In this document: piece by piece, positions 1-64,000 of the stretch
Numbering within the stretch: the first letter of the stretch is position 1
Layout of the letters: each line of letters begins with the position of its first letter
Source: Candidatus Bathyarchaeota archaeon
GTDB taxonomy: Archaea; Thermoproteota; Bathyarchaeia; Bathyarchaeales; Bathycorpusculaceae
Direction: 5' to 3'
Assembly (NCBI GenBank): GCA_963832745.1
Contig: CAWHVC010000001.1
Location: forward strand, 256,001 to 320,000
Length of the DNA stretch: 64,000 nt
Notes under the pieces: model-generated
The model's input: only the letters and a program-made list of their open reading frames with translations
Told to the model about the DNA's origin: nothing
Databases searched by the model: none
Translations under genes and position numbers: made by a program

Positions 1-684
1 AAGGTTTGTAAGCCAAACGCGTGGATTGCGGCTTTGCAAAGCGAATTCTTTAGAAGCAGTAACATAATCGTCTACGCGGCTTATTAGACCGTCAGTTTCC
101 AGTTGCGTCAAAGCGTCATTGTAGCTTTTGAGGGCTTCTTGTTCATCTCTTAGGGTGCTGCCTTCGAGCATGTGCGACATTTCATAGGCAAGCAAAGGAA
201 AAACGCGTATACGTTTAAGCAGTACATCGTAAAGGAAAAACTGCGGTTTGATATTCATGTGATAAATAAGTTCAGGGTAACTAATGGAGAGGTTTTCTAA
301 GGATTCAAGGATCAACCGTTTTTTTAGAATCAATTCTTGAGCATACAGGTAACTTTGTCCCTGCAGGGTTGAATAGGGAAAAATTAGTTTACTTGCGATT
401 GCTTCACCTAAAAAGCCTCGGTCGATATCTCTTTCAAAAACCCATTGATCTACGGCAAAAAGGATTACGTTACGTCCATTGAGAATTTTGAAATAGCTTA
501 ATAGTCGAGGCTGAAAGTTTTTGATGATAACAACTACTTCAAGAATTGATTTGCCGTTTTCTGTTCTGGTTGGGTAAGTATCGATTAAACCTACCGCGGT
601 GACATGTGCAGAACCAGCTGTATGGCATGCTAAATCGATGATTTGCTGTTTTAGCTCGTTTAATTCGGACGTGCCGATGGTCAC
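1..684 (-). CDS. Hypothetical protein, N-terminal part (runs off the window start)
   Basis: Missing from the ORF track because no stop lies in the window. Open frame from GTG at 684 (MTIGTSELNELKQQ...FAVDQWVFERDIDRGFLGEAIASKLIFPY...) down to position 1. Confidence 0.75.
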   Translation of the reverse strand, partial: MTIGTSELNELKQQIIDLACHTAGSAHVTAVGLIDTYPTRTENGKSILEVVVIIKNFQPRLLSYFKILNGRNVILFAVDQWVFERDIDRGFLGEAIASKLIFPYSTLQGQSYLYAQELILKKRLILESLENLSISYPELIYHMNIKPQFFLYDVLLKRIRVFPLLAYEMSHMLEGSTLRDEQEALKSYNDALTQLETDGLISRVDDYVTASKEFALQSRNPRVWLTNL

Positions 685-1077
685 GTGGTCACCTGATGGT
701 GGTTAGAAAGATTTCTGTGTTTTAATTAAACGGTGTATTTAACTAATTAATCTGTCTAAGTTGAAGTGAGAAAAAGCCTTAATTTATGGCTTTTTTTGGT
801 TTTTATGTAGTCGTTGAACAGTTTTTTTTTGTTTAATTGATGTGGGATAAGTTTTTTATCAGACCCCGTGTATTGTTTCTTTAGACACAATAAAGCTTCA
901 AATAAAAGTTCACACTTAAACAAGCTACCCAAACACAACAAAGCACAACCAACAAGAATGCTTGAATGAACAAAAAACCATTAACCACACTAGGGAGAGA
1001 AAAAAACGTCAGAAAAATACAAAAAACAAGTCCAGCAACGCATAATCAGAAACCTACTAGACATCCAACTCTTACGA

Positions 1078-1329
1078 ATGGTAAAAGCCGAATCACTATG
1101 GGGCTACAAAATAAAAAAACAAGTAGAAGCCAACTTTGACGTCAAACTACGACACGGCGCGTTATACCCTGCCCTAAACTCTTTGGAACGCAAAGGATTT
1201 CTTGAAAGCTATAAACAGCAAAAAAATGGTAGAGCACGCAAAATTTACAGCATAACTGAACACGGCAAAGAATACCTGCACGCTTATGACCTTGTTATTA
1301 AGGAACAACTTGAAGCCACAGCAACCTAG
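1078..1329 (+). CDS. PadR-family winged-helix transcriptional regulator (true start probably upstream, ~1006)
   Basis: WGYKIKK...GALYPALNSLERKGFLES...RKIYSITEHG PadR signature. The in-frame upstream segment QRIIRNLLDIQLL supplies helix 1. Confidence 0.9.
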   Translation: MVKAESLWGYKIKKQVEANFDVKLRHGALYPALNSLERKGFLESYKQQKNGRARKIYSITEHGKEYLHAYDLVIKEQLEATAT

Positions 1330-1459
1330 ATAGCGGTTGTTGAGCCAGGTTTTTTGGTTTTTGAGCAACCTTTTTAGTGCAAGCTTTATAAGCTTTCCGC
1401 GTCTCGATAAAAAAGCTTTTATTCTTAATTATGTGACAGAAAAATAGAGGAAAAAGCAA

Positions 1460-2113
1460 ATGACTTTGGAAACAAGCAAAATTTTAGGCGGCATCGGCGC
1501 GTTACTGATGTTTCTTGGGATACTGCCATACATTGGCTACTTCGGTATAGTGGAAATCATCGGCGTCATCCTTGTTCTTGTCAGCCTTAACGGTTTGGCT
1601 AACTTTTACAAGGACAGAGGCATCTTTAGCAATGCAATCTTCGGTGTTTTATCGGCAATTGTTGGCGCCATCATTTCGGGAGTAGTCGTGGCTGTAACTG
1701 TTTTAACTTCATTAACGGATTTCCTGTACCAGGTTTATCCGGATTGGAACGGCGACTGGACAACCCTGCAGGGGTTAACACCAAATACTGCTAACATTGA
1801 TCCGTCGGCTATAATTCCATTTATTACTGGACTGCTGCTGGTTTTCGTTGTAGTTTGGGTGTTTGCAATAATCACAGCGTTCTTCGTAAGACGTTCATTA
1901 AAAGAGCTCGCCGTCCGTTCAGGCACAGGCTTATTCTCAACCGCAGGTTTGCTGCTGCTTATCGGTGCAGTACTTATTATAATCTTCGGCTTAGGCATAC
2001 TACTGGTCTGGATAGCTATACTAATACTTGCAATCGCGTTCTTCACAATGAAAGCACCTGAACCTGTCCCGCCCCCACAAGCAAATGTGACTCCACCGCC
2101 AACATCAGTCTAA
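1460..2113 (+). CDS. DUF996-family membrane protein
   Basis: SKILGGIGALL start, LKELAVRSGTGLFSTAG motif, ~5 TM helices, Pro-rich tail; SD-like GAGG upstream. Confidence 0.8.
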   Translation: MTLETSKILGGIGALLMFLGILPYIGYFGIVEIIGVILVLVSLNGLANFYKDRGIFSNAIFGVLSAIVGAIISGVVVAVTVLTSLTDFLYQVYPDWNGDWTTLQGLTPNTANIDPSAIIPFITGLLLVFVVVWVFAIITAFFVRRSLKELAVRSGTGLFSTAGLLLLIGAVLIIIFGLGILLVWIAILILAIAFFTMKAPEPVPPPQANVTPPPTSV

Positions 2114-2183
2114 AAATTCTAAAAACAACCCCTTTTTATTTTTTTAAACAATCCATTAAAGTCTTCAACATTTTAACGTCGTA

Positions 2184-2315
2184 TTTCAGCCATTACTGAC
2201 CTAGCCCCTTAGGTTTCTGCACACTATTTCTATTAGGATCCAAATAGGCTGGTGTTAAGGTACCCCCCTTCTACCTTTTCTACAATGATTGGATAGTAGG
2301 CTCCAAATAGACTGG
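2184..2315 (-). repeat. Dispersed intergenic repeat (one full copy plus a degenerate tandem copy, 63-nt period)
   Basis: Reverse complement of 2210-2252 matches 45182-45224 at 38/43 nt. 2297-2315 matches the first 19 nt of the unit at 17/19. Confidence 0.75.
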
Positions 2316-2338
2316 CTTTCTAGTTTTATGTTTCCTTT

Positions 2339-2632
2339 TTAGTCTTTCTGGTTTTCTTTGAGTTTTCGGTACTCTTGTTCAGTCATTCTATCAACGACGC
2401 CGGTCCGTGCAAAAACTGTTAAGCCATGCGCTACAAGCCCGATTCCCCAAAAAGCCAGCGGAAAAAGAAACCAAGGAAAACCGTTAACGGGCAGTGTAAT
2501 GAAGTACCAAATGAAAAACAGTACAAGGTTAACTGCACAGTAAACGGTAAAATGTACATAGAAACCTAGTTTTGCTTCAACCCTTTCTCTTGCTTTACGC
2601 CTTAACTCATCATCAGAACTCAAAGCCAACAC
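2339..2632 (-). CDS. 2TM-domain membrane protein
   Basis: ARERVEAKLGFYVHFTVY...WFLFPLAFWGIGLVAHGL is typical of the 2TM family. Confidence 0.85.
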   Translation of the reverse strand: MLALSSDDELRRKARERVEAKLGFYVHFTVYCAVNLVLFFIWYFITLPVNGFPWFLFPLAFWGIGLVAHGLTVFARTGVVDRMTEQEYRKLKENQKD

Positions 2633-2720
2633 GCCTAAAACCTATTATACACTATGCGCTTAAGAATTTTACATCGAGTTTATACGATGCATTTATTGCC
2701 TGCCTTTACGGAATACGTTT

Positions 2721-3037
2721 GGGCTGGCGAGTTGGTGTGTGGCTTTCGGATCCAGTTTACTGGGTCTGAGGAAACTCCGCCCACACGTAGAATTGCAGCA
2801 CCTCTCGGGTGCAAGGTGAGAACCTTGGCAACGGAGCAGAAACGACACGTCCAACCAGAGCTTAACGGATGAGGCACCATAAAATGCCGACCATGCTGGT
2901 TTGGAAGCGGTGAAACGGCCGTCCTGCAAGTGGAAAGGGCAAACAGTCGCTGATGACCCTCTACAGGAGGCGCGGGTAGCCCGATTAGCCGAATGCCACT
3001 TAAACAAAAGGCGGGTTACATCCAACACACCACGCCC
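2721..3037 (+). ncRNA. rnpB: Archaeal RNase P RNA
   Basis: GC-rich island with the conserved regions GAGGAAACTCCGCC, GCAGAAAC, GTGAAACGGC and AACAAAAGGCGGGTTA (P4 pairing CTCCGCC/GGCGGG). The ends are approximately complementary; boundaries are approximate. Confidence 0.93.
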
Positions 3038-3062
3038 ACTCTTTTACGCCTTATACCCTCTA

Positions 3063-3101
3063 AATCCCCGTTTCCCTATCTTAGGGAACAAAAGGGGACT
3101 T
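3063..3101. terminator. Imperfect hairpin downstream of rnpB
   Basis: TCCCC.TTTCCCT-ATCTT-AGGGAAC..AAGGGGA inverted repeat just after the RNA gene. Confidence 0.35.
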
Positions 3102-3187
3102 ACTTGATTCTAGAAAAAGTTTGACTAATCAAGTCAAGAATGTTTTACTGCAACCTTTTTATCGATAGAAAAAATTGAAATAGTGTT

Positions 3188-4690
3188 ATGAAGCAACTGT
3201 TAACAGGAACTGCAATAGCCCTTTTAGCAATCATGTTATTTGCGCTAATGCCTTTTTCTAACGCTTCCTCAGATGAGATACAGGTGCAGTGGGAAAAAGA
3301 GTACAATGCTGGTTATATGAAGGGGTATATTGGGGAAAACGTTATTCAAACTTTTGATGGCGGATTTGCGATTGCTGGGAGAGAAACAGAGTATCAAGTT
3401 GCATCAAGAGGACCAGGAAGCTGGGTTAGCAAAAACGGAATAGTACTAAAATGCGATTCAGCAGGAAATCTTGAATGGAAAAGAAATTATACCGAATCTC
3501 GAATGCTTAATTCGATAATACAAACATCAGACGGCGGATATGCCTTATCAGGCACCACTGAATCATGGGCTGAATCTTGGTTTGCCAAAACGGACTCAAA
3601 CGGAAATGTTCAATGGAGCAAAACTTTTTTGAGTCAACCAGGATACCAATTTGAAACAGTTCAAGCTGAGCATGAAGGTTTTCTAATTGGGGGATACTTG
3701 CGTTTAACAGATGACCAATACACTGCTGTTCTCTTAAAAATTGATGCAAACGGCAATCTGCTATGGAATAAAACATACACAAAATATGATTGTTTTAGGT
3801 CCATAAAATCGGTTGACAATGGATATGTTATGTTGGGAATAACAAATTTAGGATCATGGCCAGGTGAAGCTTCGAAGGCTATCAAGATTAGTTTCGAAGG
3901 GGCAATTATGTGGGAGAAAAATTACGATGTTAACAGCAGAGAATTATTTTATGTGGTCAGCAACTGCAGCGATAGGGGATATATACTGAGCGGTAGAATA
4001 TCAGCAGCTAATAACAATCAACAAGATATCGCTTTGCTAGTTAAAACGGATGCTAATGGGAATTTAGAGTGGCGACAAACTTATGAGATTTACCCCAATA
4101 GCGTTTATAGGGAAGATTTTGGTCTCGACGAAACGTATAGTCAAGGGTTTGTTAATGTGTTACAGACAGTGGATGGAGGATATGTTGCAGCTGGTTACTT
4201 GTTTGAGGGACGTAAGTATACTGGTAGTTGGTTATTATTCGTCAAAACTGATGAACAGGGGAACTTGTTAGGGCATTTAAGATATAACTCTACTGATAGC
4301 ACCCCAAGCAACTATTACCAATTTGGGGATAATAAGTTCGATTCATTAGTTGCCCAAAACGAAAACCAATTTGCTGTACTATTTACCTATGAGGACAATA
4401 CTGCAAAAATGGTTTCTTTTACCGTAGAGTTAGGCGCCCAAAGGTTGTCTTCTCCTATGCCTACCGAGAAGCCTGCAAACGGATTGCCCGATTATGTACT
4501 AATCATTATACCTGCTGTTATATTACCAACCATTTTAGGATTTGTCATTTTATACTTTAAGAAACATAAGCAGGGATTGACTACAAATAATTACCAAACC
4601 AAGATAGCCTCAAAAATGGATGGAAAAAAGTGTACTTTTACCAAAATTTTCTTTTTCCTAGATTGTGCTCTTTTTATTGGTTATTTTTAG
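3188..4690 (+). CDS. Secreted, membrane-anchored beta-propeller-like repeat protein
   Basis: Signal peptide; repeated (T/S)DGGY(A/I)L(S/A)G...KTDxNGNxxWxKTY blades; C-terminal TM helix plus YFKKHK. Confidence 0.8.
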   Translation: MKQLLTGTAIALLAIMLFALMPFSNASSDEIQVQWEKEYNAGYMKGYIGENVIQTFDGGFAIAGRETEYQVASRGPGSWVSKNGIVLKCDSAGNLEWKRNYTESRMLNSIIQTSDGGYALSGTTESWAESWFAKTDSNGNVQWSKTFLSQPGYQFETVQAEHEGFLIGGYLRLTDDQYTAVLLKIDANGNLLWNKTYTKYDCFRSIKSVDNGYVMLGITNLGSWPGEASKAIKISFEGAIMWEKNYDVNSRELFYVVSNCSDRGYILSGRISAANNNQQDIALLVKTDANGNLEWRQTYEIYPNSVYREDFGLDETYSQGFVNVLQTVDGGYVAAGYLFEGRKYTGSWLLFVKTDEQGNLLGHLRYNSTDSTPSNYYQFGDNKFDSLVAQNENQFAVLFTYEDNTAKMVSFTVELGAQRLSSPMPTEKPANGLPDYVLIIIPAVILPTILGFVILYFKKHKQGLTTNNYQTKIASKMDGKKCTFTKIFFFLDCALFIGYF

Positions 4691-4938
4691 AAGGCATCGA
4701 AAAACCGCTAAAACTCAGGTTAATGGGGTAGCATAGACCGTCTAAAAGCTTATAACTAGACTAACCGTATAGGGAGTTAGGGATTTTATATGAGGGAAGA
4801 AGGTAAAAAAGTACTAAACCCAAAGGTGGGTTATGTCCAACACGTCAAGCACACTTTTCCCTTCAGCAACTTAACGACATCTTCTCGCTCAATAGTACTT
4901 ATTTGAAATCTGTAAAACAGAAATAGCAAAACTAACAA

Positions 4939-5316
4939 GTGATAAATGAAACTTCAATGAAAGATAAGGCTGAGCATATTTCTACTTGGGTATTGGAGCT
5001 GATTCGTGAGGAAGACCGTGCTAAAGTTCGAAAAGAAAAAGCTCGTCAACCGCAGGAAGATAAGCATCATTGTTCTAAATGTAAAAAGGGTTTTTCAGAA
5101 CCAAAACTGATTCAATATTACGCGTGTCCACATTGTGAAAGTAAATACGAGCAAGAACAAAAGAAAACTTGTCAACACTGGTTTGGTTTTCTTACTCAAA
5201 AAGACTCGAATCAACCGTTACCTCCTGAATGTGTTGAATGTGACAAAGTACTGGATTGCATGTTAGGTAATCAAACTACAGCAAATGCGGTCTCACAAAT
5301 TAAAAAATGGTACTAA
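4939..5316 (+). CDS. Cys-rich putative zinc-finger protein
   Basis: CSKC, CPHC, C..CVEC..C clusters; ends in IKKWY. Confidence 0.7.
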   Translation: MINETSMKDKAEHISTWVLELIREEDRAKVRKEKARQPQEDKHHCSKCKKGFSEPKLIQYYACPHCESKYEQEQKKTCQHWFGFLTQKDSNQPLPPECVECDKVLDCMLGNQTTANAVSQIKKWY

Positions 5317-5423
5317 TTTTGTCTCTAAAAATAACTTTTCATAATTTTTGACCATTTACGGCTAACACATCCTATTTTGTACATTTTGAAAAAAACCACA
5401 TTTCCAAAGAATTAAAACATTTT

Positions 5424-5663
5424 TCAACTGAGCACTATGCCTTTTGGTTCTTCAGACACTTTTAAGCCGTGTTTTTGCGCTATGGCTGTAACTAACTGTT
5501 TTCTAGTGGTTGACAAAAAAGACTTTATGCAGATCGAATAGTCGTTAAGTTTGAGTGTTTGTATTTCAATTAACGTTTCTTCAGGACTGTTCTCTTTTAA
5601 GGCTTTAGTTATTTCGTTTAAAACCGTGTTAGCCTCGGCCCAATCCATTATAATCAACTTCAA
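5424..5663 (-). CDS. Hypothetical protein
   Basis: 79-aa ORF with plausible globular composition and no overlap with other genes. Confidence 0.6.
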   Translation of the reverse strand: MKLIIMDWAEANTVLNEITKALKENSPEETLIEIQTLKLNDYSICIKSFLSTTRKQLVTAIAQKHGLKVSEEPKGIVLS

Positions 5664-5785
5664 GTTAGGTAATTAAGAACGGTCAAGTTTATTTTGATAT
5701 TGTGGTTGATTCTTAACGCCTACAAAGCGAAATATAACCGATTTAATCTCTTTTTGGTGATGTCTTCGCTTGTAACAATGAGGTA

Positions 5786-6010
5786 TTGTTAATGACTAAG
5801 TTACCCGATTCAGTACCTTACAACATTAAGGTGTCCTTTTTTGAGTATCAACGCAAGGAATGGGAAAAAGTCCTTGAATCGTCAAAGAATAGCTCAATTG
5901 GAGAAGAACAATCAGATAGTGCACAGCATTGGGTAAGTGTAAATAGGTACGCTTTAGAAAAAATAGAAGAAATTGATAAGAAAATAGAAGAACTGAAAAC
6001 TAGCCGTTAA
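5786..6010 (+). CDS. Hypothetical coiled-coil protein
   Basis: SD-like GAGGT upstream; helical ALEKIEEIDKKIEELK. Confidence 0.6.
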   Translation: MLMTKLPDSVPYNIKVSFFEYQRKEWEKVLESSKNSSIGEEQSDSAQHWVSVNRYALEKIEEIDKKIEELKTSR

Positions 6011-6243
6011 ATCCTTAGACAGAGCAACTCTGCTCAAGCAAAGGTTCAATCAATTTGAACACTGTATTTCTATTGCCCTTCTGGAAGCCACCAGCCGTTT
6101 CCAGGTTCAAATTACAAAAAATTAGCATGATTAAATTTTGCCCTAAAGAAAAACAATAAAAAAAATGAATAATTTAAATTGTACTATGAACTTACCCATA
6201 CCTTCATCAATTAAATTGATTCAAGTAAATAGGACCTGTTAGA

Positions 6244-6387
6244 ATGGCTTATCATCCGCTCAGCGACTTAACCGGTAACCCATTAGTTGGAGTAGTAATA
6301 GTCATAATAATTATAGTAGTAACATTTGGCATACGTTATTATCGAAACCGCGCAGGTTCCAAACCCAACAATACGCTTAAAAAATAA
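6244..6387 (+). CDS. Small single-TM protein (47 aa)
   Basis: Below the ORF-track cutoff: MAYHPLSDLTGNPLVGVVIVIIIIVVTFGIRYYRNRAGSKPNNTLKK, a TM helix followed by a basic tail. Confidence 0.55.
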   Translation: MAYHPLSDLTGNPLVGVVIVIIIIVVTFGIRYYRNRAGSKPNNTLKK

Positions 6388-6537
6388 CCTTTGCACATTT
6401 TAGGCAACAAAAAATTTACAAAGAAAAAATCACGGTTCCCTAAAATTTTTCTCCTCACAAGCAAGGGCTGTGTTCAATCGGCACCGTGGGCATTAAACTT
6501 AAATCCGCTCCCTCACCTACTATGTATGGGGTAAAAA

Positions 6538-6684
6538 ATGCCAACAGAATGTAAAAACTGTAAAAAAATAGTTGAACCCATATTCAAAATGGATGAAGGC
6601 ATTAACCGCCATGTTTGCCCTGAATGCGGTTGCGTAATAGACGCATGCACGGATAACATACAAGTTATAGGACGAGACATGTAG
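6538..6684 (+). CDS. Zinc-finger microprotein (48 aa)
   Basis: MPTECKNCKK...HVCPECGCVID; SD GGGGT and TATA-like CTTAAA upstream. Confidence 0.75.
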   Translation: MPTECKNCKKIVEPIFKMDEGINRHVCPECGCVIDACTDNIQVIGRDM

Positions 6685-6830
6685 CAGTTTTACGGCTGCT
6701 TAAACCAAAGAACAACAAGGAACTCTGCAAAGGTAAACAGACACTATAAAGAATTAGTCATAACCCTATGTCAGATGAAATATTTTGCTCTTAAATGAGG
6801 GTTTTTAAAATTAATGAACTATTAAAATGG

Positions 6831-7193
6831 TTATGCTTTGCTTTTCAGCCAGTCCATTGCTTCTAAACGTGAGCTAAAACCTGTGAAAGGCATCGACGCA
6901 TTTGTTGTTACATTGGACACTATTATACTTAGAAGTTTACAGGCGCCTACTATTGCCATCGCTTTAACGTAAGGTTCAACCTTTGGGGCTATTTGCATCC
7001 AAGAATCTACGCTTTGCTTATCAAATTGGCAATCTGTCAAATCAATCAGTAGTAACGAATTTTTTGGAGGACACTTAGACAAGCCTTTCAAAAGCTCCAT
7101 TGCAGTCTCCATTGCTTGTTTAGGCGTTGTATTTGACATGTCCGATAACATTATAGCAGTTCCTTTATGGTCTACCATTGTTAATGAAGTCAT
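6831..7193 (-). CDS. STAS/SEC14 (SpoIIAA-like) domain protein
   Basis: LLLIDLTD...VKAMAIVG...FSSRLEAMDWL pattern. Confidence 0.7.
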   Translation of the reverse strand: MTSLTMVDHKGTAIMLSDMSNTTPKQAMETAMELLKGLSKCPPKNSLLLIDLTDCQFDKQSVDSWMQIAPKVEPYVKAMAIVGACKLLSIIVSNVTTNASMPFTGFSSRLEAMDWLKSKA

Positions 7194-7457
7194 ACGATAA
7201 CCTTGACGAAAGAATTTAGGTAAAAGTGCTATTTAGTAATTATGGATTCTAAATTAGTGACAAAAGAACACCCAAGACCGTGAAACTAAGGGACACCGCC
7301 GCCAGTTACTTAATCAATTAATCACCAAAATCGTGTGGCAAGCTTTTATGAAAACATAAAATGAATCAAAAATTCATAACGATTTTATAACAATTTTGTA
7401 TAATTTAACATTTGAATTGTACAATTAGATCTTCCTAAGTCATTAAGAGAGATAATC

Positions 7458-8534
7458 TTGGAACCAAAATCACCAATAGAAAAAAATTTCCACGCTAACT
7501 TACTTGACCACATTGGACAAGCAGTCATGATGGTAAATATAAACAGGAAAGTTTCTTTTTGGAATACAGCTTCCGAAAAACTCTTCGGTTGGACAAAAAC
7601 ACAAGCATTAAATCAGGATGTAGTCGAAGTTTTAGCAGGCGCAGAGGCAGAAAATGAAGTTGAGTCCATAACAAAATGGTTAACTTCTAAAGAAGCAATC
7701 ACAACTGAATATTTGGCTCAACGAAAAGACGGGTCATTGGTTCCAATTCTTGTTAACTGCTCACCAGTTTATGATGAGACAAGCGTTTACAGTGGTTCCG
7801 TAGTTAGTGCCATAGATATTACTGAACAGAAAACGATTGAGAAAGAAATGACGGTGGCACTAGAGTATTTGTCAGTTAACATTGATAAGGTTGAAGAGTT
7901 AAATGAAAAGTTACGAGTCGTCGGCAGTTTAACCAGGCATGACGTACGTAACAAGCTTAGCTCCGTAACAGGTTACTCCTATATTCTCAAAAAGAGACAT
8001 TATGATTTGGCTGACGTTGTCGAAGGACTTGACAAAATGTCTCAAGCAGTTCAGGATTCCATGAAAATTTTTGAAATCGCCAACACGTATGAACAGGTGG
8101 GTGTTGAAGAATTGGTTGACATGGATGTCGGGAAAGTTGTTGACGAAGCCGTTGCAATGTTCCCTGATTTATCCTTCACAATAGTAAATGATTGTCAGGG
8201 CTTATTTGTTCGGGCTGATTCTTTGTTAAGACAACTTGTCTTCAATTTTATTGATAACACAAGGAAATACGGCAAAATAACAAAAACTGTTAGGGTTCAC
8301 TTTAAGAAGACTGTTTCTGGCGATTTGCAACTGATTTATGAAGATGACGGCTTAGGCATACCTAAAGAGAACAAAGAGCAACTCTTTAAAAAAGGCTTCA
8401 GCACTGGAGGCAGCACTGGCTTTGGATTATTTTTATCAAAGAAAATAATACAAGTTTATGGCTGGAGTATAAGAGAAGAAGGAGAAGCCGGTAAAGGCAC
8501 AAAACTGGTAATGACGATCCCCACCACTAACTAA
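7458..8534 (+). CDS. PAS-domain sensor histidine kinase
   Basis: PAS (WNTASEKLFGW...RKDGS), H-box RHDVRNKL, N-box NFIDNTRKYG, EDDGLGI, GTGFGL. Confidence 0.92.
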   Translation: MEPKSPIEKNFHANLLDHIGQAVMMVNINRKVSFWNTASEKLFGWTKTQALNQDVVEVLAGAEAENEVESITKWLTSKEAITTEYLAQRKDGSLVPILVNCSPVYDETSVYSGSVVSAIDITEQKTIEKEMTVALEYLSVNIDKVEELNEKLRVVGSLTRHDVRNKLSSVTGYSYILKKRHYDLADVVEGLDKMSQAVQDSMKIFEIANTYEQVGVEELVDMDVGKVVDEAVAMFPDLSFTIVNDCQGLFVRADSLLRQLVFNFIDNTRKYGKITKTVRVHFKKTVSGDLQLIYEDDGLGIPKENKEQLFKKGFSTGGSTGFGLFLSKKIIQVYGWSIREEGEAGKGTKLVMTIPTTN

Positions 8535-8552
8535 AAACATGCCTTTTCTTAT

Positions 8553-9104
8553 TTAAACTGGAATTGGCACAGTTCTTGATGTTTCACCATTTAGCTTCTT
8601 CAGCAAGTCAATTGTTGCTGCACAAAAATCAGGTAAATCCGCAGGCCAACGCGACGTAACTATGTTTCCGTCAGTTACAGCGGATTTATCAACAACCACG
8701 TTTGCGCCAGCATTTTTTAAGTCAGTGCGGACGGACGGCCAACTAGTCATCGTTTTCCCACATACTATCTCTGCTGAAATCAAAACTTGAGGGCCATGAC
8801 AAACTGCTGCTATCGCTATGTTTTTCTTGTTTACCTCTTTAACAATGCTAACTAAACCTTCGTTTACCCGCATCTTATCAGGAGCCCTTCCTCCTGGTAT
8901 TATGACAGCGTCGTATTCGTTAATGTTGATTTGTTCTGGAGAAAATTCGGACATGAAGGATACGCCGTGCTCGCCGGTGTAGACGTGATTAGTTTTTGGG
9001 GCAACGATATCCATTTTGTAGCCTTCCTCTTGGAAGCGGTAGTATGGGTAGATGAACTCTGAATCTTCAAAGCCATTTTCTAAAAATATGAGTATTTTCT
9101 TCAT
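8553..9104 (-). CDS. pfpI: PfpI/DJ-1 family intracellular protease/deglycase
   Basis: GFEDSE, IIPGGRAPD, AAVCHGPQ nucleophile elbow, DGNIVTSR. Confidence 0.92.
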   Translation of the reverse strand: MKKILIFLENGFEDSEFIYPYYRFQEEGYKMDIVAPKTNHVYTGEHGVSFMSEFSPEQININEYDAVIIPGGRAPDKMRVNEGLVSIVKEVNKKNIAIAAVCHGPQVLISAEIVCGKTMTSWPSVRTDLKNAGANVVVDKSAVTDGNIVTSRWPADLPDFCAATIDLLKKLNGETSRTVPIPV

Positions 9105-9311
9105 AAAATTCGCTGTTGAATGATTTGCAGTACTCTAAAAAAAGGCTGGTTGGTTCATCCTGTTTTAACAAAAAGCTTGAATTTGTACTATTAGCTATAA
9201 ATGAAGATAACGCAAAAACGTTAAGCCCTAAAGCCTGATTATAGCTAGCACTTGTAGCAGAACCTTCTGGGTTTGTGCAAGCATTATTTTTTTTTAAGCC
9301 TTCAAACTGGC

Positions 9312-9437
9312 TTAATTTGTTGGGCAATTTTTTGTTGGATTGTACCATTGCCTGATTGCTTTTGCTGCAGTTTCTGAATAACCTTGTTCAGGGAGTTTGT
9401 TAAGTGCTTCTTTAGATTTTGACTTTTCATTAACCAT
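9312..9437 (-). CDS. Small protein (41 aa), GYS..WY family
   Basis: MVNEKSKSKEALNKLPEQGYSETAAKAIRQWYNPTKNCPTN with SD GAGGT; similar to 12066..12251. Confidence 0.55.
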   Translation of the reverse strand: MVNEKSKSKEALNKLPEQGYSETAAKAIRQWYNPTKNCPTN

Positions 9438-9938
9438 TTCAAAAACCTCAAATCACATGCAATAACACTTTTTAATCCTTGTATGATATAACACAATCAG
9501 CAATAATATGTCTTCATTATGATAAACAGCCTAACTGTTTTACAGATAAGGTAAGTAATTTGCTTAAAAAACGCAAATAATGCCTAAGCAAACGTTATTT
9601 TAAGCAACTTTAAATCAAAACCAACTGGTGGTTTGTAGAACATTGATTATTTGTCCTCACCAAACGGTAAAAAATTAGACGCTGCACGCTCTGCAAACGA
9701 ATAACGGTGAGCAAACGCTGTCATTTTTTGTTGCCAAAGACATATTCGCCCCTAGCACACCAAATTGTTTAAGCTATAACCGCTTTAAACCGCACAATTT
9801 CTACATCATCATGTTGGGTATTTCTTGAATAATTCAAAACACTGTAGATAATGGCTGTATCGATTGATGTTAAAGATTATTAAGCACAAAATATACCTTG
9901 AAAATTATGGCTGAGGTTACAAATAATGCGAACGAGGT

Positions 9939-11357
9939 TTGAAAGGGGTGAAAATAAAAAACCAGTTGATTATAACCAGCACTGCCTTCATTGTGATATT
10001 AAGTATAATCATGGTTTCAATTTTTTATTCAGACCAGCAGGCAACAATTCTTGTCAATGACCGCGCGGTTGCCAGCGACATTGAAAACGGAATCAGCAAT
10101 CTAAACCATATTTCCGACAGCTATTTTCTTTATGAGGAAAATTCACAATTATCCGATTGGCAGTCAAATATTACAGCTCTTTACAGTTACGTTTTACAAC
10201 TAAATTCAACCGACAGCAATCAAAATCAAATTTTCAGCACATTATCGTCAGACATCCAAAAAGTGGATAGCGCATTTAATAATAGTGCAGCTTACCTTGA
10301 AAAAACCCCCCGAAATGAGACAATAAGAAGCGATCCTCAATTTCAAGATATTTGGAGCAAACTCTCTGACGCTCTGCAATCTTTCTCAAACGATACAACA
10401 CAACTATCCCAAACTCTACATTACCAAAGCAACACAATCAACATGTCAAACATTTACTTAATCATCTCTTTGTTAATTGCGTTCGCTGTTTACTTGATAG
10501 TAAGCAATTTTATAATTTTCATACGCACACTGCGGACAGTTTCAGAAATAGATGAAGGCATTAAAATTATTGGCACAGGAAACTTTGATTATCCAGTGAA
10601 AACTAAAAAGAGTGATGAATTAGGCGAACTCTCAAATTCTGTAAATCTAATGAGGATACAACTGAAAAGAATAACAACACAACTTAAAGAGCAAGAGCGA
10701 TTAGCCGGTATTGGACAGACAGCTGGAATGGTAGGACACGATTTACGTAACCCTTTACAATCAATCGTTGGTGAAGTCTACTTGATCCAGCAAGAAATAG
10801 AATCTTTTCCAGAGAGCCAAAATAAGGAAAAAGTTAAAGAAAGCATCCAATTAGTTTCAGAACAAATTGCTTACATGGAAAAAATAGTTTCAGATTTGCA
10901 AACATTCGTAAAACCCATTGAACCCCAAAAAGAGTTGACAAACGCAAAAAAATTGGTGGCGAGCGTTTTATCACTAATAAAAATTCCATTAAACATAACA
11001 CTAACTTTAACAGTGGATGATAAATTAACGGTGAATGCCGACCCTCAACTGCTAAAAAGGGTTCTGGTAAACTTGATAAACAATGCAATTCAAGCTATGC
11101 CAAACGGCGGCAGTCTTGGTATAATGGGAAAGACAACATTCGACGGAAAAGTTCAGTTATTAGTCGAAGACACCGGCATGGGTATACCTGACAATATCAA
11201 ATCCAAAGTTTTTACGCCATTATTTACTACTAAATCGAAAGGCCAAGGTTTTGGTTTGGCTGTATGTAAAAGAGTAGTTGAGGCTCAGGGTGGCACAATA
11301 ACATTCGAGAGTCAACAAGGAAAAGGGACAAGATTCATTATCGAATTACCGGCCTAA
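9939..11357 (+). CDS. Membrane sensor histidine kinase (2TM + HAMP + HisKA + HATPase)
   Basis: Two TM helices; HAMP (GNFDYPV..SDELGEL); GHDLRNPL; NAIQAM; DTGMGI; GQGFGL. Confidence 0.93.
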   Translation: MKGVKIKNQLIITSTAFIVILSIIMVSIFYSDQQATILVNDRAVASDIENGISNLNHISDSYFLYEENSQLSDWQSNITALYSYVLQLNSTDSNQNQIFSTLSSDIQKVDSAFNNSAAYLEKTPRNETIRSDPQFQDIWSKLSDALQSFSNDTTQLSQTLHYQSNTINMSNIYLIISLLIAFAVYLIVSNFIIFIRTLRTVSEIDEGIKIIGTGNFDYPVKTKKSDELGELSNSVNLMRIQLKRITTQLKEQERLAGIGQTAGMVGHDLRNPLQSIVGEVYLIQQEIESFPESQNKEKVKESIQLVSEQIAYMEKIVSDLQTFVKPIEPQKELTNAKKLVASVLSLIKIPLNITLTLTVDDKLTVNADPQLLKRVLVNLINNAIQAMPNGGSLGIMGKTTFDGKVQLLVEDTGMGIPDNIKSKVFTPLFTTKSKGQGFGLAVCKRVVEAQGGTITFESQQGKGTRFIIELPA

Positions 11358-11426
11358 AGAACCGATTCAAAAACTATAATCTTGACTAAAATTACTCTGC
11401 AGTATCACCATGGAGAGAGAAGAATT

Positions 11427-11949
11427 TTATCGGCGTCTTTTGATTGCCGCCAATATCCCAACCCAAACAGTCAAGACAACTAAATAGAAAACAAGCCCCA
11501 AAGATGCAGCAACTGCAGCGTTAAAAAGCAATGCTGTAACTTCAAGATCTAAAAGGGCACCCACCGAGAGAAATACAACTTCAAAGTTCCTTAACCCTCG
11601 ATATTCCGCATAAGCAAATATCACAAGTAACGCGGTCCACGTTATGAATATACCGTGAGCGCCACCTACGAAAATGGGGTGAGAAATAACTCGGTTAATT
11701 ATTGAAATTGTTATCAGGAGTAGTGGGACAGTTTTGTTTCTACGAAAAATCTATGAATGCGATAAGGTTTAGCACAATGAAAACTGCGACGTTTGCAACT
11801 GCAATAGGCCAATCGACTGCCAAAACGAAGCGGGAGCTTGGTTCACTCGCAACAGCACGATTTGTAGTCCAGAAAAATATTGAAACAAATTCGCCAACAA
11901 TTGTTAATGCAGTAAGAAGTAGCAAAATCTTGTGCTTGATATCTCGCAT
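11427..11949 (-). pseudogene. Frameshifted multi-TM membrane protein
   Basis: ORF 11740..11949 continues in a shifted frame (FRRNKTVPLLLITISIINRVISHPIFVGGAHGIFITWTALLV) into ORF 11427..11624; the shift is at ~11745-11752. Confidence 0.7.
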
Positions 11950-12065
11950 GGCGAAGTACTGGGTTGCTTTAATAAACGCCTTAAGGTGAATACTTATTTC
12001 TAAATCTGCGAAGGATAAGGTGTATTTTTGTTGTACATAGATACCGAAAGTAGTCTTGATTCAGA

Positions 12066-12251
12066 ATGTTTATATCGGAAATCAATTTTTTTGATAAAAA
12101 CATGATACGCGGAACTAAGCACTCAAACGAAAAAGTATTCGGCAAACTAGCTACTGATTTAGGATATTCTGATAAAGTTCAACATTTAATTTGGCTTTGG
12201 TACCACCCAACAGAAAAATGTTCAACCGACATTTTAGACCAAAAAGTTTGA
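12066..12251 (+). CDS. Small protein, GYS..WY family (start probably 12102)
   Basis: KLATDLGYSDKVQHLIWLWYHP, similar to 9312..9437. Confidence 0.6.
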   Translation: MFISEINFFDKNMIRGTKHSNEKVFGKLATDLGYSDKVQHLIWLWYHPTEKCSTDILDQKV

Positions 12252-12438
12252 CCGATATCTCGTTTTGCGTTTAACATTTATTCTTTGCATTCAAGAAGAC
12301 CATTAAGTCACGCTTTTTAAGCCAAGCATAGTGAGAAAACGTAATTTCCGTGCTGGTCTAAGAACGCTATAGCCTGTTTTGGGTCAACTTGTAAAAAAGT
12401 TATATATTGTGAGGCAGTAGAGAGCACGGGTGTTATAG

Positions 12439-13191
12439 ATGAAAGTAGGACTTTTTGGATTTGGCAGGGCAGGCAAAGCCGTTGCAACAGTACTGCTGCA
12501 AAGTGAAGAAGTAGACCTTTGTTGGGTTATCAGAAAATCAACAAATCTTCAACATCGTTCAGTTCCAGAATTTCTTGGTATTCAACATGATAATCAAGGA
12601 TTAATTTTTACTAAAGACGAGTGGAAACTCGATGACCTTTTCGATAAACACCCTGTCGATGTTATAATTGATTTTTCTTCCGCAGATGCAGTATTATCTT
12701 ACGGTGAAGAAGCGGCTAAACGAGACATCGCAATTGTAACCGCAATATCAAACTACCCCGACCAAACATTAGCTTTTCTGAAACAGTTATCTGAAAATAC
12801 CAAGGTCCTCTGGTCACCTAACATCACTGTAGGCATTAACTTCTTGATGTTAGCAGCTAAAATCCTCAAAACAATCGCGCCTTATACAGATATTGAATTG
12901 ATTGAAGAACATTTCAAAAACAAAAAAGAAGTCTCTGGTACGGCAATAAAAATTTCGCAAACTTTATGCTTACCGCATACGGACATTAAATCTGTAAGGG
13001 CAGGCGGTATTGTCGGTCGTCATGAGATTATTTTTGGTTTCCCTTATCAAACAGTAAGGTTAATTCATGAATCCATAACAAGAGAAGCATTTGGAAACGG
13101 CGCAATGTTTGCTGCTAAGTGCCTTGCTGATAAGAAAAATGGTTTCTACACTATGGAAGACCTGTTGCTACCTTACTTTAATTTATCATAG
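12439..13191 (+). CDS. dapB: 4-hydroxy-tetrahydrodipicolinate reductase (DapB)-like protein
   Basis: GFGRAG Rossmann motif, VIIDFS, SPNITVG, EEHFKNKKEVSGTA, SVRAGGIVGRHEI, ITREAFGNGA. Confidence 0.85.
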   Translation: MKVGLFGFGRAGKAVATVLLQSEEVDLCWVIRKSTNLQHRSVPEFLGIQHDNQGLIFTKDEWKLDDLFDKHPVDVIIDFSSADAVLSYGEEAAKRDIAIVTAISNYPDQTLAFLKQLSENTKVLWSPNITVGINFLMLAAKILKTIAPYTDIELIEEHFKNKKEVSGTAIKISQTLCLPHTDIKSVRAGGIVGRHEIIFGFPYQTVRLIHESITREAFGNGAMFAAKCLADKKNGFYTMEDLLLPYFNLS

Positions 13192-13235
13192 CCAAAGCTA
13201 GTCCTTTCTTATTTTTTGAAAAAATAAAACTATTT

Positions 13236-13643
13236 TTAAGTTGATTTCCCATTAAAGCAGAAGTGTTCTACCGGCTTACCCGAAGACAAGTTGTATTCTT
13301 TGTAAACTTGACATGTGTTGCATATGCATGCTTTACTTGCATCAAGGTCGTTACATGCTGCTTTGCCAATTGAACAATACGGTCCAGGTAACTGGTCAGG
13401 ACTTGGCATTTTCATTTCACCCATCGGGGTCGGCATTGCACTCATTGCACCCGCAGGCATTTCTGAACCTTGCATACCCATTTTAGCCCGCATATCCATC
13501 ATCAGTTTAAGTTTCGGTTTACTGCAGGCACTCTGCGATTGAACTGGACACATTCCACACATACACTTCATTACAACATCATTATTTAGGGGAACCTTCT
13601 GCTCGTCTTTATGTTTGAATAAAGGCACAACATTCACCTCCAA
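13236..13643 (-). CDS. DUF2769-like Cys-rich protein
   Basis: CMCGMCPV..C, YCSIGKAAC, CICNTCQVY..Y, HFCFNG. Confidence 0.75.
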   Translation of the reverse strand: MEVNVVPLFKHKDEQKVPLNNDVVMKCMCGMCPVQSQSACSKPKLKLMMDMRAKMGMQGSEMPAGAMSAMPTPMGEMKMPSPDQLPGPYCSIGKAACNDLDASKACICNTCQVYKEYNLSSGKPVEHFCFNGKST

Positions 13644-13719
13644 AAAAGAAAATATTCAATTAAACAATTTTTCTTGAAGGAATAAAAATGGTTGTTACTG
13701 GCAATTTGCACTCACAAAT

Positions 13720-14180
13720 TTGAGAGTTAGATTAACTGCGTATGAGGATAACGGCCAAATAATCAACTTGTACTTAAACATCCGCACAAAAGGTGCCTAC
13801 ACTAAAGACTGGATAGACATTTACAGTTCCGGCAGAGGCTTCTTAACTCAATCAAATCCGAAGACACAAAGACAGCTTACTTATTTGATGATAATGTTTC
13901 CGTTTTGGAATAACATCCCGCAAGGCGGCACTGTCGATTTTCAAGTTGAAGCTTTAATTGGGTCTGTCCACCGAATAGTTAACGGTCAGAGGCTCCATGG
14001 ATTTTTGAAGACCACGAAAGCGCCTGGAGTAACACACAAACCGTAACAGTGCCGGAACCAACCGCGAATCCTTCAACCATCTGTTCCAGAAATTACCGTT
14101 ATCGCAGTTTTGCCTTTGCTTGCAGCGGCGTCTTTAGCGATATTTCTTCTCAGAAAGAAGCTGCCAAGTTTCAGGCAGGC
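13720..14180 (+). pseudogene. Decayed, 5'-truncated cell-surface protein gene with a PEF-CTERM-like tail
   Basis: Pieces in different frames: LYLNIRTKG...VDFQVEALIG / PWIFEDHESAWSNTQTVTVP / PSVPEITVIAVLPLLAAASLAIFLLRKK. No signal peptide. Confidence 0.6.
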
Positions 14181-14912
14181 TTACCTCTGCAGCAGGTTAA
14201 CTTGACGAATTACTTCTTCCGCTTCAGCAATTCGGCCTTCTGGCACTGGCACACGTACAGTATAAGTTTGTGGACCTGTTCTGCCGGAGAAAACGGTGAA
14301 TCTAAATGTTACCAAGTCAACTCCCCGTTTGTTTTCTAACGTTGCCTTATCAAAATGGGTTAATGGTGCACGCCAACAGTACAATCGATGGTTCATGTAA
14401 ACGGCGTCTTTGGAAATATAAGCTTCCACTGCACTGCTGGAAATGTTTTGCCTATAATTTTGCCATGTTGTAAAACGCCAAGTAAACGCAATTAACCCGA
14501 TTAACCCCAGCATAGTAGCGAACACGTAGATTCCTGCTTCAGAATCAAAAACCCAAAATAAAATCCCGAAAAACAGGGCAAACGCTGTGACCACAAGGAA
14601 AAGCCCCATTTTTTGCTGCATTTCAATGCCGCACTCTTTTTTGCTATAGCTGCTCCATTGGGTCGGCGTGTAGGTCCAGTGTGCCAGCAGGTTTTTGCCG
14701 CTTAAAATGTCATTCAGTTTAATTGCTTGGTTATAGACAAAGCCTGTTGCCACTCCAAAAGTGATGGCTAAAAAGAAGCTGATAAAAGACACTGCGAAAC
14801 CGCCGTCAAATCCATCCAAACCTATGATAGATGGGACAAAAATCATGACTACCCAAAAAACGGCGGTACACAGCAGAATTTGAGCGTTTCTTTTTTGCGG
14901 GTTATTTTGCAT
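14181..14912 (-). CDS. Hypothetical 4-TM membrane protein
   Basis: 243-aa ORF, four hydrophobic segments, LLAHWTYTPTQW motif. Confidence 0.75.
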   Translation of the reverse strand: MQNNPQKRNAQILLCTAVFWVVMIFVPSIIGLDGFDGGFAVSFISFFLAITFGVATGFVYNQAIKLNDILSGKNLLAHWTYTPTQWSSYSKKECGIEMQQKMGLFLVVTAFALFFGILFWVFDSEAGIYVFATMLGLIGLIAFTWRFTTWQNYRQNISSSAVEAYISKDAVYMNHRLYCWRAPLTHFDKATLENKRGVDLVTFRFTVFSGRTGPQTYTVRVPVPEGRIAEAEEVIRQVNLLQR

Positions 14913-15024
14913 GATTGTTTCAAGGCTTGTTTGTTTACATGACTAATAAGCGTTAAACAACATTTTGGCAACATTAAGTTTTTAAGAATGATCAAACCCC
15001 TGAAAATAGTTAAAGGGTTTCTTT

Positions 15025-15483
15025 ATGAAAAGCTTGCTTATTTGTTTCTCGTATCATCATAATAACACTCAAAAAGTTGCACAGACATTCGCAGAGGTTC
15101 TTCCTGCAGAAATTAAATCACCCCTAAACGTTGACCCAACAAGCCTTTTAGGGTACGACTTAATCGGGCTTGGTTCCGGCATCTACTTTGGGAAACACCA
15201 CAAAACACTGCTTGAATTTGCCGATAAACTACCAAGCAGCGAGAACCAGCAAGTGTTCATTTTTTCCACCAGTGGTCAACCAAACAACGTCGAGAAACTG
15301 CACAAGAAGCTGCGACAGAAACTTCAAGATAAAGGCTACAGCGTAATAGGCGAATTCAACTGTCCTGGTTACGATACTTACATGCTAATGAGGTTGGTTG
15401 GTGGCATCCAGAAAGGTCACCCAGACAAAACAGACATTAAAGCAGCTAAAGAGTTCGCAGAAAGCTTAGTCAAGAAAGTTTGA
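15025..15483 (+). CDS. Flavodoxin family protein
   Basis: SYHHNNTQKVA, YDLIGLGSGIYFG, FIFSTSG, GEFNCPGYD, GHPD. Confidence 0.9.
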   Translation: MKSLLICFSYHHNNTQKVAQTFAEVLPAEIKSPLNVDPTSLLGYDLIGLGSGIYFGKHHKTLLEFADKLPSSENQQVFIFSTSGQPNNVEKLHKKLRQKLQDKGYSVIGEFNCPGYDTYMLMRLVGGIQKGHPDKTDIKAAKEFAESLVKKV

Positions 15484-15575
15484 CTAACACGTTGGCATCT
15501 TAAAACATTTTTTAGTCAAGTTTTCTTGACGAATAACGCTTTAAGACCGTAGCGACGAGCCTTTTTTGATGAAAA

Positions 15576-16763
15576 ATGAAGCCCTGCACTGCTCTATCAT
15601 TGATTTTAGTATTACTTACTGTTTTAGCATTTATTCTGCCTGTTACAGCTGTTGAATCGCCGATAGTAGGCGTCAAAAAAGGCGACTGGATAGAATATCA
15701 TGTTGAAAAGACCGGGCAAACCTCTGCCCCTGCAAAGAACATGACTTGGTTCCGCATGGACATTTTGGATGTTGAAGGCTCAGCTTTTGACGTGAACGTT
15801 ACCGTACTTTATGTCAACGGGAGCATATACAGTAGCATTTGGAAGTATAACTTTACGGAAGGCAACTTTGGCGGCTGGATAATCATTCCAGCAAACCTCA
15901 ACCCTGGAAACACCTTCTATGATTCGTGGAGTCCAGCTAACATCACCATTGAGGGACAAGAGCAGAAAATGGTGGCGGGTGCTAACCGAACTATAACGCA
16001 CGCTTGTGATTCAAAGCGAATTATCAAAGAATGGGACAAAGCCACAGGCGTTTACACGTTTGCGGTAGAACGATCTAAAAACATTACGATAATAACGCAG
16101 GCAGTTGCAACTAACATGTGGGCACCTCAAAATCAGGAAACCAAAGAAGTTTTCAACACGTTACTTGCCGTCCTTGTGGCCTTGGTGACTGCAGTGCTGC
16201 TTTTGCTCTTGGTTGTTGTCCGTAAACCCTGCTTTAACCGGCAGCCTTTAAGCGCTGGTGCACAAAAAAAGATTGCCGTCTTAACAATTCTTGGTGTGGT
16301 CCTGTTTGAAGTGGGAACAATCTTCTTTTTCCCTTTTTACGATGTATGCTTAAGTTTTGCAGAAATTAATTTGATAATGCAAACCGCTTGGACAGGCATG
16401 GTTTTTCTCAGTTTATGGTTTAGAAGTAAGGGCAATTATTTTGTTCATGAACTTTTAATGCTAATCGTTATCTCTGCATGGGCGGTTGGTTTAACAGCTG
16501 TGCTTTTCATGGATCCATTTAGTACATCAACAGACGTGTTTTCTAACACTTTTCTGCGTTTAGTAATGAATGTTTTGCATGGCGTTTTTTCTGTTCCTGC
16601 CCTAATTCTTGGGGTTTGGCTTGTAGCGCTTTGGCATCCTAACTCAACAACGTTTCCAGCCAAAAGCCGAAGAATTTCACAGCTAATTCCATTCTTTTGG
16701 ATAGCCTCATATTTTGTGGGCGTTTTGGATTTTCTGTTGCTTCACACACCCATTTTTGGCTAA
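15576..16763 (+). CDS. Secreted N-terminal domain fused to a multi-TM (DUF420-like) domain
   Basis: Signal peptide plus VGVKKGDWIEY...WDKATGV domain, followed by ~6 TM helices with FVHELL and VLHGVF. Confidence 0.7.
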   Translation: MKPCTALSLILVLLTVLAFILPVTAVESPIVGVKKGDWIEYHVEKTGQTSAPAKNMTWFRMDILDVEGSAFDVNVTVLYVNGSIYSSIWKYNFTEGNFGGWIIIPANLNPGNTFYDSWSPANITIEGQEQKMVAGANRTITHACDSKRIIKEWDKATGVYTFAVERSKNITIITQAVATNMWAPQNQETKEVFNTLLAVLVALVTAVLLLLLVVVRKPCFNRQPLSAGAQKKIAVLTILGVVLFEVGTIFFFPFYDVCLSFAEINLIMQTAWTGMVFLSLWFRSKGNYFVHELLMLIVISAWAVGLTAVLFMDPFSTSTDVFSNTFLRLVMNVLHGVFSVPALILGVWLVALWHPNSTTFPAKSRRISQLIPFFWIASYFVGVLDFLLLHTPIFG

Positions 16764-16901
16764 ATCACTTCAAAATAAGCTCCAAAATTTTATTTTGTTT
16801 ATTAAGGCTGATGCCATAAGATAATAGTGAAAGTTTATTTTGTCTTGGATTAGGTGTCAAGGTAAAGTTACTATTCGATTAACATACAAGAAGTAAAAAA
16901 C

Positions 16902-17108
16902 ATGGTAAAAATAGGGGATTGTGTAAAGTGCCCAGAATGCGCTCATATGGGTCACATTGTTTGGGTTTCCAAAAATGGGCAAGTAGTCGGAATACAATGT
17001 TCTGAAACTCACAATGTAGAAGGCCATACCGACTCGTATGGATTCAAACGTTCATCTTCGAAGGCAAACAAAAACAGTGTTTTCCTTGTTAAAACTGCAA
17101 CGTTATAA
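16902..17108 (+). CDS. Small zinc-ribbon protein
   Basis: CPECAHMG...QCSETH. Confidence 0.7.
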   Translation: MVKIGDCVKCPECAHMGHIVWVSKNGQVVGIQCSETHNVEGHTDSYGFKRSSSKANKNSVFLVKTATL

Positions 17109-17116
17109 TCCTGAAA

Positions 17117-17659
17117 ATGCTAAATCAAAACTCCTTGCTCTACAGCAAAATAAAGATAGGTAACGAATCTGAGAAAACAGTCTTGCCTGAAGTTCAGTCG
17201 GGTTTCTACTCAAATTATTCCCGCTTTGTCTTGAAAGCGTTAAGAAAATCTTCATTTCAAACATTTCTTTATTGGATGCTTTTATCGGAAAATATAGAAG
17301 AAAAAACGATAAACACCGTTTGTATTAAAATTTTTCCAGCTCCAGGAAAGAACGGTTTCAACATTGCAGGAAAATGTAACACTTTCAAAGGAAAGATAAG
17401 GATTTACCCTAAAACCAACAACTTCTGTGACGCTTTCAGCAAAAAATTTGGAAAAACAATCCTGATTTCTTACGTGGGAAACAGGGCTAGAGCATCATTG
17501 ATTCATGAATTATTGCATTTAAAATATACTAGTGATGAGCAGAAGGTGAGGGAGTTAACGGAGGCTTATTTTTCGGTTTACCTGAAAAGGCAATTAACTA
17601 AAAATTCTTTGGTTATAAAGGCCTTAATATTTAATTCACAAAAGGCGTCGTTTTACTAA
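17117..17659 (+). CDS. Zincin-like (HExxH) hypothetical protein
   Basis: LIHELLHLKY..DE motif. Confidence 0.65.
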   Translation: MLNQNSLLYSKIKIGNESEKTVLPEVQSGFYSNYSRFVLKALRKSSFQTFLYWMLLSENIEEKTINTVCIKIFPAPGKNGFNIAGKCNTFKGKIRIYPKTNNFCDAFSKKFGKTILISYVGNRARASLIHELLHLKYTSDEQKVRELTEAYFSVYLKRQLTKNSLVIKALIFNSQKASFY

Positions 17660-17741
17660 TTCAAAACGAAATGGTACACACGATTTAAAGCCGCTACCAC
17701 AGGGTATGGAAGATTAATTAAAGATTTCAACCATACTTAAT

Positions 17742-18593
17742 ATGAGGAATTTTGTTTTGGCAATACCTCAAGGAATAAAAATTGAGTTGCCAACAGTTGT
17801 TGACATCGCTTACGAACAGTACAAACTGGATTTGCCAAATCATAAAACAACACGAGATATAATGACATCAAATGTTATCACTATCGCGCCGGATGTTTCT
17901 CTTGATAACGCTGCTCAACTTATGGGTGAAAAACACATTGGCAGCCTAATCGTAACAAATTACGAAACGCCCGTTGGCATAGTTACAGAGAGGGATTTGT
18001 TAAGCAAAGTTTTAGCTTTTGGGCTGTTTCTTACCGACGAAAAAGTCAACGGCATCATGTCATACCCCTTAGCAGGCATTTCTGTAAACGCCACAATAAA
18101 AGAGGCAGCTCAAGAAATGGTTCACAGTAAAGGTAGACTAGCAGTTTTTGACGCTGGAACACTTGTAGGCATAATAACCGCTTCAGACCTCATCAAAAGT
18201 TTACCTGATGTTGAGGAAACTGAAGTTAAAATTGATGATTTCATGACAAAAGACGTAATCACAACTGATGAGAACACGTCCGTTATCAACGCCTCAAAAA
18301 TAATGGGGCAACATCGCATAGGCAGCGTCATAGTTACCCATAACGGTGAACCGTTTGGAATTTTTACTGAACGCGACCTGCTTACAAACTTTCTGGCAAA
18401 AAGCAGAGCTCTTTTTTCAGAAGTAGGATTGGATTGTTCAAAACCGCTTGTTGCTATTCCAGCAGGAACAAGTGTTCACCGTGCCGCTGCGGCAATGGCG
18501 TTAAAACACATAAGACGTTTACCTGTATTGAAAGATGAAAAAATTGTGGGAATAATTACTGCGCGTGACCTTGTTGAAGCTTATGCAAGATGA
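17742..18593 (+). CDS. Four-CBS-domain protein
   Basis: Repeated IMT..VIT...GIVTERDLL / GIITASDL / GIFTERDLL / GIITARDL. Confidence 0.92.
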   Translation: MRNFVLAIPQGIKIELPTVVDIAYEQYKLDLPNHKTTRDIMTSNVITIAPDVSLDNAAQLMGEKHIGSLIVTNYETPVGIVTERDLLSKVLAFGLFLTDEKVNGIMSYPLAGISVNATIKEAAQEMVHSKGRLAVFDAGTLVGIITASDLIKSLPDVEETEVKIDDFMTKDVITTDENTSVINASKIMGQHRIGSVIVTHNGEPFGIFTERDLLTNFLAKSRALFSEVGLDCSKPLVAIPAGTSVHRAAAAMALKHIRRLPVLKDEKIVGIITARDLVEAYAR

Positions 18594-18613
18594 GTTGTGC
18601 CTGTTTTGGAGGT

Positions 18614-18922
18614 TTAGAGAAGTTTTAAGGCTTCAGTGCGGGGGATAGCAGTCAAGACTTCGACGTCGCCGACATCTACGAATGGTATAAGCAGTTTCAT
18701 GGCTTCCTTTTCAGATGGGGCATCCATTATGGTTACAAAATTATAATGACCAAGAGTCCAATATAGTTGCAGCTTTACGCCTTTATTTTCTAATTCTTGA
18801 TACATTTTAGAGAAATTATCTAAAACATCTTTTTTCATGGAAAACTTCCATTTCAACAGAAAAATGAAAATCAAACAATATTCACCACCTTTTATTGAAA
18901 CAAACAAAAAATACCTAGTCAA
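18614..18922 (-). CDS. GYD-domain protein (start probably at TTG, MIFIFLLKW)
   Basis: YWTLGHYNFVTIMDAPSE motif; SD GGTGGTGA lies inside the called ORF. Confidence 0.8.
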   Translation of the reverse strand: MTRYFLFVSIKGGEYCLIFIFLLKWKFSMKKDVLDNFSKMYQELENKGVKLQLYWTLGHYNFVTIMDAPSEKEAMKLLIPFVDVGDVEVLTAIPRTEALKLL

Positions 18923-18991
18923 ATTATGTAGTTAAAAGTTGTGGAGGTAGCCAACTACCGTTAAAAAAAAGAAACTGCCATTGCGGCAGGG

Positions 18992-20383
18992 CTATTTACG
19001 TTTTTTGAAGACAACACACACAACAGTTACTACAACAATCAAAGCGATAACTCCAATGATTATTGTTTGTAGTTGTGTGAAATCTTGCATCAGTTCGGTT
19101 GTTGGTGTTGGAGTTTCTGTTGGTGTAACTGTTACTGTTGGGGCAACAGTTGATGGGGTTGGTGTTGATTCTGGCGACTCAAACGCGTTGGATATGACAA
19201 GCCAACCGTCTGTTCCTCCTGCACCGTAAGATGCAGTGACTCCGGCAACAGCGTAAACGCCATCTTGAGTCACAGACAGCCATTGGCCTTGGTCAAAATC
19301 GACACCACCGCAGGTTTGGTTCCACTGAATTACACCGTTTGAGTCAGTTTTGACCAGCCAAAAATCTGAAGATCCAGCCGTTCCAAATGAAATGGTTGAA
19401 CCAACTATGGCGTAACCCCCATCAGGTGTAGCAGTTAAAACGTAAGCGATGTCATCTTCAGGTCCACCATATGTCTGGTTCCACAACATATTGCCGCTTG
19501 AATCAATTTTGATTAGCCAGAAATCATTGTGTCCTGCTCCAAAAGACGCTGTGCAACCTGACAGGGTGTAGCTCTCATCTGAGTTTTTGATTATCCACCA
19601 GCCGATATCACTTTCTGAACCGCCAAAGGTTTTACTCCATTGCTCCGTACCGTTAGCGTCCAGTTTGATGACCCACGCGTCAACACTGTCTTCAATGATT
19701 GTTTGACCAGTTAAAGTGTAACCTCCATCTGAAGTCTGAGTGATGCCCCAGAAAATGTCTTCGTTAGCGCCACCGTATGTTTGATTCCATTGCTCAGCGC
19801 CGTTAGCGTCAACCTTGATGAGTAACGCGTCACCAGGAGAAGTTACGTTTTGATAAATGGCGCCAGCCAACGCATAACCCCCGTCAGATGTTGCAACTAT
19901 CACCATTGCATAGTCAGCGTCTGCTAATTTTCCGTATGTTTGATTCCATAAGGCGTTGCCGTTTGCGTCAACTTTAATAAGCCAGACATCAGGGCACTCT
20001 TCCCCGCCTGTACTGTTGTCATAGCAGGTATAGCCGACCAACGCGTAGTTACCGTCTGAAGTTGCAATTATGTTGCAGCCATAATCGGTGTATGGGCCAC
20101 CAAAGGTTTTGTTCCACAGCATAGTTCCGTGGGCATCAACTTTTACCAGCCAGATGTCACTGCTGCCTGCACCATAAGAGCATGTGGATCCAACCATTAA
20201 GTATCCGCCGTCGGTTGCGGCTACAAAGCCGTATGTGTAGTCGTTGGCGGGACCGCCGTAAGTCCAAGAATCCATGCTTGCAGCGTTAACACTGGAAACA
20301 AATGATGGTCCTGTTAGGGTAAAGCAAATTAAAACACAAATTATTAAGGTAATCTTTGAGGTTTTTTGCATGTTATTTCCCAT
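18992..20383 (-). CDS. Secreted, membrane-anchored beta-propeller-like repeat protein
   Basis: Signal peptide; ~7 repeats of TSDGGYALAG...D(A/V)WLIKVDANG..WNQTYGG; PT-rich linker; TM plus KKRK. Confidence 0.85.
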   Translation of the reverse strand: MGNNMQKTSKITLIICVLICFTLTGPSFVSSVNAASMDSWTYGGPANDYTYGFVAATDGGYLMVGSTCSYGAGSSDIWLVKVDAHGTMLWNKTFGGPYTDYGCNIIATSDGNYALVGYTCYDNSTGGEECPDVWLIKVDANGNALWNQTYGKLADADYAMVIVATSDGGYALAGAIYQNVTSPGDALLIKVDANGAEQWNQTYGGANEDIFWGITQTSDGGYTLTGQTIIEDSVDAWVIKLDANGTEQWSKTFGGSESDIGWWIIKNSDESYTLSGCTASFGAGHNDFWLIKIDSSGNMLWNQTYGGPEDDIAYVLTATPDGGYAIVGSTISFGTAGSSDFWLVKTDSNGVIQWNQTCGGVDFDQGQWLSVTQDGVYAVAGVTASYGAGGTDGWLVISNAFESPESTPTPSTVAPTVTVTPTETPTPTTELMQDFTQLQTIIIGVIALIVVVTVVCVVFKKRK

Positions 20384-20515
20384 TTTTTAACTCTATACTG
20401 GAAATAACACGGGCTATCACGGATATTTATCGGCTGTTAACCAGCAGTACAGATTGCCAACCAAAATCAAAAAACAAAATACAATCTTTGTTTGTAGAAT
20501 TTAAAATGAAAATGT

Positions 20516-20635
20516 TTAATCAAAATTTTTTCCAACTAAATGCATAGTTAGCAGCAAAATCCCAACAGCTCCAATAATGAAAACCACTCCAAGGACATTT
20601 TGAAAATTACTAAACCACGCAACCACATCAAACAT
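20516..20635 (-). CDS. Small single-TM protein (39 aa)
   Basis: MFDVVAWFSNFQNVLGVVFIIGAVGILLLTMHLVGKNFD, in an otherwise empty intergenic region. Confidence 0.5.
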   Translation of the reverse strand: MFDVVAWFSNFQNVLGVVFIIGAVGILLLTMHLVGKNFD

Positions 20636-20750
20636 TAACTATTAACCAATAAAAAAACCAAAATGAACAGTATAAGAAATTGTTATAGCATCAAAGCAGT
20701 CACAAATAAGCTTAAACAAACCGACAAAATAATGACTTAGTAGATTGGTG

Positions 20751-20873
20751 ATGAGCAAAAAAACTGATAAAAAATGCGTCGACTGCTCAACGTCTCAGCA
20801 AATAAAATGTTTTGGCATAGAAGAAGTTGGTCATGGAATAAGCAAAAATAGAAAATGCACCAAGCACCGTTAA
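20751..20873 (+). CDS. Small Cys-rich basic protein (40 aa)
   Basis: MSKKTDKKCVDCSTSQQIKCFGIEEVGHGISKNRKCTKHR; TATA-like CTTAAA upstream. Confidence 0.55.
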   Translation: MSKKTDKKCVDCSTSQQIKCFGIEEVGHGISKNRKCTKHR

Positions 20874-20991
20874 GTCACTAGTAGTTGTCATTTTTTATGC
20901 CTTAACGCATGGATTTTTTCTGTAAGTGCTTGAAAAAAAGTTATAAGTTCTTATATCCTTTGACAGAGCTTGGCTCACTTGAGGGGACGTT

Positions 20992-22041
20992 ATGACAGAT
21001 TTACTTAGCTTTGAATTCATCGTTAACATAGTAATCATTGCTGTTGCACTAATTTTCTTGAACCTTTCAAGCGACACTGTTATCAAATACGCCACTAAAG
21101 TGGCAGCCATAAGCAAACTAGGCAAGACCTCTATAGGCTTCACTTTAATTTCTCTGTCAACGACACTGCCCGAATTAACTGTCGCGTTAAGTGCCGCATT
21201 TTCTGGAGGTGCCCCCTTATCAATCGGGAACGCTTTAGGTTCAAACATTTTCAACATTTCAGCCATTCTTGGCATAGGCGCGGTTCTGTTAGCATTAAAC
21301 ATCGGTTACGGAAAGAGAAGAAGAAAGAATTTAGCGGTAACAGACGGAAACATTATCCCCGTTTTCGTAAAATCTGAATTAAGTAACATTGAATTTGGCT
21401 TGTTTATTGCGTCAGTCGTTCCATTGGCGCTTATTTACGTTACGCAAGCAACGTGGCTGGTTGGATTGCTTTTGCTTTTCATTTTCGGCTGGTACATGTA
21501 TCGACTGTCAAAAGTTAGGATAACAACTGAAGAGGCGGAAGTAGAAGTTACCAAAGAAGAAAAAGGCAAACTCAAAAGATTCGTGTTATTCACAATTATC
21601 GGAGCATTAGGCGTAGTAATCAGCGCAAACTTTATGGTTCAATCAGCAATCACCATAGCAACTTCAGCTGGTGTCCCCCAACAAGTTATCGGCGCCACAA
21701 TAGTAGCAATAGGAACAAGTCTGCCTGAATTAACAATAGGCATAAAATCCATCCTGCGTGGTCACTCCAACTTGGCACTTGGCAACATTATCGGCTCAGC
21801 CTTCTTTAACACCACTTTAATCCTTGGTGTAAGCTTGTTTGTGCCAGCCCTGTTGGGTTCACCTTTAGTGTTAAACATGAATGTGTACTTGAACCTGATT
21901 ATCTTCTCGATAGTCATTAACACGTTCTTCTGGTACTTCCTATCAAGAAGAGTAATAGCCCTAAAAGAAGGCCTCGTACTCATAGGAATCTACATCCTGT
22001 TCTTAATCGCCACTTTAGGCGCAGGCGCCCTACCCATTTAG
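20992..22041 (+). CDS. Na+/Ca2+ exchanger (CaCA/YrbG family)
   Basis: Alpha-1 STTLPEL..GSNIFN and alpha-2 GTSLPEL..GNIIGSAFFN repeats. Confidence 0.92.
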   Translation: MTDLLSFEFIVNIVIIAVALIFLNLSSDTVIKYATKVAAISKLGKTSIGFTLISLSTTLPELTVALSAAFSGGAPLSIGNALGSNIFNISAILGIGAVLLALNIGYGKRRRKNLAVTDGNIIPVFVKSELSNIEFGLFIASVVPLALIYVTQATWLVGLLLLFIFGWYMYRLSKVRITTEEAEVEVTKEEKGKLKRFVLFTIIGALGVVISANFMVQSAITIATSAGVPQQVIGATIVAIGTSLPELTIGIKSILRGHSNLALGNIIGSAFFNTTLILGVSLFVPALLGSPLVLNMNVYLNLIIFSIVINTFFWYFLSRRVIALKEGLVLIGIYILFLIATLGAGALPI

Positions 22042-22166
22042 AAAACTAAACTGGCAAAAAACCAGCACCCATTTAATTTTTTTCCAAACAAAGGTTTTTA
22101 GCCCTAAAGCAAAGCGGTAAGCGTTTATACCATACTGTTGTCAATGTTCTGTAGCATATTTTAGAA

Positions 22167-22487
22167 ATGTTTGGAGGTGGACACGCTAAAATGCTAACAT
22201 ACATAATTTTAATGAAAGGCACTCAAAAAGGAATGGCTAACCCAAAAACTTTAGCAACAGACATTCAAGCAGCTGCTGAAACTCTCAAGAGGTTTGGAGG
22301 AAAACAATTAGACTGGAACCTGACAATGGGGCCATATGACGCCGTCGCAAAAGTGGAATTCTCAGATGAACAATCCGCTGCTGCTTTTCTTTTAGCTGTT
22401 GCCGCAACAGGAAACCAAGAAACCATAACAATGAGAGCATTTGGTCTTGCCGAAGTAAAACAGATAACTGAAAAAATTTTTCCATAA
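22167..22487 (+). CDS. GYD-domain protein (start probably 22191)
   Basis: TMGPYDAVAKVEF..., GNQETITMRAF; SD GGAGGTG precedes MLTY. Confidence 0.85.
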   Translation: MFGGGHAKMLTYIILMKGTQKGMANPKTLATDIQAAAETLKRFGGKQLDWNLTMGPYDAVAKVEFSDEQSAAAFLLAVAATGNQETITMRAFGLAEVKQITEKIFP

Positions 22488-22541
22488 TTTTTTTATTAAA
22501 TCAAAATTAAAAAAGAAATATCCCTTAAAAAAGGGTCGGTT

Positions 22542-23204
22542 TTATGCTTCTAGGCTTTCTCGCTTATTCACGCCATAACCCGAATTGATTTCAGGTAAGC
22601 GGTCTTTCAGTTTGCTTTCCGCGGCAATTTCAGCTTCTTCAAGAATTTTAAGTGCTTCTTCGTTTGCTGCTTGAGCACCTACGTTGGAGACGTCTGTGTA
22701 CTCGTTACTTGTTGTAGAGCATATTTCTGTTAGCAGGTTGCCGATGTTGCCTAGTTCTTGGCTTGCTTCAGGCATGATACCGCACATTTCTGAACGGACA
22801 CCATTTAGCATGGTTTTTGCTGGGCTCAAAATGGACACTAAATCGCCCATTTCTGAAACAGTGTTCAAACGCATGGAGACGCTTTGCAGTGCCAACGAGG
22901 CGTGTGAAAGCATTTTCTCGACTTTACGGATTTCGCCTAGTTCAGTAGCCAAAATGTTTGCTCGTGCCTGATCCCGTACTTCCATTGCACGCACGACGCG
23001 TTGGAAAACTTCAGCGTCACGCATTTCAAAACGTTTAACTGCTGCATCAAGCGTGCGGGTTTGTGCATCGAGCCGTTGGGTAACCAGACTAATCTGTTCT
23101 TTTACGTTTTCTTGCGGTTTTGTCGCGTTTTTAATTTTTGATACAACCGATTCTTTTTCTTCTTGCTTCCACTTAAAACGATTACCCAAACTTGCATTCT
23201 CCAT
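22542..23204 (-). CDS. ESCRT-III / CdvB-family (Snf7) protein
   Basis: Coiled-coil core RDAEVFQRVV..ANILATELGEIRK..LALQSVSMRLNTVSEMGD..MPEAS..EEALKILEEA..LPE, typical of TACK CdvB1/2 paralogs. Confidence 0.88.
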   Translation of the reverse strand: MENASLGNRFKWKQEEKESVVSKIKNATKPQENVKEQISLVTQRLDAQTRTLDAAVKRFEMRDAEVFQRVVRAMEVRDQARANILATELGEIRKVEKMLSHASLALQSVSMRLNTVSEMGDLVSILSPAKTMLNGVRSEMCGIMPEASQELGNIGNLLTEICSTTSNEYTDVSNVGAQAANEEALKILEEAEIAAESKLKDRLPEINSGYGVNKRESLEA

Positions 23205-23517
23205 CTGTGCTTTAGTTCATGTGAGACAAGTTAACATAAAAGAGTGTTCGCCATGTTAGGCTAAAAGTTGTCGTCTGCTTGCTTGCTTTTTTTAATTTAA
23301 TGTATAAATTTTTATGTTGATAATGCCTTTGAGGACAAGGTCCGGTTGGGAAATGCAGGGAGAATTTAACAGGTTTAATCGTTTGTAGCTTATATAGTGC
23401 CGCGGAATCTTTGCGAAAAAACATGGTAAAACATAATTTACATGTTCGGTAATAAGTTATTTTTTGATTTTGAAGGGTTATATAATGTTAAAAAAGTGGT
23501 TAAGAGTTATTTTACTC

Positions 23518-24870
23518 CTAACTCTTTGATTGTACTTTGGGGTTTCTCTTTTTAAAAAGTACTGTAACGGCTGCGACTAAAGCGATGATTACTGCTACAA
23601 GTGCACCAATTATTAGCGTTGTATCAATCGGCAAGCCAGTTGATTGCGTTGGAGTCTCGTTTAAGCCTATGACCAGGTTATGTGAACTTTGATGGTAAGT
23701 AAAAGAAAGTGACCATGAATCTGACTGTGATGCTGAATTATAGTTTACCTCGTTTCCATCAAGGAAAACACCTATTGTTGAAATGTCAGCGACTAAAGAT
23801 TTCGGAATTATTACGTTAACATAGCCTGTCGAGCCTGAGGGTCCATCTGTGCTAAAGCTTAAACTTTTAGCTTCTGAATCAAACGACAAGCCAGAGAGTG
23901 TCGAATTTGAAGTTACTGAGAAAACGCTTTGGTCTTCAAAGGGTGTTATGGCAAAATTGACTGTTTCTGATGTACTGCTGTATTCAGAGTTGCCAGTCCA
24001 AACTGCTTTCAGTACATAGTTACCAGTGACAGAGGGTTTCCATGAAACAGAAAATGTGCCACTTGAGTCTGTGTTTACAAATGACAGTACATCCCAAGAA
24101 TCACCGCCTGTTACGCTAAGATAAAGCAGTATGCCCGCGTTTGGAATACTTGTACCTCCTGCGGTTAAGAGACCATTGATTTTCACATTAAAGCCATCGT
24201 ATGTTGAGGAACTTTGGCAGGAAACTGTTAAGTCACCTTGAGGCAACGGGGCTGGTGTCGAAGTTGGGGTTGGGGTTTGTGTTGGGTTCTCAGTAGGTGC
24301 TGCTGTGGCGTTTGGCGTTTCGCCTCCAGAGTAAGCGCTTAGTTTCCTGTTGCCACTCATTTGCACGCTAAGTGTGGTACTTGATCCCGCATATACTCCG
24401 TCTAGGTACCACCCGTTGAAAGTGTAGCCAGAATTTGGCTGAATTGTAACTTGAACATTATTTCCAAATGGATAATATAATGTTCCAGGAGGCGGATTTG
24501 TTATTCCAGCGTCTGACGGGTTAACTGTTACTTCTAATGATACTGCTTGTTGGCTGAATGTTGCGGTTAGTGTATTGTCATGAAGCATGGTTACTGTTAT
24601 TGTTGTTAGTTTGTTTTGGTAGACGCCGTTTAGGTACCAACCGCTAAACACATAACCCGAATTTGGTGTTGCCGTCACTTGATATGACAGGCCATAGTCA
24701 ATTTGTATAACGCCAGACCCAGGGTTAGTGTAGCCGCCCATTTGATTGTTGTTAGTAATTGTTAAACGGTACAAGTAAGGATATTGAGCATTAACTGTAG
24801 CGGCTTGCAAAATAACGCCGCATAATAATATTAAAGTTAATAATGTAATTGAAACAACTTTGTTTTTCAT
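23518..24870 (-). CDS. Cell-surface protein with InlB B-repeat-like (Flg_new) domains
   Basis: Two ATPNSGY.F.GWYL.G repeats, PT linker, Ig-like domains, C-terminal TM plus KKR. Confidence 0.8.
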   Translation of the reverse strand: MKNKVVSITLLTLILLCGVILQAATVNAQYPYLYRLTITNNNQMGGYTNPGSGVIQIDYGLSYQVTATPNSGYVFSGWYLNGVYQNKLTTITVTMLHDNTLTATFSQQAVSLEVTVNPSDAGITNPPPGTLYYPFGNNVQVTIQPNSGYTFNGWYLDGVYAGSSTTLSVQMSGNRKLSAYSGGETPNATAAPTENPTQTPTPTSTPAPLPQGDLTVSCQSSSTYDGFNVKINGLLTAGGTSIPNAGILLYLSVTGGDSWDVLSFVNTDSSGTFSVSWKPSVTGNYVLKAVWTGNSEYSSTSETVNFAITPFEDQSVFSVTSNSTLSGLSFDSEAKSLSFSTDGPSGSTGYVNVIIPKSLVADISTIGVFLDGNEVNYNSASQSDSWSLSFTYHQSSHNLVIGLNETPTQSTGLPIDTTLIIGALVAVIIALVAAVTVLFKKRNPKVQSKS

Positions 24871-25051
24871 TTTTTCTTCCCCTTAATATTATTTCGAGGG
24901 CATGAACATATAAGCTTATCCAGCAAACATCCAACCGCTAAAAAATAGCAGCGCGGTCAAACGAGGCTAAAGTTAATGATGTTTAACTACAACTTGTATG
25001 CAAGTATAGCACACGACACACCGCAATAATATGTAGCATGGAGAAAATCGA

Positions 25052-27244
25052 GTGGTTGAAAAACAACTAAAAAAAGCATTGTTGACAACTGCATTCACGA
25101 TAGCCTTTGCTTACCGGTTTATACTACTAACTTGGCAAACATTTCCGCCTGGTTCCGATATTGGGTTACATGAAAGTGTCATTAAAACAATCACTTCAAC
25201 AAAAACAGATTTCTTCGCAAACTATTATCACATGGGTGGTGGAACCTCAGCAACTAACCCTGGGTATCATATTTTTGTTGCCACTCTTATTGCAGTAACT
25301 GGACTGCCGGATTATACTGCCCAAGCCATAATTGCAGCCATGTTCTCCTCAATCACAATAGTGTGCATTTTTCTAATTGTTAAAATCGCTTGGAACCAAA
25401 ACGCGGCGTACATTGCCGCTTTCTTAGCTATCTTTTCCGCTGGGGATATAGCTATGCTAAGCTGGGGCGGCTACCCAAACATTATGGCGCTTATGCTCAT
25501 ACCACTGGTTTTCTTTTTGTTTCTTCAAAAAGACAGGTTTTCCCATTCAACTTTTTTTGGAGCCACTTCTTTGTTGATTGGGAGCCTGTTTCTAACCCAC
25601 TTTTTCAGTAGTCTAATTTTTGTTGCGATTACTGTTCTTTTCATAATTTTTTGTTTGCTTTTTTTCAAAAAAACTGGATTTACAAGAAAAGCTGCTCTTT
25701 CATGGGTATCTTCAATAATCATAGGTGCCTTGCTGGTTTCGCCTTACTTGTACAATATTGTTCCAACTTATTTTGGAGCAGGAGGCACAATCATGGGAGC
25801 AAGCTTAGAAACAAATCAAGCGTTACTTGAAACAAGAGCAGTTTCAACAAGCATTTTAGTTATAAGTGTCATATGCGGCTTAACCTTTTTTGCGCTTTCA
25901 AAATTCTACAAAAACAAAACCCTCACTGTTCCAGCGTTTCTCTTTGCAACATGGCTCATAGCCCCCGCAATCATGACTCAAACCTACCTTGTTGGTTTGT
26001 TCGTTGATTACGAACGGTTTCTGTATTTTCTTTACTTACCCCTAATTGTATGTGCAGCTTTACTTGCAATGTTGCTTTTCGCGAAATTGCCAAAATTCAC
26101 CAACCACCTTCAATTCACTATAGAAAGAGTAGGCTTAATCAAACAGTCTAAAGGGCTTCAGAAAACCTTTTTGGTGTTATTTTGCGTGTTGCTGACTTTT
26201 GCGCTTTTCGCCACTCCACTGTTGTCTTCTCCCTTGGAAGGCTTTGACGAAGCAAAGTATTATCAGGTTATGACGCCACTCAAGTACGATGCGATACAAT
26301 GGATAAAAAACAACACGTCAGCGAACGAGATTTTTGTTGCCGATTCAGATTTTGGATGGTGGGTTTCAGGTTTTGCACAAAGACCCACCTTAAGTGCTGT
26401 TGACCCGCAATTTTTGATTCTTGCTCACGAGATTGAACCTGCAAAAGCGGCAAAAAATCTCTTATCAACGGATTATTTGATTGACAATGGAATCATCCAA
26501 ATTAACTATGTTGATAATAGCACAAATAGCATTGTTCTTTGCGCAAGAATTGGTAACTCCTATGTTCTGCATCCATTCTTTTTTGTTAAGGAAGAAAACA
26601 TCAGCTTGCTTTACAGAATAAATAATCAACCCTGCTACGTGAGCCTAAATGATTTGCCAACAAGCAACATCGAAGTTAACAACGGGTCAAACTGGGCCTC
26701 TTTTGCAGTCACAAAAGAGAACGAGCAGGTTTCTGTTTCAGAGGTTATTTTTGTCCAAGAAGCCTCGAACATCGCCAAAATCACTTTTGTTATTCAAGGT
26801 AAAAGTGAAGCTTTATACTTTGATTGGTTAACTATTCCATTCATCTCTAACGGAGCGCCAACAAACTATCAGGGCATCATAAACTTTGTAGACCAAAGCA
26901 CACAAGCCAACATTTCTATTGTCTTTTCACAAAACCCTCCTTCCAACACTGTAAGCTTTACGGAAAACTCTGATTTTTATGAGTTGATAATAAACAATAA
27001 GGGCTCTTCGTCGTTGCAGTTAGAGTTTTCTGTAGGTTTACAACAAGATAGCCCTGTAAGTATGCAAAACATGGCAAAACAAGGTATTATGAGTTTTGAT
27101 TATAGAAAAGTTATCTGTGCTTGGAACGTTTCTTATGTTATTGTTACAGACAAATTGATGTTTAACAGATTTGCTGATCATCAACTTTTCCATTTAGAGT
27201 ACCAAAATCCTGAAGTGCAAATATACAAGATAGAGTTAGGTTAA
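25052..27244 (+). CDS. GT-C-fold membrane glycosyltransferase-like protein
   Basis: ~12 TM helices with PPGSDIGLH in the first loop, NPGYH, WGGYPN, THFFS, ERFLY; soluble C-terminal domain with AIQWIKNNT...DFGWW. Confidence 0.7.
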   Translation: MVEKQLKKALLTTAFTIAFAYRFILLTWQTFPPGSDIGLHESVIKTITSTKTDFFANYYHMGGGTSATNPGYHIFVATLIAVTGLPDYTAQAIIAAMFSSITIVCIFLIVKIAWNQNAAYIAAFLAIFSAGDIAMLSWGGYPNIMALMLIPLVFFLFLQKDRFSHSTFFGATSLLIGSLFLTHFFSSLIFVAITVLFIIFCLLFFKKTGFTRKAALSWVSSIIIGALLVSPYLYNIVPTYFGAGGTIMGASLETNQALLETRAVSTSILVISVICGLTFFALSKFYKNKTLTVPAFLFATWLIAPAIMTQTYLVGLFVDYERFLYFLYLPLIVCAALLAMLLFAKLPKFTNHLQFTIERVGLIKQSKGLQKTFLVLFCVLLTFALFATPLLSSPLEGFDEAKYYQVMTPLKYDAIQWIKNNTSANEIFVADSDFGWWVSGFAQRPTLSAVDPQFLILAHEIEPAKAAKNLLSTDYLIDNGIIQINYVDNSTNSIVLCARIGNSYVLHPFFFVKEENISLLYRINNQPCYVSLNDLPTSNIEVNNGSNWASFAVTKENEQVSVSEVIFVQEASNIAKITFVIQGKSEALYFDWLTIPFISNGAPTNYQGIINFVDQSTQANISIVFSQNPPSNTVSFTENSDFYELIINNKGSSSLQLEFSVGLQQDSPVSMQNMAKQGIMSFDYRKVICAWNVSYVIVTDKLMFNRFADHQLFHLEYQNPEVQIYKIELG

Positions 27245-27541
27245 TGTTGTGGTTAGAATTAGGGTAATGTTCCAGATTGTTGGCGAGAAACTAAAGATTA
27301 TGACGCCTGCTTCGCATATTTGTCGAGTCTTTTTTGGGAAGATTGTGACTTTGCGGATAGCAAAAACGTACAGTATCAAGATTAGTTCAGTTAGGAATGG
27401 CGTGAAGTTTGGGTTTCCTTCTACTAAACCAAACAGTCTAATACCCAAAAGTGATGTGGCTAAATCGGTTATTCCAGCCAAGGACAACATCAGGTATGGG
27501 CTTAAACTTTTCAGTAATGAAATTTGCAGTAAAGTTTTCAC
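27236..27541 (-). CDS. DUF5658-like membrane protein
   Basis: DLATSLLGIRLFGLVEGNP motif; paralog of 58243..58599. Confidence 0.65.
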   Translation of the reverse strand: MKTLLQISLLKSLSPYLMLSLAGITDLATSLLGIRLFGLVEGNPNFTPFLTELILILYVFAIRKVTIFPKKTRQICEAGVIIFSFSPTIWNITLILTTTLT

Positions 27542-27752
27542 TGCTTGCCTTCTCCTTCTTCTCGAACATTCTTCTGGTTAATGAGACTATTAGATGTTTA
27601 TAGAAGCCACCTATAGAAAACAATTATAGAACATTTTGCAAAAGATGAGTTTATCATTGGAATACGGTGTTTGTCATAAATGCTACACCTGACGACTAAA
27701 AACCGTCATACGCCATGTTTGTGATGGAAACAATTTATCAAGATGAGAATCT

Positions 27753-27953
27753 ATGGCAGGCAGAATCAAACAGACCTTAGACAAGCTAATACAGACAAGA
27801 AGCAAAGGAAACCCAACACTTGTTAACACAACTATCACCAAACTAATGCTAAAAGGCATAGACTACAGCAAATACACAGCAACCAGCGAAGATGACCCTG
27901 TAATGCTTGAAAAAATTGCGGCAGCCGCTAAAGAAATGGGAATACAAATTTAA
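27753..27953 (+). CDS. Conserved 66-aa hypothetical protein
   Basis: MAGRIKQTLDKLIQTRSKGNPTLVNTTITKLMLKGID; lies 13 nt upstream of the FIST gene. Confidence 0.8.
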   Translation: MAGRIKQTLDKLIQTRSKGNPTLVNTTITKLMLKGIDYSKYTATSEDDPVMLEKIAAAAKEMGIQI

Positions 27954-27966
27954 AAAGTGACCCTTT

Positions 27967-29070
27967 ATGGTAGCACAAACAGCATACTCAACAAAAGAAA
28001 ACCTTAAAGAAACCCTTGAAGAAATTCAAAAAAAATTCACCAAAATCACACCCAACACAATCCTGTTTTTCGCATCCTCAAAATATGACATTGACCAACT
28101 AGGGAAAGCATTGCAAAAAGTCTATGAAGACGCAAAAGTCTTCGGATGCTCAACTGCAGGCGAAATCGTCACAGGCAAAATGCTCAAAAACTCCGTTGTA
28201 GCCATGGCTTTTGACAAAAACTCTATTGCTGACATCGACATAGCTGTCGTTGAACACGTGAAAAAAGAAAACAACGTCAAAGTAGCGCTGGCACAGTTTG
28301 AAAACCATTATAAGCAAAAACTCGGTGCTTTAAGCATTGACGAATATGTCGGCATCATCCTTATTGATGGCCTAAGCGGTGCAGAAGAAAAAATCATGGA
28401 CACCATCGGCAACTTGACCGACATAATCTTCATCGGCGGTTCAGCAGGAGACGACCTAAAGTTCAAAGCAACACACGTTTTTGCTAACGGAAAAGCCTAC
28501 AGCGACGCGGCAGTATTTGCACTGTTAAAACCTACAAAAGGCTATGAAATCCTGAAAACTCAAAGCTTCAAAGTCCTAGATACCAAACTCGTCGCAGACA
28601 AAGTAAACGAAGCCAACCGTGAAGTCCTATGTTTCAACAACATGCCCGCAGTTGAAGCATACGCAAAAGCAGCCAAAACAACCCCGCAAGCAGCGCAAGA
28701 CAGCTTCATGAAGCATCCAGTAGGCCTCGTAATCAACAAAGAACCTTATGTCCGCAGTCCACAACAAGTTAAAGACAACAGCATGATTTTCTACTGTAAC
28801 ATCAAAGAAGGCGCAGAACTAGCATTGCTCGAATCAACAGACATTGTCAAAGACACTGAAAAAGCCTTAAACGAAATCATAACCGAATGCGGTGGCGCTG
28901 CAGTAATCAACTTTAACTGCATCTTGCGAACACTCGAGTTGGAGCAGAAGAAGCAGACAGAAGCGTACGGCAAAATCTTTACCAAAGCCCCAACCGTTGG
29001 GTTTAGCACTTACGGCGAAGAATACCTTGGGCACATAAACCAAACCGCAACAATGCTCATCATCAAATGA
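27967..29070 (+). CDS. Stand-alone FIST-domain (NosP-like) sensory protein
   Basis: FGCSTAGEI, GGSAGDD, NCILR, GFSTYGE, GHINQT. Confidence 0.9.
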   Translation: MVAQTAYSTKENLKETLEEIQKKFTKITPNTILFFASSKYDIDQLGKALQKVYEDAKVFGCSTAGEIVTGKMLKNSVVAMAFDKNSIADIDIAVVEHVKKENNVKVALAQFENHYKQKLGALSIDEYVGIILIDGLSGAEEKIMDTIGNLTDIIFIGGSAGDDLKFKATHVFANGKAYSDAAVFALLKPTKGYEILKTQSFKVLDTKLVADKVNEANREVLCFNNMPAVEAYAKAAKTTPQAAQDSFMKHPVGLVINKEPYVRSPQQVKDNSMIFYCNIKEGAELALLESTDIVKDTEKALNEIITECGGAAVINFNCILRTLELEQKKQTEAYGKIFTKAPTVGFSTYGEEYLGHINQTATMLIIK

Positions 29071-29078
29071 GCAAAATT

Positions 29079-29405
29079 CTATTTTTCTTTAAGTTTTGTT
29101 TGGTACCTTGGAAGTTTTGACTCTTTAATCCAGAATTCTGGGTCGTCAGCATCAATTATTTGAATTTGAACCACGTTTGCAGGGTTGGTTATGGCTTCAC
29201 GGAATTTTGTTGGGGTAGCGGGATTGTTAAGGAAGGCCATGCGTGATGCTTCAAGGAGGTCTGCGATACGTTCGGCTTTTTTGTTGGCGTATGTGCGGTA
29301 TTTGACGCTTTTGCCTTCCCGTATGGCTTGATCAAATTCTTGTTTGCTGCACTGGATTAGTTTTTCTCCTTCTCGGATAAACCAGTACGGCAAGTTTTTG
29401 GACAT
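29079..29405 (-). CDS. Hypothetical protein
   Basis: 108-aa ORF with no overlap. Confidence 0.7.
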   Translation of the reverse strand: MSKNLPYWFIREGEKLIQCSKQEFDQAIREGKSVKYRTYANKKAERIADLLEASRMAFLNNPATPTKFREAITNPANVVQIQIIDADDPEFWIKESKLPRYQTKLKEK

Positions 29406-29496
29406 TACTTTTCACTTGGGCAATTATGTTTTATCATTTGTTAATTAACATTTTCGTTCCAAACCATCCTACACCATTAAAGCAGTTAAACCCAAA

Positions 29497-30606
29497 TTAG
29501 GGTTGCAGGTTGCTTGCCCCTGAAGGAATAGCGGGCTCATCAACACAGGCCTTTGTAAGGGCATGTTTTGTTTCTGTCCATTGGTAGGCTGCAAAACCGA
29601 TAATGAATCGCAGCCATAGGGTTATGAGTCTACTTAGAATGGTGGATGTTGCAGCTATTCCTGCTGGTACTCCTAAGGATACGTAAAGGGTGGTCATGGT
29701 TATTTCTGGCAATCCTACCTCGAAGGGTATTCCGACTGGTATAGATTTGATGGCTGTCACAAGAGACGTCGTGATAAGCACAACACCCCACGAAACATCA
29801 AAACCCAGCGAGATAAAAACCAAATAGCAAACCGCCATGCTGGCAGCCCAATTAAGCGCAAGATAAAACGTCGGTGCCGCCAACGAGCCCGGCTTATGAA
29901 GCAATTCCTTCATTGAATCGTGAAAGCTTTTTGTGGCGCTTAAGGCGTCTTTGCGATACTTTTCCAGATGCAATCTGCCTAAGCTTACGCGGTCACCTGT
30001 ACACACTACAAAGTTGATGATTTTCAAAGTCCAGTTTTCCTTCCAACAGATTCCTAAAAACAACGCCATTAATCCGACAGTGACACCTGTGAAAAGCTGA
30101 ATAACACTGGAAACCATTGGGTTAATTTCTATCACGCCAATAAGCAGCACCCCGCCTAGAACCAGAAAGGCTGCATTCATTACCATGCTTAGCAGGCGGT
30201 AAGTCATCAAGCTTGCAACTACTTTGCCGCTAACGCCTTTCTGTTCCCTATTTACCATGTACACTCGGCAGATTTCTCCGCTTACAGATTCCGCGGGAAT
30301 TAGAATATCCATGAATAATCCGGCGCAAACGTAAATGTATGATTTGATTTTTGAAAGGTTAACGTTTAAACTTGAAAGTATTGAACGCCATGAAAGTGAA
30401 TAGAACAGAATTTCAAGAAAGCTTACTGCAACAGCCGCAAGGTATGGTAAAGGTTGAGCCTGCTTTACCGTATCAATTATGCTTACAAGGTCCACGTTGA
30501 AAAGCCAGATGTAAAGAAAAAACGCCAGCAAACCAATTAATGGCAGAACAACGGTTTTCACCGTAAATGTTGGTTTTGGTTTAGCTTGCTGCATCAAGGC
30601 TGACAT
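29497..30606 (-). CDS. Lysylphosphatidylglycerol-synthase-TM / flippase-like membrane protein (UPF0104)
   Basis: SWRSIL, LIPAESVSGEICR, IPFEVGLPE, RLITLW; ~8 TM helices. Confidence 0.85.
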   Translation of the reverse strand: MSALMQQAKPKPTFTVKTVVLPLIGLLAFFLYIWLFNVDLVSIIDTVKQAQPLPYLAAVAVSFLEILFYSLSWRSILSSLNVNLSKIKSYIYVCAGLFMDILIPAESVSGEICRVYMVNREQKGVSGKVVASLMTYRLLSMVMNAAFLVLGGVLLIGVIEINPMVSSVIQLFTGVTVGLMALFLGICWKENWTLKIINFVVCTGDRVSLGRLHLEKYRKDALSATKSFHDSMKELLHKPGSLAAPTFYLALNWAASMAVCYLVFISLGFDVSWGVVLITTSLVTAIKSIPVGIPFEVGLPEITMTTLYVSLGVPAGIAATSTILSRLITLWLRFIIGFAAYQWTETKHALTKACVDEPAIPSGASNLQP

Positions 30607-30712
30607 CCATGAGGGCTTAACGGTTAGATGACTGCTTAGCCATTAAAGTTTTTGCAAAAAACTATCCTAAACCAAAGAAAAAAATGCCCAACATCCAACG
30701 GTTGGTTAAAAG

Positions 30713-30807
30713 ATGCGCCTCAGAACCGTAAATTAAACGTAAGCCATCATTCAACTCAGAAGCTTCTGAATTGCTTGTCCAAACGTGCAATTGTCATCAT
30801 CGGCACC
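30713..30807 (-). ncRNA. Candidate box C/D guide sRNA
   Basis: Minus strand: GTGCCG-ATGATGA (C, 30800-30794)...CTGA (D', 30759-30756)-GTTGA-ATGATGG (C', 30750-30744)...CTGA (D, 30723-30720)-GGCGC, with a terminal stem; intergenic. Confidence 0.7.
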
Positions 30808-30860
30808 GCTCTAAACATTAGCAGAAATAAATGATACTCTGATATTTCAAGAATTAGCCC

Positions 30861-31388
30861 TTAAAACATCAAGTCAGCAGATTCAACACGTTGACGCAGA
30901 ATTCGTGCTCTTGCTTCAGCAGAAACCCGCTTATTTGATTCAGGCAACTCTAAATCCCTAGCGGTTAAAGCTAAAATTTTCTTCATCATAGCCTGAGCCG
31001 CCTTGGCTACTTCCTCAAAGTCTACTTTTCCATTTTCAGAAATTCCTTCACACGAGCAGGAAAATGGGAAGTTTAAGTCAATTTCAATTCTTTTTTGAGG
31101 ATAATTGTAGTCTGTAATAGTGAATGGTTCAAGTTTGCAGATTACTGGTCGTACTTCGTAAATTTTGCATTTATTATTTTCTAGAAAGAGGCAGCGGCCG
31201 TCTTTTTTGCGCTTAATCCAGCGCAGTCCCGTCTCGTCAGGTTCGCTGAGAAAATTTTTGTACCCTTTGGCTTCAATTTCTTTTTGCTCGTTTAAATCTA
31301 CTTCTGGCGGTTGGATGTGACAGCAGGAACCGCAGTTTGTACATTTAAACCCTACAGAATCGGGAAAGAAAACGTTTTCGAAGTTCAA
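30861..31388 (-). CDS. YkgJ-family cysteine-cluster (CxxCxxCC) protein
   Basis: FKCTNCGSCC...CLFL..KCKIYEVRPVICKLEPF. Confidence 0.9.
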   Translation of the reverse strand: MNFENVFFPDSVGFKCTNCGSCCHIQPPEVDLNEQKEIEAKGYKNFLSEPDETGLRWIKRKKDGRCLFLENNKCKIYEVRPVICKLEPFTITDYNYPQKRIEIDLNFPFSCSCEGISENGKVDFEEVAKAAQAMMKKILALTARDLELPESNKRVSAEARARILRQRVESADLMF

Positions 31389-31437
31389 GGTAAAAGGAAA
31401 TGCTGGTTCTTAGCTTATTTAAGTTATGGCAAAAATT

Positions 31438-31767
31438 TCATCTTTCATTGCTGAAGCATTTTTTCAAGAAATCTTCAAGTTTCGTTATGAAACCTGCAAG
31501 CGAAATAAGTCTTTTTCTTCCATTATCTGAAAGTGAATAGCTGGCTTTTTGAGTTTTACCTATTTCTGTTACAAGCCCAGTTTTCTGCATACTCAATAAT
31601 GTAGCAAGTAACATACCCCAACTTATGTCTGAACCTTATTTTGTGTTGATTGCCAACAGCAAATCCTTTGTTGTTTGTGGAGTGTTGTTTAATTCTTGTA
31701 GTATAAGCAGGTCTAAGTATGCTAGTATGGTGCGTTGGTACAATTCATCAAATACTTCACTAACCAT
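31438..31767 (-). pseudogene. PadR-like wHTH regulator with an internal TAA
   Basis: MVSEV...YLDLLILQEL...INTK*GSDISWGMLLATLLSMQKTGLV...YSLSDNGRKRL continues in frame past the stop at 31636-31638. Confidence 0.7.
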
Positions 31768-31918
31768 CGTTAAGCCTTCCCACTTTTTAGCATTCATTTT
31801 GCCGTTCTTAAGCGCCAAATTTTTGTGCAGTTTTGCAGATATTTTTCTTTTTGTAATTATTAATTAATATAAAAAGATGTCTTTAAAATTCTGTTTTCAA
31901 AACTAAAAATCATGTTGA

Positions 31919-32656
31919 CTAAAGAATCAAGGTATACTTGCCTGTGTAATCAATCTCTATCGTGGCGTTTCGAATCACACAATCGAGCAGGTGCCCACCA
32001 GCCGAGCGGTCATCAGTTAGAAAGTGCAGGTGACAACCCGCAAAATCTACGCCACTCATGCTCTGTGGGAAATAAAAGCCAACCGCCGATCCGGCAACGC
32101 TGGTTAAGTTGAAGACTGCTTGGTGGCTTACTGCTTCAGACAGGGGCGGGAATGGTTGGGTTTGGAGAGATACGCTTCGGGTTTGGACGTATTCAAAGGT
32201 GCCGGAGACTTTTATGGCGTAAATTGCTTCATCATCTGGCATGGCTTGGCTAATGTAGCTGGTTAATTCTGAATAGTTTAAGTTGTTAACTTGGAAAATT
32301 TGGTCGGCGTCAAAAAAGGTAACAGTTGCATATGGCGTTAATGCTGAAGGGCTAATCTGAACAGGGACGCCGTCAAGTGGAACCTGATAAAAGACGCCAT
32401 CTAATGCAACCATTTCACCATCTAAACCATCTAAGGTGCCTATTCCAAAGTCGCCGTGCTTTGCCAACTCGCTAAAGCTGGTTGTGCCCTCATATTTGCC
32501 TGTTGAGAAAGTGTTGAACGCCGTTATTTGATAGAGTACATCCCTGTTTTCAGAGACAGCAGTGCTTGTTTTTGATAGAGTAACGTAGCATAAGCCTGCA
32601 AGCATTATTACCGTGATTGCTCCTAAAGCCGCTAAAGTAACAAGTCTGCCGTGCAA
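31919..32656 (-). CDS. budA: Alpha-acetolactate decarboxylase with N-terminal signal anchor
   Basis: HGDFGIGTLDGLDGEM, QTRSV, HLHFLTDDRSAGGHLLD zinc site. Confidence 0.92.
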   Translation of the reverse strand: MHGRLVTLAALGAITVIMLAGLCYVTLSKTSTAVSENRDVLYQITAFNTFSTGKYEGTTSFSELAKHGDFGIGTLDGLDGEMVALDGVFYQVPLDGVPVQISPSALTPYATVTFFDADQIFQVNNLNYSELTSYISQAMPDDEAIYAIKVSGTFEYVQTRSVSLQTQPFPPLSEAVSHQAVFNLTSVAGSAVGFYFPQSMSGVDFAGCHLHFLTDDRSAGGHLLDCVIRNATIEIDYTGKYTLIL

Positions 32657-32845
32657 CTGTTTTTCGCCAACCTTTCTGTTGAATCACCGGCTATTTTTGT
32701 TTTACTTATTAATGCTTCTTAATTAGGTTAAGTATCATAACATCATATTCTTGCTTTGATGTTGTAACGTCTGGGTAGTCACATGTTTTTAATTATCGGC
32801 ATTCGGTAGGCTACATATTCTAAAAATAAAAAGAATGGAGGTTTA

Positions 32846-33691
32846 TTGTATATGCCAATGGTTAATGTAGCAAAAGACGTCAACTTGTATGTTCAAGACT
32901 GGGGCAAAGGCAAACCGATACTTCTGGTTCATGGTTGGCCTCTTAGTCACCGAATGTGGGAATACCAAGCGGCTGGCATTGTCAATCATGGTTACAGAGT
33001 TGTAGCAGTTGACCTGCGGGGTTATGGATACTCTGACAAGCCCTGGGAAGGCAACGATTACGATACTTGGGCAAACGACATAGGTAAAGTAATCAAAGAC
33101 CGAAACTTACGCGATGTAACCCTTGCAGGTTTTTCAATGGGCGGAGCCATCGCAATGCATTATGCTGCAACAGCGAACGATTCAAGAGTTTCAAAACTTG
33201 CACTTTTATCAGCGGCTGGACCCTGCTTAATCAAAAAAGCAGACAACCCCGGAGGCGTACCAAGGCAGGCATTGGATGGATTCTTGCAAGCGGAAACTCA
33301 AGACCGCGCCAAATTTAAGCATGAATTTAACAAATCATTCTTCAACAAGCCAGTAAGCCAAGAGTTAAATCACTGGTTTGAAGCTATAGGAATGCAAGTT
33401 GATTCGCATGCGAGTCTACGAGGGCTTGAAGAACTAGGCGACAGGGACATGCGGGCTGAAATTTCTGCAATAAAGATTCCTACACGCATTTTTCATGGCT
33501 TAAAAGATAAGATTGTGCCGTTTGCTGTTGCTGAGGAACAGAAAAGGCTGATTAGAGGCTCAGAAATTGTTCGGTTTGAAAATAGTGGTCACGGTTTGTT
33601 CATTGATGAGGGCGATAAACTGTTTGAAGAACTCATACGATTCCATGAGGAAGAAGTAAGCAAAAAAGTTGCAATGCAAGTCGCAGCTTAA
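32846..33691 (+). CDS. Alpha/beta hydrolase (non-heme haloperoxidase/arylesterase-like)
   Basis: HGWPLS, DLRGYG.SDKP, GFSMGG nucleophile, D..VP, SGHG. Confidence 0.92.
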   Translation: MYMPMVNVAKDVNLYVQDWGKGKPILLVHGWPLSHRMWEYQAAGIVNHGYRVVAVDLRGYGYSDKPWEGNDYDTWANDIGKVIKDRNLRDVTLAGFSMGGAIAMHYAATANDSRVSKLALLSAAGPCLIKKADNPGGVPRQALDGFLQAETQDRAKFKHEFNKSFFNKPVSQELNHWFEAIGMQVDSHASLRGLEELGDRDMRAEISAIKIPTRIFHGLKDKIVPFAVAEEQKRLIRGSEIVRFENSGHGLFIDEGDKLFEELIRFHEEEVSKKVAMQVAA

Positions 33692-33769
33692 AATGCAAAC
33701 AGGAACTTTACCATGTAAAATAAAAAAATAATTGTGAGGTGAAGGGCAAGCAAGCGAATTTAGGCTAGT

Positions 33770-33865
33770 TTAGCTAGTCTGAGTTTTGCTTCCTTTTGCT
33801 TTCTTTGCCTTTCTTTTCTCGTCTTTTTCTTTCTTAGTTAAGGGTTTACCTTGTTTGCTCGGCAT
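33770..33865 (-). CDS. Small Lys-rich basic protein (31 aa)
   Basis: MPSKQGKPLTKKEKDEKRKAKKAKGSKTQTS; downstream of and co-directional with tfs. Confidence 0.55.
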   Translation of the reverse strand: MPSKQGKPLTKKEKDEKRKAKKAKGSKTQTS

Positions 33866-33941
33866 GGATGTTCATCTAACTTAATTTTTATGCTTGTTAG
33901 GCTTTTAATATCTTTCGAAAGATACAGGCGAACAAACGGTT

Positions 33942-34283
33942 TTAAGTATACTCTCTAAAGGTGTGACCGCATTTTGTGCAACGCATAAACTGGGTTGACG
34001 CTTCATCGCCGCCCCTTGTTTGGACCTGCCAAACGAAACATTCAGTGTTGCCACATTTATCACACTTCATTTTTATCGTTGCCATAGTGTTAATTTTTGA
34101 TTCTTCCTCAGATACAACTGTCATGAATGGTTGAGTTGTAGGTTGAATAACTTTGACTACTTTTGCTTGCGACCTGCTACCAGTTGCTTGTTTAGTATAG
34201 TCGCATTTTGTACAGGCGAGCACTATTTGCCCGTCAGCTTTTCGAGGTTCAAGACGACAACCACAATTTGGACAAAATTCCAT
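33942..34283 (-). CDS. tfs: Transcription factor S (TFS/RpoM)
   Basis: N-terminal CPNC..CTKC and C-terminal CDKC..QTRGGDE..CTKC zinc ribbons, with the catalytic DE hairpin intact. Confidence 0.95.
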   Translation of the reverse strand: MEFCPNCGCRLEPRKADGQIVLACTKCDYTKQATGSRSQAKVVKVIQPTTQPFMTVVSEEESKINTMATIKMKCDKCGNTECFVWQVQTRGGDEASTQFMRCTKCGHTFREYT

Positions 34284-34458
34284 AACTTAAAGAACCCTCT
34301 TTATACAATAGTTAATTTCAACATAAACTCAAAGATAGGATATAAGCGTTTTTTATTTTTAACCTAAAAATCTGGAGAGTAACCTTCAATTTTGTAGAAA
34401 AAGCAAATTAACAAGCACCTGATTTAACAGGTACAGATATTATTTTGGGGTTAGCGTC

Positions 34459-35112
34459 ATGGGACACGAAGCCAACACTATCACAAGCGAATGGCAAACA
34501 GTTGAGCATGCCTTAGCATACTTGGCAAGAGCAGACAAACTGCCACACCGTACTGAAGCAGAAAAGGTCTTGCTGGAACAGATGCCACCCTACGCAAAAC
34601 GTGTGCTGGATTTGGGAACTGGAAACGGAAGAATAATGTCGTTAATACGGTTAAGCAAGCCTGATGTGGAAGGAATAGCGCTTGATTTTTCTGATACAAT
34701 GCTCAAACAGGCAAAGCAAAAATTTGAGAGTGATCCAAAAGTTAAAGTTTTCAAACATGATTTAAGCGTTCCATTGCCAAAAGAGCTGGGTTGTTTTGAT
34801 GCTGTTGTTTCAAGCTTGGCAATTCATCACTTGGAGCATCCGCGGAAAAAAGCGCTTTACGCAGAAATTTTTAATATGCTTAACCCCGCTGGATTCTTCT
34901 GTAATTTGGAGCATGTTGCACCTGCAACAGAAAATTTGCACTTAAAATTTCTTAAAGCGTCTGGTTTATCTTTGCAGAATGAAGATCCGTCTAACAAGTT
35001 GCTTGATGTGCGCATTCAACTTGATTGGCTGCGGGAGATAGGGTTTATCGATGTAGACTGCTACTGGAAATGGCTTGAAATTGCAGCGCTTGCAGGATTT
35101 AAGGCACAATAA
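34459..35112 (+). CDS. Class I SAM-dependent methyltransferase
   Basis: VLDLGTGNG, LDFS..ML, VVSSLAIHHL, DCYWK. Confidence 0.9.
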   Translation: MGHEANTITSEWQTVEHALAYLARADKLPHRTEAEKVLLEQMPPYAKRVLDLGTGNGRIMSLIRLSKPDVEGIALDFSDTMLKQAKQKFESDPKVKVFKHDLSVPLPKELGCFDAVVSSLAIHHLEHPRKKALYAEIFNMLNPAGFFCNLEHVAPATENLHLKFLKASGLSLQNEDPSNKLLDVRIQLDWLREIGFIDVDCYWKWLEIAALAGFKAQ

Positions 35113-35207
35113 TTAGCCCTTACACGTTTTCAAGCCTGAATCTCATCAGAAAACGATAAATTCTTCAAAAACAAATCTAGTTTTGTATATTTTGGAGGCT
35201 TTTTGAA

Positions 35208-35696
35208 ATGTCATCAAGTAACGGGCAGTATGACATGAATCATTGGCTTTCACGGCTAACAGCTTACATAATTGACGGCATTATAACAGGCATCATCGCG
35301 GCAGCAATTTGGTTTCCATTAACCTTCATAGACGGCTTTGCAGGGTCTTACTTCGTCGAAAACTGGGCTTGGCTTGGCTACTCCCTCATCTGGGGCGCAA
35401 TTCAAGTCGTTTATTTTACCATCCTTGAAACTCAATGGGGAACATCAATAGGCAAACGGTTTCTAGGCTTCCAAGTTCAACAAACAAACGGCGCCAAACT
35501 AACCACCGGAAAAGCGTTAATCCGCAACCTAAGCAAAATCCTCTGGCCTTTACTGATACTTGACTGCATCATAAGCGCTTTTAGTACAGGGGCAGACAAA
35601 CGTCAAAAATTCAGTGACCGCATAGCCCAAACGACAGTCATCTTAATAACCCACGCGTTCGTAACCCCGCCGCCACTTAAAACATTACCAACATAG
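35208..35696 (+). CDS. RDD-family membrane protein
   Basis: RLTAYIID, GTSIGKRFLG, ALIRN, QKFSDRIAQT. Confidence 0.88.
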   Translation: MSSSNGQYDMNHWLSRLTAYIIDGIITGIIAAAIWFPLTFIDGFAGSYFVENWAWLGYSLIWGAIQVVYFTILETQWGTSIGKRFLGFQVQQTNGAKLTTGKALIRNLSKILWPLLILDCIISAFSTGADKRQKFSDRIAQTTVILITHAFVTPPPLKTLPT

Positions 35697-35863
35697 AATC
35701 AACCTGCATTTCTTTCCTTATTTTTTAAAAAAAGAAGTCTGCACTTTTTTCTATTTCGGAGAATGTGATTCAGGAATCGAGAGTTATAAAAATTCTAAGA
35801 GGACGGTCCTAATAATAAAAAAACAAGCCAAAGCTTGTTAAAAATTATTATCTGGATCTTTCA

Positions 35864-37276
35864 TTAGTTTCGATTATGTTGTCTTCTTTTTAGCAAAATC
35901 GTTGTAACAACCACACTACCCATTACAGCTAAGGCGGAGACTGTGACTATAATTGTCAAGTATTGGTCAATTCTAAAGGTGCTGCTTGTTGTCAGGGTTG
36001 AGGCGGGTGTTGGCGAGGTTATGTTGGCTACTTGCGGCATCTGCGTAGGAGATGGAGTTTGAGACTGATTTGGGCGAGGCGTGGGTGTTGTAGCGACTAC
36101 TGACGGTTTAGGGGTAGTTCGGATTATCGGTTGCTCAATTGACGAGGAAGGAGTTGGCGCTGGCGCTAAATAATTGATTCTGTAAGCATCACCTGGCTTA
36201 ATTGTTCCGAACACGAAATCGCTTCTAGGATGGACCGTTAAAAAGTTCCAGCGGTTATCGACACTTGTCACTGTTTGATTTTTTATAACATTCCAGTTTA
36301 CGCCATCAATACTCGACACAACACGTGAAATGCCGTTTAGATTCTCTGCACAGTTAGCAAAAACCAGTGAATCACCAATATTGGTGGCTGAAATAAATGG
36401 CATATAACCGTCACTGGGAGGAGAATACACGGTTTGCGTGTCGAACTGGTTGTTTGAGCCGTCATCATAAAACCTTTGAATCGTACACAACCTATTGGGA
36501 AAATCTTGACCAATGTATACATAGTTACCGTTAAAAGCCAATGCCAAATAGACTGTTCCCACGTTATCGTTTCTTTTGACCACAAGGCTCCAGCTGGCGC
36601 CGCCGTCTTTGCTACGCAAGATTCTTGCCGCGTCCGGTGTACTGCCTTCACCGATGATAACGTACAAGTAATGATTGGCAGGGTTAAATTTGATTGCGTG
36701 AAAATGAAAAACGCCAAAGTTGCCGACGCGTACCCAGTTAGCGCCTCCATCCACGCTTTTTAGCAGGTAGGGTACGGCTTTACCACTTGTATAAGTTACA
36801 GCGTACAAGCTGCCAACGTCATCTTCAGTCATTGAAATATAGAATGACTCATTAGTTGTTCCATTAGTTTTAAGAACCTGTGCAAAAGAAGCGCCTCCAT
36901 CAGTGGAACGAAAAAGGCCGCCTGTACCGCCTGCGCTGACAAAAATGTTGTCTCTTGAATCAACAAAAACGGTCCAGACAAGTCCGCCATAAATGTTGCC
37001 TGCCTCAAGAGTTCCAGGCATCTTATAGACCAGTTGGAAGCTGCCGCCATTATCGGTGCTTTTCCATACACCAAAGTTTTTGTCTCCCGCCCAAAGCACC
37101 CCTTTGGAATCCACATCGTTGGCTGTAAAGCTGCAGTTGGTTAAGGGAGTTACTTGAAGTTCTGCTGAAGCCAAAGGCATATGGTAAAAAATCAGGCTTG
37201 AGGTTAAAATCATGCTGATAAGGAGGCACCAGAAAAACGGTTTAACAGGCAATGTCTTGAAAAATTTTTTGTTCAT
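35864..37276 (-). CDS. Secreted BNR/Asp-box beta-propeller protein, membrane-anchored
   Basis: Repeated S.DGG.(S/N)(F/W) Asp-boxes; PT/S linker; C-terminal TM plus KRR. Confidence 0.85.
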   Translation of the reverse strand: MNKKFFKTLPVKPFFWCLLISMILTSSLIFYHMPLASAELQVTPLTNCSFTANDVDSKGVLWAGDKNFGVWKSTDNGGSFQLVYKMPGTLEAGNIYGGLVWTVFVDSRDNIFVSAGGTGGLFRSTDGGASFAQVLKTNGTTNESFYISMTEDDVGSLYAVTYTSGKAVPYLLKSVDGGANWVRVGNFGVFHFHAIKFNPANHYLYVIIGEGSTPDAARILRSKDGGASWSLVVKRNDNVGTVYLALAFNGNYVYIGQDFPNRLCTIQRFYDDGSNNQFDTQTVYSPPSDGYMPFISATNIGDSLVFANCAENLNGISRVVSSIDGVNWNVIKNQTVTSVDNRWNFLTVHPRSDFVFGTIKPGDAYRINYLAPAPTPSSSIEQPIIRTTPKPSVVATTPTPRPNQSQTPSPTQMPQVANITSPTPASTLTTSSTFRIDQYLTIIVTVSALAVMGSVVVTTILLKRRQHNRN

Positions 37277-37454
37277 AACTTTAACCCTTGGACGTTTGGT
37301 TGGTTAGTCTGCAGGTCTTGTTAATTTTAGAAGAAGAGTTTAACTGGTGAATTCGAAAGTGCGCTGTATCTAATTGGGGCAAAAGAATGTAAAAGACTAC
37401 CACTAGTATGATACAGTTTTTGTATAAAAGCGTTTTATTTTACAAAAAAGAAGA

Positions 37455-37787
37455 TTATTGGGTGTTAACTGTTTTTAGCCATTCAGAAAACTGTTTTTCG
37501 TTTAAGCCTCTGCCGGAGCCTGCGTCAAGCCTGCTTTTCATTTCGCCGTTCTCAAACAGTATCAGGGTTGGTACTGCGTCAACGTCGTACTCGTCCCAAA
37601 GGGGGCTATCATAATCATCCATGTTAACGCGGACGATAAGGTCAACTTTGCAGTTGGAAATGTTTGCGTTGAATGCTTTAGCGAACCTTTGGCAGAAGGG
37701 GCACCATGAAGAAGAAAACAGGGCTAAAACACGTTTGTTTTGGTTAAGCTGCTTAGTTAATTCAGCTTTATTGTTTACTTCTAACAT
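37455..37787 (-). CDS. Thioredoxin family protein
   Basis: WCPFC active site, cis-Pro VPT. Confidence 0.9.
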   Translation of the reverse strand: MLEVNNKAELTKQLNQNKRVLALFSSSWCPFCQRFAKAFNANISNCKVDLIVRVNMDDYDSPLWDEYDVDAVPTLILFENGEMKSRLDAGSGRGLNEKQFSEWLKTVNTQ

Positions 37788-37896
37788 AATCCGTCCAGTT
37801 TACACGGTGAAAAAGACTTTTTATAGTTGTCGCTTTTCAGCGGCTCCTACTGCAATAAGCTATAAGCAACAAAACCCTTTTAGGCAATGAAATAAA

Positions 37897-38613
37897 ATGG
37901 CGCCAAAACCCTATCGACGCGGCTACCCCGTCGCGGTCCTTGCAGGAATAGAACAAACCCAAGCGGCAATATGGAAAATCTACAGCAACGTCGCCAAACT
38001 TGATATCACCATCCGCCTTGAAGGCAACCGGTCTGACACCAAAGCACTATACAGTTTTCATGAAGCCATAGTCAACGCTCTACGGCCAACACTTAAAGAA
38101 GGCGTAAAAAGCATCATAATCGCAGCGCCACAAAAAACCAGTTACAGCCAAGAATTTCTTGGTCACGTAAAAGGGCATCACGCTTGGCTTTTCTCAGGTG
38201 CCAATAAAGCAACCTTTAAGCAAATCACAGGTTCAGCAACTACGCCTGCCCAAGTCAGCGCCTTAACCAGTTCCGCAGGGTTTAAACAGTCAATTAGTGA
38301 CTCGACACTTGAAGAAACTGAAAACATTAGGGAAGTTCTCGAAAAGCGTCTCAACACAGCGGACCAGCTTGTGCTGTTTTCTCTGGAGGAAGCCGAAGAC
38401 GCTATTTACAGCCCCGATGTGCCTGGGAAACCTAAACCTGAATATCTGCTGTTAACTGACAATTACCTTGCCAAAGACCGACGCAAAGGCAGATTAAACC
38501 GATTAATGCAGATTGCGCAGAACAAAAAAGTTAAAACTCGAATTGTGAACGGTGAATCCCCTGCGGGGGCACGATTGAACCAGCTTGGCGGATTAGTTTG
38601 CTTGTTAAAGTAG
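37897..38613 (+). CDS. Pelota/aRF1-like protein comprising only domains 2 and 3
   Basis: VKSIIIAAP (cf. IIVAGPGF), LVLFSLEEA (cf. VAYGLEEV), LLLTDNYL, ESPAGARLNQLGGLVCLL (cf. EHEAGEKLKALGGIAAIL). Confidence 0.75.
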   Translation: MAPKPYRRGYPVAVLAGIEQTQAAIWKIYSNVAKLDITIRLEGNRSDTKALYSFHEAIVNALRPTLKEGVKSIIIAAPQKTSYSQEFLGHVKGHHAWLFSGANKATFKQITGSATTPAQVSALTSSAGFKQSISDSTLEETENIREVLEKRLNTADQLVLFSLEEAEDAIYSPDVPGKPKPEYLLLTDNYLAKDRRKGRLNRLMQIAQNKKVKTRIVNGESPAGARLNQLGGLVCLLK

Positions 38614-39336
38614 CCCTGCCTGCTTTAAACTGGCAACGCTTATTTTTCCTGTGTGTAAAGCCGTAGCCAACAGCACACCTGAAATGCCTAACTTCTTTAG
38701 CTCCAACAAATCAGCGATGTCACGTATGCCTCCACCCACGTAAACGCTGTCTTCCAGAATGGCCAACGCTTCCTTGATAAAGTCCACGTTAACTCCTTCG
38801 CCGCTGCCTACCCGAGCCAAATCCAACAAGACAAAATCCAAAACACCCATCGACCTGAACTCCTCAAGAAGCTTTAGCGCATCGTTTGCACCATAATAAT
38901 TGGGTTGTGTCAGCACCATGCCTTCTTTCATGTCGAGGCTGACAATCACATTGTTTGCGCCAAGCTGCTGAACAGCCTCTTTGATGAAACCTTGTGTTTT
39001 AAGGGTTTCAGTGCCGATAATGATTTTTGTGACGCCGCTGCTTTTGAGCGCCTTTGCTGTTTGGGTATCGGTTACTCCAGCATCAACCAGTAGTTTAAGC
39101 CCTGTCCTGCTTGCAATGCGGCTGTAAACTGTAAGGTCACGCCTTTCGTTCAGTATAGCATCGAGGTCAGCAAGATAAAGCTCACTAAACCCAAGCGTTT
39201 TAAAAGCTACGGCCACTTCGAGGGGGTCAACAGAGGCGGTTAAGATACTTTTCAGCGGTTGATACTCGTCCCGTTTTCCCCTGACCGCATGCACAGCGGC
39301 ACCGTTAAGAACGTCGATAACCGGAATAATCTTCAA
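38605..39336 (-). CDS. HisA/HisF-related TIM-barrel protein of the C1-cofactor (H4MPT/methanofuran) gene neighbourhood
   Basis: KIIPVIDVLNGAAVHAVRGKRDEYQP, YLADLDAI, LDLARVGSGEG, GGGIR; TTG start after a GGGGG SD. Confidence 0.85.
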   Translation of the reverse strand: MKIIPVIDVLNGAAVHAVRGKRDEYQPLKSILTASVDPLEVAVAFKTLGFSELYLADLDAILNERRDLTVYSRIASRTGLKLLVDAGVTDTQTAKALKSSGVTKIIIGTETLKTQGFIKEAVQQLGANNVIVSLDMKEGMVLTQPNYYGANDALKLLEEFRSMGVLDFVLLDLARVGSGEGVNVDFIKEALAILEDSVYVGGGIRDIADLLELKKLGISGVLLATALHTGKISVASLKQAGLL

Positions 39337-39437
39337 ACTTGCAGCCCCCTTGACAATTAAGGGGGTCATATAAAAAAAGGTAGCCGTGGCATCGCAAAAG
39401 TTTAAAGCCATAAAAAACGGGTTCATTATGACCCAAA

Positions 39438-40166
39438 GTGAAGTTGTTAATAAGCCCCCAAAACACGCAGGAAGCCAAGGAAGCCATAGCAGGCGGTGCC
39501 GACATTATTGACGTTAAAAACCCCAAAGAGGGGCCATTGGGCGCTAATTTTCCGTGGGTCATCAAAGAAATTAAACAGCTCATCCCAGAAGGGGTTGCGT
39601 TGAGTTGCACGTTGGGTGAGGCGGCGACTTTGCCGGGGTCAATGGCTTTGGCAGCTTACGGTGCTGCTTCATTAGGTGTTGATTATGTTAAAGCGGGGCT
39701 TAGCGGAGTACAAACGGTTCAACAAGCAGTAAACCTGCTTGGAAGCATTGTTCGGGCAGCGAAAATGTGCAATCCAAAAATTAAAGTGGTCGCAGCAGGT
39801 TACGGCGACTACCTTAGAGCAGACTCGATTGAACCCCAACTTGTTGTGCACGCTGCGTTTGTAGCCAAAGCTGATTTAGCCATGCTTGACACTGCAGTAA
39901 AAGATGACAAAAACTTATTCGATTTTCAGTCACCCCAACAGCTTCAGGCTTTTGTTAACGCCGCACATGAGCATGGTTTAGGCGCTGCGTTGGCGGGTTC
40001 ACTTCGGGCGCAGGAACTACCGATTGTTTACGGGTTAGGCACGGATTTTGTTGGGTTGCGTGGGGCAGCCTGTTCAAACAACAACCGTAACACCGGACAC
40101 ATTACCAACGAACGTGTTAGCGAACTTGTGGAGATTATTAGGCAAGCCTCGAAGGAGAGGACATAA
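39438..40166 (+). CDS. mfnB: (5-formylfuran-3-yl)methyl phosphate synthase
   Basis: LLISP..EA..GGADIIDVKNPKEGPLGANFPW, DYVKAG, MLDTAVKD, ALAGSL, GLRGAAC. Confidence 0.95.
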   Translation: MKLLISPQNTQEAKEAIAGGADIIDVKNPKEGPLGANFPWVIKEIKQLIPEGVALSCTLGEAATLPGSMALAAYGAASLGVDYVKAGLSGVQTVQQAVNLLGSIVRAAKMCNPKIKVVAAGYGDYLRADSIEPQLVVHAAFVAKADLAMLDTAVKDDKNLFDFQSPQQLQAFVNAAHEHGLGAALAGSLRAQELPIVYGLGTDFVGLRGAACSNNNRNTGHITNERVSELVEIIRQASKERT

Positions 40167-40167
40167 C

Positions 40168-41304
40168 CTGCAAACTAAAGGTCTGAGCAGAAAAACCATT
40201 TTAGACCAGCTTAAACACGCTTATGAAGAAGACCAAAGATATGATGACGGCAGAATCCTTTGCTCCATGTGCACCAAACCGCCGTCTTTGGCTAAAAAAG
40301 CTCACGAAATGTTCCTAAATGCTAACCTTGGCGACCCTGGATTGTTTACGGGCAGTGCAAAACTCGAAAAAGAAGTGGTCGGCATGCTGTCAGAGCTTCT
40401 TAACGGAGTTAACTCGGCGGGTTTTTTGGTTTCAGGCGGAACCGAAGCAAACCTGCTTGCCCTACTTGCAGCCCGTAACATGGCGGGGGTTGAAGCTCCA
40501 GAGGTTGTGTTGCCTGAATCTGTGCATTTTTCGTTTGAAAAAATTTGCCGTTTACTGAAAATAAAACCTGTTTATGCATGTTTGGATGACAAGTTCCGTG
40601 TTGATTGTCGCGCCATGGAGAAGCTTGTTAACAAAAACACAATTGCCATTGTTGGTTCTGCTGGATCATCGGAGCTTGGCACGGTTGACCCTATCCGTGA
40701 GCTGGCAGAAATTGGGTCTAAGCTGGGCGTATGGTTGCATGTTGATGCGGCGTTTGGCGGCTTGGTGATTCCATTTCTTAGTGACTCAAAACTCGAGTTT
40801 GATTTTCGATTAGATGGTGTACAATCCATAACTGTTGACCCACACAAGATGGGGCTAGCACCAGTTCCGGCAGGTGGCATTCTCTTTCGAAATACCAAAG
40901 CACTCAACTACATCAAAACAGAAACACCCTACTTAACGAACGGTGCTCAATACACGTTTGTCGGCACAAGAACCGGCGCTTCAGCAGCGGCAACCTGGGC
41001 AGTCTTCAAAAGTTTGGGCAGAGAAGGCTTCCAGAAAAACGTTAATGAATGCATGCGAAACACCAAACGTCTCTGCAAGGGCGTAGAAACGTTAGGTTTT
41101 AGGTTGCTTGCTGCGCCGACACTTAACATTCTCGCTTTCCGTTCTAGTAACACGAAGGTTTTGGCTGACCGCCTGAGCCATTGCGGTTGGTTTATTTCCT
41201 ACGTACCACGCCTTGACTGCATCCGAATCGTAGTGATGCCCCACATAAAACGCAAGCATATAGACGCTTTTCTGGCCGATTTAAGCCGATTAACAAACGC
41301 ATAA
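40168..41304 (+). CDS. mfnA: L-tyrosine/L-aspartate decarboxylase (PLP-dependent)
   Basis: ILCSMCT, NLGDPGLF, SGGTEAN, HFSFEK, HVDAAFGG, DPHKMG; start placed at the CTG right after the mfnB stop. Confidence 0.93.
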   Translation: MQTKGLSRKTILDQLKHAYEEDQRYDDGRILCSMCTKPPSLAKKAHEMFLNANLGDPGLFTGSAKLEKEVVGMLSELLNGVNSAGFLVSGGTEANLLALLAARNMAGVEAPEVVLPESVHFSFEKICRLLKIKPVYACLDDKFRVDCRAMEKLVNKNTIAIVGSAGSSELGTVDPIRELAEIGSKLGVWLHVDAAFGGLVIPFLSDSKLEFDFRLDGVQSITVDPHKMGLAPVPAGGILFRNTKALNYIKTETPYLTNGAQYTFVGTRTGASAAATWAVFKSLGREGFQKNVNECMRNTKRLCKGVETLGFRLLAAPTLNILAFRSSNTKVLADRLSHCGWFISYVPRLDCIRIVVMPHIKRKHIDAFLADLSRLTNA

Positions 41305-41353
41305 AGAAAAAGGTTTAAACTCTGCACCCCTTCATGGTTGTTAGGGTATTTAT

Positions 41354-42565
41354 TTGAATGTTTTAATCTATGAACATGCGTGCGGAGGAGGCTATGCTGA
41401 AGGGGCAGTCTCTCCAGGAATTTTAGCGGAGGGCTTTGGCATGCTTCGTTCATGCGTCTCCAACCTAAAAGCAGCAGGTTACGAAGTCACGGTTATACTT
41501 GACGAGGGTCTATCGAGACTGAACCCGCCAATTCAAGCCGACTGCATTATTCCGATTTTCAATTTTAAAGAGGCGCAACAAGCAATCTTGAAAGCCTGCG
41601 TAGACATCGACGCTGCCTACGTCATCGCGCCTGAAACCGGTGGAACACTACATGCGTTGGTCGAGTTTATTGAACAGAACGGTGTACCTCTGCTTAACAG
41701 CCGTTCAAACGCTATTCGTACAGTTTCCGACAAAGCTGCTCTGTACGAGACCCTTAAAGCTAACAAATTAAAAACGCCCAAAACTGTCCGAATTAATGTT
41801 GGCCGATACGTTAAGGAATCAATATTGAGCAAGTTCGAGTTTCCAGTTGTCTTTAAACCCGTTGACGGCGTAGGCTGCAGCGGTTTAAGCATTGTAAAGG
41901 AGGCATCGCAGGTTGATGGCGCCATAGAGAAGATTGATGCCGAACTTGCAAGCGAAACTTTCATGGTCCAAGAATATCTTGAAGGCGAAACTGTAAGCGT
42001 CAGCATGCTTTGCACTGGCACCAAATCCCTGCCGGTCAGCCTTAACCAGCAAAATGTTACACTTTCTACTCCTGATGCGGCTTCCTGCTATGTCGGTGGC
42101 TGCACACCTTTTGAGCATGAAATGAAAAAGAAAGCCTTCAAAACCGCTGAGAAGGTTATAAGCTGCTTTCCAGGGCTCAAAGGCTATGTTGGTGTTGATT
42201 TAATTTTGACAGAGAAGGGCCCAGTAGTAGTTGATGTTAACCCACGGTTGACAACCTCGTTCATTGGGTTAAGCCGCGTTGCAAGCTTCAATTTTGGTGA
42301 TGCCATCGCTAAAGCTGCACTTAAAAACGATTTGCCCAGCAAAGCAGCCCTTTCCGGGTACGCTTGCTTTACTAAAATTGAAACTCCCAAAGCCGACCTT
42401 GACGTTTTAGGCAAACTGTATGAACTGGCTGGTGTAGTTTCTCCGCCTTTCCCAGTACAGGACAGCGAGGTAGGTTGCGCTTTAGTTTCAGTAGAGGGTA
42501 ACTCTTTGGCTGAAGCATGCGTTTTGCTCGAAGAAGCTAAAAAGCGCGTGTTAGACATTATTTAA
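41354..42565 (+). CDS. mfnD: Tyramine--L-glutamate ligase (ATP-grasp)
   Basis: EGFGML, IAPETGG, KPVDGVG, QEYLEG..SVS, GYVGVD, VNPRLTTS; operon context. Confidence 0.88.
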   Translation: MNVLIYEHACGGGYAEGAVSPGILAEGFGMLRSCVSNLKAAGYEVTVILDEGLSRLNPPIQADCIIPIFNFKEAQQAILKACVDIDAAYVIAPETGGTLHALVEFIEQNGVPLLNSRSNAIRTVSDKAALYETLKANKLKTPKTVRINVGRYVKESILSKFEFPVVFKPVDGVGCSGLSIVKEASQVDGAIEKIDAELASETFMVQEYLEGETVSVSMLCTGTKSLPVSLNQQNVTLSTPDAASCYVGGCTPFEHEMKKKAFKTAEKVISCFPGLKGYVGVDLILTEKGPVVVDVNPRLTTSFIGLSRVASFNFGDAIAKAALKNDLPSKAALSGYACFTKIETPKADLDVLGKLYELAGVVSPPFPVQDSEVGCALVSVEGNSLAEACVLLEEAKKRVLDII

Positions 42566-42568
42566 CTG

Positions 42569-43639
42569 GTGAATGCAGTTTTGGTTACTGTGTTGGGGTT
42601 AGATATTGGTGGCGCTAACACTAAAGCCGCTTATGTTCAAACTCAAAACGGTGCGATTAAAGAGGTTAAGATTGAAGTAGAATATTTTCCGGTTTGGAAG
42701 GAACCGCAAAACCTCACCGAAATTCTATGCAAACTTAAAGCGGGGGTTTTCGGGGGTAAACTTGATGCATTGGGCGTAACAATGACTGCAGAACTTTCTG
42801 ATGCATACAAAACTAAACATGAAGGCGTAACGCACATTTTGGGCTGTGTTAAAGATGCTTTTTCTGATGTGCCCAATTACGTTTTAAACACCGATGCCAA
42901 GTTAGTAACCCCAAAAGAAGCCACTGAAGCACCGCTAGAAGTTGCTGCTGCCAATTGGGCTGCGACAGGCTGGCTTGTTTCTCAATACTTTGAAAACTGC
43001 GTCGTTGTTGACATTGGCAGCACAAGTACCAGCATCATCCCGGTGACCTCGGGCAAGATTTCAGCAGAAGGCAAAACCGACCTCGACAAACTCATCTGTG
43101 GAGAATTGGTTTACACTGGCAGTTTACGTACGAATTTGGCGGCTATTGTGCAGTCTGTCCCAGTTAAAGGCTCCGTTGCCATGGTTTCCTCAGAATTGTT
43201 TGCATTAAGCGGCGACGTTCACCTTATTCTTGGCAACGTCACCAGCGAGCAATACACGAGCGAGACTGCGGATGGCAAAGGAAGAAGTCGCCGAGAAGCC
43301 TTCACACGTCTTGCACGACTGGTCTGCGCCGACACTGAAATGCTAACCGAAAAAGAACTTGCCACAATAGCTCAATACATTTACGAAAAACAAGTCCAGC
43401 AGGTAACAGCGGGTTTAAGCCAAGTCTATAAACGCGCCAAAAAGGCGGCGTCAACTAAGGTGCCTGTTTTGGTTGCAGGTTTGGGAAAAGATTTTCTAGC
43501 CCATAAAGCCGCTGAGCGGATTGGAGTTGATGTGGTAATGGATTTAGGTGACTTGCTGCCAAAAGGGGTTTCGTTGGCTGTTCCAGCGGTGGGCGTTGCG
43601 TTGATGGCTGCTAAACGTGTTGAGGGCGAAAAATCATGA
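42569..43639 (+). CDS. mfnF: Methanofuran pathway furan transferase (hydantoinase/oxoprolinase-like)
   Basis: GLDIGGANTK, TMTAELSD, AAANW, DIGSTSTSIIP, ELVYTGSLRT, RLARLVCAD. Confidence 0.9.
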   Translation: MNAVLVTVLGLDIGGANTKAAYVQTQNGAIKEVKIEVEYFPVWKEPQNLTEILCKLKAGVFGGKLDALGVTMTAELSDAYKTKHEGVTHILGCVKDAFSDVPNYVLNTDAKLVTPKEATEAPLEVAAANWAATGWLVSQYFENCVVVDIGSTSTSIIPVTSGKISAEGKTDLDKLICGELVYTGSLRTNLAAIVQSVPVKGSVAMVSSELFALSGDVHLILGNVTSEQYTSETADGKGRSRREAFTRLARLVCADTEMLTEKELATIAQYIYEKQVQQVTAGLSQVYKRAKKAASTKVPVLVAGLGKDFLAHKAAERIGVDVVMDLGDLLPKGVSLAVPAVGVALMAAKRVEGEKS

Positions 43640-44313
43640 CCGTTGTGGTTGTAAAGGTTGGTGGTAGCCTGTCTCAGGACCCTGAAAAGTTAAGAGCATT
43701 ATGTAGAAGGTTAAACCAGCTTGCCAAGACCCAGCGGATTGTGGTGGTTCCGGGCGGGGGAGAGTTTGCGGATTGTGTTCGTGCGTTGGATAAGCGGTTT
43801 GCTTTATCGGCGGCGGTGGCGCATCATATGGCGATTTTGGGCATGGATCAGTATGGCTTGCTACTTTCAGACTTAATACCCAATTGTCAAGTGGTGAACA
43901 GTTTAGAAGAAGTTAAAAACGTCAGTGTTGGACGGGTAGTAGTGTTTTTGCCTTCTACGTTTATGTTTTTTGATGACGGTTTGCCGAATTCTTGGGAAGT
44001 AACCTCGGATTCGATTGCAGCATACATTGCAGGTAAACTAAAAGCAGAACAAATATTACTAATGAAAGATGTAGGCGGAATATACACTGATGACCCAAAA
44101 AAGAATCCACAAGCAAAGCTGCTTGAGAAACTAACAGTAGTGGAACTTTCTAAGTTGAAGGGGAAAACCTGTGTGGATGCTTACCTGCCTAAGCTACTTG
44201 AAACGTTACAGCTTGATTGCTATGTCTTGAATGGTTTTCATACAGAAAATATTGAAGGTGTTTTAGGAAGGCAAAAGACGGCTGGCACAGTTATTTGGCG
44301 CGAATTTTTATAG
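43636..44313 (+). CDS. mfnE: [5-(aminomethyl)furan-3-yl]methyl phosphate kinase (amino-acid kinase fold)
   Basis: VKVGGSL, VPGGGEFAD, AHHMAILGMDQYG, SWEVTSDSIAA; ATGA overlap with mfnF. Confidence 0.88.
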   Translation: MTVVVVKVGGSLSQDPEKLRALCRRLNQLAKTQRIVVVPGGGEFADCVRALDKRFALSAAVAHHMAILGMDQYGLLLSDLIPNCQVVNSLEEVKNVSVGRVVVFLPSTFMFFDDGLPNSWEVTSDSIAAYIAGKLKAEQILLMKDVGGIYTDDPKKNPQAKLLEKLTVVELSKLKGKTCVDAYLPKLLETLQLDCYVLNGFHTENIEGVLGRQKTAGTVIWREFL

Positions 44314-44335
44314 GACTCGCTGCCCATTTTCAATT

Positions 44336-45181
44336 ATGGAATCTTCTGTTGTTGCTGTAGTAAAAGGTTCGCGTGGTCATGAACCAGTTTTTAAAGCTCT
44401 TGATATAGTTGATTACAAGAAAGTTTTAACCGGCTATAGCACGGTGCTTGTTAAGGTCAATTTTATCTGTGATAAAACTTGGGACACCGGAGCCACCACT
44501 GACCCGCTTGTCGTGGAAGCAATCATTATGAAACTTAAGGAGTTGCCAGTAAAAATTATAGTTGTCGAATCTGATGCGTCCATCACAAACGCGGACAAGG
44601 CCTTTGAAGCAACTGGCATGAAGGAAATGTGTATACGTAACGGGGTTGAATGGCTAAACCTGCGGCATGTTGAGGACAAGGTTAAACTGAAAATTCCAAA
44701 CGGCGAAACCCTAAAAGACATAACCGTGCCAAAACTCGTCACTGAATCCGCCGTAATCAGCGCCGCCAAACTAAAAACCCACATGGCAACCACAGTCACG
44801 TTAGGCATGAAAAACATGTTTGGCCTGTTGCCTGACAAGTTCAAAATGAAATATCACGCCAGAGGCATAAGTGATGTCATTTTAGACATAAACACTATAC
44901 TTAAACCCACATTAACAGTTGTTGACGGTTTTGTCGGCATGGAGGGACGCGGTCCAACAGACGGCGAACCAGTGCAAATGGATTTGATAATTGCTGGAAC
45001 TGACCCGGTTGCGACCGACGCGGCGTGCTGCAAAATCATGGGCATAGACCCAACTCAGGTCAAGCATATACGGAAAGCTGCTGAGAAAGGTTTGGGAAAA
45101 CTTGAAGCTGAAGTTGTCGGTGAAAAAGTAGAAGCTGTTGCAAAGCCGTTCAAAAAAGCCAAAGCCGATAAGAAAAAATAG
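44336..45181 (+). CDS. DUF362-domain protein
   Basis: VLVKVNF, ATTDP, KLKTH, TLGMKNMFG, MEGRGP, DPVATD. Confidence 0.88.
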   Translation: MESSVVAVVKGSRGHEPVFKALDIVDYKKVLTGYSTVLVKVNFICDKTWDTGATTDPLVVEAIIMKLKELPVKIIVVESDASITNADKAFEATGMKEMCIRNGVEWLNLRHVEDKVKLKIPNGETLKDITVPKLVTESAVISAAKLKTHMATTVTLGMKNMFGLLPDKFKMKYHARGISDVILDINTILKPTLTVVDGFVGMEGRGPTDGEPVQMDLIIAGTDPVATDAACCKIMGIDPTQVKHIRKAAEKGLGKLEAEVVGEKVEAVAKPFKKAKADKKK

Positions 45182-45250
45182 CCAACCTATTTGGTTCCTA
45201 TTAGAAATTGTATGCAGAAACCTATAGAGGGTAGGTTGGATAGGCTGAAA
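45181..45250 (+). repeat. Dispersed intergenic repeat copy with an 8-bp inverted repeat
   Basis: Matches the reverse complement of 2184-2252; CCAACCTA (45182-45189) pairs with TAGGTTGG (45232-45239). Confidence 0.75.
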
Positions 45251-45325
45251 AACTGCTCATTAATACGTTGAATTCAAAGGTCCGTATACAAAAGCATCAC
45301 CCAAACATAGAAAAAACGGGGCAGG

Positions 45326-46141
45326 TCAAAGTTTTTTGTATACAAGCGTCAACAAGAAAAAAGCAACCAACACAAACACGATAACCCCAGCTGTAACTAC
45401 GTTAAACATTGCAGAAACCATGATTCCGACTGCCGTACTTAATGTGCTAAAAAGTACAGTTGCCAATAACGTCCGCTTAAATGAAAAGTTCAGTTTTAGA
45501 GCACAGAGCCCAGGAATTACCAGAAGCGCGACTACAAGGATAGTGCCGATAACTTTTATTGATAAAACGATTGTAACAGCTATCAGTAAATCGAAAATTA
45601 CCGTTAAATGCTTTGTCGGTATGCCCATTATACGTGAATCTTCTTCATCGAAAACCATAGAGAGCAATTCACGTCTGAAGAAACCGATAAACAGCAGAAC
45701 AAAAGCGCTTAAAACTGAAACCAGCATCAAATCTGAAAAATCAATAGTTAGTATTGACCCGAACAGATAATTGAATAATTCAACGTTGAACCCGCCTGCA
45801 ATGCTTATTGCTATTAAACCCGTTGAGAAGCCTAAAGCCAACATTACGGCTACGGCGGAATCGGAGGTTGCAATCTTTTTTCGACGCATGTAAGAAATGG
45901 CAAAAACTGCTAAAATTGAAACGCCTAAAGCAGTAAGTAAAGGATTAATCCCCACTAGAAGCCCTATAGCTATGCCGCCAAACGCGGTGTGCGAAAGTCC
46001 ATCGCCAATCATGGCTTCCTTCTTTAAAATCAAAAACAACCCAACTAAACCACAGACTATTGCAACGATGATACCGCCGATTAGGGCGTTCTGGAAGAAT
46101 TGGTACCCAAAAAGGTTAAACAGGTTAGCGCTCGTTAGCAA
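45326..46141 (-). CDS. znuB: Zn/Mn ABC transporter permease (ZnuB-like)
   Basis: GDGLSHTAFGG, YLFGSIL, FDEE..G, GTILVVALLVIP; TTG start after AGGAG. Confidence 0.92.
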   Translation of the reverse strand: MLTSANLFNLFGYQFFQNALIGGIIVAIVCGLVGLFLILKKEAMIGDGLSHTAFGGIAIGLLVGINPLLTALGVSILAVFAISYMRRKKIATSDSAVAVMLALGFSTGLIAISIAGGFNVELFNYLFGSILTIDFSDLMLVSVLSAFVLLFIGFFRRELLSMVFDEEDSRIMGIPTKHLTVIFDLLIAVTIVLSIKVIGTILVVALLVIPGLCALKLNFSFKRTLLATVLFSTLSTAVGIMVSAMFNVVTAGVIVFVLVAFFLLTLVYKKL

Positions 46142-46916
46142 AAACTCCTTCACAGTTATGTCTATGGAATACAAAATGGAAATGTTCACCGTATGCACGT
46201 TTAAGCAACATATTAGCGTCTAATTCTTGATTTATCGAGGCAATTTCGACTTTTCTGTTGATGCACATTACTTTTGACATTCGGCAGAAAACCGTTGCTA
46301 AATCGTGAGTTACAATTAGAATAGTTGTTTGACGTTCAATGTTTAGATCGCTTAGTTTTTTGTAGAATTTTTCTTGCGCATTCGAGTCCACTCCGACGAT
46401 TGGTTCGTCCAGCAAGATTAACTCGGGATTATGAGTCAAGGCTTTAGCGACAAACATCCGCTGTTTCTGTCCACCCGATAACTGACCAATACGCCTGTTT
46501 GCAACATCGCTTAAACCCATAAATTCAAGGTTTTCATCCACATTTTTCCAATCTTCACGCGTGAATTGCCTACCCAATTTGCCTTTTTTTATGCAACCCA
46601 GCGAGACAAGCTCTCGAACCGTTAAAGGAAACTGCTCTTCAAAACTCGTTGCATGCTGGGAGATATAAGCCACTTTTTCCCATGCCGAAAACTTGGAAAT
46701 ATCCACACCAAAAAGCCGTATGGAACCAGTTACGGTCGGTAAAAAGTTGAGAATTGCGCTTAAAAGGGTGGTTTTTCCGCCGCCGTTGGGTCCAACTACG
46801 CCTATATAGTCGCCTTTGGTAATCGAGAAATTTGCGCCTTCGATTACTGGTGTCCCGTTACGGTTAACGCCAAGGTTTTCTGCTTCTAAAATAGGGGTGG
46901 CTTGCTGCATGTTCAA
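46125..46916 (-). CDS. znuC: Zn/Mn ABC transporter ATP-binding protein (ZnuC-like)
   Basis: GPNGGGKT, LSGGQKQR, LDEP, His/Cys-rich tail HFHFVFHRHNC. Confidence 0.93.
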   Translation of the reverse strand: MNMQQATPILEAENLGVNRNGTPVIEGANFSITKGDYIGVVGPNGGGKTTLLSAILNFLPTVTGSIRLFGVDISKFSAWEKVAYISQHATSFEEQFPLTVRELVSLGCIKKGKLGRQFTREDWKNVDENLEFMGLSDVANRRIGQLSGGQKQRMFVAKALTHNPELILLDEPIVGVDSNAQEKFYKKLSDLNIERQTTILIVTHDLATVFCRMSKVMCINRKVEIASINQELDANMLLKRAYGEHFHFVFHRHNCEGVFANER

Positions 46917-46964
46917 TTTTCCGTCCTAACCCATTTTACCTTGCGCTTAATTAACTAGCACCAT

Positions 46965-47906
46965 TTAGGTTGCCTCTAAACCGGTTTGTAGGTTGGTAAG
47001 ATTTGTCTGCATTTGTGCCAAGTAATCCATGTTGTCTGTGGGGCCTAGCATTAGATACAAGTTAAGGACAGTTACGGTTTGACCTGTTTGTGTTTGAACT
47101 TCTGTTTTTATTGTTTGAATGTACTCACTTGAATATACGGGGTCAACGTAGAGAACGTAGATGTGGTGTTGCTCCATTTTTTCGACAATACCGGCTATGG
47201 TTGCAACGCTGGGTTGCTCGTCAGCTGATAAACCGATTACCCCATGTTGAGTAAACCCGTATCGGTAAGCCAAATATCCGAAGGCTTCATGAGAAGTGAA
47301 GATGTAGCTTTTGCTGGCGTTAGAAAGGGTAGACGAGTACTCTGTGTCTAATTGGTCAAGTCTTTGCTCCAGGTTGAGCCATCTTTGGGTGTAGTAATCT
47401 TCATGTTGCGGGTCCACTGTAACTAATGAGTTGTAAATATTTTCAGCCTGTTGTTTAGCCATGTAGGGACTAACCCACGTGTGAGGGTCATAGACTCCAT
47501 GTTCTTCGCCTGCATCGTTGTCTTGGTTTGCCACAAGGGATAACCCTGCGGTAGACTCAACGATTGTGCGATTATCGGCGTTTGACAAAGCTGGCAAAAC
47601 GTCATCTTCCATCCAGGGGTCTAAACCTGCGCCGTTGTAGATGATTATGTTTGCGTCTTCAGCAGCCATTATGTGTGATGCGGAGGGTTCCCAACCGTGG
47701 ATTTCAGTGTTGTTGGGGATTAGTTGTGTTATTTCAATTTGGTCTCCGCCGATTTCTTGAGCAAGGTATGTTAGGGGGTAAAAAGTGGTGACTATTTTTA
47801 GTTTGGTTGATGCTTGAGGGGTGTTCATCGTGTATGCGATTATGGAGATTGAGAGTATTGTTATGAGCGTGATGCTTGTTAGGAAGACTTTTTGGTTACG
47901 GTTCAT
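46965..47906 (-). CDS. znuA: Zn/Mn ABC substrate-binding protein (ZnuA/AdcA, cluster A-I)
   Basis: EIHGWEP, DPHTWVSP, HEAFGY ligand motifs. Confidence 0.93.
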   Translation of the reverse strand: MNRNQKVFLTSITLITILSISIIAYTMNTPQASTKLKIVTTFYPLTYLAQEIGGDQIEITQLIPNNTEIHGWEPSASHIMAAEDANIIIYNGAGLDPWMEDDVLPALSNADNRTIVESTAGLSLVANQDNDAGEEHGVYDPHTWVSPYMAKQQAENIYNSLVTVDPQHEDYYTQRWLNLEQRLDQLDTEYSSTLSNASKSYIFTSHEAFGYLAYRYGFTQHGVIGLSADEQPSVATIAGIVEKMEQHHIYVLYVDPVYSSEYIQTIKTEVQTQTGQTVTVLNLYLMLGPTDNMDYLAQMQTNLTNLQTGLEAT

Positions 47907-48029
47907 AACCTGTTTTCAACAAGCTAATTATTAAAGTTATTTAAAAATTTATTAACAATTGAGCACTTTAACCCAAAAGTTACTAAAAATTATTAATACA
48001 ACAACCCAACAATAACAACATGAACCAGT

Positions 48030-48437
48030 ATGACAGTAATCAGCCTATCTATCCCAGACAAACTAATCACACAAATCGATCAAACAATGAAAGAAAAAGG
48101 ATACGCAAGCAGATCTGAAATCGCACGCCAAGCCCTAAGACTATACTTAACAGAAGACCTAAAAATCGAAGACGTCAACGGTGAAGCTGTAGCCACAGTA
48201 ACCCTAATCTATAAAGAAAACGCAGACAGACGACGACTACTTGAAACCCAACACTTACACAGCGGATTAGTCTCAACCTTCCTTCACACTCACATACATG
48301 AAGGGTTCTGCATGGAAGTAATAATCCTAAAAGGACACGCCTCACTGATAAGAAAATTTATTGATAATCTTCGACAAAATGAGCAGATTATGCAAATAAA
48401 AGTTTCAGTCATAAATCAAGAACAAACAATACAATAA
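48030..48437 (+). CDS. NikR-family (RHH + ACT) metalloregulator
   Basis: VISLSIP..SRSEIARQALR RHH domain; QH...HTH....C metal site (equivalent to NikR H76/H87/H89/C95). Confidence 0.88.
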   Translation: MTVISLSIPDKLITQIDQTMKEKGYASRSEIARQALRLYLTEDLKIEDVNGEAVATVTLIYKENADRRRLLETQHLHSGLVSTFLHTHIHEGFCMEVIILKGHASLIRKFIDNLRQNEQIMQIKVSVINQEQTIQ

Positions 48438-48481
48438 AAAAAGAAAAAGCTACAAATTGTAGCCTGTTTTTTCTCGAAATT

Positions 48482-51297
48482 TTAGGGCTTCCGTCTTCTG
48501 TTCGCCAAATACTTTCCGATTTCTAATGCACTAAACACTATGCCAGCCATTAATGCAGCGATTACCCAATCGACTAGTTGAGGTGCAGTTACATCGAACA
48601 GTGCCTGTACTGCAGGAACATAGAGTACTACAAGCTGCAACGCGAACGAGGACAGTATTGCATACCAGAGATACTTGTTTTTGAACACGCCAACCTTGAT
48701 TACTGGATGTTTAAGCGACCGAGATGACAATGCAATAGCTAATTCGATAAGCACCATTCCAGTCATTAATTGTGTTCGTGCTTCAAGCAGATTATATTGT
48801 CCAAGCCATGGTTGATGCGCAAAGTATGCCGTCAACAACAGGATTGTTGTCAGTATTGGCGTTGCCACCAAGAAAGTTTTGACGTCTCTTGAGAATATGC
48901 TTTCTTTTGGATGACGAGGCTTACGTTCCATCAGGTCAGGGTCACCGGGATCAACGCCTAAAGCAATGGCAGGCAAACCGTCAGTCACCAAGTTAATCCA
49001 TAGAATCTGCACAGCCGTCAAAGCTATTGCTGCACTATTAATGGAGTCAATACCTTCCTGTGTTGAGTTCAGCCCCGGAACCAGAAACGCTGCTAAATAA
49101 GGCACTGCAACAACAGCTATGAACATTACCAAGATTTCCATAATATTGCATTGCAGCAGGAATGTTAGGTATTTCTTGATGTTATCGTAGATTTCACGGC
49201 CTTCTTTAACGGCTTTAACTATACTTGCAAAATTGTCGTCAGCAAGAATCATTGAAGCGGCTTCTTTGCTTACTTCCGTGCCAGTGATACCCATGGCAAT
49301 GCCGATATCCGCTTTTTTGAGCGCAGGAGCATCGTTCACGCCGTCGCCGGTCATTGCAACAATCTGTCCTTTTTCCTTCCAAGCCTTAACAATTCTGACT
49401 TTATGTTCAGGCGCAACACGCGCGTAAATAACAATTTTTTCCACAATATCCGCAAGCTGTTGGTCAGTCATTTGCTCAAGTTCAGCGCCAGTTAAAACTT
49501 TACCGTCAGGGTCTTCTTCGCCAATCAAGTTTAGCTCTTTTGCGACAGCGGTTGCAGTAAGTTTGTGGTCACCAGTAATCATTACAACACGTATGCCGGC
49601 TTTTCTACATGTTTCAATTGCATCCTTAACTTCTGGACGGGGCGGATCAATCATGCCCATTATACCCGCAAAGATGAAGTCTTCTTCTATCGTTTCGTCA
49701 AAGCTTGTCATGTCTTGAGGCAATTCACGGTACGCAAAACCGAGGTTTCTTAGGGCCTGTAAAGCCATGCTTTCAATAACTTTTTGCAGGTCTGAACGTT
49801 GGTTTTTCGTTAATTTCATTATTTTGCCGTTTAGTTTTATGCTACTGCATTTTTCGATGACAATTTCAGGTGCGCCTTTCATGTAGGCTACTTTTTTGTT
49901 GTCAAACTGGTGTATCGTGGTCATGCGTTTGCGTTCACTGCTAAACGGTATTTCACCGATTCGAGGTTCCAGTTTATCAAGCTCTTGTTTCGAAACGTCA
50001 GCTTTGGCAGCTGCAACTATAAGAGCGCCTTCAGTTGGGTCACCTTTAACTTTCCAATTGTTACTTTTTTCGTCCCTGTCAAGTGCAGAGTCATTGCATA
50101 GGCTGGATATTTTTAGGAGTTCAAGGAGTTGCTCGTCAGGGGTTATGGCTTTGTTATCGATTTCGAATTGGCCTTTTGGCGCATATCCTATGCCAGTCAC
50201 TTTGACGGCAGTATTATTAATGTAAATACGTTGTACTGTCATTTCGCCTTTTGTCAGGGTACCAGTTTTGTCGCTGCAAATTACACTGGTGCTACCTAAG
50301 GTTTCTACAGCGGGAAACGCTTTACAACCGCGTTGACTTTGGTCATTCTGTACATGCCAATTGCAAGGGCTCCAGTAACGATTGCTGGGAGAGCTTCAGG
50401 CACTGCTGCAACAGCGAGGCTTACTGCCCAAAGAATCATTTCGACAAGGTCACGCTGCTCAACAACAACACCCACAACTGCAACACTAGCAGCAATCACG
50501 ATAGCCAACAGACCAATCCATTTACCGACGGAAGCCAAACGTTTTTCAAGCGGCGTTTCTTCAACTTCGGTTGTTTGGACCATTTGCGCAATTTTGCCAA
50601 ACTCTGTTTTCATGCCTGTTTCAGTAACAAGTGCTTTTGCTCTGCCGTAAGCGATGGCTGTTCCAGTGTAAATCATGTTGTGCCGATCGTTTAATTGGGC
50701 TTTTTCAGAAATTGCCGCGGTGCTTTTGTCTACGGCTGCGGATTCACCTGTTAGAGCAGCCTCTTCAACTTTAAGGGTATGAGCTTCTATAAGCCGTGAA
50801 TCAGCAGGCACTTTGTCACCTGCATAGAGAAGCAGTATATCGCCGGGCACAATTTGGCTTGCTTGAATGGTGGTTTCTTTTCCCTCTCGAATTACAAGGG
50901 CAGTTGGTGAAGTCATTTTTTTGAGGGCTTCAACAGCTTTTTCGCTTCGATATTCTTGTGTGAAACCTAAGATTGCGCTTGCAAAAACGATGATGAGGAT
51001 AATGGCGGCGTCAACTTGTTCGCCAACAGCGATAGAGAGACCTGTTGCAATTAATAGTATTATCATGAGAACGTCGGTAAATTGTGAGAGGAAGAGTTTG
51101 ATTGGGGATTTCCCTTTTTCTTTTTTCAACTCGTTTGAACCGTATTTTGCTAGGCGTGTTTGGACGTCCTGCGTGGTTATTCCTTGGTTTTCTTTAACTT
51201 GAAGTTCTGTTAAAGATTCTTCAACTGTTAAAGCATGCCATGGCTTGGTGTTTGAGATTTTGTGGTCTCTCCTTTGCATTTTTTTCTTTTTTAGCAA
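48482..51297 (-). pseudogene. SERCA-like type IIA P-type Ca2+-ATPase split by a 1-nt frameshift at ~50315
   Basis: The 5' ORF has TGES and VPEALP. The shifted frame gives PAVETLGSTSVICSDKTGTLT and continues to KGAPE, TGDGVNDAP, NIMEI, WINLVTDG. Confidence 0.88.
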
Positions 51298-51403
51298 TGA
51301 TTAACGGGCTTCTTTAACGTGATTATAAGCCTTGTTGTTGCTAAATTATTTGGATAATGAGGGGCAATAGTTAAATGATTTTTGTCACTAATACTTTTTT
51401 TTA

Positions 51404-52231
51404 GTGGTGAATAAGGTGAAGAATATTGGAATTCAAAAAGCACTTGAAACATTAGGCCTAACCGAATACGAAGCAAAAGCATACATCAGCTTAGTTGAAA
51501 AAGGAACATCAAACGCTGGAGACTTAAGCACATTATCTGAGATACCGCACTCAAAAATATATGAAGTCCTAATGCGCTTGGAAAAAAGAAAACTCTTAGA
51601 AACCCAAAAAGGAAGACCCATACTATTCAAAGCCGTAAAACCCTCCACAGCATTAGAAGGAATAGAAACCCAACTAAAAAACGATTTAGAAAAAGAATTA
51701 ACCGAAAAAAGAGCCACCTTAGAAAACAGTTACAAAAAAAGATTCACCGAAATAACTGAAGCTCAAAAAACCGTTTTAGAAGAACTTGAAACCCTTTACG
51801 AAACAAAAGAAACCGCTGAACCATCAGAAGACATTGTTTGGACAATCCAAGGAAAAACTAACCTAAACACCCAAGCAAAAGACATCATCCTTTACGCGAC
51901 AAACGAAGTACGACTAAGACTTCCCCATGATGACTTTACAGAGTTTGAATCAATAGTGAAAACTGCATACTCAAAAGGCGTAAAAATCCAGTTACTCGTT
52001 CACCGATTAACTCCGAGCGCACGCAGATTGGAAAAAAACGCTGAAATCTTCCTCGAAGAATCACCACTTCCAACAAACTACGGTATAATTATCGCCGACA
52101 ACAAAAAAGGCATGTTCATATCAGAAAATTATGCCCACGGATTCAAGACTTCAGGCAAAAGCGTACTAATGGTTCTCACACACTTTTACGACCATGAACT
52201 GGAAGAGTCAATCAAAATAAAAAATAAATAA
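51404..52231 (+). CDS. TrmB-family transcriptional regulator
   Basis: LGLTEYEAKAY..IPHSKIYEVL..LE.R..GRP wHTH plus effector domain; divergent from the Ca-ATPase. Confidence 0.9.
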   Translation: MVNKVKNIGIQKALETLGLTEYEAKAYISLVEKGTSNAGDLSTLSEIPHSKIYEVLMRLEKRKLLETQKGRPILFKAVKPSTALEGIETQLKNDLEKELTEKRATLENSYKKRFTEITEAQKTVLEELETLYETKETAEPSEDIVWTIQGKTNLNTQAKDIILYATNEVRLRLPHDDFTEFESIVKTAYSKGVKIQLLVHRLTPSARRLEKNAEIFLEESPLPTNYGIIIADNKKGMFISENYAHGFKTSGKSVLMVLTHFYDHELEESIKIKNK

Positions 52232-52246
52232 AAAAGGAAAGCCGTT

Positions 52247-53002
52247 TTAGGCGTTATCGCTTGTCATTTTCTTTTTAAAAACTTCAACAGCCAGAGAAAA
52301 AGCTACAACCGCATACAAGCTAACAGTCAGCAGGGGCAATGCAAAATTGGCAAAGGTTAAAGCGTTTAAACTTAGAGCAGTTCGGGCTGCTAATACTGAT
52401 GGATAAAATGGAAAAATGCTGTACACTGTACTCAGTGTTGTTCCAGCCTCAATGGGCATCCATGCGCCACTCATGAATCCTGCGAGGGTAATGACTATTG
52501 AAGTTATTCCTGGAGCCGATTTATCGCTAAAAACGCTTCCGAAAAGTATCCCTACCCCAATAAAGAAAAACACTGCTGGAAAAACTGTTACGATGCTAAA
52601 AACAATACCAAGAGTGTTAAGTGCTGACCCAGTGAGTAGACCCATTATTGAAGCTGCAACGAAGCACGCAACTGCTTGCCCTAATGCAATAAGTAAACCC
52701 GGAATCGAATACCCAATTACGAAATCTACTGTTGTCATGGGTGAAGTGTAAAGTCTGCTTAGCAGAGAGGTTGTTCGATCTTTTGAAACCAGCAGCGCCA
52801 TATAAAGCATAACAAACGCAAAAGAGAAAACAGCGATACCCGGCGTCAATATTTCCAACGAAAACCAATAAGCTGTTTCCGAATAAAACACTACATAAAA
52901 AACTATAAGCATCACTATCGGAAGACCCAGCGAGAACACATAACTTAATGGGTCTCTAAGAATTTCTTTGATATTGCGTGAAGCAAATACAAATGCTCTC
53001 AT
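52247..53002 (-). CDS. ABC-2 type exporter permease
   Basis: RNIKEILRDP, LSRLYTSP, SGAWMP; 6 TM helices. Confidence 0.88.
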   Translation of the reverse strand: MRAFVFASRNIKEILRDPLSYVFSLGLPIVMLIVFYVVFYSETAYWFSLEILTPGIAVFSFAFVMLYMALLVSKDRTTSLLSRLYTSPMTTVDFVIGYSIPGLLIALGQAVACFVAASIMGLLTGSALNTLGIVFSIVTVFPAVFFFIGVGILFGSVFSDKSAPGITSIVITLAGFMSGAWMPIEAGTTLSTVYSIFPFYPSVLAARTALSLNALTFANFALPLLTVSLYAVVAFSLAVEVFKKKMTSDNA

Positions 53003-53730
53003 GCAATAACCGCCTCAGTAGCAAATTTGATGAAGGCATCTTCAAACGTTTCTTTACCAGAAATCGCAATTAACTCCTTGGGTGTCCCCATAGCCTTGAG
53101 TTTACCGTTTGATAAGATACCTATTTGGTCAGAAAGAGCTTCAGCTTCTTCCATGTAATGAGTTGTTAGAATTATTGTGACTTTTCCTTTTAGATGCAAT
53201 ATTAAAGTCCATAATTCGCGGCGTGCGAGCACATCAAGACCTGATGTTGGTTCATCAAGGAACAAGATTTGAGGGTCTGAAATTAACGCCATAGCAATAC
53301 TTAATCTTCGTTGCCAGCCACCTGACAAAGTTTTTGCTTTTTCTTTTTCAATACTGGAAAGACCTAATTTTGAAATAATTTGGGCAGTTTTTTCTTGAAC
53401 CTCTATTTTATTCAGTCCATATATGGCCGCGATTAATTCGAGGTTTTCTTTAACTGAAAGGTTTGGTGCTACAGCAGTTTCTTGAGGGGACATATTTGTG
53501 ATTTCTTTTACTTTTTGGGGGTTTGTAAGGATACTGTAACCCATTATTGTTGCGTCGCCTGATGTAGGGATTGTCAGGCATGAAAGCATTTTTATGGTTG
53601 TAGTTTTTCCTGCACCGTTAACGCCGAGTAGGGCAAATATTTGGCCCTGATTAATAGCCAGATTTAATGAATCAACGGCGATTTTTGAGCCATATTTTTT
53701 ATGGAGATTTTTTGTTTGGATACCAATCAT
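52999..53730 (-). CDS. ABC exporter ATP-binding protein
   Basis: GVNGAGKTT, LSGGWQRR, LDEPT, TTHYMEEA. Confidence 0.93.
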   Translation of the reverse strand: MIGIQTKNLHKKYGSKIAVDSLNLAINQGQIFALLGVNGAGKTTTIKMLSCLTIPTSGDATIMGYSILTNPQKVKEITNMSPQETAVAPNLSVKENLELIAAIYGLNKIEVQEKTAQIISKLGLSSIEKEKAKTLSGGWQRRLSIAMALISDPQILFLDEPTSGLDVLARRELWTLILHLKGKVTIILTTHYMEEAEALSDQIGILSNGKLKAMGTPKELIAISGKETFEDAFIKFATEAVIA

Positions 53731-53960
53731 TTTTTCTCACCATCACCCATTACGCTAGAAAAGACCTTTGTTAATTCGGTACTTGTGATTATGGCAAGTC
53801 CTTGTTTTTCATCACCAACTAACAAAAGTGAATCTCCTGGGTTTATGTTGAAAATAGTGCGAGCTTTTTTTGGAATTACGATTTGGCCTTTTTCGCCTAC
53901 TTTAACTAATCCGAATATGTGTTTTCCCTTTGGTGCACTCATCAGAATTTCTTCCAACAA
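53727..53960 (-). CDS. AbrB/MazE/SpoVT-family DNA-binding protein
   Basis: VKVGEKGQIVIPKKAR..F.I.PGD. Confidence 0.9.
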   Translation of the reverse strand: MLEEILMSAPKGKHIFGLVKVGEKGQIVIPKKARTIFNINPGDSLLLVGDEKQGLAIITSTELTKVFSSVMGDGEKK

Positions 53961-54082
53961 CTAAGTAATTAAATGCATATAAGTAGGTTTTGTATAACTT
54001 TTCATACTTTTCTAACAAAAACAAAATGCGTGAAAAAATATTAATGAAAAAAACAAAAAAATACGTAATGATTTTTAAAAAA

Positions 54083-54691
54083 TTAACATTTTTTAGCTAC
54101 ACAGATAAAGTAGCTTTCATCATCCCTTTCAAAAATAACCGTGAGACCATTTTCTTTCATCATTTGTTTAAGCAGTTCCATACTGGGCAGGAAATCGTTC
54201 TCAATCTCCACACCGCCTTCCATGTGTACACCGTTAATTTTTTTAGCTGAATCAGAATGAGCTACTACAAAATGTCCACCCTTCTTTAGAGTAGTATATA
54301 ACGTTTTTATTGCTAAAGGTTGGTCAAGAAAGTGAGGAAAACAGGAGTAGCAAACTACCAAGTCAAACTCACAATCAAAGGGCAAGTCATAAACATCAGA
54401 GACCAAAAATGAAATCAACGGATGCTCTTTTTTCGGATATTTTGTACGCGCCACTTCAATCATTTTTTCAGAGTAGTCTACGGCGACAACCTTGCCATTT
54501 ATTAGGTGTTGCTCGTAGAAGGGAATCATTATACCCGTTCCGGTGCCGACATCCAGTATCTTATCGCTGCTTTTGATTTCTAACAAGTTAGTAATATATT
54601 GAATTTTTTCCAGATTATGAACGGTGATTTTGTCCCATTTTTCTGCTCGCTCATTAAAGAAGTCCTTTTGTTTTGGATTGTGCATTTTCAT
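54083..54691 (-). CDS. Class I SAM-dependent methyltransferase
   Basis: FFNERAEKWD, ILDVGTGTG, CYSCFPHF; last gene of the ABC importer operon. Confidence 0.9.
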   Translation of the reverse strand: MKMHNPKQKDFFNERAEKWDKITVHNLEKIQYITNLLEIKSSDKILDVGTGTGIMIPFYEQHLINGKVVAVDYSEKMIEVARTKYPKKEHPLISFLVSDVYDLPFDCEFDLVVCYSCFPHFLDQPLAIKTLYTTLKKGGHFVVAHSDSAKKINGVHMEGGVEIENDFLPSMELLKQMMKENGLTVIFERDDESYFICVAKKC

Positions 54692-54710
54692 TTCAAATAT
54701 TTGTCTCCAT

Positions 54711-55464
54711 TTATATTGGTATAACTATAGGTATACCTCGAACACTTTCAACAAAAGCATCAACGTTGTATACCTGCTTGATGTTTGCGGGGGTTATTAC
54801 TTCATGACCGCCCACTGCGTAAACTACCCCATCTTTCATTAAGATGAACTTGTCGGAATGTCTGATAGCCAAGTTGAGGTCATGAATAACCATGATTGCA
54901 GCCATATGATTCTTTTTGACAATGTTCTGAATTAAATGCATGATCATATGTTGGTTTGATAGGTCCAAATTGCTTGTGGGTTCATCTAAAAGAATTACTT
55001 TCGGTTGTTGCACCAAAACTCTGGCTATTTGGACTAACTGGTATTCTCCACCACTAATCTCGTCGACATATTTTAGTGATAACCCGTCCAAACCGAGCAA
55101 ATGGAGAACTCTTCCAGCCAATCTAACGTCTCTCTCAGAGGCATCCCATTCAAAATGCGGTTTTCTACCTAAAAGTACTGAATCAAACACTGTAGTTTGG
55201 GATGTCTCACTTTTTTGTGCTACGTATCCAATATTTTTGGCGATGTCTCGCTTGCTCATTTGGTAAATTTCAGCATCATTAATAGAAACTGAACCAGCTT
55301 GTGGGGTGAGAACCTTGCCTATACATTTTAGCAGAGTTGTTTTTCCGACACCGTTAGGTCCTAGAACAGATATTACATCATCCGCGGTTAACTTTGAAAG
55401 ACACGCCGTCTAGAACCCGTTTGCTACGGTAAGAGAAGTTGATGCCGTTTACTTCGAAGAACAT
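54711..55464 (-). pseudogene. FecE/BtuD-type ABC ATPase split by a 1-nt frameshift at ~55385
   Basis: The ATG at 55464 (TAATG overlap with the permease) gives MFFEVNGINFSY...KVNRG*. The +1 frame gives ADDVISVLGPNGVGKTT (Walker A) and joins ORF 54711..55259. Confidence 0.85.
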
Positions 55465-56588
55465 TACTTACGATACCTCCTGATTAGCAGGTATATAAAT
55501 AGGGGCCCTCCAAGCATTGAAGTGATTATACCCACAGGTATAACTGAAGGATAAAGAATGACTTGACCAACCCCATCAGCCAAGATTAAGATAATAGCAC
55601 CAATTATAATCGAGAGAGGTATTAGGTATCGGTGGTCACTTCCAATAATCATTCGAGCGATATGTGGCGCAAGAAGACCTATGAAAGCAATAATGCCAAA
55701 GAAGGAAACAATAATGGATGATAGAATGGACGTTAAAATCATGCCTACGATTCGTTCGCGTTCTGTATTTACGCCCAAACCTTTTGCCGTATCTTCGCCA
55801 GCGTCTAAGGCGTTATAATCCCATCTCTTGTAGAAAAAGTAAAGCGCCACTGGCAATAACACCAGAAGAATCAATGAGTTCCATGACCAAGTTGCTTTCC
55901 CTAAATCCCCAAAAGTCCAAGCAACAATATTGCCCAATTGAGAGTCAGTCGCTATATATTGCATAAATGATAAGCCAGCAGAGAACATTACGTTGATGGC
56001 GACACCGGCGAGTATAATGGTCTCGGCGCTTACCCGGGTAAGTTTTGTTAGAAGCAATATGGAACCTGTAGCAAGCAATGAGAACACAAATGCGCAGATG
56101 GTGGTAACATAGGGGTTACTGATAGAAACTATGGAAGTCATGGCACTGCCAGCACCGAGAAAAATAATGCCAAAAGAGGCACCAAACGCAGCGGCGCTAG
56201 AAATACCTAAAGTAAACGGTGAAGCCAAAGGATTACGCAAGATGCACTGCATTACTACGCCAGCAACAGCTAAACCTGCACCAGCAAGTAAAGCGCCAAC
56301 AATTCTAACCATGCGAATATTCCATATGACACCACCCACACCGTGGGTATCAAAGGTAAAGATTGATTTCATAACGTCTACAAAAGAAATGTTAATAGGT
56401 CCACTCTGGGCAGCGATAATTACGCATACAACCAGCAGCAGTAAACCAGCGAGCATGAACAGAAGCTTCCGTTTTATGAAACCCTTGTAGGCTTTTGAGG
56501 TTTGGTTGCTTTCTTGTTCGTTGTCTTCGTAAATGTCAAATGCTTCGTGTTGGTTTTGATCGTGCGCTACCTGGTTTTCAGTCGTTAT
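55464..56588 (-). CDS. FecCD/BtuC-family ABC permease
   Basis: QCILRNPLASPFTLGISSAA, GIIAFIGLLAPH, PVGIITSMLGGP. Start uncertain; ATA at 56588 follows a GGCGGTG SD. Confidence 0.9.
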   Translation of the reverse strand: MTTENQVAHDQNQHEAFDIYEDNEQESNQTSKAYKGFIKRKLLFMLAGLLLLVVCVIIAAQSGPINISFVDVMKSIFTFDTHGVGGVIWNIRMVRIVGALLAGAGLAVAGVVMQCILRNPLASPFTLGISSAAAFGASFGIIFLGAGSAMTSIVSISNPYVTTICAFVFSLLATGSILLLTKLTRVSAETIILAGVAINVMFSAGLSFMQYIATDSQLGNIVAWTFGDLGKATWSWNSLILLVLLPVALYFFYKRWDYNALDAGEDTAKGLGVNTERERIVGMILTSILSSIIVSFFGIIAFIGLLAPHIARMIIGSDHRYLIPLSIIIGAIILILADGVGQVILYPSVIPVGIITSMLGGPLFIYLLIRRYRK

Positions 56589-56626
56589 TTTACACCGCCA
56601 AAAAAAGGAAAAATGTGGAATTTTTT

Positions 56627-57748
56627 TTAAGAAACGAATTGGATAATGACTGGACCGCATCCGTTGCCTGTTTGGCCTGCTGCTATTTGGGAGTAGGTTA
56701 TTGTTGTTCCAGGGTAGAACAGGTTTATGATTTCGTTGGCTTTGTCTTGGAAATTCCATGAATATTGGTCACCATTCATTGTGGCTGCTACGTAGTAGAC
56801 GTTTATCAATTGGTTTTCCCAATTGGTGCCATAGCATTTGTAAACCAATGTTGAATAGATGTTGTCATTTTTTATTGCTGAAACGCTGTCTAAGCCAGTA
56901 TTTGTATTTATGTATTCAGTAATCGAGTTTATTGAATCGTTTAAACCGATACTATCTATGAATATGTAGTCGGGGTTTGCAGCGATGAGGGTTTCTAAGG
57001 TAATTGTGTATGGTTGACCATTATCTGCTGGTTCAATAGCGTTGGGTATATTGGAGTAATCGAATGGCAGATAGTTACCAGAGCCTTTCAAGAATGATGC
57101 TCCACCGTAATAGAACATGCCACATGCATATGCTTTTTCAGAGGAGGATGTGGAGGCCGCAGATGTTATGCTGGTAATCATTTGTTCAATGCCATTATTG
57201 AGTTCAGTTGCCCTGTTTTGTTCACCAAGTAATGTTCCCAAAGAAGTTATCTGTTCATAGAAAGCGTCTCCGAATTCAAGATTGGCGTTAATTACATACA
57301 CTGGAATGTTAGTTTGCGATTGCAGGTTGTCTGCAGCGGCTACATCTTCGGCCGTTGAAGTAATGATTATGCTGGGGTTTAAGTTCAATATTGCTTCGGC
57401 GGTTGGTGCTACTTGTGGCAGATTTGAGAATTTTTCTTTGTTCATTAGATAATATGTCTGGTCGTCTCGTGTGTTGAATGTTCCTGCAGCTTCGATTGCT
57501 TGGACTTTGTCAACGGCGTCAAAGTAGGAAACTAATCGTAGGGAGCATGCGCCCACACAATAGATGGAGTCTATTTTTTGTGGAACATTTACTGTTCTGC
57601 CTAAAGCATCAGTGACTGTTAATTCGGCACCTTGATTGTTACCCTGACTTAATGTAAGGCTGTAAACAACCCCTATGGCTGCGACTAGAATTATTACTGC
57701 TGCCACGATTGCGAAGATTTTGTTTTTTCCCATGTGAAATACTTCCAT
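56627..57748 (-). CDS. FecB/BtuF-type ABC substrate-binding protein (start probably 57733)
   Basis: N-terminal TM, TVTDALGRTVNVP, EAILNLNP, ANPDYIFID. Confidence 0.9.
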   Translation of the reverse strand: MEVFHMGKNKIFAIVAAVIILVAAIGVVYSLTLSQGNNQGAELTVTDALGRTVNVPQKIDSIYCVGACSLRLVSYFDAVDKVQAIEAAGTFNTRDDQTYYLMNKEKFSNLPQVAPTAEAILNLNPSIIITSTAEDVAAADNLQSQTNIPVYVINANLEFGDAFYEQITSLGTLLGEQNRATELNNGIEQMITSITSAASTSSSEKAYACGMFYYGGASFLKGSGNYLPFDYSNIPNAIEPADNGQPYTITLETLIAANPDYIFIDSIGLNDSINSITEYINTNTGLDSVSAIKNDNIYSTLVYKCYGTNWENQLINVYYVAATMNGDQYSWNFQDKANEIINLFYPGTTITYSQIAAGQTGNGCGPVIIQFVS

Positions 57749-57760
57749 TGAATAACAAGA

Positions 57761-57790
57761 CGTATTACATTTTTATAATTTAGTAATACG
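57761..57790. promoter_or_regulatory. NikR-type operator
   Basis: Perfect palindrome CGTATTAC-N14-GTAATACG (GTATTA-N16-TAATAC) between the BRE/TATA (TTTATTAA, 57804-57797) and the SBP start. Confidence 0.8.
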
Positions 57791-57929
57791 GAAGAGTTAA
57801 TAAATTTTCTGGGACAAAAAAAGAAGTAAATCTATCAAACACTTGCCAGTTAAAAAAACCAGTAAACAACAAAATAAATAAAAAAATATACCACAAAATA
57901 ACTCAACAAACTACGATGTAAAATTTTAA

Positions 57930-58007
57930 TGGTGGGCCGAACCGGATTCGGACCGGCGACCTTCTGCACGTCAAGCAGATGTCCTAACCAGGCTAGACGA
58001 CCGGCCC
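57930..58007 (-). tRNA. tRNA-Val(GAC), CCA encoded
   Basis: GGGCCGG...TCGGCCC-A-CCA cloverleaf; anticodon arm TCTGC-TTGACGT-GCAGA; T-loop TCCGAAT. Confidence 0.95.
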
Positions 58008-58242
58008 ACTTTTCTGCGATATTGCTAATGTGACTTCGTGCTGGTATTAAACCGTTTTCCTTCTAATACACAAGTTATCGACGGATTGCATGGTTAAACC
58101 CTTAAGTAAATTACCCTAAACCAACAAAGAAACGAAATACCGTAAAACCAGCCACTTTTGGAATATATCGTGAATGGGAATTCACTACTTAAATACGAAT
58201 TATAACCTATAATTTAGAATCAGGAGAAAGGAGAAGGCAATC

Positions 58243-58599
58243 GTGTTTCACGTTCATGTTAGGACATTCCCTAGTTCAGCGCTCATCTTAGCCGGTTCAA
58301 TGGACTGGTTAACCACCGTGTTAGGATTAAACTTTTTCGGAGCTGCTGAAGCAAATCCATTCATTTCAGGAATTGCAAATCAAAATATTCTGGCTTTCAC
58401 AGCAATAAAGCTTTTAACCACATTGTTTGTGGGATTGATTTTTTACCAAGCTGACAAGTGCTTGCTTAAAACTGAAGACAAGACAACCAAATCGTTCAAA
58501 TGGACGAGACTTACTTTAAAAATGGCGTATGTCGGTGCCACTGCAATGTTGATTATGGCTGTAATAAACAACATCTTAATTTTAGCAAACTTTATTTAA
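58243..58599 (+). CDS. DUF5658-family membrane protein
   Basis: MDWLTTVLGLNFFGAAEANPF..F.AIKL. Confidence 0.8.
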   Translation: MFHVHVRTFPSSALILAGSMDWLTTVLGLNFFGAAEANPFISGIANQNILAFTAIKLLTTLFVGLIFYQADKCLLKTEDKTTKSFKWTRLTLKMAYVGATAMLIMAVINNILILANFI

Positions 58600-58798
58600 T
58601 CAATTTTTTTCTTCCATTTTTTAGCTATTAACGGCTTAACGTAATTTTTGATTTCCCTAAAGATTAGGTAAATAGAAAAGCAAGAAACAATTATTTTAGG
58701 CAAATTATAGCTAAATTGCTTAGACCAGTAAGAACTGCTTTAAAAGTTTAATTAAACAAAAAAAGAAAAAAGGTTTTGATTTGGTTTTTTGCGATTGC

Positions 58799-61327
58799 TT
58801 ATTTCTTTCTGAGGATCAACAGACCAACAATTGCAACTACTGCAATAATTGCAATACCCATACCGATTGTGTACATTTCGTATGGTGTGTTTGCAATTTG
58901 TGTTGGTGTTGCTGTTGGTTGTGCTGCTGCGACTGTCATTGCATTTTGTGCGTATGAGCTGTAGTATGCTGCTGAGCCTGCGAATGTTGCATAGATTGTG
59001 TATTGTCCGTCAGTTGTTGGGGTAAATTCAAATGCGAAGTGACCGCTTGCATCGCTTGTTGTGTCACCGAGGTGTACTGGGTTACCGTTTGGATCAGTTG
59101 CATCGATTGAGATTGCGACACCTGTTGCGCTCATTGGTTGTGAGAATTGCTTGTATACGTAAAGCATCCATTCGCTTTGGTATTGGTCTGCAACGACTGG
59201 AACACCGTTCGGGAATCTTAATTGTAGTGCGTCACTTGAAACGCCTGGTGAGTTGTCCATGATTGTTCCTTTAAGCATAACTGCTGTGTTTGCTGCAACT
59301 GCTGTATCTGGTGCTGTAAGTGTCATTGTGCTTGGACCTTTGCCGATTGCATAGATTTGTTGGTCGTATGTGTCCATTGTTGCGATGATGCTGTCACCGA
59401 TGAGTGCGCGTCCACCCCATCTTGTTTGGCGGAATAGACCATTTGCTCTCCAGACCATTGCGCCTGTTTCTGCATCAAGTGCAAAGAACGGTGCGCCTCT
59501 TGGTTTAGGATCAAGTGCAGAGTGCTCTAAGCTACCAAAGTAAATCTTACCGTCTGAAACGAATAGTGGCATGATCCACCAGTTGTTTGTTAGGTATGAT
59601 TCGTGGTATGGGTCGTTTGCTGTTACGTTCCATTTGAGGTTGCCTGTGTTGATGTCATAGCAGTATACGATACCGCCGACGGTTGCTGAGTATAGGTTGT
59701 GGTATGCAATAACACGGTCAGGACCGAATGATGCTAGTACTGTGTCACTCCATGCGTCTGCATAGACTTGTGGTGCTGTCTTCCAAAGGTATGTACCGTT
59801 TGAAAGGCTGTATGCATAGTGAACTCTGTTTTCTTTTGACCAGAAGATTGCAACATTGTCCTCTTGACTCCATTGTGCCCAGCCTGCTTGGCCGATGCTG
59901 CTAATGGTTATGCTGCCTGTTCTCCATTCAGTTGGTGCTGGATTTGCAGTGTTGAATAATAATGCGCCTTCATGGCCTGTAGCTAAGCTGAATGCCCATA
60001 ATTGAACAGTGTCGTATGATACGCTGGCTAGAATTACTTTGTCACCGACGTATGCTTTTTGGATTGTTGTGTTGCCTGTTGCTGGGAATGTTCCGGCTGC
60101 TGCTGTGTTGTATGCTGGAATTGAAACGTTCAAGTCGTATCCGCGTGCTGTTGCATCGTAGGATACACCTTGGACTTGGCTACCCCAGCTTTCTGACATG
60201 CCGACTTTGCCTTTAGTTACAACATAGCTTGAGTTCCATTGTAGTAATCTGTAATCTGGGTTTGTTGAGTTTCCGTAGTTAACGATTGAGTATTTCATGA
60301 TTTCGCCGTTTGGACCGATGTAGTTGGTTCCGCCTGGTACGTTGGTCATGTTGTATCTCAAGATACCGCTTTCAGCGTCTACACCATACCAGGTGGTACC
60401 GCTAACTAGCCATATGTATGAGAATGCACCACGGTTGTTTAGACAGTCCCAGTATAGGGTTTGTCCGATGGATATTCTACCACCGCCGAAGCCATAGTTG
60501 TTTTCCCACAGAGTTTTGCCTGTGTGTAGGTCAACTGCAACGATTGTTTGTGTTGGTGCGTTGCTGACATATCTGTTATAGTATAGAACGCCGCTAATTA
60601 TGACTGAACCTGAGAATTTGCCTTCATAAGCGTCACCGTTCTGGTAACCGTGGTCGCCAGTGTCGCCGCCTACTAGACCGCCGTTAGTGTCGCCAATTGG
60701 CATAGTCCAAAGAATGTGTGCTGTTTCTGGTGCATCATTGTATGGTGCATATAGATTTTCTGGTCTTGTTGTCCAGCTGCCAGAGATTGACCACCATTCA
60801 CGAAGTTGTGAATCAATTGGTCTTGTCCAGTATTCAGTTGGAAGTGATTGACCCGGATAGGTTGGAACTGCGTCTTGTTGTACAGTTAGGTTTAGAACTT
60901 CGCTGTCAGCTGCGCCATAGAGTCCGCCCATTTGAGTGCCGTAAGAATTGAATGTATAGTTAGTTTCTGGGAAGTGACATTGTAACTGGTAAGTGCCGAC
61001 TTTCTCTGGTGTAAAGTATTGACCGACTGTGCCGGTTGACCATGTTTTCAGTGGACCGATTGTTGTAACTTGTCCGTCTGGATCAGTGATTGTACATGTG
61101 ACGTTCCAGCCATCACCGTCAGCGGCCAGATAGTTTAGGAGACCGAAGTTAACCAAAACTTTTTGACCGACGCCGACTGGGTTTGGAATTGCGTCAACAA
61201 ATGGATAAGCTGTGATTGTGTCTGCTGCAGTAACAGTGTTTGGCAATGCAAACATTGAGACAGTAAATGACAATACCATCAATATTGCGAGTGTTGAAAG
61301 TACAGTTTTACTTTTAAAATTTTTCAA
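58799..61327 (-). CDS. Large secreted PQQ-like beta-propeller surface protein with Ig-like termini
   Basis: Signal peptide; PNPVGVGQ; LPTEYWTRPI; repeated (A/C)(V/Y)D..TG...W blades; DQQIYAIGKGPS; C-terminal TM plus RKK. Confidence 0.88.
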   Translation of the reverse strand: MKNFKSKTVLSTLAILMVLSFTVSMFALPNTVTAADTITAYPFVDAIPNPVGVGQKVLVNFGLLNYLAADGDGWNVTCTITDPDGQVTTIGPLKTWSTGTVGQYFTPEKVGTYQLQCHFPETNYTFNSYGTQMGGLYGAADSEVLNLTVQQDAVPTYPGQSLPTEYWTRPIDSQLREWWSISGSWTTRPENLYAPYNDAPETAHILWTMPIGDTNGGLVGGDTGDHGYQNGDAYEGKFSGSVIISGVLYYNRYVSNAPTQTIVAVDLHTGKTLWENNYGFGGGRISIGQTLYWDCLNNRGAFSYIWLVSGTTWYGVDAESGILRYNMTNVPGGTNYIGPNGEIMKYSIVNYGNSTNPDYRLLQWNSSYVVTKGKVGMSESWGSQVQGVSYDATARGYDLNVSIPAYNTAAAGTFPATGNTTIQKAYVGDKVILASVSYDTVQLWAFSLATGHEGALLFNTANPAPTEWRTGSITISSIGQAGWAQWSQEDNVAIFWSKENRVHYAYSLSNGTYLWKTAPQVYADAWSDTVLASFGPDRVIAYHNLYSATVGGIVYCYDINTGNLKWNVTANDPYHESYLTNNWWIMPLFVSDGKIYFGSLEHSALDPKPRGAPFFALDAETGAMVWRANGLFRQTRWGGRALIGDSIIATMDTYDQQIYAIGKGPSTMTLTAPDTAVAANTAVMLKGTIMDNSPGVSSDALQLRFPNGVPVVADQYQSEWMLYVYKQFSQPMSATGVAISIDATDPNGNPVHLGDTTSDASGHFAFEFTPTTDGQYTIYATFAGSAAYYSSYAQNAMTVAAAQPTATPTQIANTPYEMYTIGMGIAIIAVVAIVGLLILRKK

Positions 61328-61569
61328 TTTTTTTCTTTTTCTCCATTAGTTTATATCTCAGAAAAATAACTAAATTGCTATTTAACTCTTATTGTTAATC
61401 ATTAGTTCAAGTAATCGAATCCCTCCGAGCTGAAGTATAGATTCATTAGAAAAGTAAACCAAAGGGATAACTAAACAAACAGCTACTTAAAAGAAGGCTT
61501 TTACAAACAAAAAACGATTGTAAATTAGGCATTTGATAACACAAGAGCTTAATAAGCCTTATGGCATGA

Positions 61570-61920
61570 ATGAACTGGATGGACACATTCAAACCAACAA
61601 TAGTTTGGCTTATCCTAAACAGCAAAACAGAAGAAGCCTTAACACTACTTTCAGAACATTACAACATAAAAACGCCAAAACTAAAAGTAGGTTTACCCAA
61701 AGGTCACAAAGCATTAGCATACGGCTGCTACACCTCAAAAACCGAAACAATAACCGTTCTAAACAGTGAAATGCTAAACAACCCCTTCGTCATACTTCAC
61801 GAGTTTTATCATCACCTCAGAAGCAGAGGAGTTGATAAAATCCACAGAGGCACAGAAAAAAATGCAGATAAATTCGCGTTAGATTTTATCGAGACATACA
61901 AGCTAGCAGCAAATTCATAA
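61570..61920 (+). CDS. Small zincin-like (HExxH) protein
   Basis: VILHEFYHHL...E..AD.FA. Confidence 0.75.
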   Translation: MNWMDTFKPTIVWLILNSKTEEALTLLSEHYNIKTPKLKVGLPKGHKALAYGCYTSKTETITVLNSEMLNNPFVILHEFYHHLRSRGVDKIHRGTEKNADKFALDFIETYKLAANS

Positions 61921-61929
61921 AACAAGCGC

Positions 61930-62322
61930 TTATTCGTCTGTAACTTGTACGGGCAATTTTTCGCCATAACAATTATAAGCTACAATGTCACGCTCGCTTT
62001 GGTAGGGAAAACCTACAATCATCATTATTCGACCATAGAAATGGTTAGCGTCAACATCTGAAGCAGATTTATTTCCTGACGGATGCGAATGAACCATACC
62101 CATAATCGAAAAATCCATCGGCAACATGTGATAAGGCAAATTAGCAAAACCATAACCGTAAGTCGCAAATGGCGGCACAAGCAGATCAGTAATGTGAATT
62201 GTGTCTTTCTTCTTTTTACCTCTTAAAATAAGCACGGTTTCTTTTGGGTAAAGCTGCTTTGCGCTTTCAAAAATCGCTTCCAGCACTTCTCGGGTTATTG
62301 AGACGGCTATAGTTTTTGCCAT
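61930..62322 (-). CDS. JAB/MPN+ (Mov34) metalloprotease
   Basis: YPKE...HSHPSGNKSASDVD JAMM motif; the ATG at 62322 is preferred over the long upstream extension. Confidence 0.88.
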   Translation of the reverse strand: MAKTIAVSITREVLEAIFESAKQLYPKETVLILRGKKKKDTIHITDLLVPPFATYGYGFANLPYHMLPMDFSIMGMVHSHPSGNKSASDVDANHFYGRIMMIVGFPYQSERDIVAYNCYGEKLPVQVTDE

Positions 62323-62633
62323 AGAACGCAAATCATCGTGGACGTTTATTTGTTTTTCCCAAAATGGCGTTCGGCAGTGAGAAATATCAATGCAGAACAG
62401 TCTTGTACTATTTTTTAGAACAAACGGATAACTTGCCAAATTGAAGATAAACAGGTTGTAGTTTGGGGAAGAGCAAATTAGAAAACTTTGCACTCACAAA
62501 AATAATTCAACCAACAGTCAAATTATCTAAGTTACCTAAAAAGACAGCAAAGGAATAGTATATGCTAAAATACATAATCAAACAAGCAAACACAACAGAA
62601 ATAAACCAGAAGAATGATTACTGTTAAACCGTT

Positions 62634-62718
62634 GCCGGGATGGCAGAGTGGTTAACGCGCGGGCCTTGAGAGCCCGTGGATCATCCGGTCCGCATGGGTT
62701 CGAATCCCATTCCCGGCG
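62634..62718 (+). tRNA. tRNA-Ser(TGA)
   Basis: GCCGGGA...TCCCGGC-G; anticodon arm CGGGC-CTTGAGA-GCCCG; long variable arm; GGTTCGAATCC. Confidence 0.96.
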
Positions 62719-62736
62719 CCTAATTGTTCCAAACAA

Positions 62737-63258
62737 TTAATGTTTTTGTTGCTTTATCTTCTGTGTTAAAGCCAAAAGCCCCTTGATTATTTCTTTGGGA
62801 TTAGGAGGATTGCCAGGGATTTTTAGATCAACACTAAAAACTTTATCTGCACAGCCCAATACAGCGTAAGATTCGTTAAGGATTCCCGTTCCACATGCAT
62901 CGTCGCCGACTGCTACCACAAATTTGGGGTTTGGCATGGCGTCGTAGGTTTTTTTGACAGCGATTTCCATATTACGGGTGATTGCTCCAGTTACAATGAG
63001 AACGTCTGCGTGTCTTGGCGAGGCAACAAAGGTGATGCCGAAACGTTCAACGTCGTAATATGGCGTGGAAAGATTGTTTAGTTCGATTTCTGTGGCGTTG
63101 TCGCTTCCGCTATCGAGTTCACGGATTGCAAGGCTTTTACCGATGCAGCGGTCAACGTGACGTTTGAGTTCTATTCCTAAGGCTTCAAATTCGGCGTCTC
63201 GGAAAAGGATTGGTTCAGTTTTTTTCTTTTTGAAGACGACGGTTAAGTTTTTTGCCAT
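62737..63258 (-). CDS. NuoB/HycG-like small subunit of an Ehr (energy-converting hydrogenase-related) complex, Fe-S cysteines absent
   Basis: YDVERFGITFVASPRHADVLIVTGAITRNM...TYDAMPNPK.VVAVG signature, but GSDNATE, GDDA and PGNPP replace the Cys motifs. Confidence 0.9.
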   Translation of the reverse strand: MAKNLTVVFKKKKTEPILFRDAEFEALGIELKRHVDRCIGKSLAIRELDSGSDNATEIELNNLSTPYYDVERFGITFVASPRHADVLIVTGAITRNMEIAVKKTYDAMPNPKFVVAVGDDACGTGILNESYAVLGCADKVFSVDLKIPGNPPNPKEIIKGLLALTQKIKQQKH

Positions 63259-63270
63259 GTCATGTTTCTC

Positions 63271-64000
63271 CTATAGGTCGGTTCCAGCATAGGATAAGTT
63301 CATGCTTTTGTTGATTAATGGAAAATCGGGCACGATGTTGCCCAATACAGCGTGTTCGATGGCTTGCCAGTTGCAGAAAGATGCTGTTCTAACTTTATAA
63401 CGGTCGATTACACCGTTTTTTATGTACACCCAATGGATACTTTGGCCACGAGCACATTCAACCAACGCTAAAGCATACCCGTCACACATCTGATGCGCCG
63501 TCAAAACTTCACCAACTTTTAGGTGATTAATCAAATCCTGAATCATCTTTACCGAGTCAAGGGTTTCTTGCGCTTTTAGCTCGAATCTGGAAAGCACATC
63601 GCCATTTTGCTGTGTTCGGCCTTTGAGGTTCATTTCGCCGTAGAGTCCATAGGGGTGATTTATGCGGGTGTCTATCATCCGTCCTGATGCCCTTGCGATT
63701 GGACCTGTAATGTGCAGGGGTGCAAGCAGTTCTGGTTTTACTATGCCTGTTGTTTCAAAGCGGTCGATTAAAGAAAAGTACGTGTTGTCGAGTTCTTTTG
63801 CGGTTTTCAGGCGTTTGCAAAAGCCATGCAGGTATGTATTGAGGTTTTTGAGGGTCTGTTCAGGAACATCTTTGGTTAACCCACCGATAGTAATGATACC
63901 CTTTAGGAACCTTGAGCCGGTAAGTGCCTCATTAAACCGCAATATTTCTTCTCGAAGGATAAAGAATGAGCTAGCACCAGCTGGGTAAGCTACATCCACT
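63271..64000 (-). CDS. NuoD/HycE-like large subunit of the Ehr complex (3' part; 5' end outside the window)
   Basis: GPIARASG, GDVLSR, ECARG, RYKVRTASFCNW, DFPLINKSMNLSYAGTDL; no C-terminal DPCxxC. Confidence 0.9.
   Translation of the reverse strand, partial: VDVAYPAGASSFFILREEILRFNEALTGSRFLKGIITIGGLTKDVPEQTLKNLNTYLHGFCKRLKTAKELDNTYFSLIDRFETTGIVKPELLAPLHITGPIARASGRMIDTRINHPYGLYGEMNLKGRTQQNGDVLSRFELKAQETLDSVKMIQDLINHLKVGEVLTAHQMCDGYALALVECARGQSIHWVYIKNGVIDRYKVRTASFCNWQAIEHAVLGNIVPDFPLINKSMNLSYAGTDL

Follow-up and report, generated by a model that had tools for sequence, protein, structure and literature searches.

An Ehr-type, complex I-like operon of a bathyarchaeon whose small subunit lacks all four [4Fe-4S] ligand cysteines

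Ehr complexes are known for the loss of the L1 and L2 cysteines from their hydrogenase-derived large subunit; here we describe a conserved Ehr operon in which the small subunit has in addition lost all the cysteines of the proximal cluster. It was encountered at the end of the window, that is, the whole stretch of 64,000 nucleotides analysed from contig CAWHVC010000001.1 of a Candidatus Bathyarchaeota archaeon (GCA_963832745.1). A central question for complex I and related hydrogenases is by what means a change of charge at the active site or the last Fe-S cluster brings about ion pumping. A natural variant that has the full coupling architecture, namely a NuoH-like channel, antiporter-like subunits and a NuoB/C/D-like cap, without a redox centre would be a clean system in which to address it, and could reveal roles of the cap other than electron carriage.

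Sequence and structure of the small and large subunits

The gene for the small subunit, ehrS, occupies positions 62737..63258 on the reverse strand and encodes a NuoB/HycG-type protein of 173 residues. It matches the Oxidored_q6 domain of Pfam (PF01058; 86.1 bits, cut-off 27, E 2.2e-24) and the NuoB subfamily model of NCBIfam (NF005012; 123.4 bits, cut-off 116). Its AF2 model (mean pLDDT 91.8) aligns in Foldseek with MbhJ (6cfw_J) at a target-normalised TM-score of 0.88 and an rmsd of 2.1 Å over 137 columns, and the predicted fold is confident, with both MbhJ and PSST as matches.

Within this scaffold every ligand of the cluster is replaced. Two residues, D53 (63100..63102, codon GAC) and T56 (63091..63093, codon ACA), stand in place of the first and second cysteines, GSCNGC having become GSDNAT; the third is replaced by D120 in the segment D119-D120-A121-C122 (62893..62904, codons GAC GAT GCA TGT), and the fourth by N150 (62809..62811, codon AAT), where PGCPP has become PGNPP, all on the reverse strand. 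Alignment by phmmer with the PSST chains of complex I pairs GSCA with GDDA and PGCPP with PGNPP, and comparison with the canonical small subunit encoded in the same genome (SGACNGCDIE, GACACSGG and PGCPP) sets D, T, D, (C), N against C, C, C, (C), C. Alignments and codons thus uphold the four replacements as they had been recognized in a first, sequence-only reading, including the claim that none can be reached from a TGY codon by fewer than two substitutions and that single-base errors are therefore not the cause. Without the four N2 cysteines, ehrS falls outside the pattern of respiratory complex I/NDH-1.

The adjacent gene, ehrL, codes for a fused NuoC-NuoD/HycE-type large subunit of 527 residues, of which the 3' part (residues 286-527) lies at 63271..64000 on the reverse strand, the gene running beyond the window to G000:C1:320854 (L001:1271-2854; G000 is this genome). 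It contains the PF00346 and PF00329 domains along with a weak match to PF00374, and aligns with E. coli HycE (7z0s_E; E 6.2e-64) and with MbhL (1.4e-34), as expected for an Ehr large subunit homologous to those of group-4 [NiFe] hydrogenases and to NuoD. Group 4 enzymes are characterized, in the accessible text of the Hfo study (PMC7886697), by the motifs L1, C[GS][ILV]C[AGNS]xxH, and L2, [DE][PL]Cx[AGST]Cx[DE][RL]. Neither occurs in ehrL, where ISGDETVAN and NLSYAGTDL occupy the corresponding places: in the HycE alignment RVCGICGFAH is opposite ETISGDETVAN and DPCYSCTD opposite NLSYAGTD, such that C, C and H of L1 are replaced by S, E and N, and C and C of L2 by S and G. None of the four NiFe cysteines is left, as in Ehr; the first reading had already noted the missing L2 motif.

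Operon architecture and comparison with known systems

The two genes are the last of a complete six-gene operon, the remainder of which lies beyond the window edge: ehrA (NuoL/HyfB/HycC-like), ehrB (NuoH/HycD-like), ehrC (HyfE-like), ehrD (HyfF/MbhH-like), ehrL and ehrS, tightly packed with junctions of -16, 0, -4, +7 and +12 nt. EhrA scores 870 bits against NF006418 (cut-off 794) and EhrD 576 bits against NF006427 (cut-off 511), and the best PDB matches are HycC for EhrA (2.3e-64), HycD for EhrB (4.4e-41) and MbhH for EhrD (9.8e-35). EhrA and EhrD retain the conserved TM5 glutamate, TM7 lysine and later lysine motifs; EhrB retains the acidic loop motifs. No match to NuoA, NuoI, NuoJ or NuoK was found among the six genes, which therefore do not make up an NDH-1 core; the ehrABCDLS membrane subunits and a NuoB-like small subunit without NuoE/F/G are those of an Ehr module. 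A CxxCxxCxxxC motif is absent from every frame of the operon in this genome and in nine congeneric copies, the ferredoxin motif of the same form is likewise absent from seven other DxDCN loci, and no ferredoxin-like subunit was found in the operon. An Ehr-type assignment made on two genes, with HyfB/C/E/F-like genes expected upstream, has accordingly been substantiated. By homology the architecture is that found in group-4 membrane hydrogenases and in formate hydrogenlyase. Because the NiFe site, the proximal [4Fe-4S] site and a ferredoxin-like subunit are all missing, however, the predicted complex cannot wire electrons canonically.

The same A-B-C-D-L-S order is found in Geobacter sulfurreducens and Methanospirillum hungatei, and the name and gene order of Ehr are taken here from the available parts of PMC7894505 and PMC4704411. 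Published Ehr resemble this operon in having a group-4-derived large subunit without the L1/L2 cysteines and in having no NuoI/HycF-type subunit. The small subunit is where it departs from the common form: all four cysteines (CCCC) are kept in 62 of the 80 related Ehr loci fetched, a comparison outside which the Geobacter and M. hungatei small subunits lie, whereas here the positions read D53/T56/D120/N150. Ehr small subunits thus normally keep the cluster cysteines, as had been assumed, and since one pattern in this search, which was built on seven closer sequences, recognised cysteine-less forms specifically, the figure of 18 in 80 overstates the share of such forms. Most related loci have the A-B-C-D-L-S order, and in 13 the small subunit comes first. 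No statement on the small-subunit cysteines of Ehr was found in the literature searched, which did not extend to Coppi 2005 and Marreiros et al. 2013, reportedly the papers that named Ehr. In the portions available, the Ehr literature discusses only large-subunit cysteines; this holds for Jaffe et al. 2020, whose Fig. S6b and other supplements may bear on the small subunit.

Among solved structures, the E. coli formate hydrogenlyase and hydrogenases 3 and 4 (HycC, HycD, HycE, HycG; PDB 7Z0S) give the best match for four of the six subunits, and the gene order of the formate hydrogenlyase membrane and soluble core is the same as here. Unlike formate hydrogenlyase, this operon encodes no NiFe site, no counterpart of the HycG cluster, neither of the ferredoxins HycF and HycB, and no formate dehydrogenase. 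The membrane-bound hydrogenase MBH of Pyrococcus furiosus (PDB 6CFW), in which MbhJ shares the fold of the EhrS model, MbhH is the best match for EhrD, and MbhM and MbhL match as well, is unlike this operon in its three [4Fe-4S] clusters, NiFe site and Mrp-type Na+ module. A further point of reference is Hfo, a [NiFe] hydrogenase of group 4g with 11 subunits that is described from Bathyarchaeia (Loh et al. 2021, PMC7886697) and is encoded, as a paralogue of this Ehr, in the same genome (G000:C1:123793-133234). The two share homologous small, large, NuoH-like and NuoL/M/N-like subunits, but Hfo keeps every NiFe and Fe-S cysteine and has NuoA/I/J/K-like subunits, which this Ehr does not, and the two large subunits share no more than about 29% identity.

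To our knowledge the Mrp antiporters are the only well-established redox-free members of this superfamily, and they are therefore the best functional analogue. MrpA and MrpD match EhrA and EhrD (PDB 6Z16, 7QRU), but Mrp has none of the NuoH-, NuoB-, NuoC- and NuoD-like subunits that are all present here; conversely, MrpB/E/F/G are absent from this operon, which has only MrpA/D-like modules and not the MrpA-G set with its MrpE/F/G. The MNHE family of Mrp (PF01899) was found neither in this genome, which is 99% complete, nor in any other of the 61 searched. Ehr and Hfo are therefore the sole antiporter-like modules of this genome, and with MNHE in 0 of 61 genomes no contrast of Ehr-versus-Mrp complementarity can be drawn.

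Conservation, integrity and phyletic distribution

The replacements are not due to chance, being, except at position 56, nearly invariant among the 120 closest ehrS homologues, in which 67 of the 173 positions are conserved to at least 98%. D53 is present in all 120, D119 in 118, D120 in 119, and position 150 is N in 119 and D in one. Close homologues, then, do not keep the cysteines, a check that the first reading had itself proposed. Two of its details fare less well. Position 56 is T in 80, A in 23, V in 16 and I in one of the homologues, and the conserved motif is therefore D / DD(C) / N rather than D-x-x-T / D / N. C122, in the segment GDDACG, had been put forward as a shifted ligand. It is the only invariant cysteine of ehrS (120 of 120), but the candidate is rejected because cysteine-replete relatives carry the same residue, both the Hfo subunit of this genome (GACAC) and many CCCC relatives; on this comparison C122 is an inherited, ancestral non-ligand cysteine.

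All six genes are under purifying selection. Median pN/pS values lie between 0.19 and 0.26 across the operon, and omega is 0.05-0.09 for every gene, the cap included, in the G000-G008 pair; since synonymous sites are saturated between the genomes compared (pS 0.6-0.8), pN/pS is the measure reported and omega is only rough. The notion of a decaying hydrogenase relic, or of cysteine losses that are sequencing or assembly artefacts, draws on the split ehrA, ehrD and ehrL of one congener (G023) and on split NuoL/M-like genes in the Hfo operon of this very assembly, evidence that genes are at times broken here by frameshift errors or decay. Against it, the six ORFs are intact in this genome and in seven of nine congeneric copies, one further copy being truncated only where its contig stops; pN/pS lies well under 1; the residues conserved at these sites recur unchanged in 118-120 of the 120 homologues, which come from many sources; and each replacement takes two or more substitutions. 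Decay or artefact is thus exceedingly improbable and, for practical purposes, refuted, which also settles the question of neutral decay that the first reading had raised.

The Ehr operon is an accessory, patchily distributed element, present in 9 of 36 congeners but in none of the 24 genomes that represent the order's other families. Its cysteine-less clade spans Bathyarchaeia, Methanosarcina, Dehalococcoidia and Moduliflexus, and we suggest that the trait would have arisen once in this clade and then been exchanged among anaerobic archaea and bacteria. The loss of small-subunit cysteines is not unique to it, for at least three independent Ehr lineages, this clade included, have lost them. At least two of the four former ligand positions are Asp or Glu in 32 of 39 cysteine-poor small subunits, against a background D+E content of 10.4%, a pattern seen in at least three independent lineages and to be counted in lineages rather than sequences as the 39 are mutually related. 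In sum, the first reading stands as regards the Ehr module, its upstream genes, the large-subunit loss and the conservation, and falls on T56 and C122, with the added correction that the loss is not unique; its functional suggestion, a cap that gates without metal or binds another metal, is a plausible hypothesis.

Possible functions of the cysteine-less complex

As the complex is conserved despite the loss of every usual redox-metal site, it probably moves ions without electrons. We moderately favour a redox-free, ion-translocating variant of Ehr that would work as an Mrp-like cation/proton exchanger, independent of redox chemistry. The cytoplasmic L/S cap would then have been retained because the NuoH-like channel cannot do without it as plug and switch. 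The buried former cluster pocket would be lined by D53, D119, D120 and N150, with C122 nearby, and could provide a protonatable or cation-binding negative charge in place of the anionic Fe-S cluster, thereby setting the state of the coupling loops. A more specific form of this mechanism is a tentative suggestion, and on balance a doubtful one: the carboxylate cluster of D53, D119 and D120, with N150 and C122, might be an electrostatic trigger that replaces the [4Fe-4S] cluster, such that protonation or cation binding instead of reduction switches the coupling loops and drives or gates ion translocation, several Ehr lineages having converged on it through Cys to Asp/Glu changes.

The selective constraint on the cap, which equals that on the membrane part, is explained by a role in catalysis or ligand binding no less readily than by a plug, and Asp, Asn and the one invariant Cys may still bind metal. 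The former cluster pocket might hold a different metal (mononuclear Fe, Zn or Mn, or an unusual Asp/Cys-ligated cluster) and support redox or other metal-dependent chemistry, the partner, for instance a formate dehydrogenase or ferredoxin, being encoded at another locus. The invariance or near-invariance of D53, D119, D120, C122 and N150, the convergence of independent lineages on Asp, Glu, Asn or Ser at the former ligand sites and the strong constraint on the cap are consistent with this. So are the published redox or formate links of other Ehr operons: in Geobacter, growth on formate goes with higher levels of the Ehr subunits (PMC7894505), a complex of FDH with Ehr has been suggested for Margulisbacteria (PMC6349859), and the M. 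hungatei genome paper lists ehrABCDLS among enzymes likely to reduce ferredoxin (PMC4704411). Yet position 56 is variable, C122 occurs in cysteine-replete relatives as well, and with neither NiFe ligands nor a ferredoxin motif there is no second centre for onward electrons. Nor was a conserved redox partner or other conserved neighbour found around 14 clade loci, in a Pfam survey of 43 flanking proteins of 13 loci and three of this locus. We are also aware of no [4Fe-4S] cluster whose ligands are a single cysteine and carboxylates, and consider a different metal unlikely.

By analogy, the constraint on the cap could also reflect a non-redox enzyme driven by the gradient, in which ion flow through the antiporter-like subunits powers a vectorial reaction at the L/S cap. 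Analogues are the NuoL-like DabB with DabA and the CO2-hydrating CupA on cyanobacterial NDH-1. Such an enzyme would agree with a cap as conserved as the membrane arm, with the conserved polar S-G-D-E motif at the former NiFe site and with the accessory, patchy occurrence of the operon, but neither a catalytic domain nor a neighbouring gene related to a substrate could be recognised, and we regard it as distinctly improbable. An Mrp-like exchanger without redox centres thus remains our preferred reading. The usual annotations of these genes, NuoB, Ni,Fe-hydrogenase III small subunit and hydrogenase membrane subunit, would need correction: in metabolic reconstructions of Bathyarchaeia, methanogens and Dehalococcoidia (for example, PMC4704411) such genes are counted as hydrogenases or ferredoxin-reducing enzymes, which canonically this clade cannot be. 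Experiments are feasible, since a member of the clade occurs in a Methanosarcina isolate in culture (L009).

An Rfam scan at gathering thresholds of 8 of 15 clade loci returned tRNAs only and no riboswitch, and a search of sequencing runs with the whole operon listed no run. Upstream of the operon, GNAT acetyltransferases of differing types are encoded in 4 of the 14 clade loci.

Loss of cofactor sites in the two soluble subunits

The window corresponds to C1:256001-320000 of the host genome. Its ehrS gene (window 62737-63258, minus strand) is a 173-aa ORF whose product belongs to the Pfam family PF01058 (NADH:ubiquinone oxidoreductase 20 kDa subunit, E 2.2e-24) and scores above the cut-off of the NCBIfam NuoB subfamily (123.4 vs 116 bits). 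In phmmer alignments with the PSST chains of complex I, its GDDA faces GSCA and its PGNPP faces PGCPP. Five cluster-region columns of a joint alignment read D,T,D,C,N in EhrS and C,C,C,C,C in the canonical small subunit of the same genome. The replacement codons (GAC, ACA, GAT, AAT) are those given by the sequence-only reading, each at least two substitutions away from TGT/TGC; the neighbouring residues D119 and C122 are encoded by GAC and TGT. The claim that all four cluster cysteines had been lost is thus borne out, and the replacements are real. The fold itself is intact, as an AlphaFold2 model built from a 52-row alignment is confident (mean pLDDT 91.8, pTM 0.83, with pLDDT >90 in the segments bearing the replaced residues), and its Foldseek matches are MbhJ (6cfw_J; target-normalised TM 0.88, rmsd 2.1 A) and complex I PSST chains.

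The 3' part of ehrL, on the minus strand, ends 12 bases upstream of ehrS, leaves the window at 64000 and matches PF00346 (49 kDa/NuoD). The complete gene, recovered from the adjoining 20 kb segment L001 (L001:1271-2854, minus strand), encodes a NuoC-NuoD fusion of 527 aa. Among solved structures it is closest to E. coli HycE (7z0s_E, 6.2e-64), in whose alignment the L1 motif RVCGICGFAH lies opposite ETISGDETVAN, and the L2 motif DPCYSCTD opposite NLSYAGTD, so that EhrL lacks all four NiFe cysteines as well as the L1 histidine.

A complete ehrABCDLS operon

Four further genes lie upstream of ehrL on the same strand: 1) ehrA (L001:6010-7950; 646 aa), with Proton_antipo_M and N domains (NF006418, 870 vs 794 bits; HycC, 2.3e-64). 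2) ehrB (L001:5072-6025; 317 aa), a PF00146 NADHdh member (HycD, 4.4e-41) that retains the acidic loop motifs common to HycD and MbhM. 3) ehrC (L001:4331-5071; 246 aa), which is HyfE-like (NF008556, under the cut-off). 4) ehrD (L001:2862-4334; 490 aa), again with Proton_antipo_M (NF006427, 576 vs 511 bits; MbhH, 9.8e-35). The gene junctions measure -16, 0, -4, +7 and +12 nt, and the conserved TM5 Glu, TM7 Lys and later Lys motifs are still present in the antiporter-like subunits. This layout is the one reported for Geobacter and Methanospirillum in the relevant passages of PMC7894505 and PMC4704411; together with a large subunit devoid of NiFe cysteines, it upholds the earlier assignment to Ehr. 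A search of every reading frame of the operon found no ferredoxin-type CxxCxxCxxxC motif. Canonical NiFe, proximal [4Fe-4S] and ferredoxin-type cluster sites are all missing from the complex.

The host genome holds three PF01058 genes, ehrS included. The second lies in an 11-subunit operon (C1:123793-133234) whose large subunit has RVCGICNGPH and DPCFSC, and whose small subunit reads SGACNGCDIE, GACACSGG and PGCPP; it corresponds to the Hfo-type group-4g hydrogenase as characterized in the pertinent sections of Loh et al. 2021 (PMC7886697). The third belongs to a Hox-type group-3 cluster on contig C4. Both paralogues retain their cysteines; Fe-S and NiFe members of this superfamily are therefore made by the organism, and only its Ehr copy is affected by the losses. 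Antiporter-like genes were found only in the Hfo and Ehr operons of this genome, and an Mrp MNHE subunit is absent from it and from all 60 relatives searched. In the Hfo operon (C1:128370-131913, outside the window), three ORFs cover the split NuoL-like gene and two the split NuoM-like gene, reflecting either assembly frameshift errors or real decay; the Ehr operon is free of such breaks.

Conservation and selection

A word-indexed search with EhrS recovered 5606 relatives (E <=1e-5), of which the best 120 (71-100% identity, several source-labelled Bathyarchaeia) were used for counts. Among these, D53 and C122 are kept in 120/120, D120 in 119/120, D119 in 118/120 and N150 in 119/120 (D in one), while position 56 is T in 80, A in 23, V in 16 and I in 1. 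C122 is the sole invariant cysteine, and 67 of the 173 positions reach 98% conservation or more. Orthologues of ehrL (65-82% identity) are present in 9 of 36 congeneric genomes; the EhrL query found none in 24 genomes from other families of the order, where the weaker matches are Hfo-like. All six genes are intact in seven of the nine congeneric operon copies, one copy being cut by a contig end and one split. The split copy (G023:C5:297200-316600, locus L119) has ehrA, ehrD and ehrL in pieces, in a genome that is 86% complete.

Median pN/pS (Nei-Gojobori) is 0.19-0.26 for each of the six genes, and omega is 0.05-0.09 for the closest pair, the host and its congener G008; these values are rough because synonymous sites are near saturation, but they remain far from neutrality. 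Decay of the operon, under which the cysteines would have gone by neutral loss, is thereby excluded for practical purposes, even with one split copy among the nine. Loss of the last cofactor site is genuine throughout the clade and is under selection, in an intact six-subunit Ehr-type complex. Furthermore, the soluble cap formed by EhrL and EhrS is as constrained as the membrane subunits, which argues that it is a working part and no remnant.

Recurrent cysteine loss across Ehr relatives

When 1.84 billion cluster representatives were searched exhaustively with phmmer, 5891 matched; among the best 150, all four cysteines are present in 92, and another 21, as well as the query, retain no more than a single one, with no gap at the four sites. 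We also scanned one genome per species, obtaining 80 named loci with the same gene set in nearly all. The small subunit is CCCC in 62 of the 80, in agreement with the earlier expectation that the cluster is usually retained in Ehr small subunits; 58 of these 62 have large subunits devoid of NiFe cysteines, one has a true NiFe type, and on three loci a large subunit is missing. In the other 18, few or none of the cluster cysteines remain, a share that is overstated because, of the two patterns used in the search, one was tailored to cysteine-less forms.

Three sets can be told apart among these 18: a) L005-L011, with D-x-D-C-N as in EhrS, hosted by two Methanosarcina genomes (one of them the complete genome of a cultured isolate), Methanosarcinales- and Methanomicrobiales-labelled MAGs, Dehalococcoidales, Dehalogenimonas and Moduliflexus. 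b) Ten loci whose hosts include CPR/Patescibacteria, Bdellovibrionales and a Syntrophus-labelled MAG, with the small-subunit gene first in 10/10. c) One locus from Chloroflexota. The order S-A-B-C-D-L is that of L014, L015, L026, L035, L036, L041, L043, L052, L058 and L061, a second and a third group of cysteine-less operons (CPR/Patescibacteria, Bdellovibrionales, the Syntrophus-labelled MAG), and also occurs in three cysteine-replete loci (L027, L039, L074). In a quick IQ-TREE large-subunit tree of 73 rows, set (a) and the present operon form a single branch (SH-aLRT 100); parsimony counts 4 changes of cysteine state, at least 3 being forced by well-supported branches. Loss of the small-subunit cluster is thus recurrent within Ehr.

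Two or three of the four ex-ligand positions are Asp/Glu in 32 of 39 cysteine-poor sequences (background D+E 10.4%); as these sequences are related, the weight of the pattern lies in its several independent lineages.

Some cysteine-less small subunits (representatives P0212, P0143) bear an N-terminal ferredoxin-like CxxCxxC...CP segment, indicating that the HycF-HycG fusion occurs in lineages without the NuoB-type cluster. A Chloroflexota MAG (L066:5734-9414) has a large subunit with all four NiFe cysteines, and a small subunit whose cluster positions read E,C,E,D and which bears an N-terminal ferredoxin-like motif; if the ORFs were picked correctly, a hydrogenase-type active site would here lack its proximal cluster.

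Functional implications

The genes flanking the operon vary across the 14 clade loci examined, and no conserved formate dehydrogenase, NuoE/F, ferredoxin or maturation gene adjoins it there. As the complex has neither an electron path nor a conserved partner, secondary ion exchange of the Mrp kind would be its simplest task in energetic terms. Gradient-driven non-redox chemistry is one rival. A non-canonical metal site might instead draw on the conserved residues of the former cluster pocket, and would have to work with a distant partner.

A four-thiolate [4Fe-4S] cluster is anionic, and its repeated exchange for two or three carboxylates suggests that negative charge in a buried pocket is what has been conserved. 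On a bolder version of the ion-exchange reading, protonation or cation binding could replace reduction as the switch; we offer this mechanism as inference only.

The operon represents a variant of a known family that is itself functionally unsolved. In their passages on Ehr, PMC10284858, PMC4378227, PMC6349859 and PMC7304191 define it solely by the absent large-subunit cysteines and call its function unknown or redox-linked, as do those of PMC4758237, PMC5037454, PMC7894505 and PMC4704411. These descriptions make no mention of the small-subunit cluster, and the corresponding passages of Jaffe et al. 2020 discuss the large subunit alone.

Other features of the locus

An Rfam scan of 8 clade loci found no element except tRNAs. 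A tRNA-Ser gene (anticodon TGA; window 62634-62720, plus strand) lies 16 nt past the ehrS stop on the opposite strand, and a tRNA occupies the same position beside ehrS in G008, the closest congener (L115:5390-5474). The genes immediately upstream of ehrA, on its strand, encode a GNAT acetyltransferase (PF18014/PF00583) and a protein of the GPR1/FUN34/YaaH family, which is acetate-channel-like (L001:8357-9844; window-equivalent 70357-71844, outside the window); in 4 of 14 clade loci a GNAT gene is found upstream of the operon, though its type differs between loci. Further along the window, 58799-61327 (minus strand) encodes an 842-aa protein, predicted to be secreted or membrane-anchored and unrelated to the Ehr complex, whose homologous neighbours in congeners (L115:1631-4186, L120:3447-6017) match PQQ_2 beta-propeller and Filamin/Big domains.
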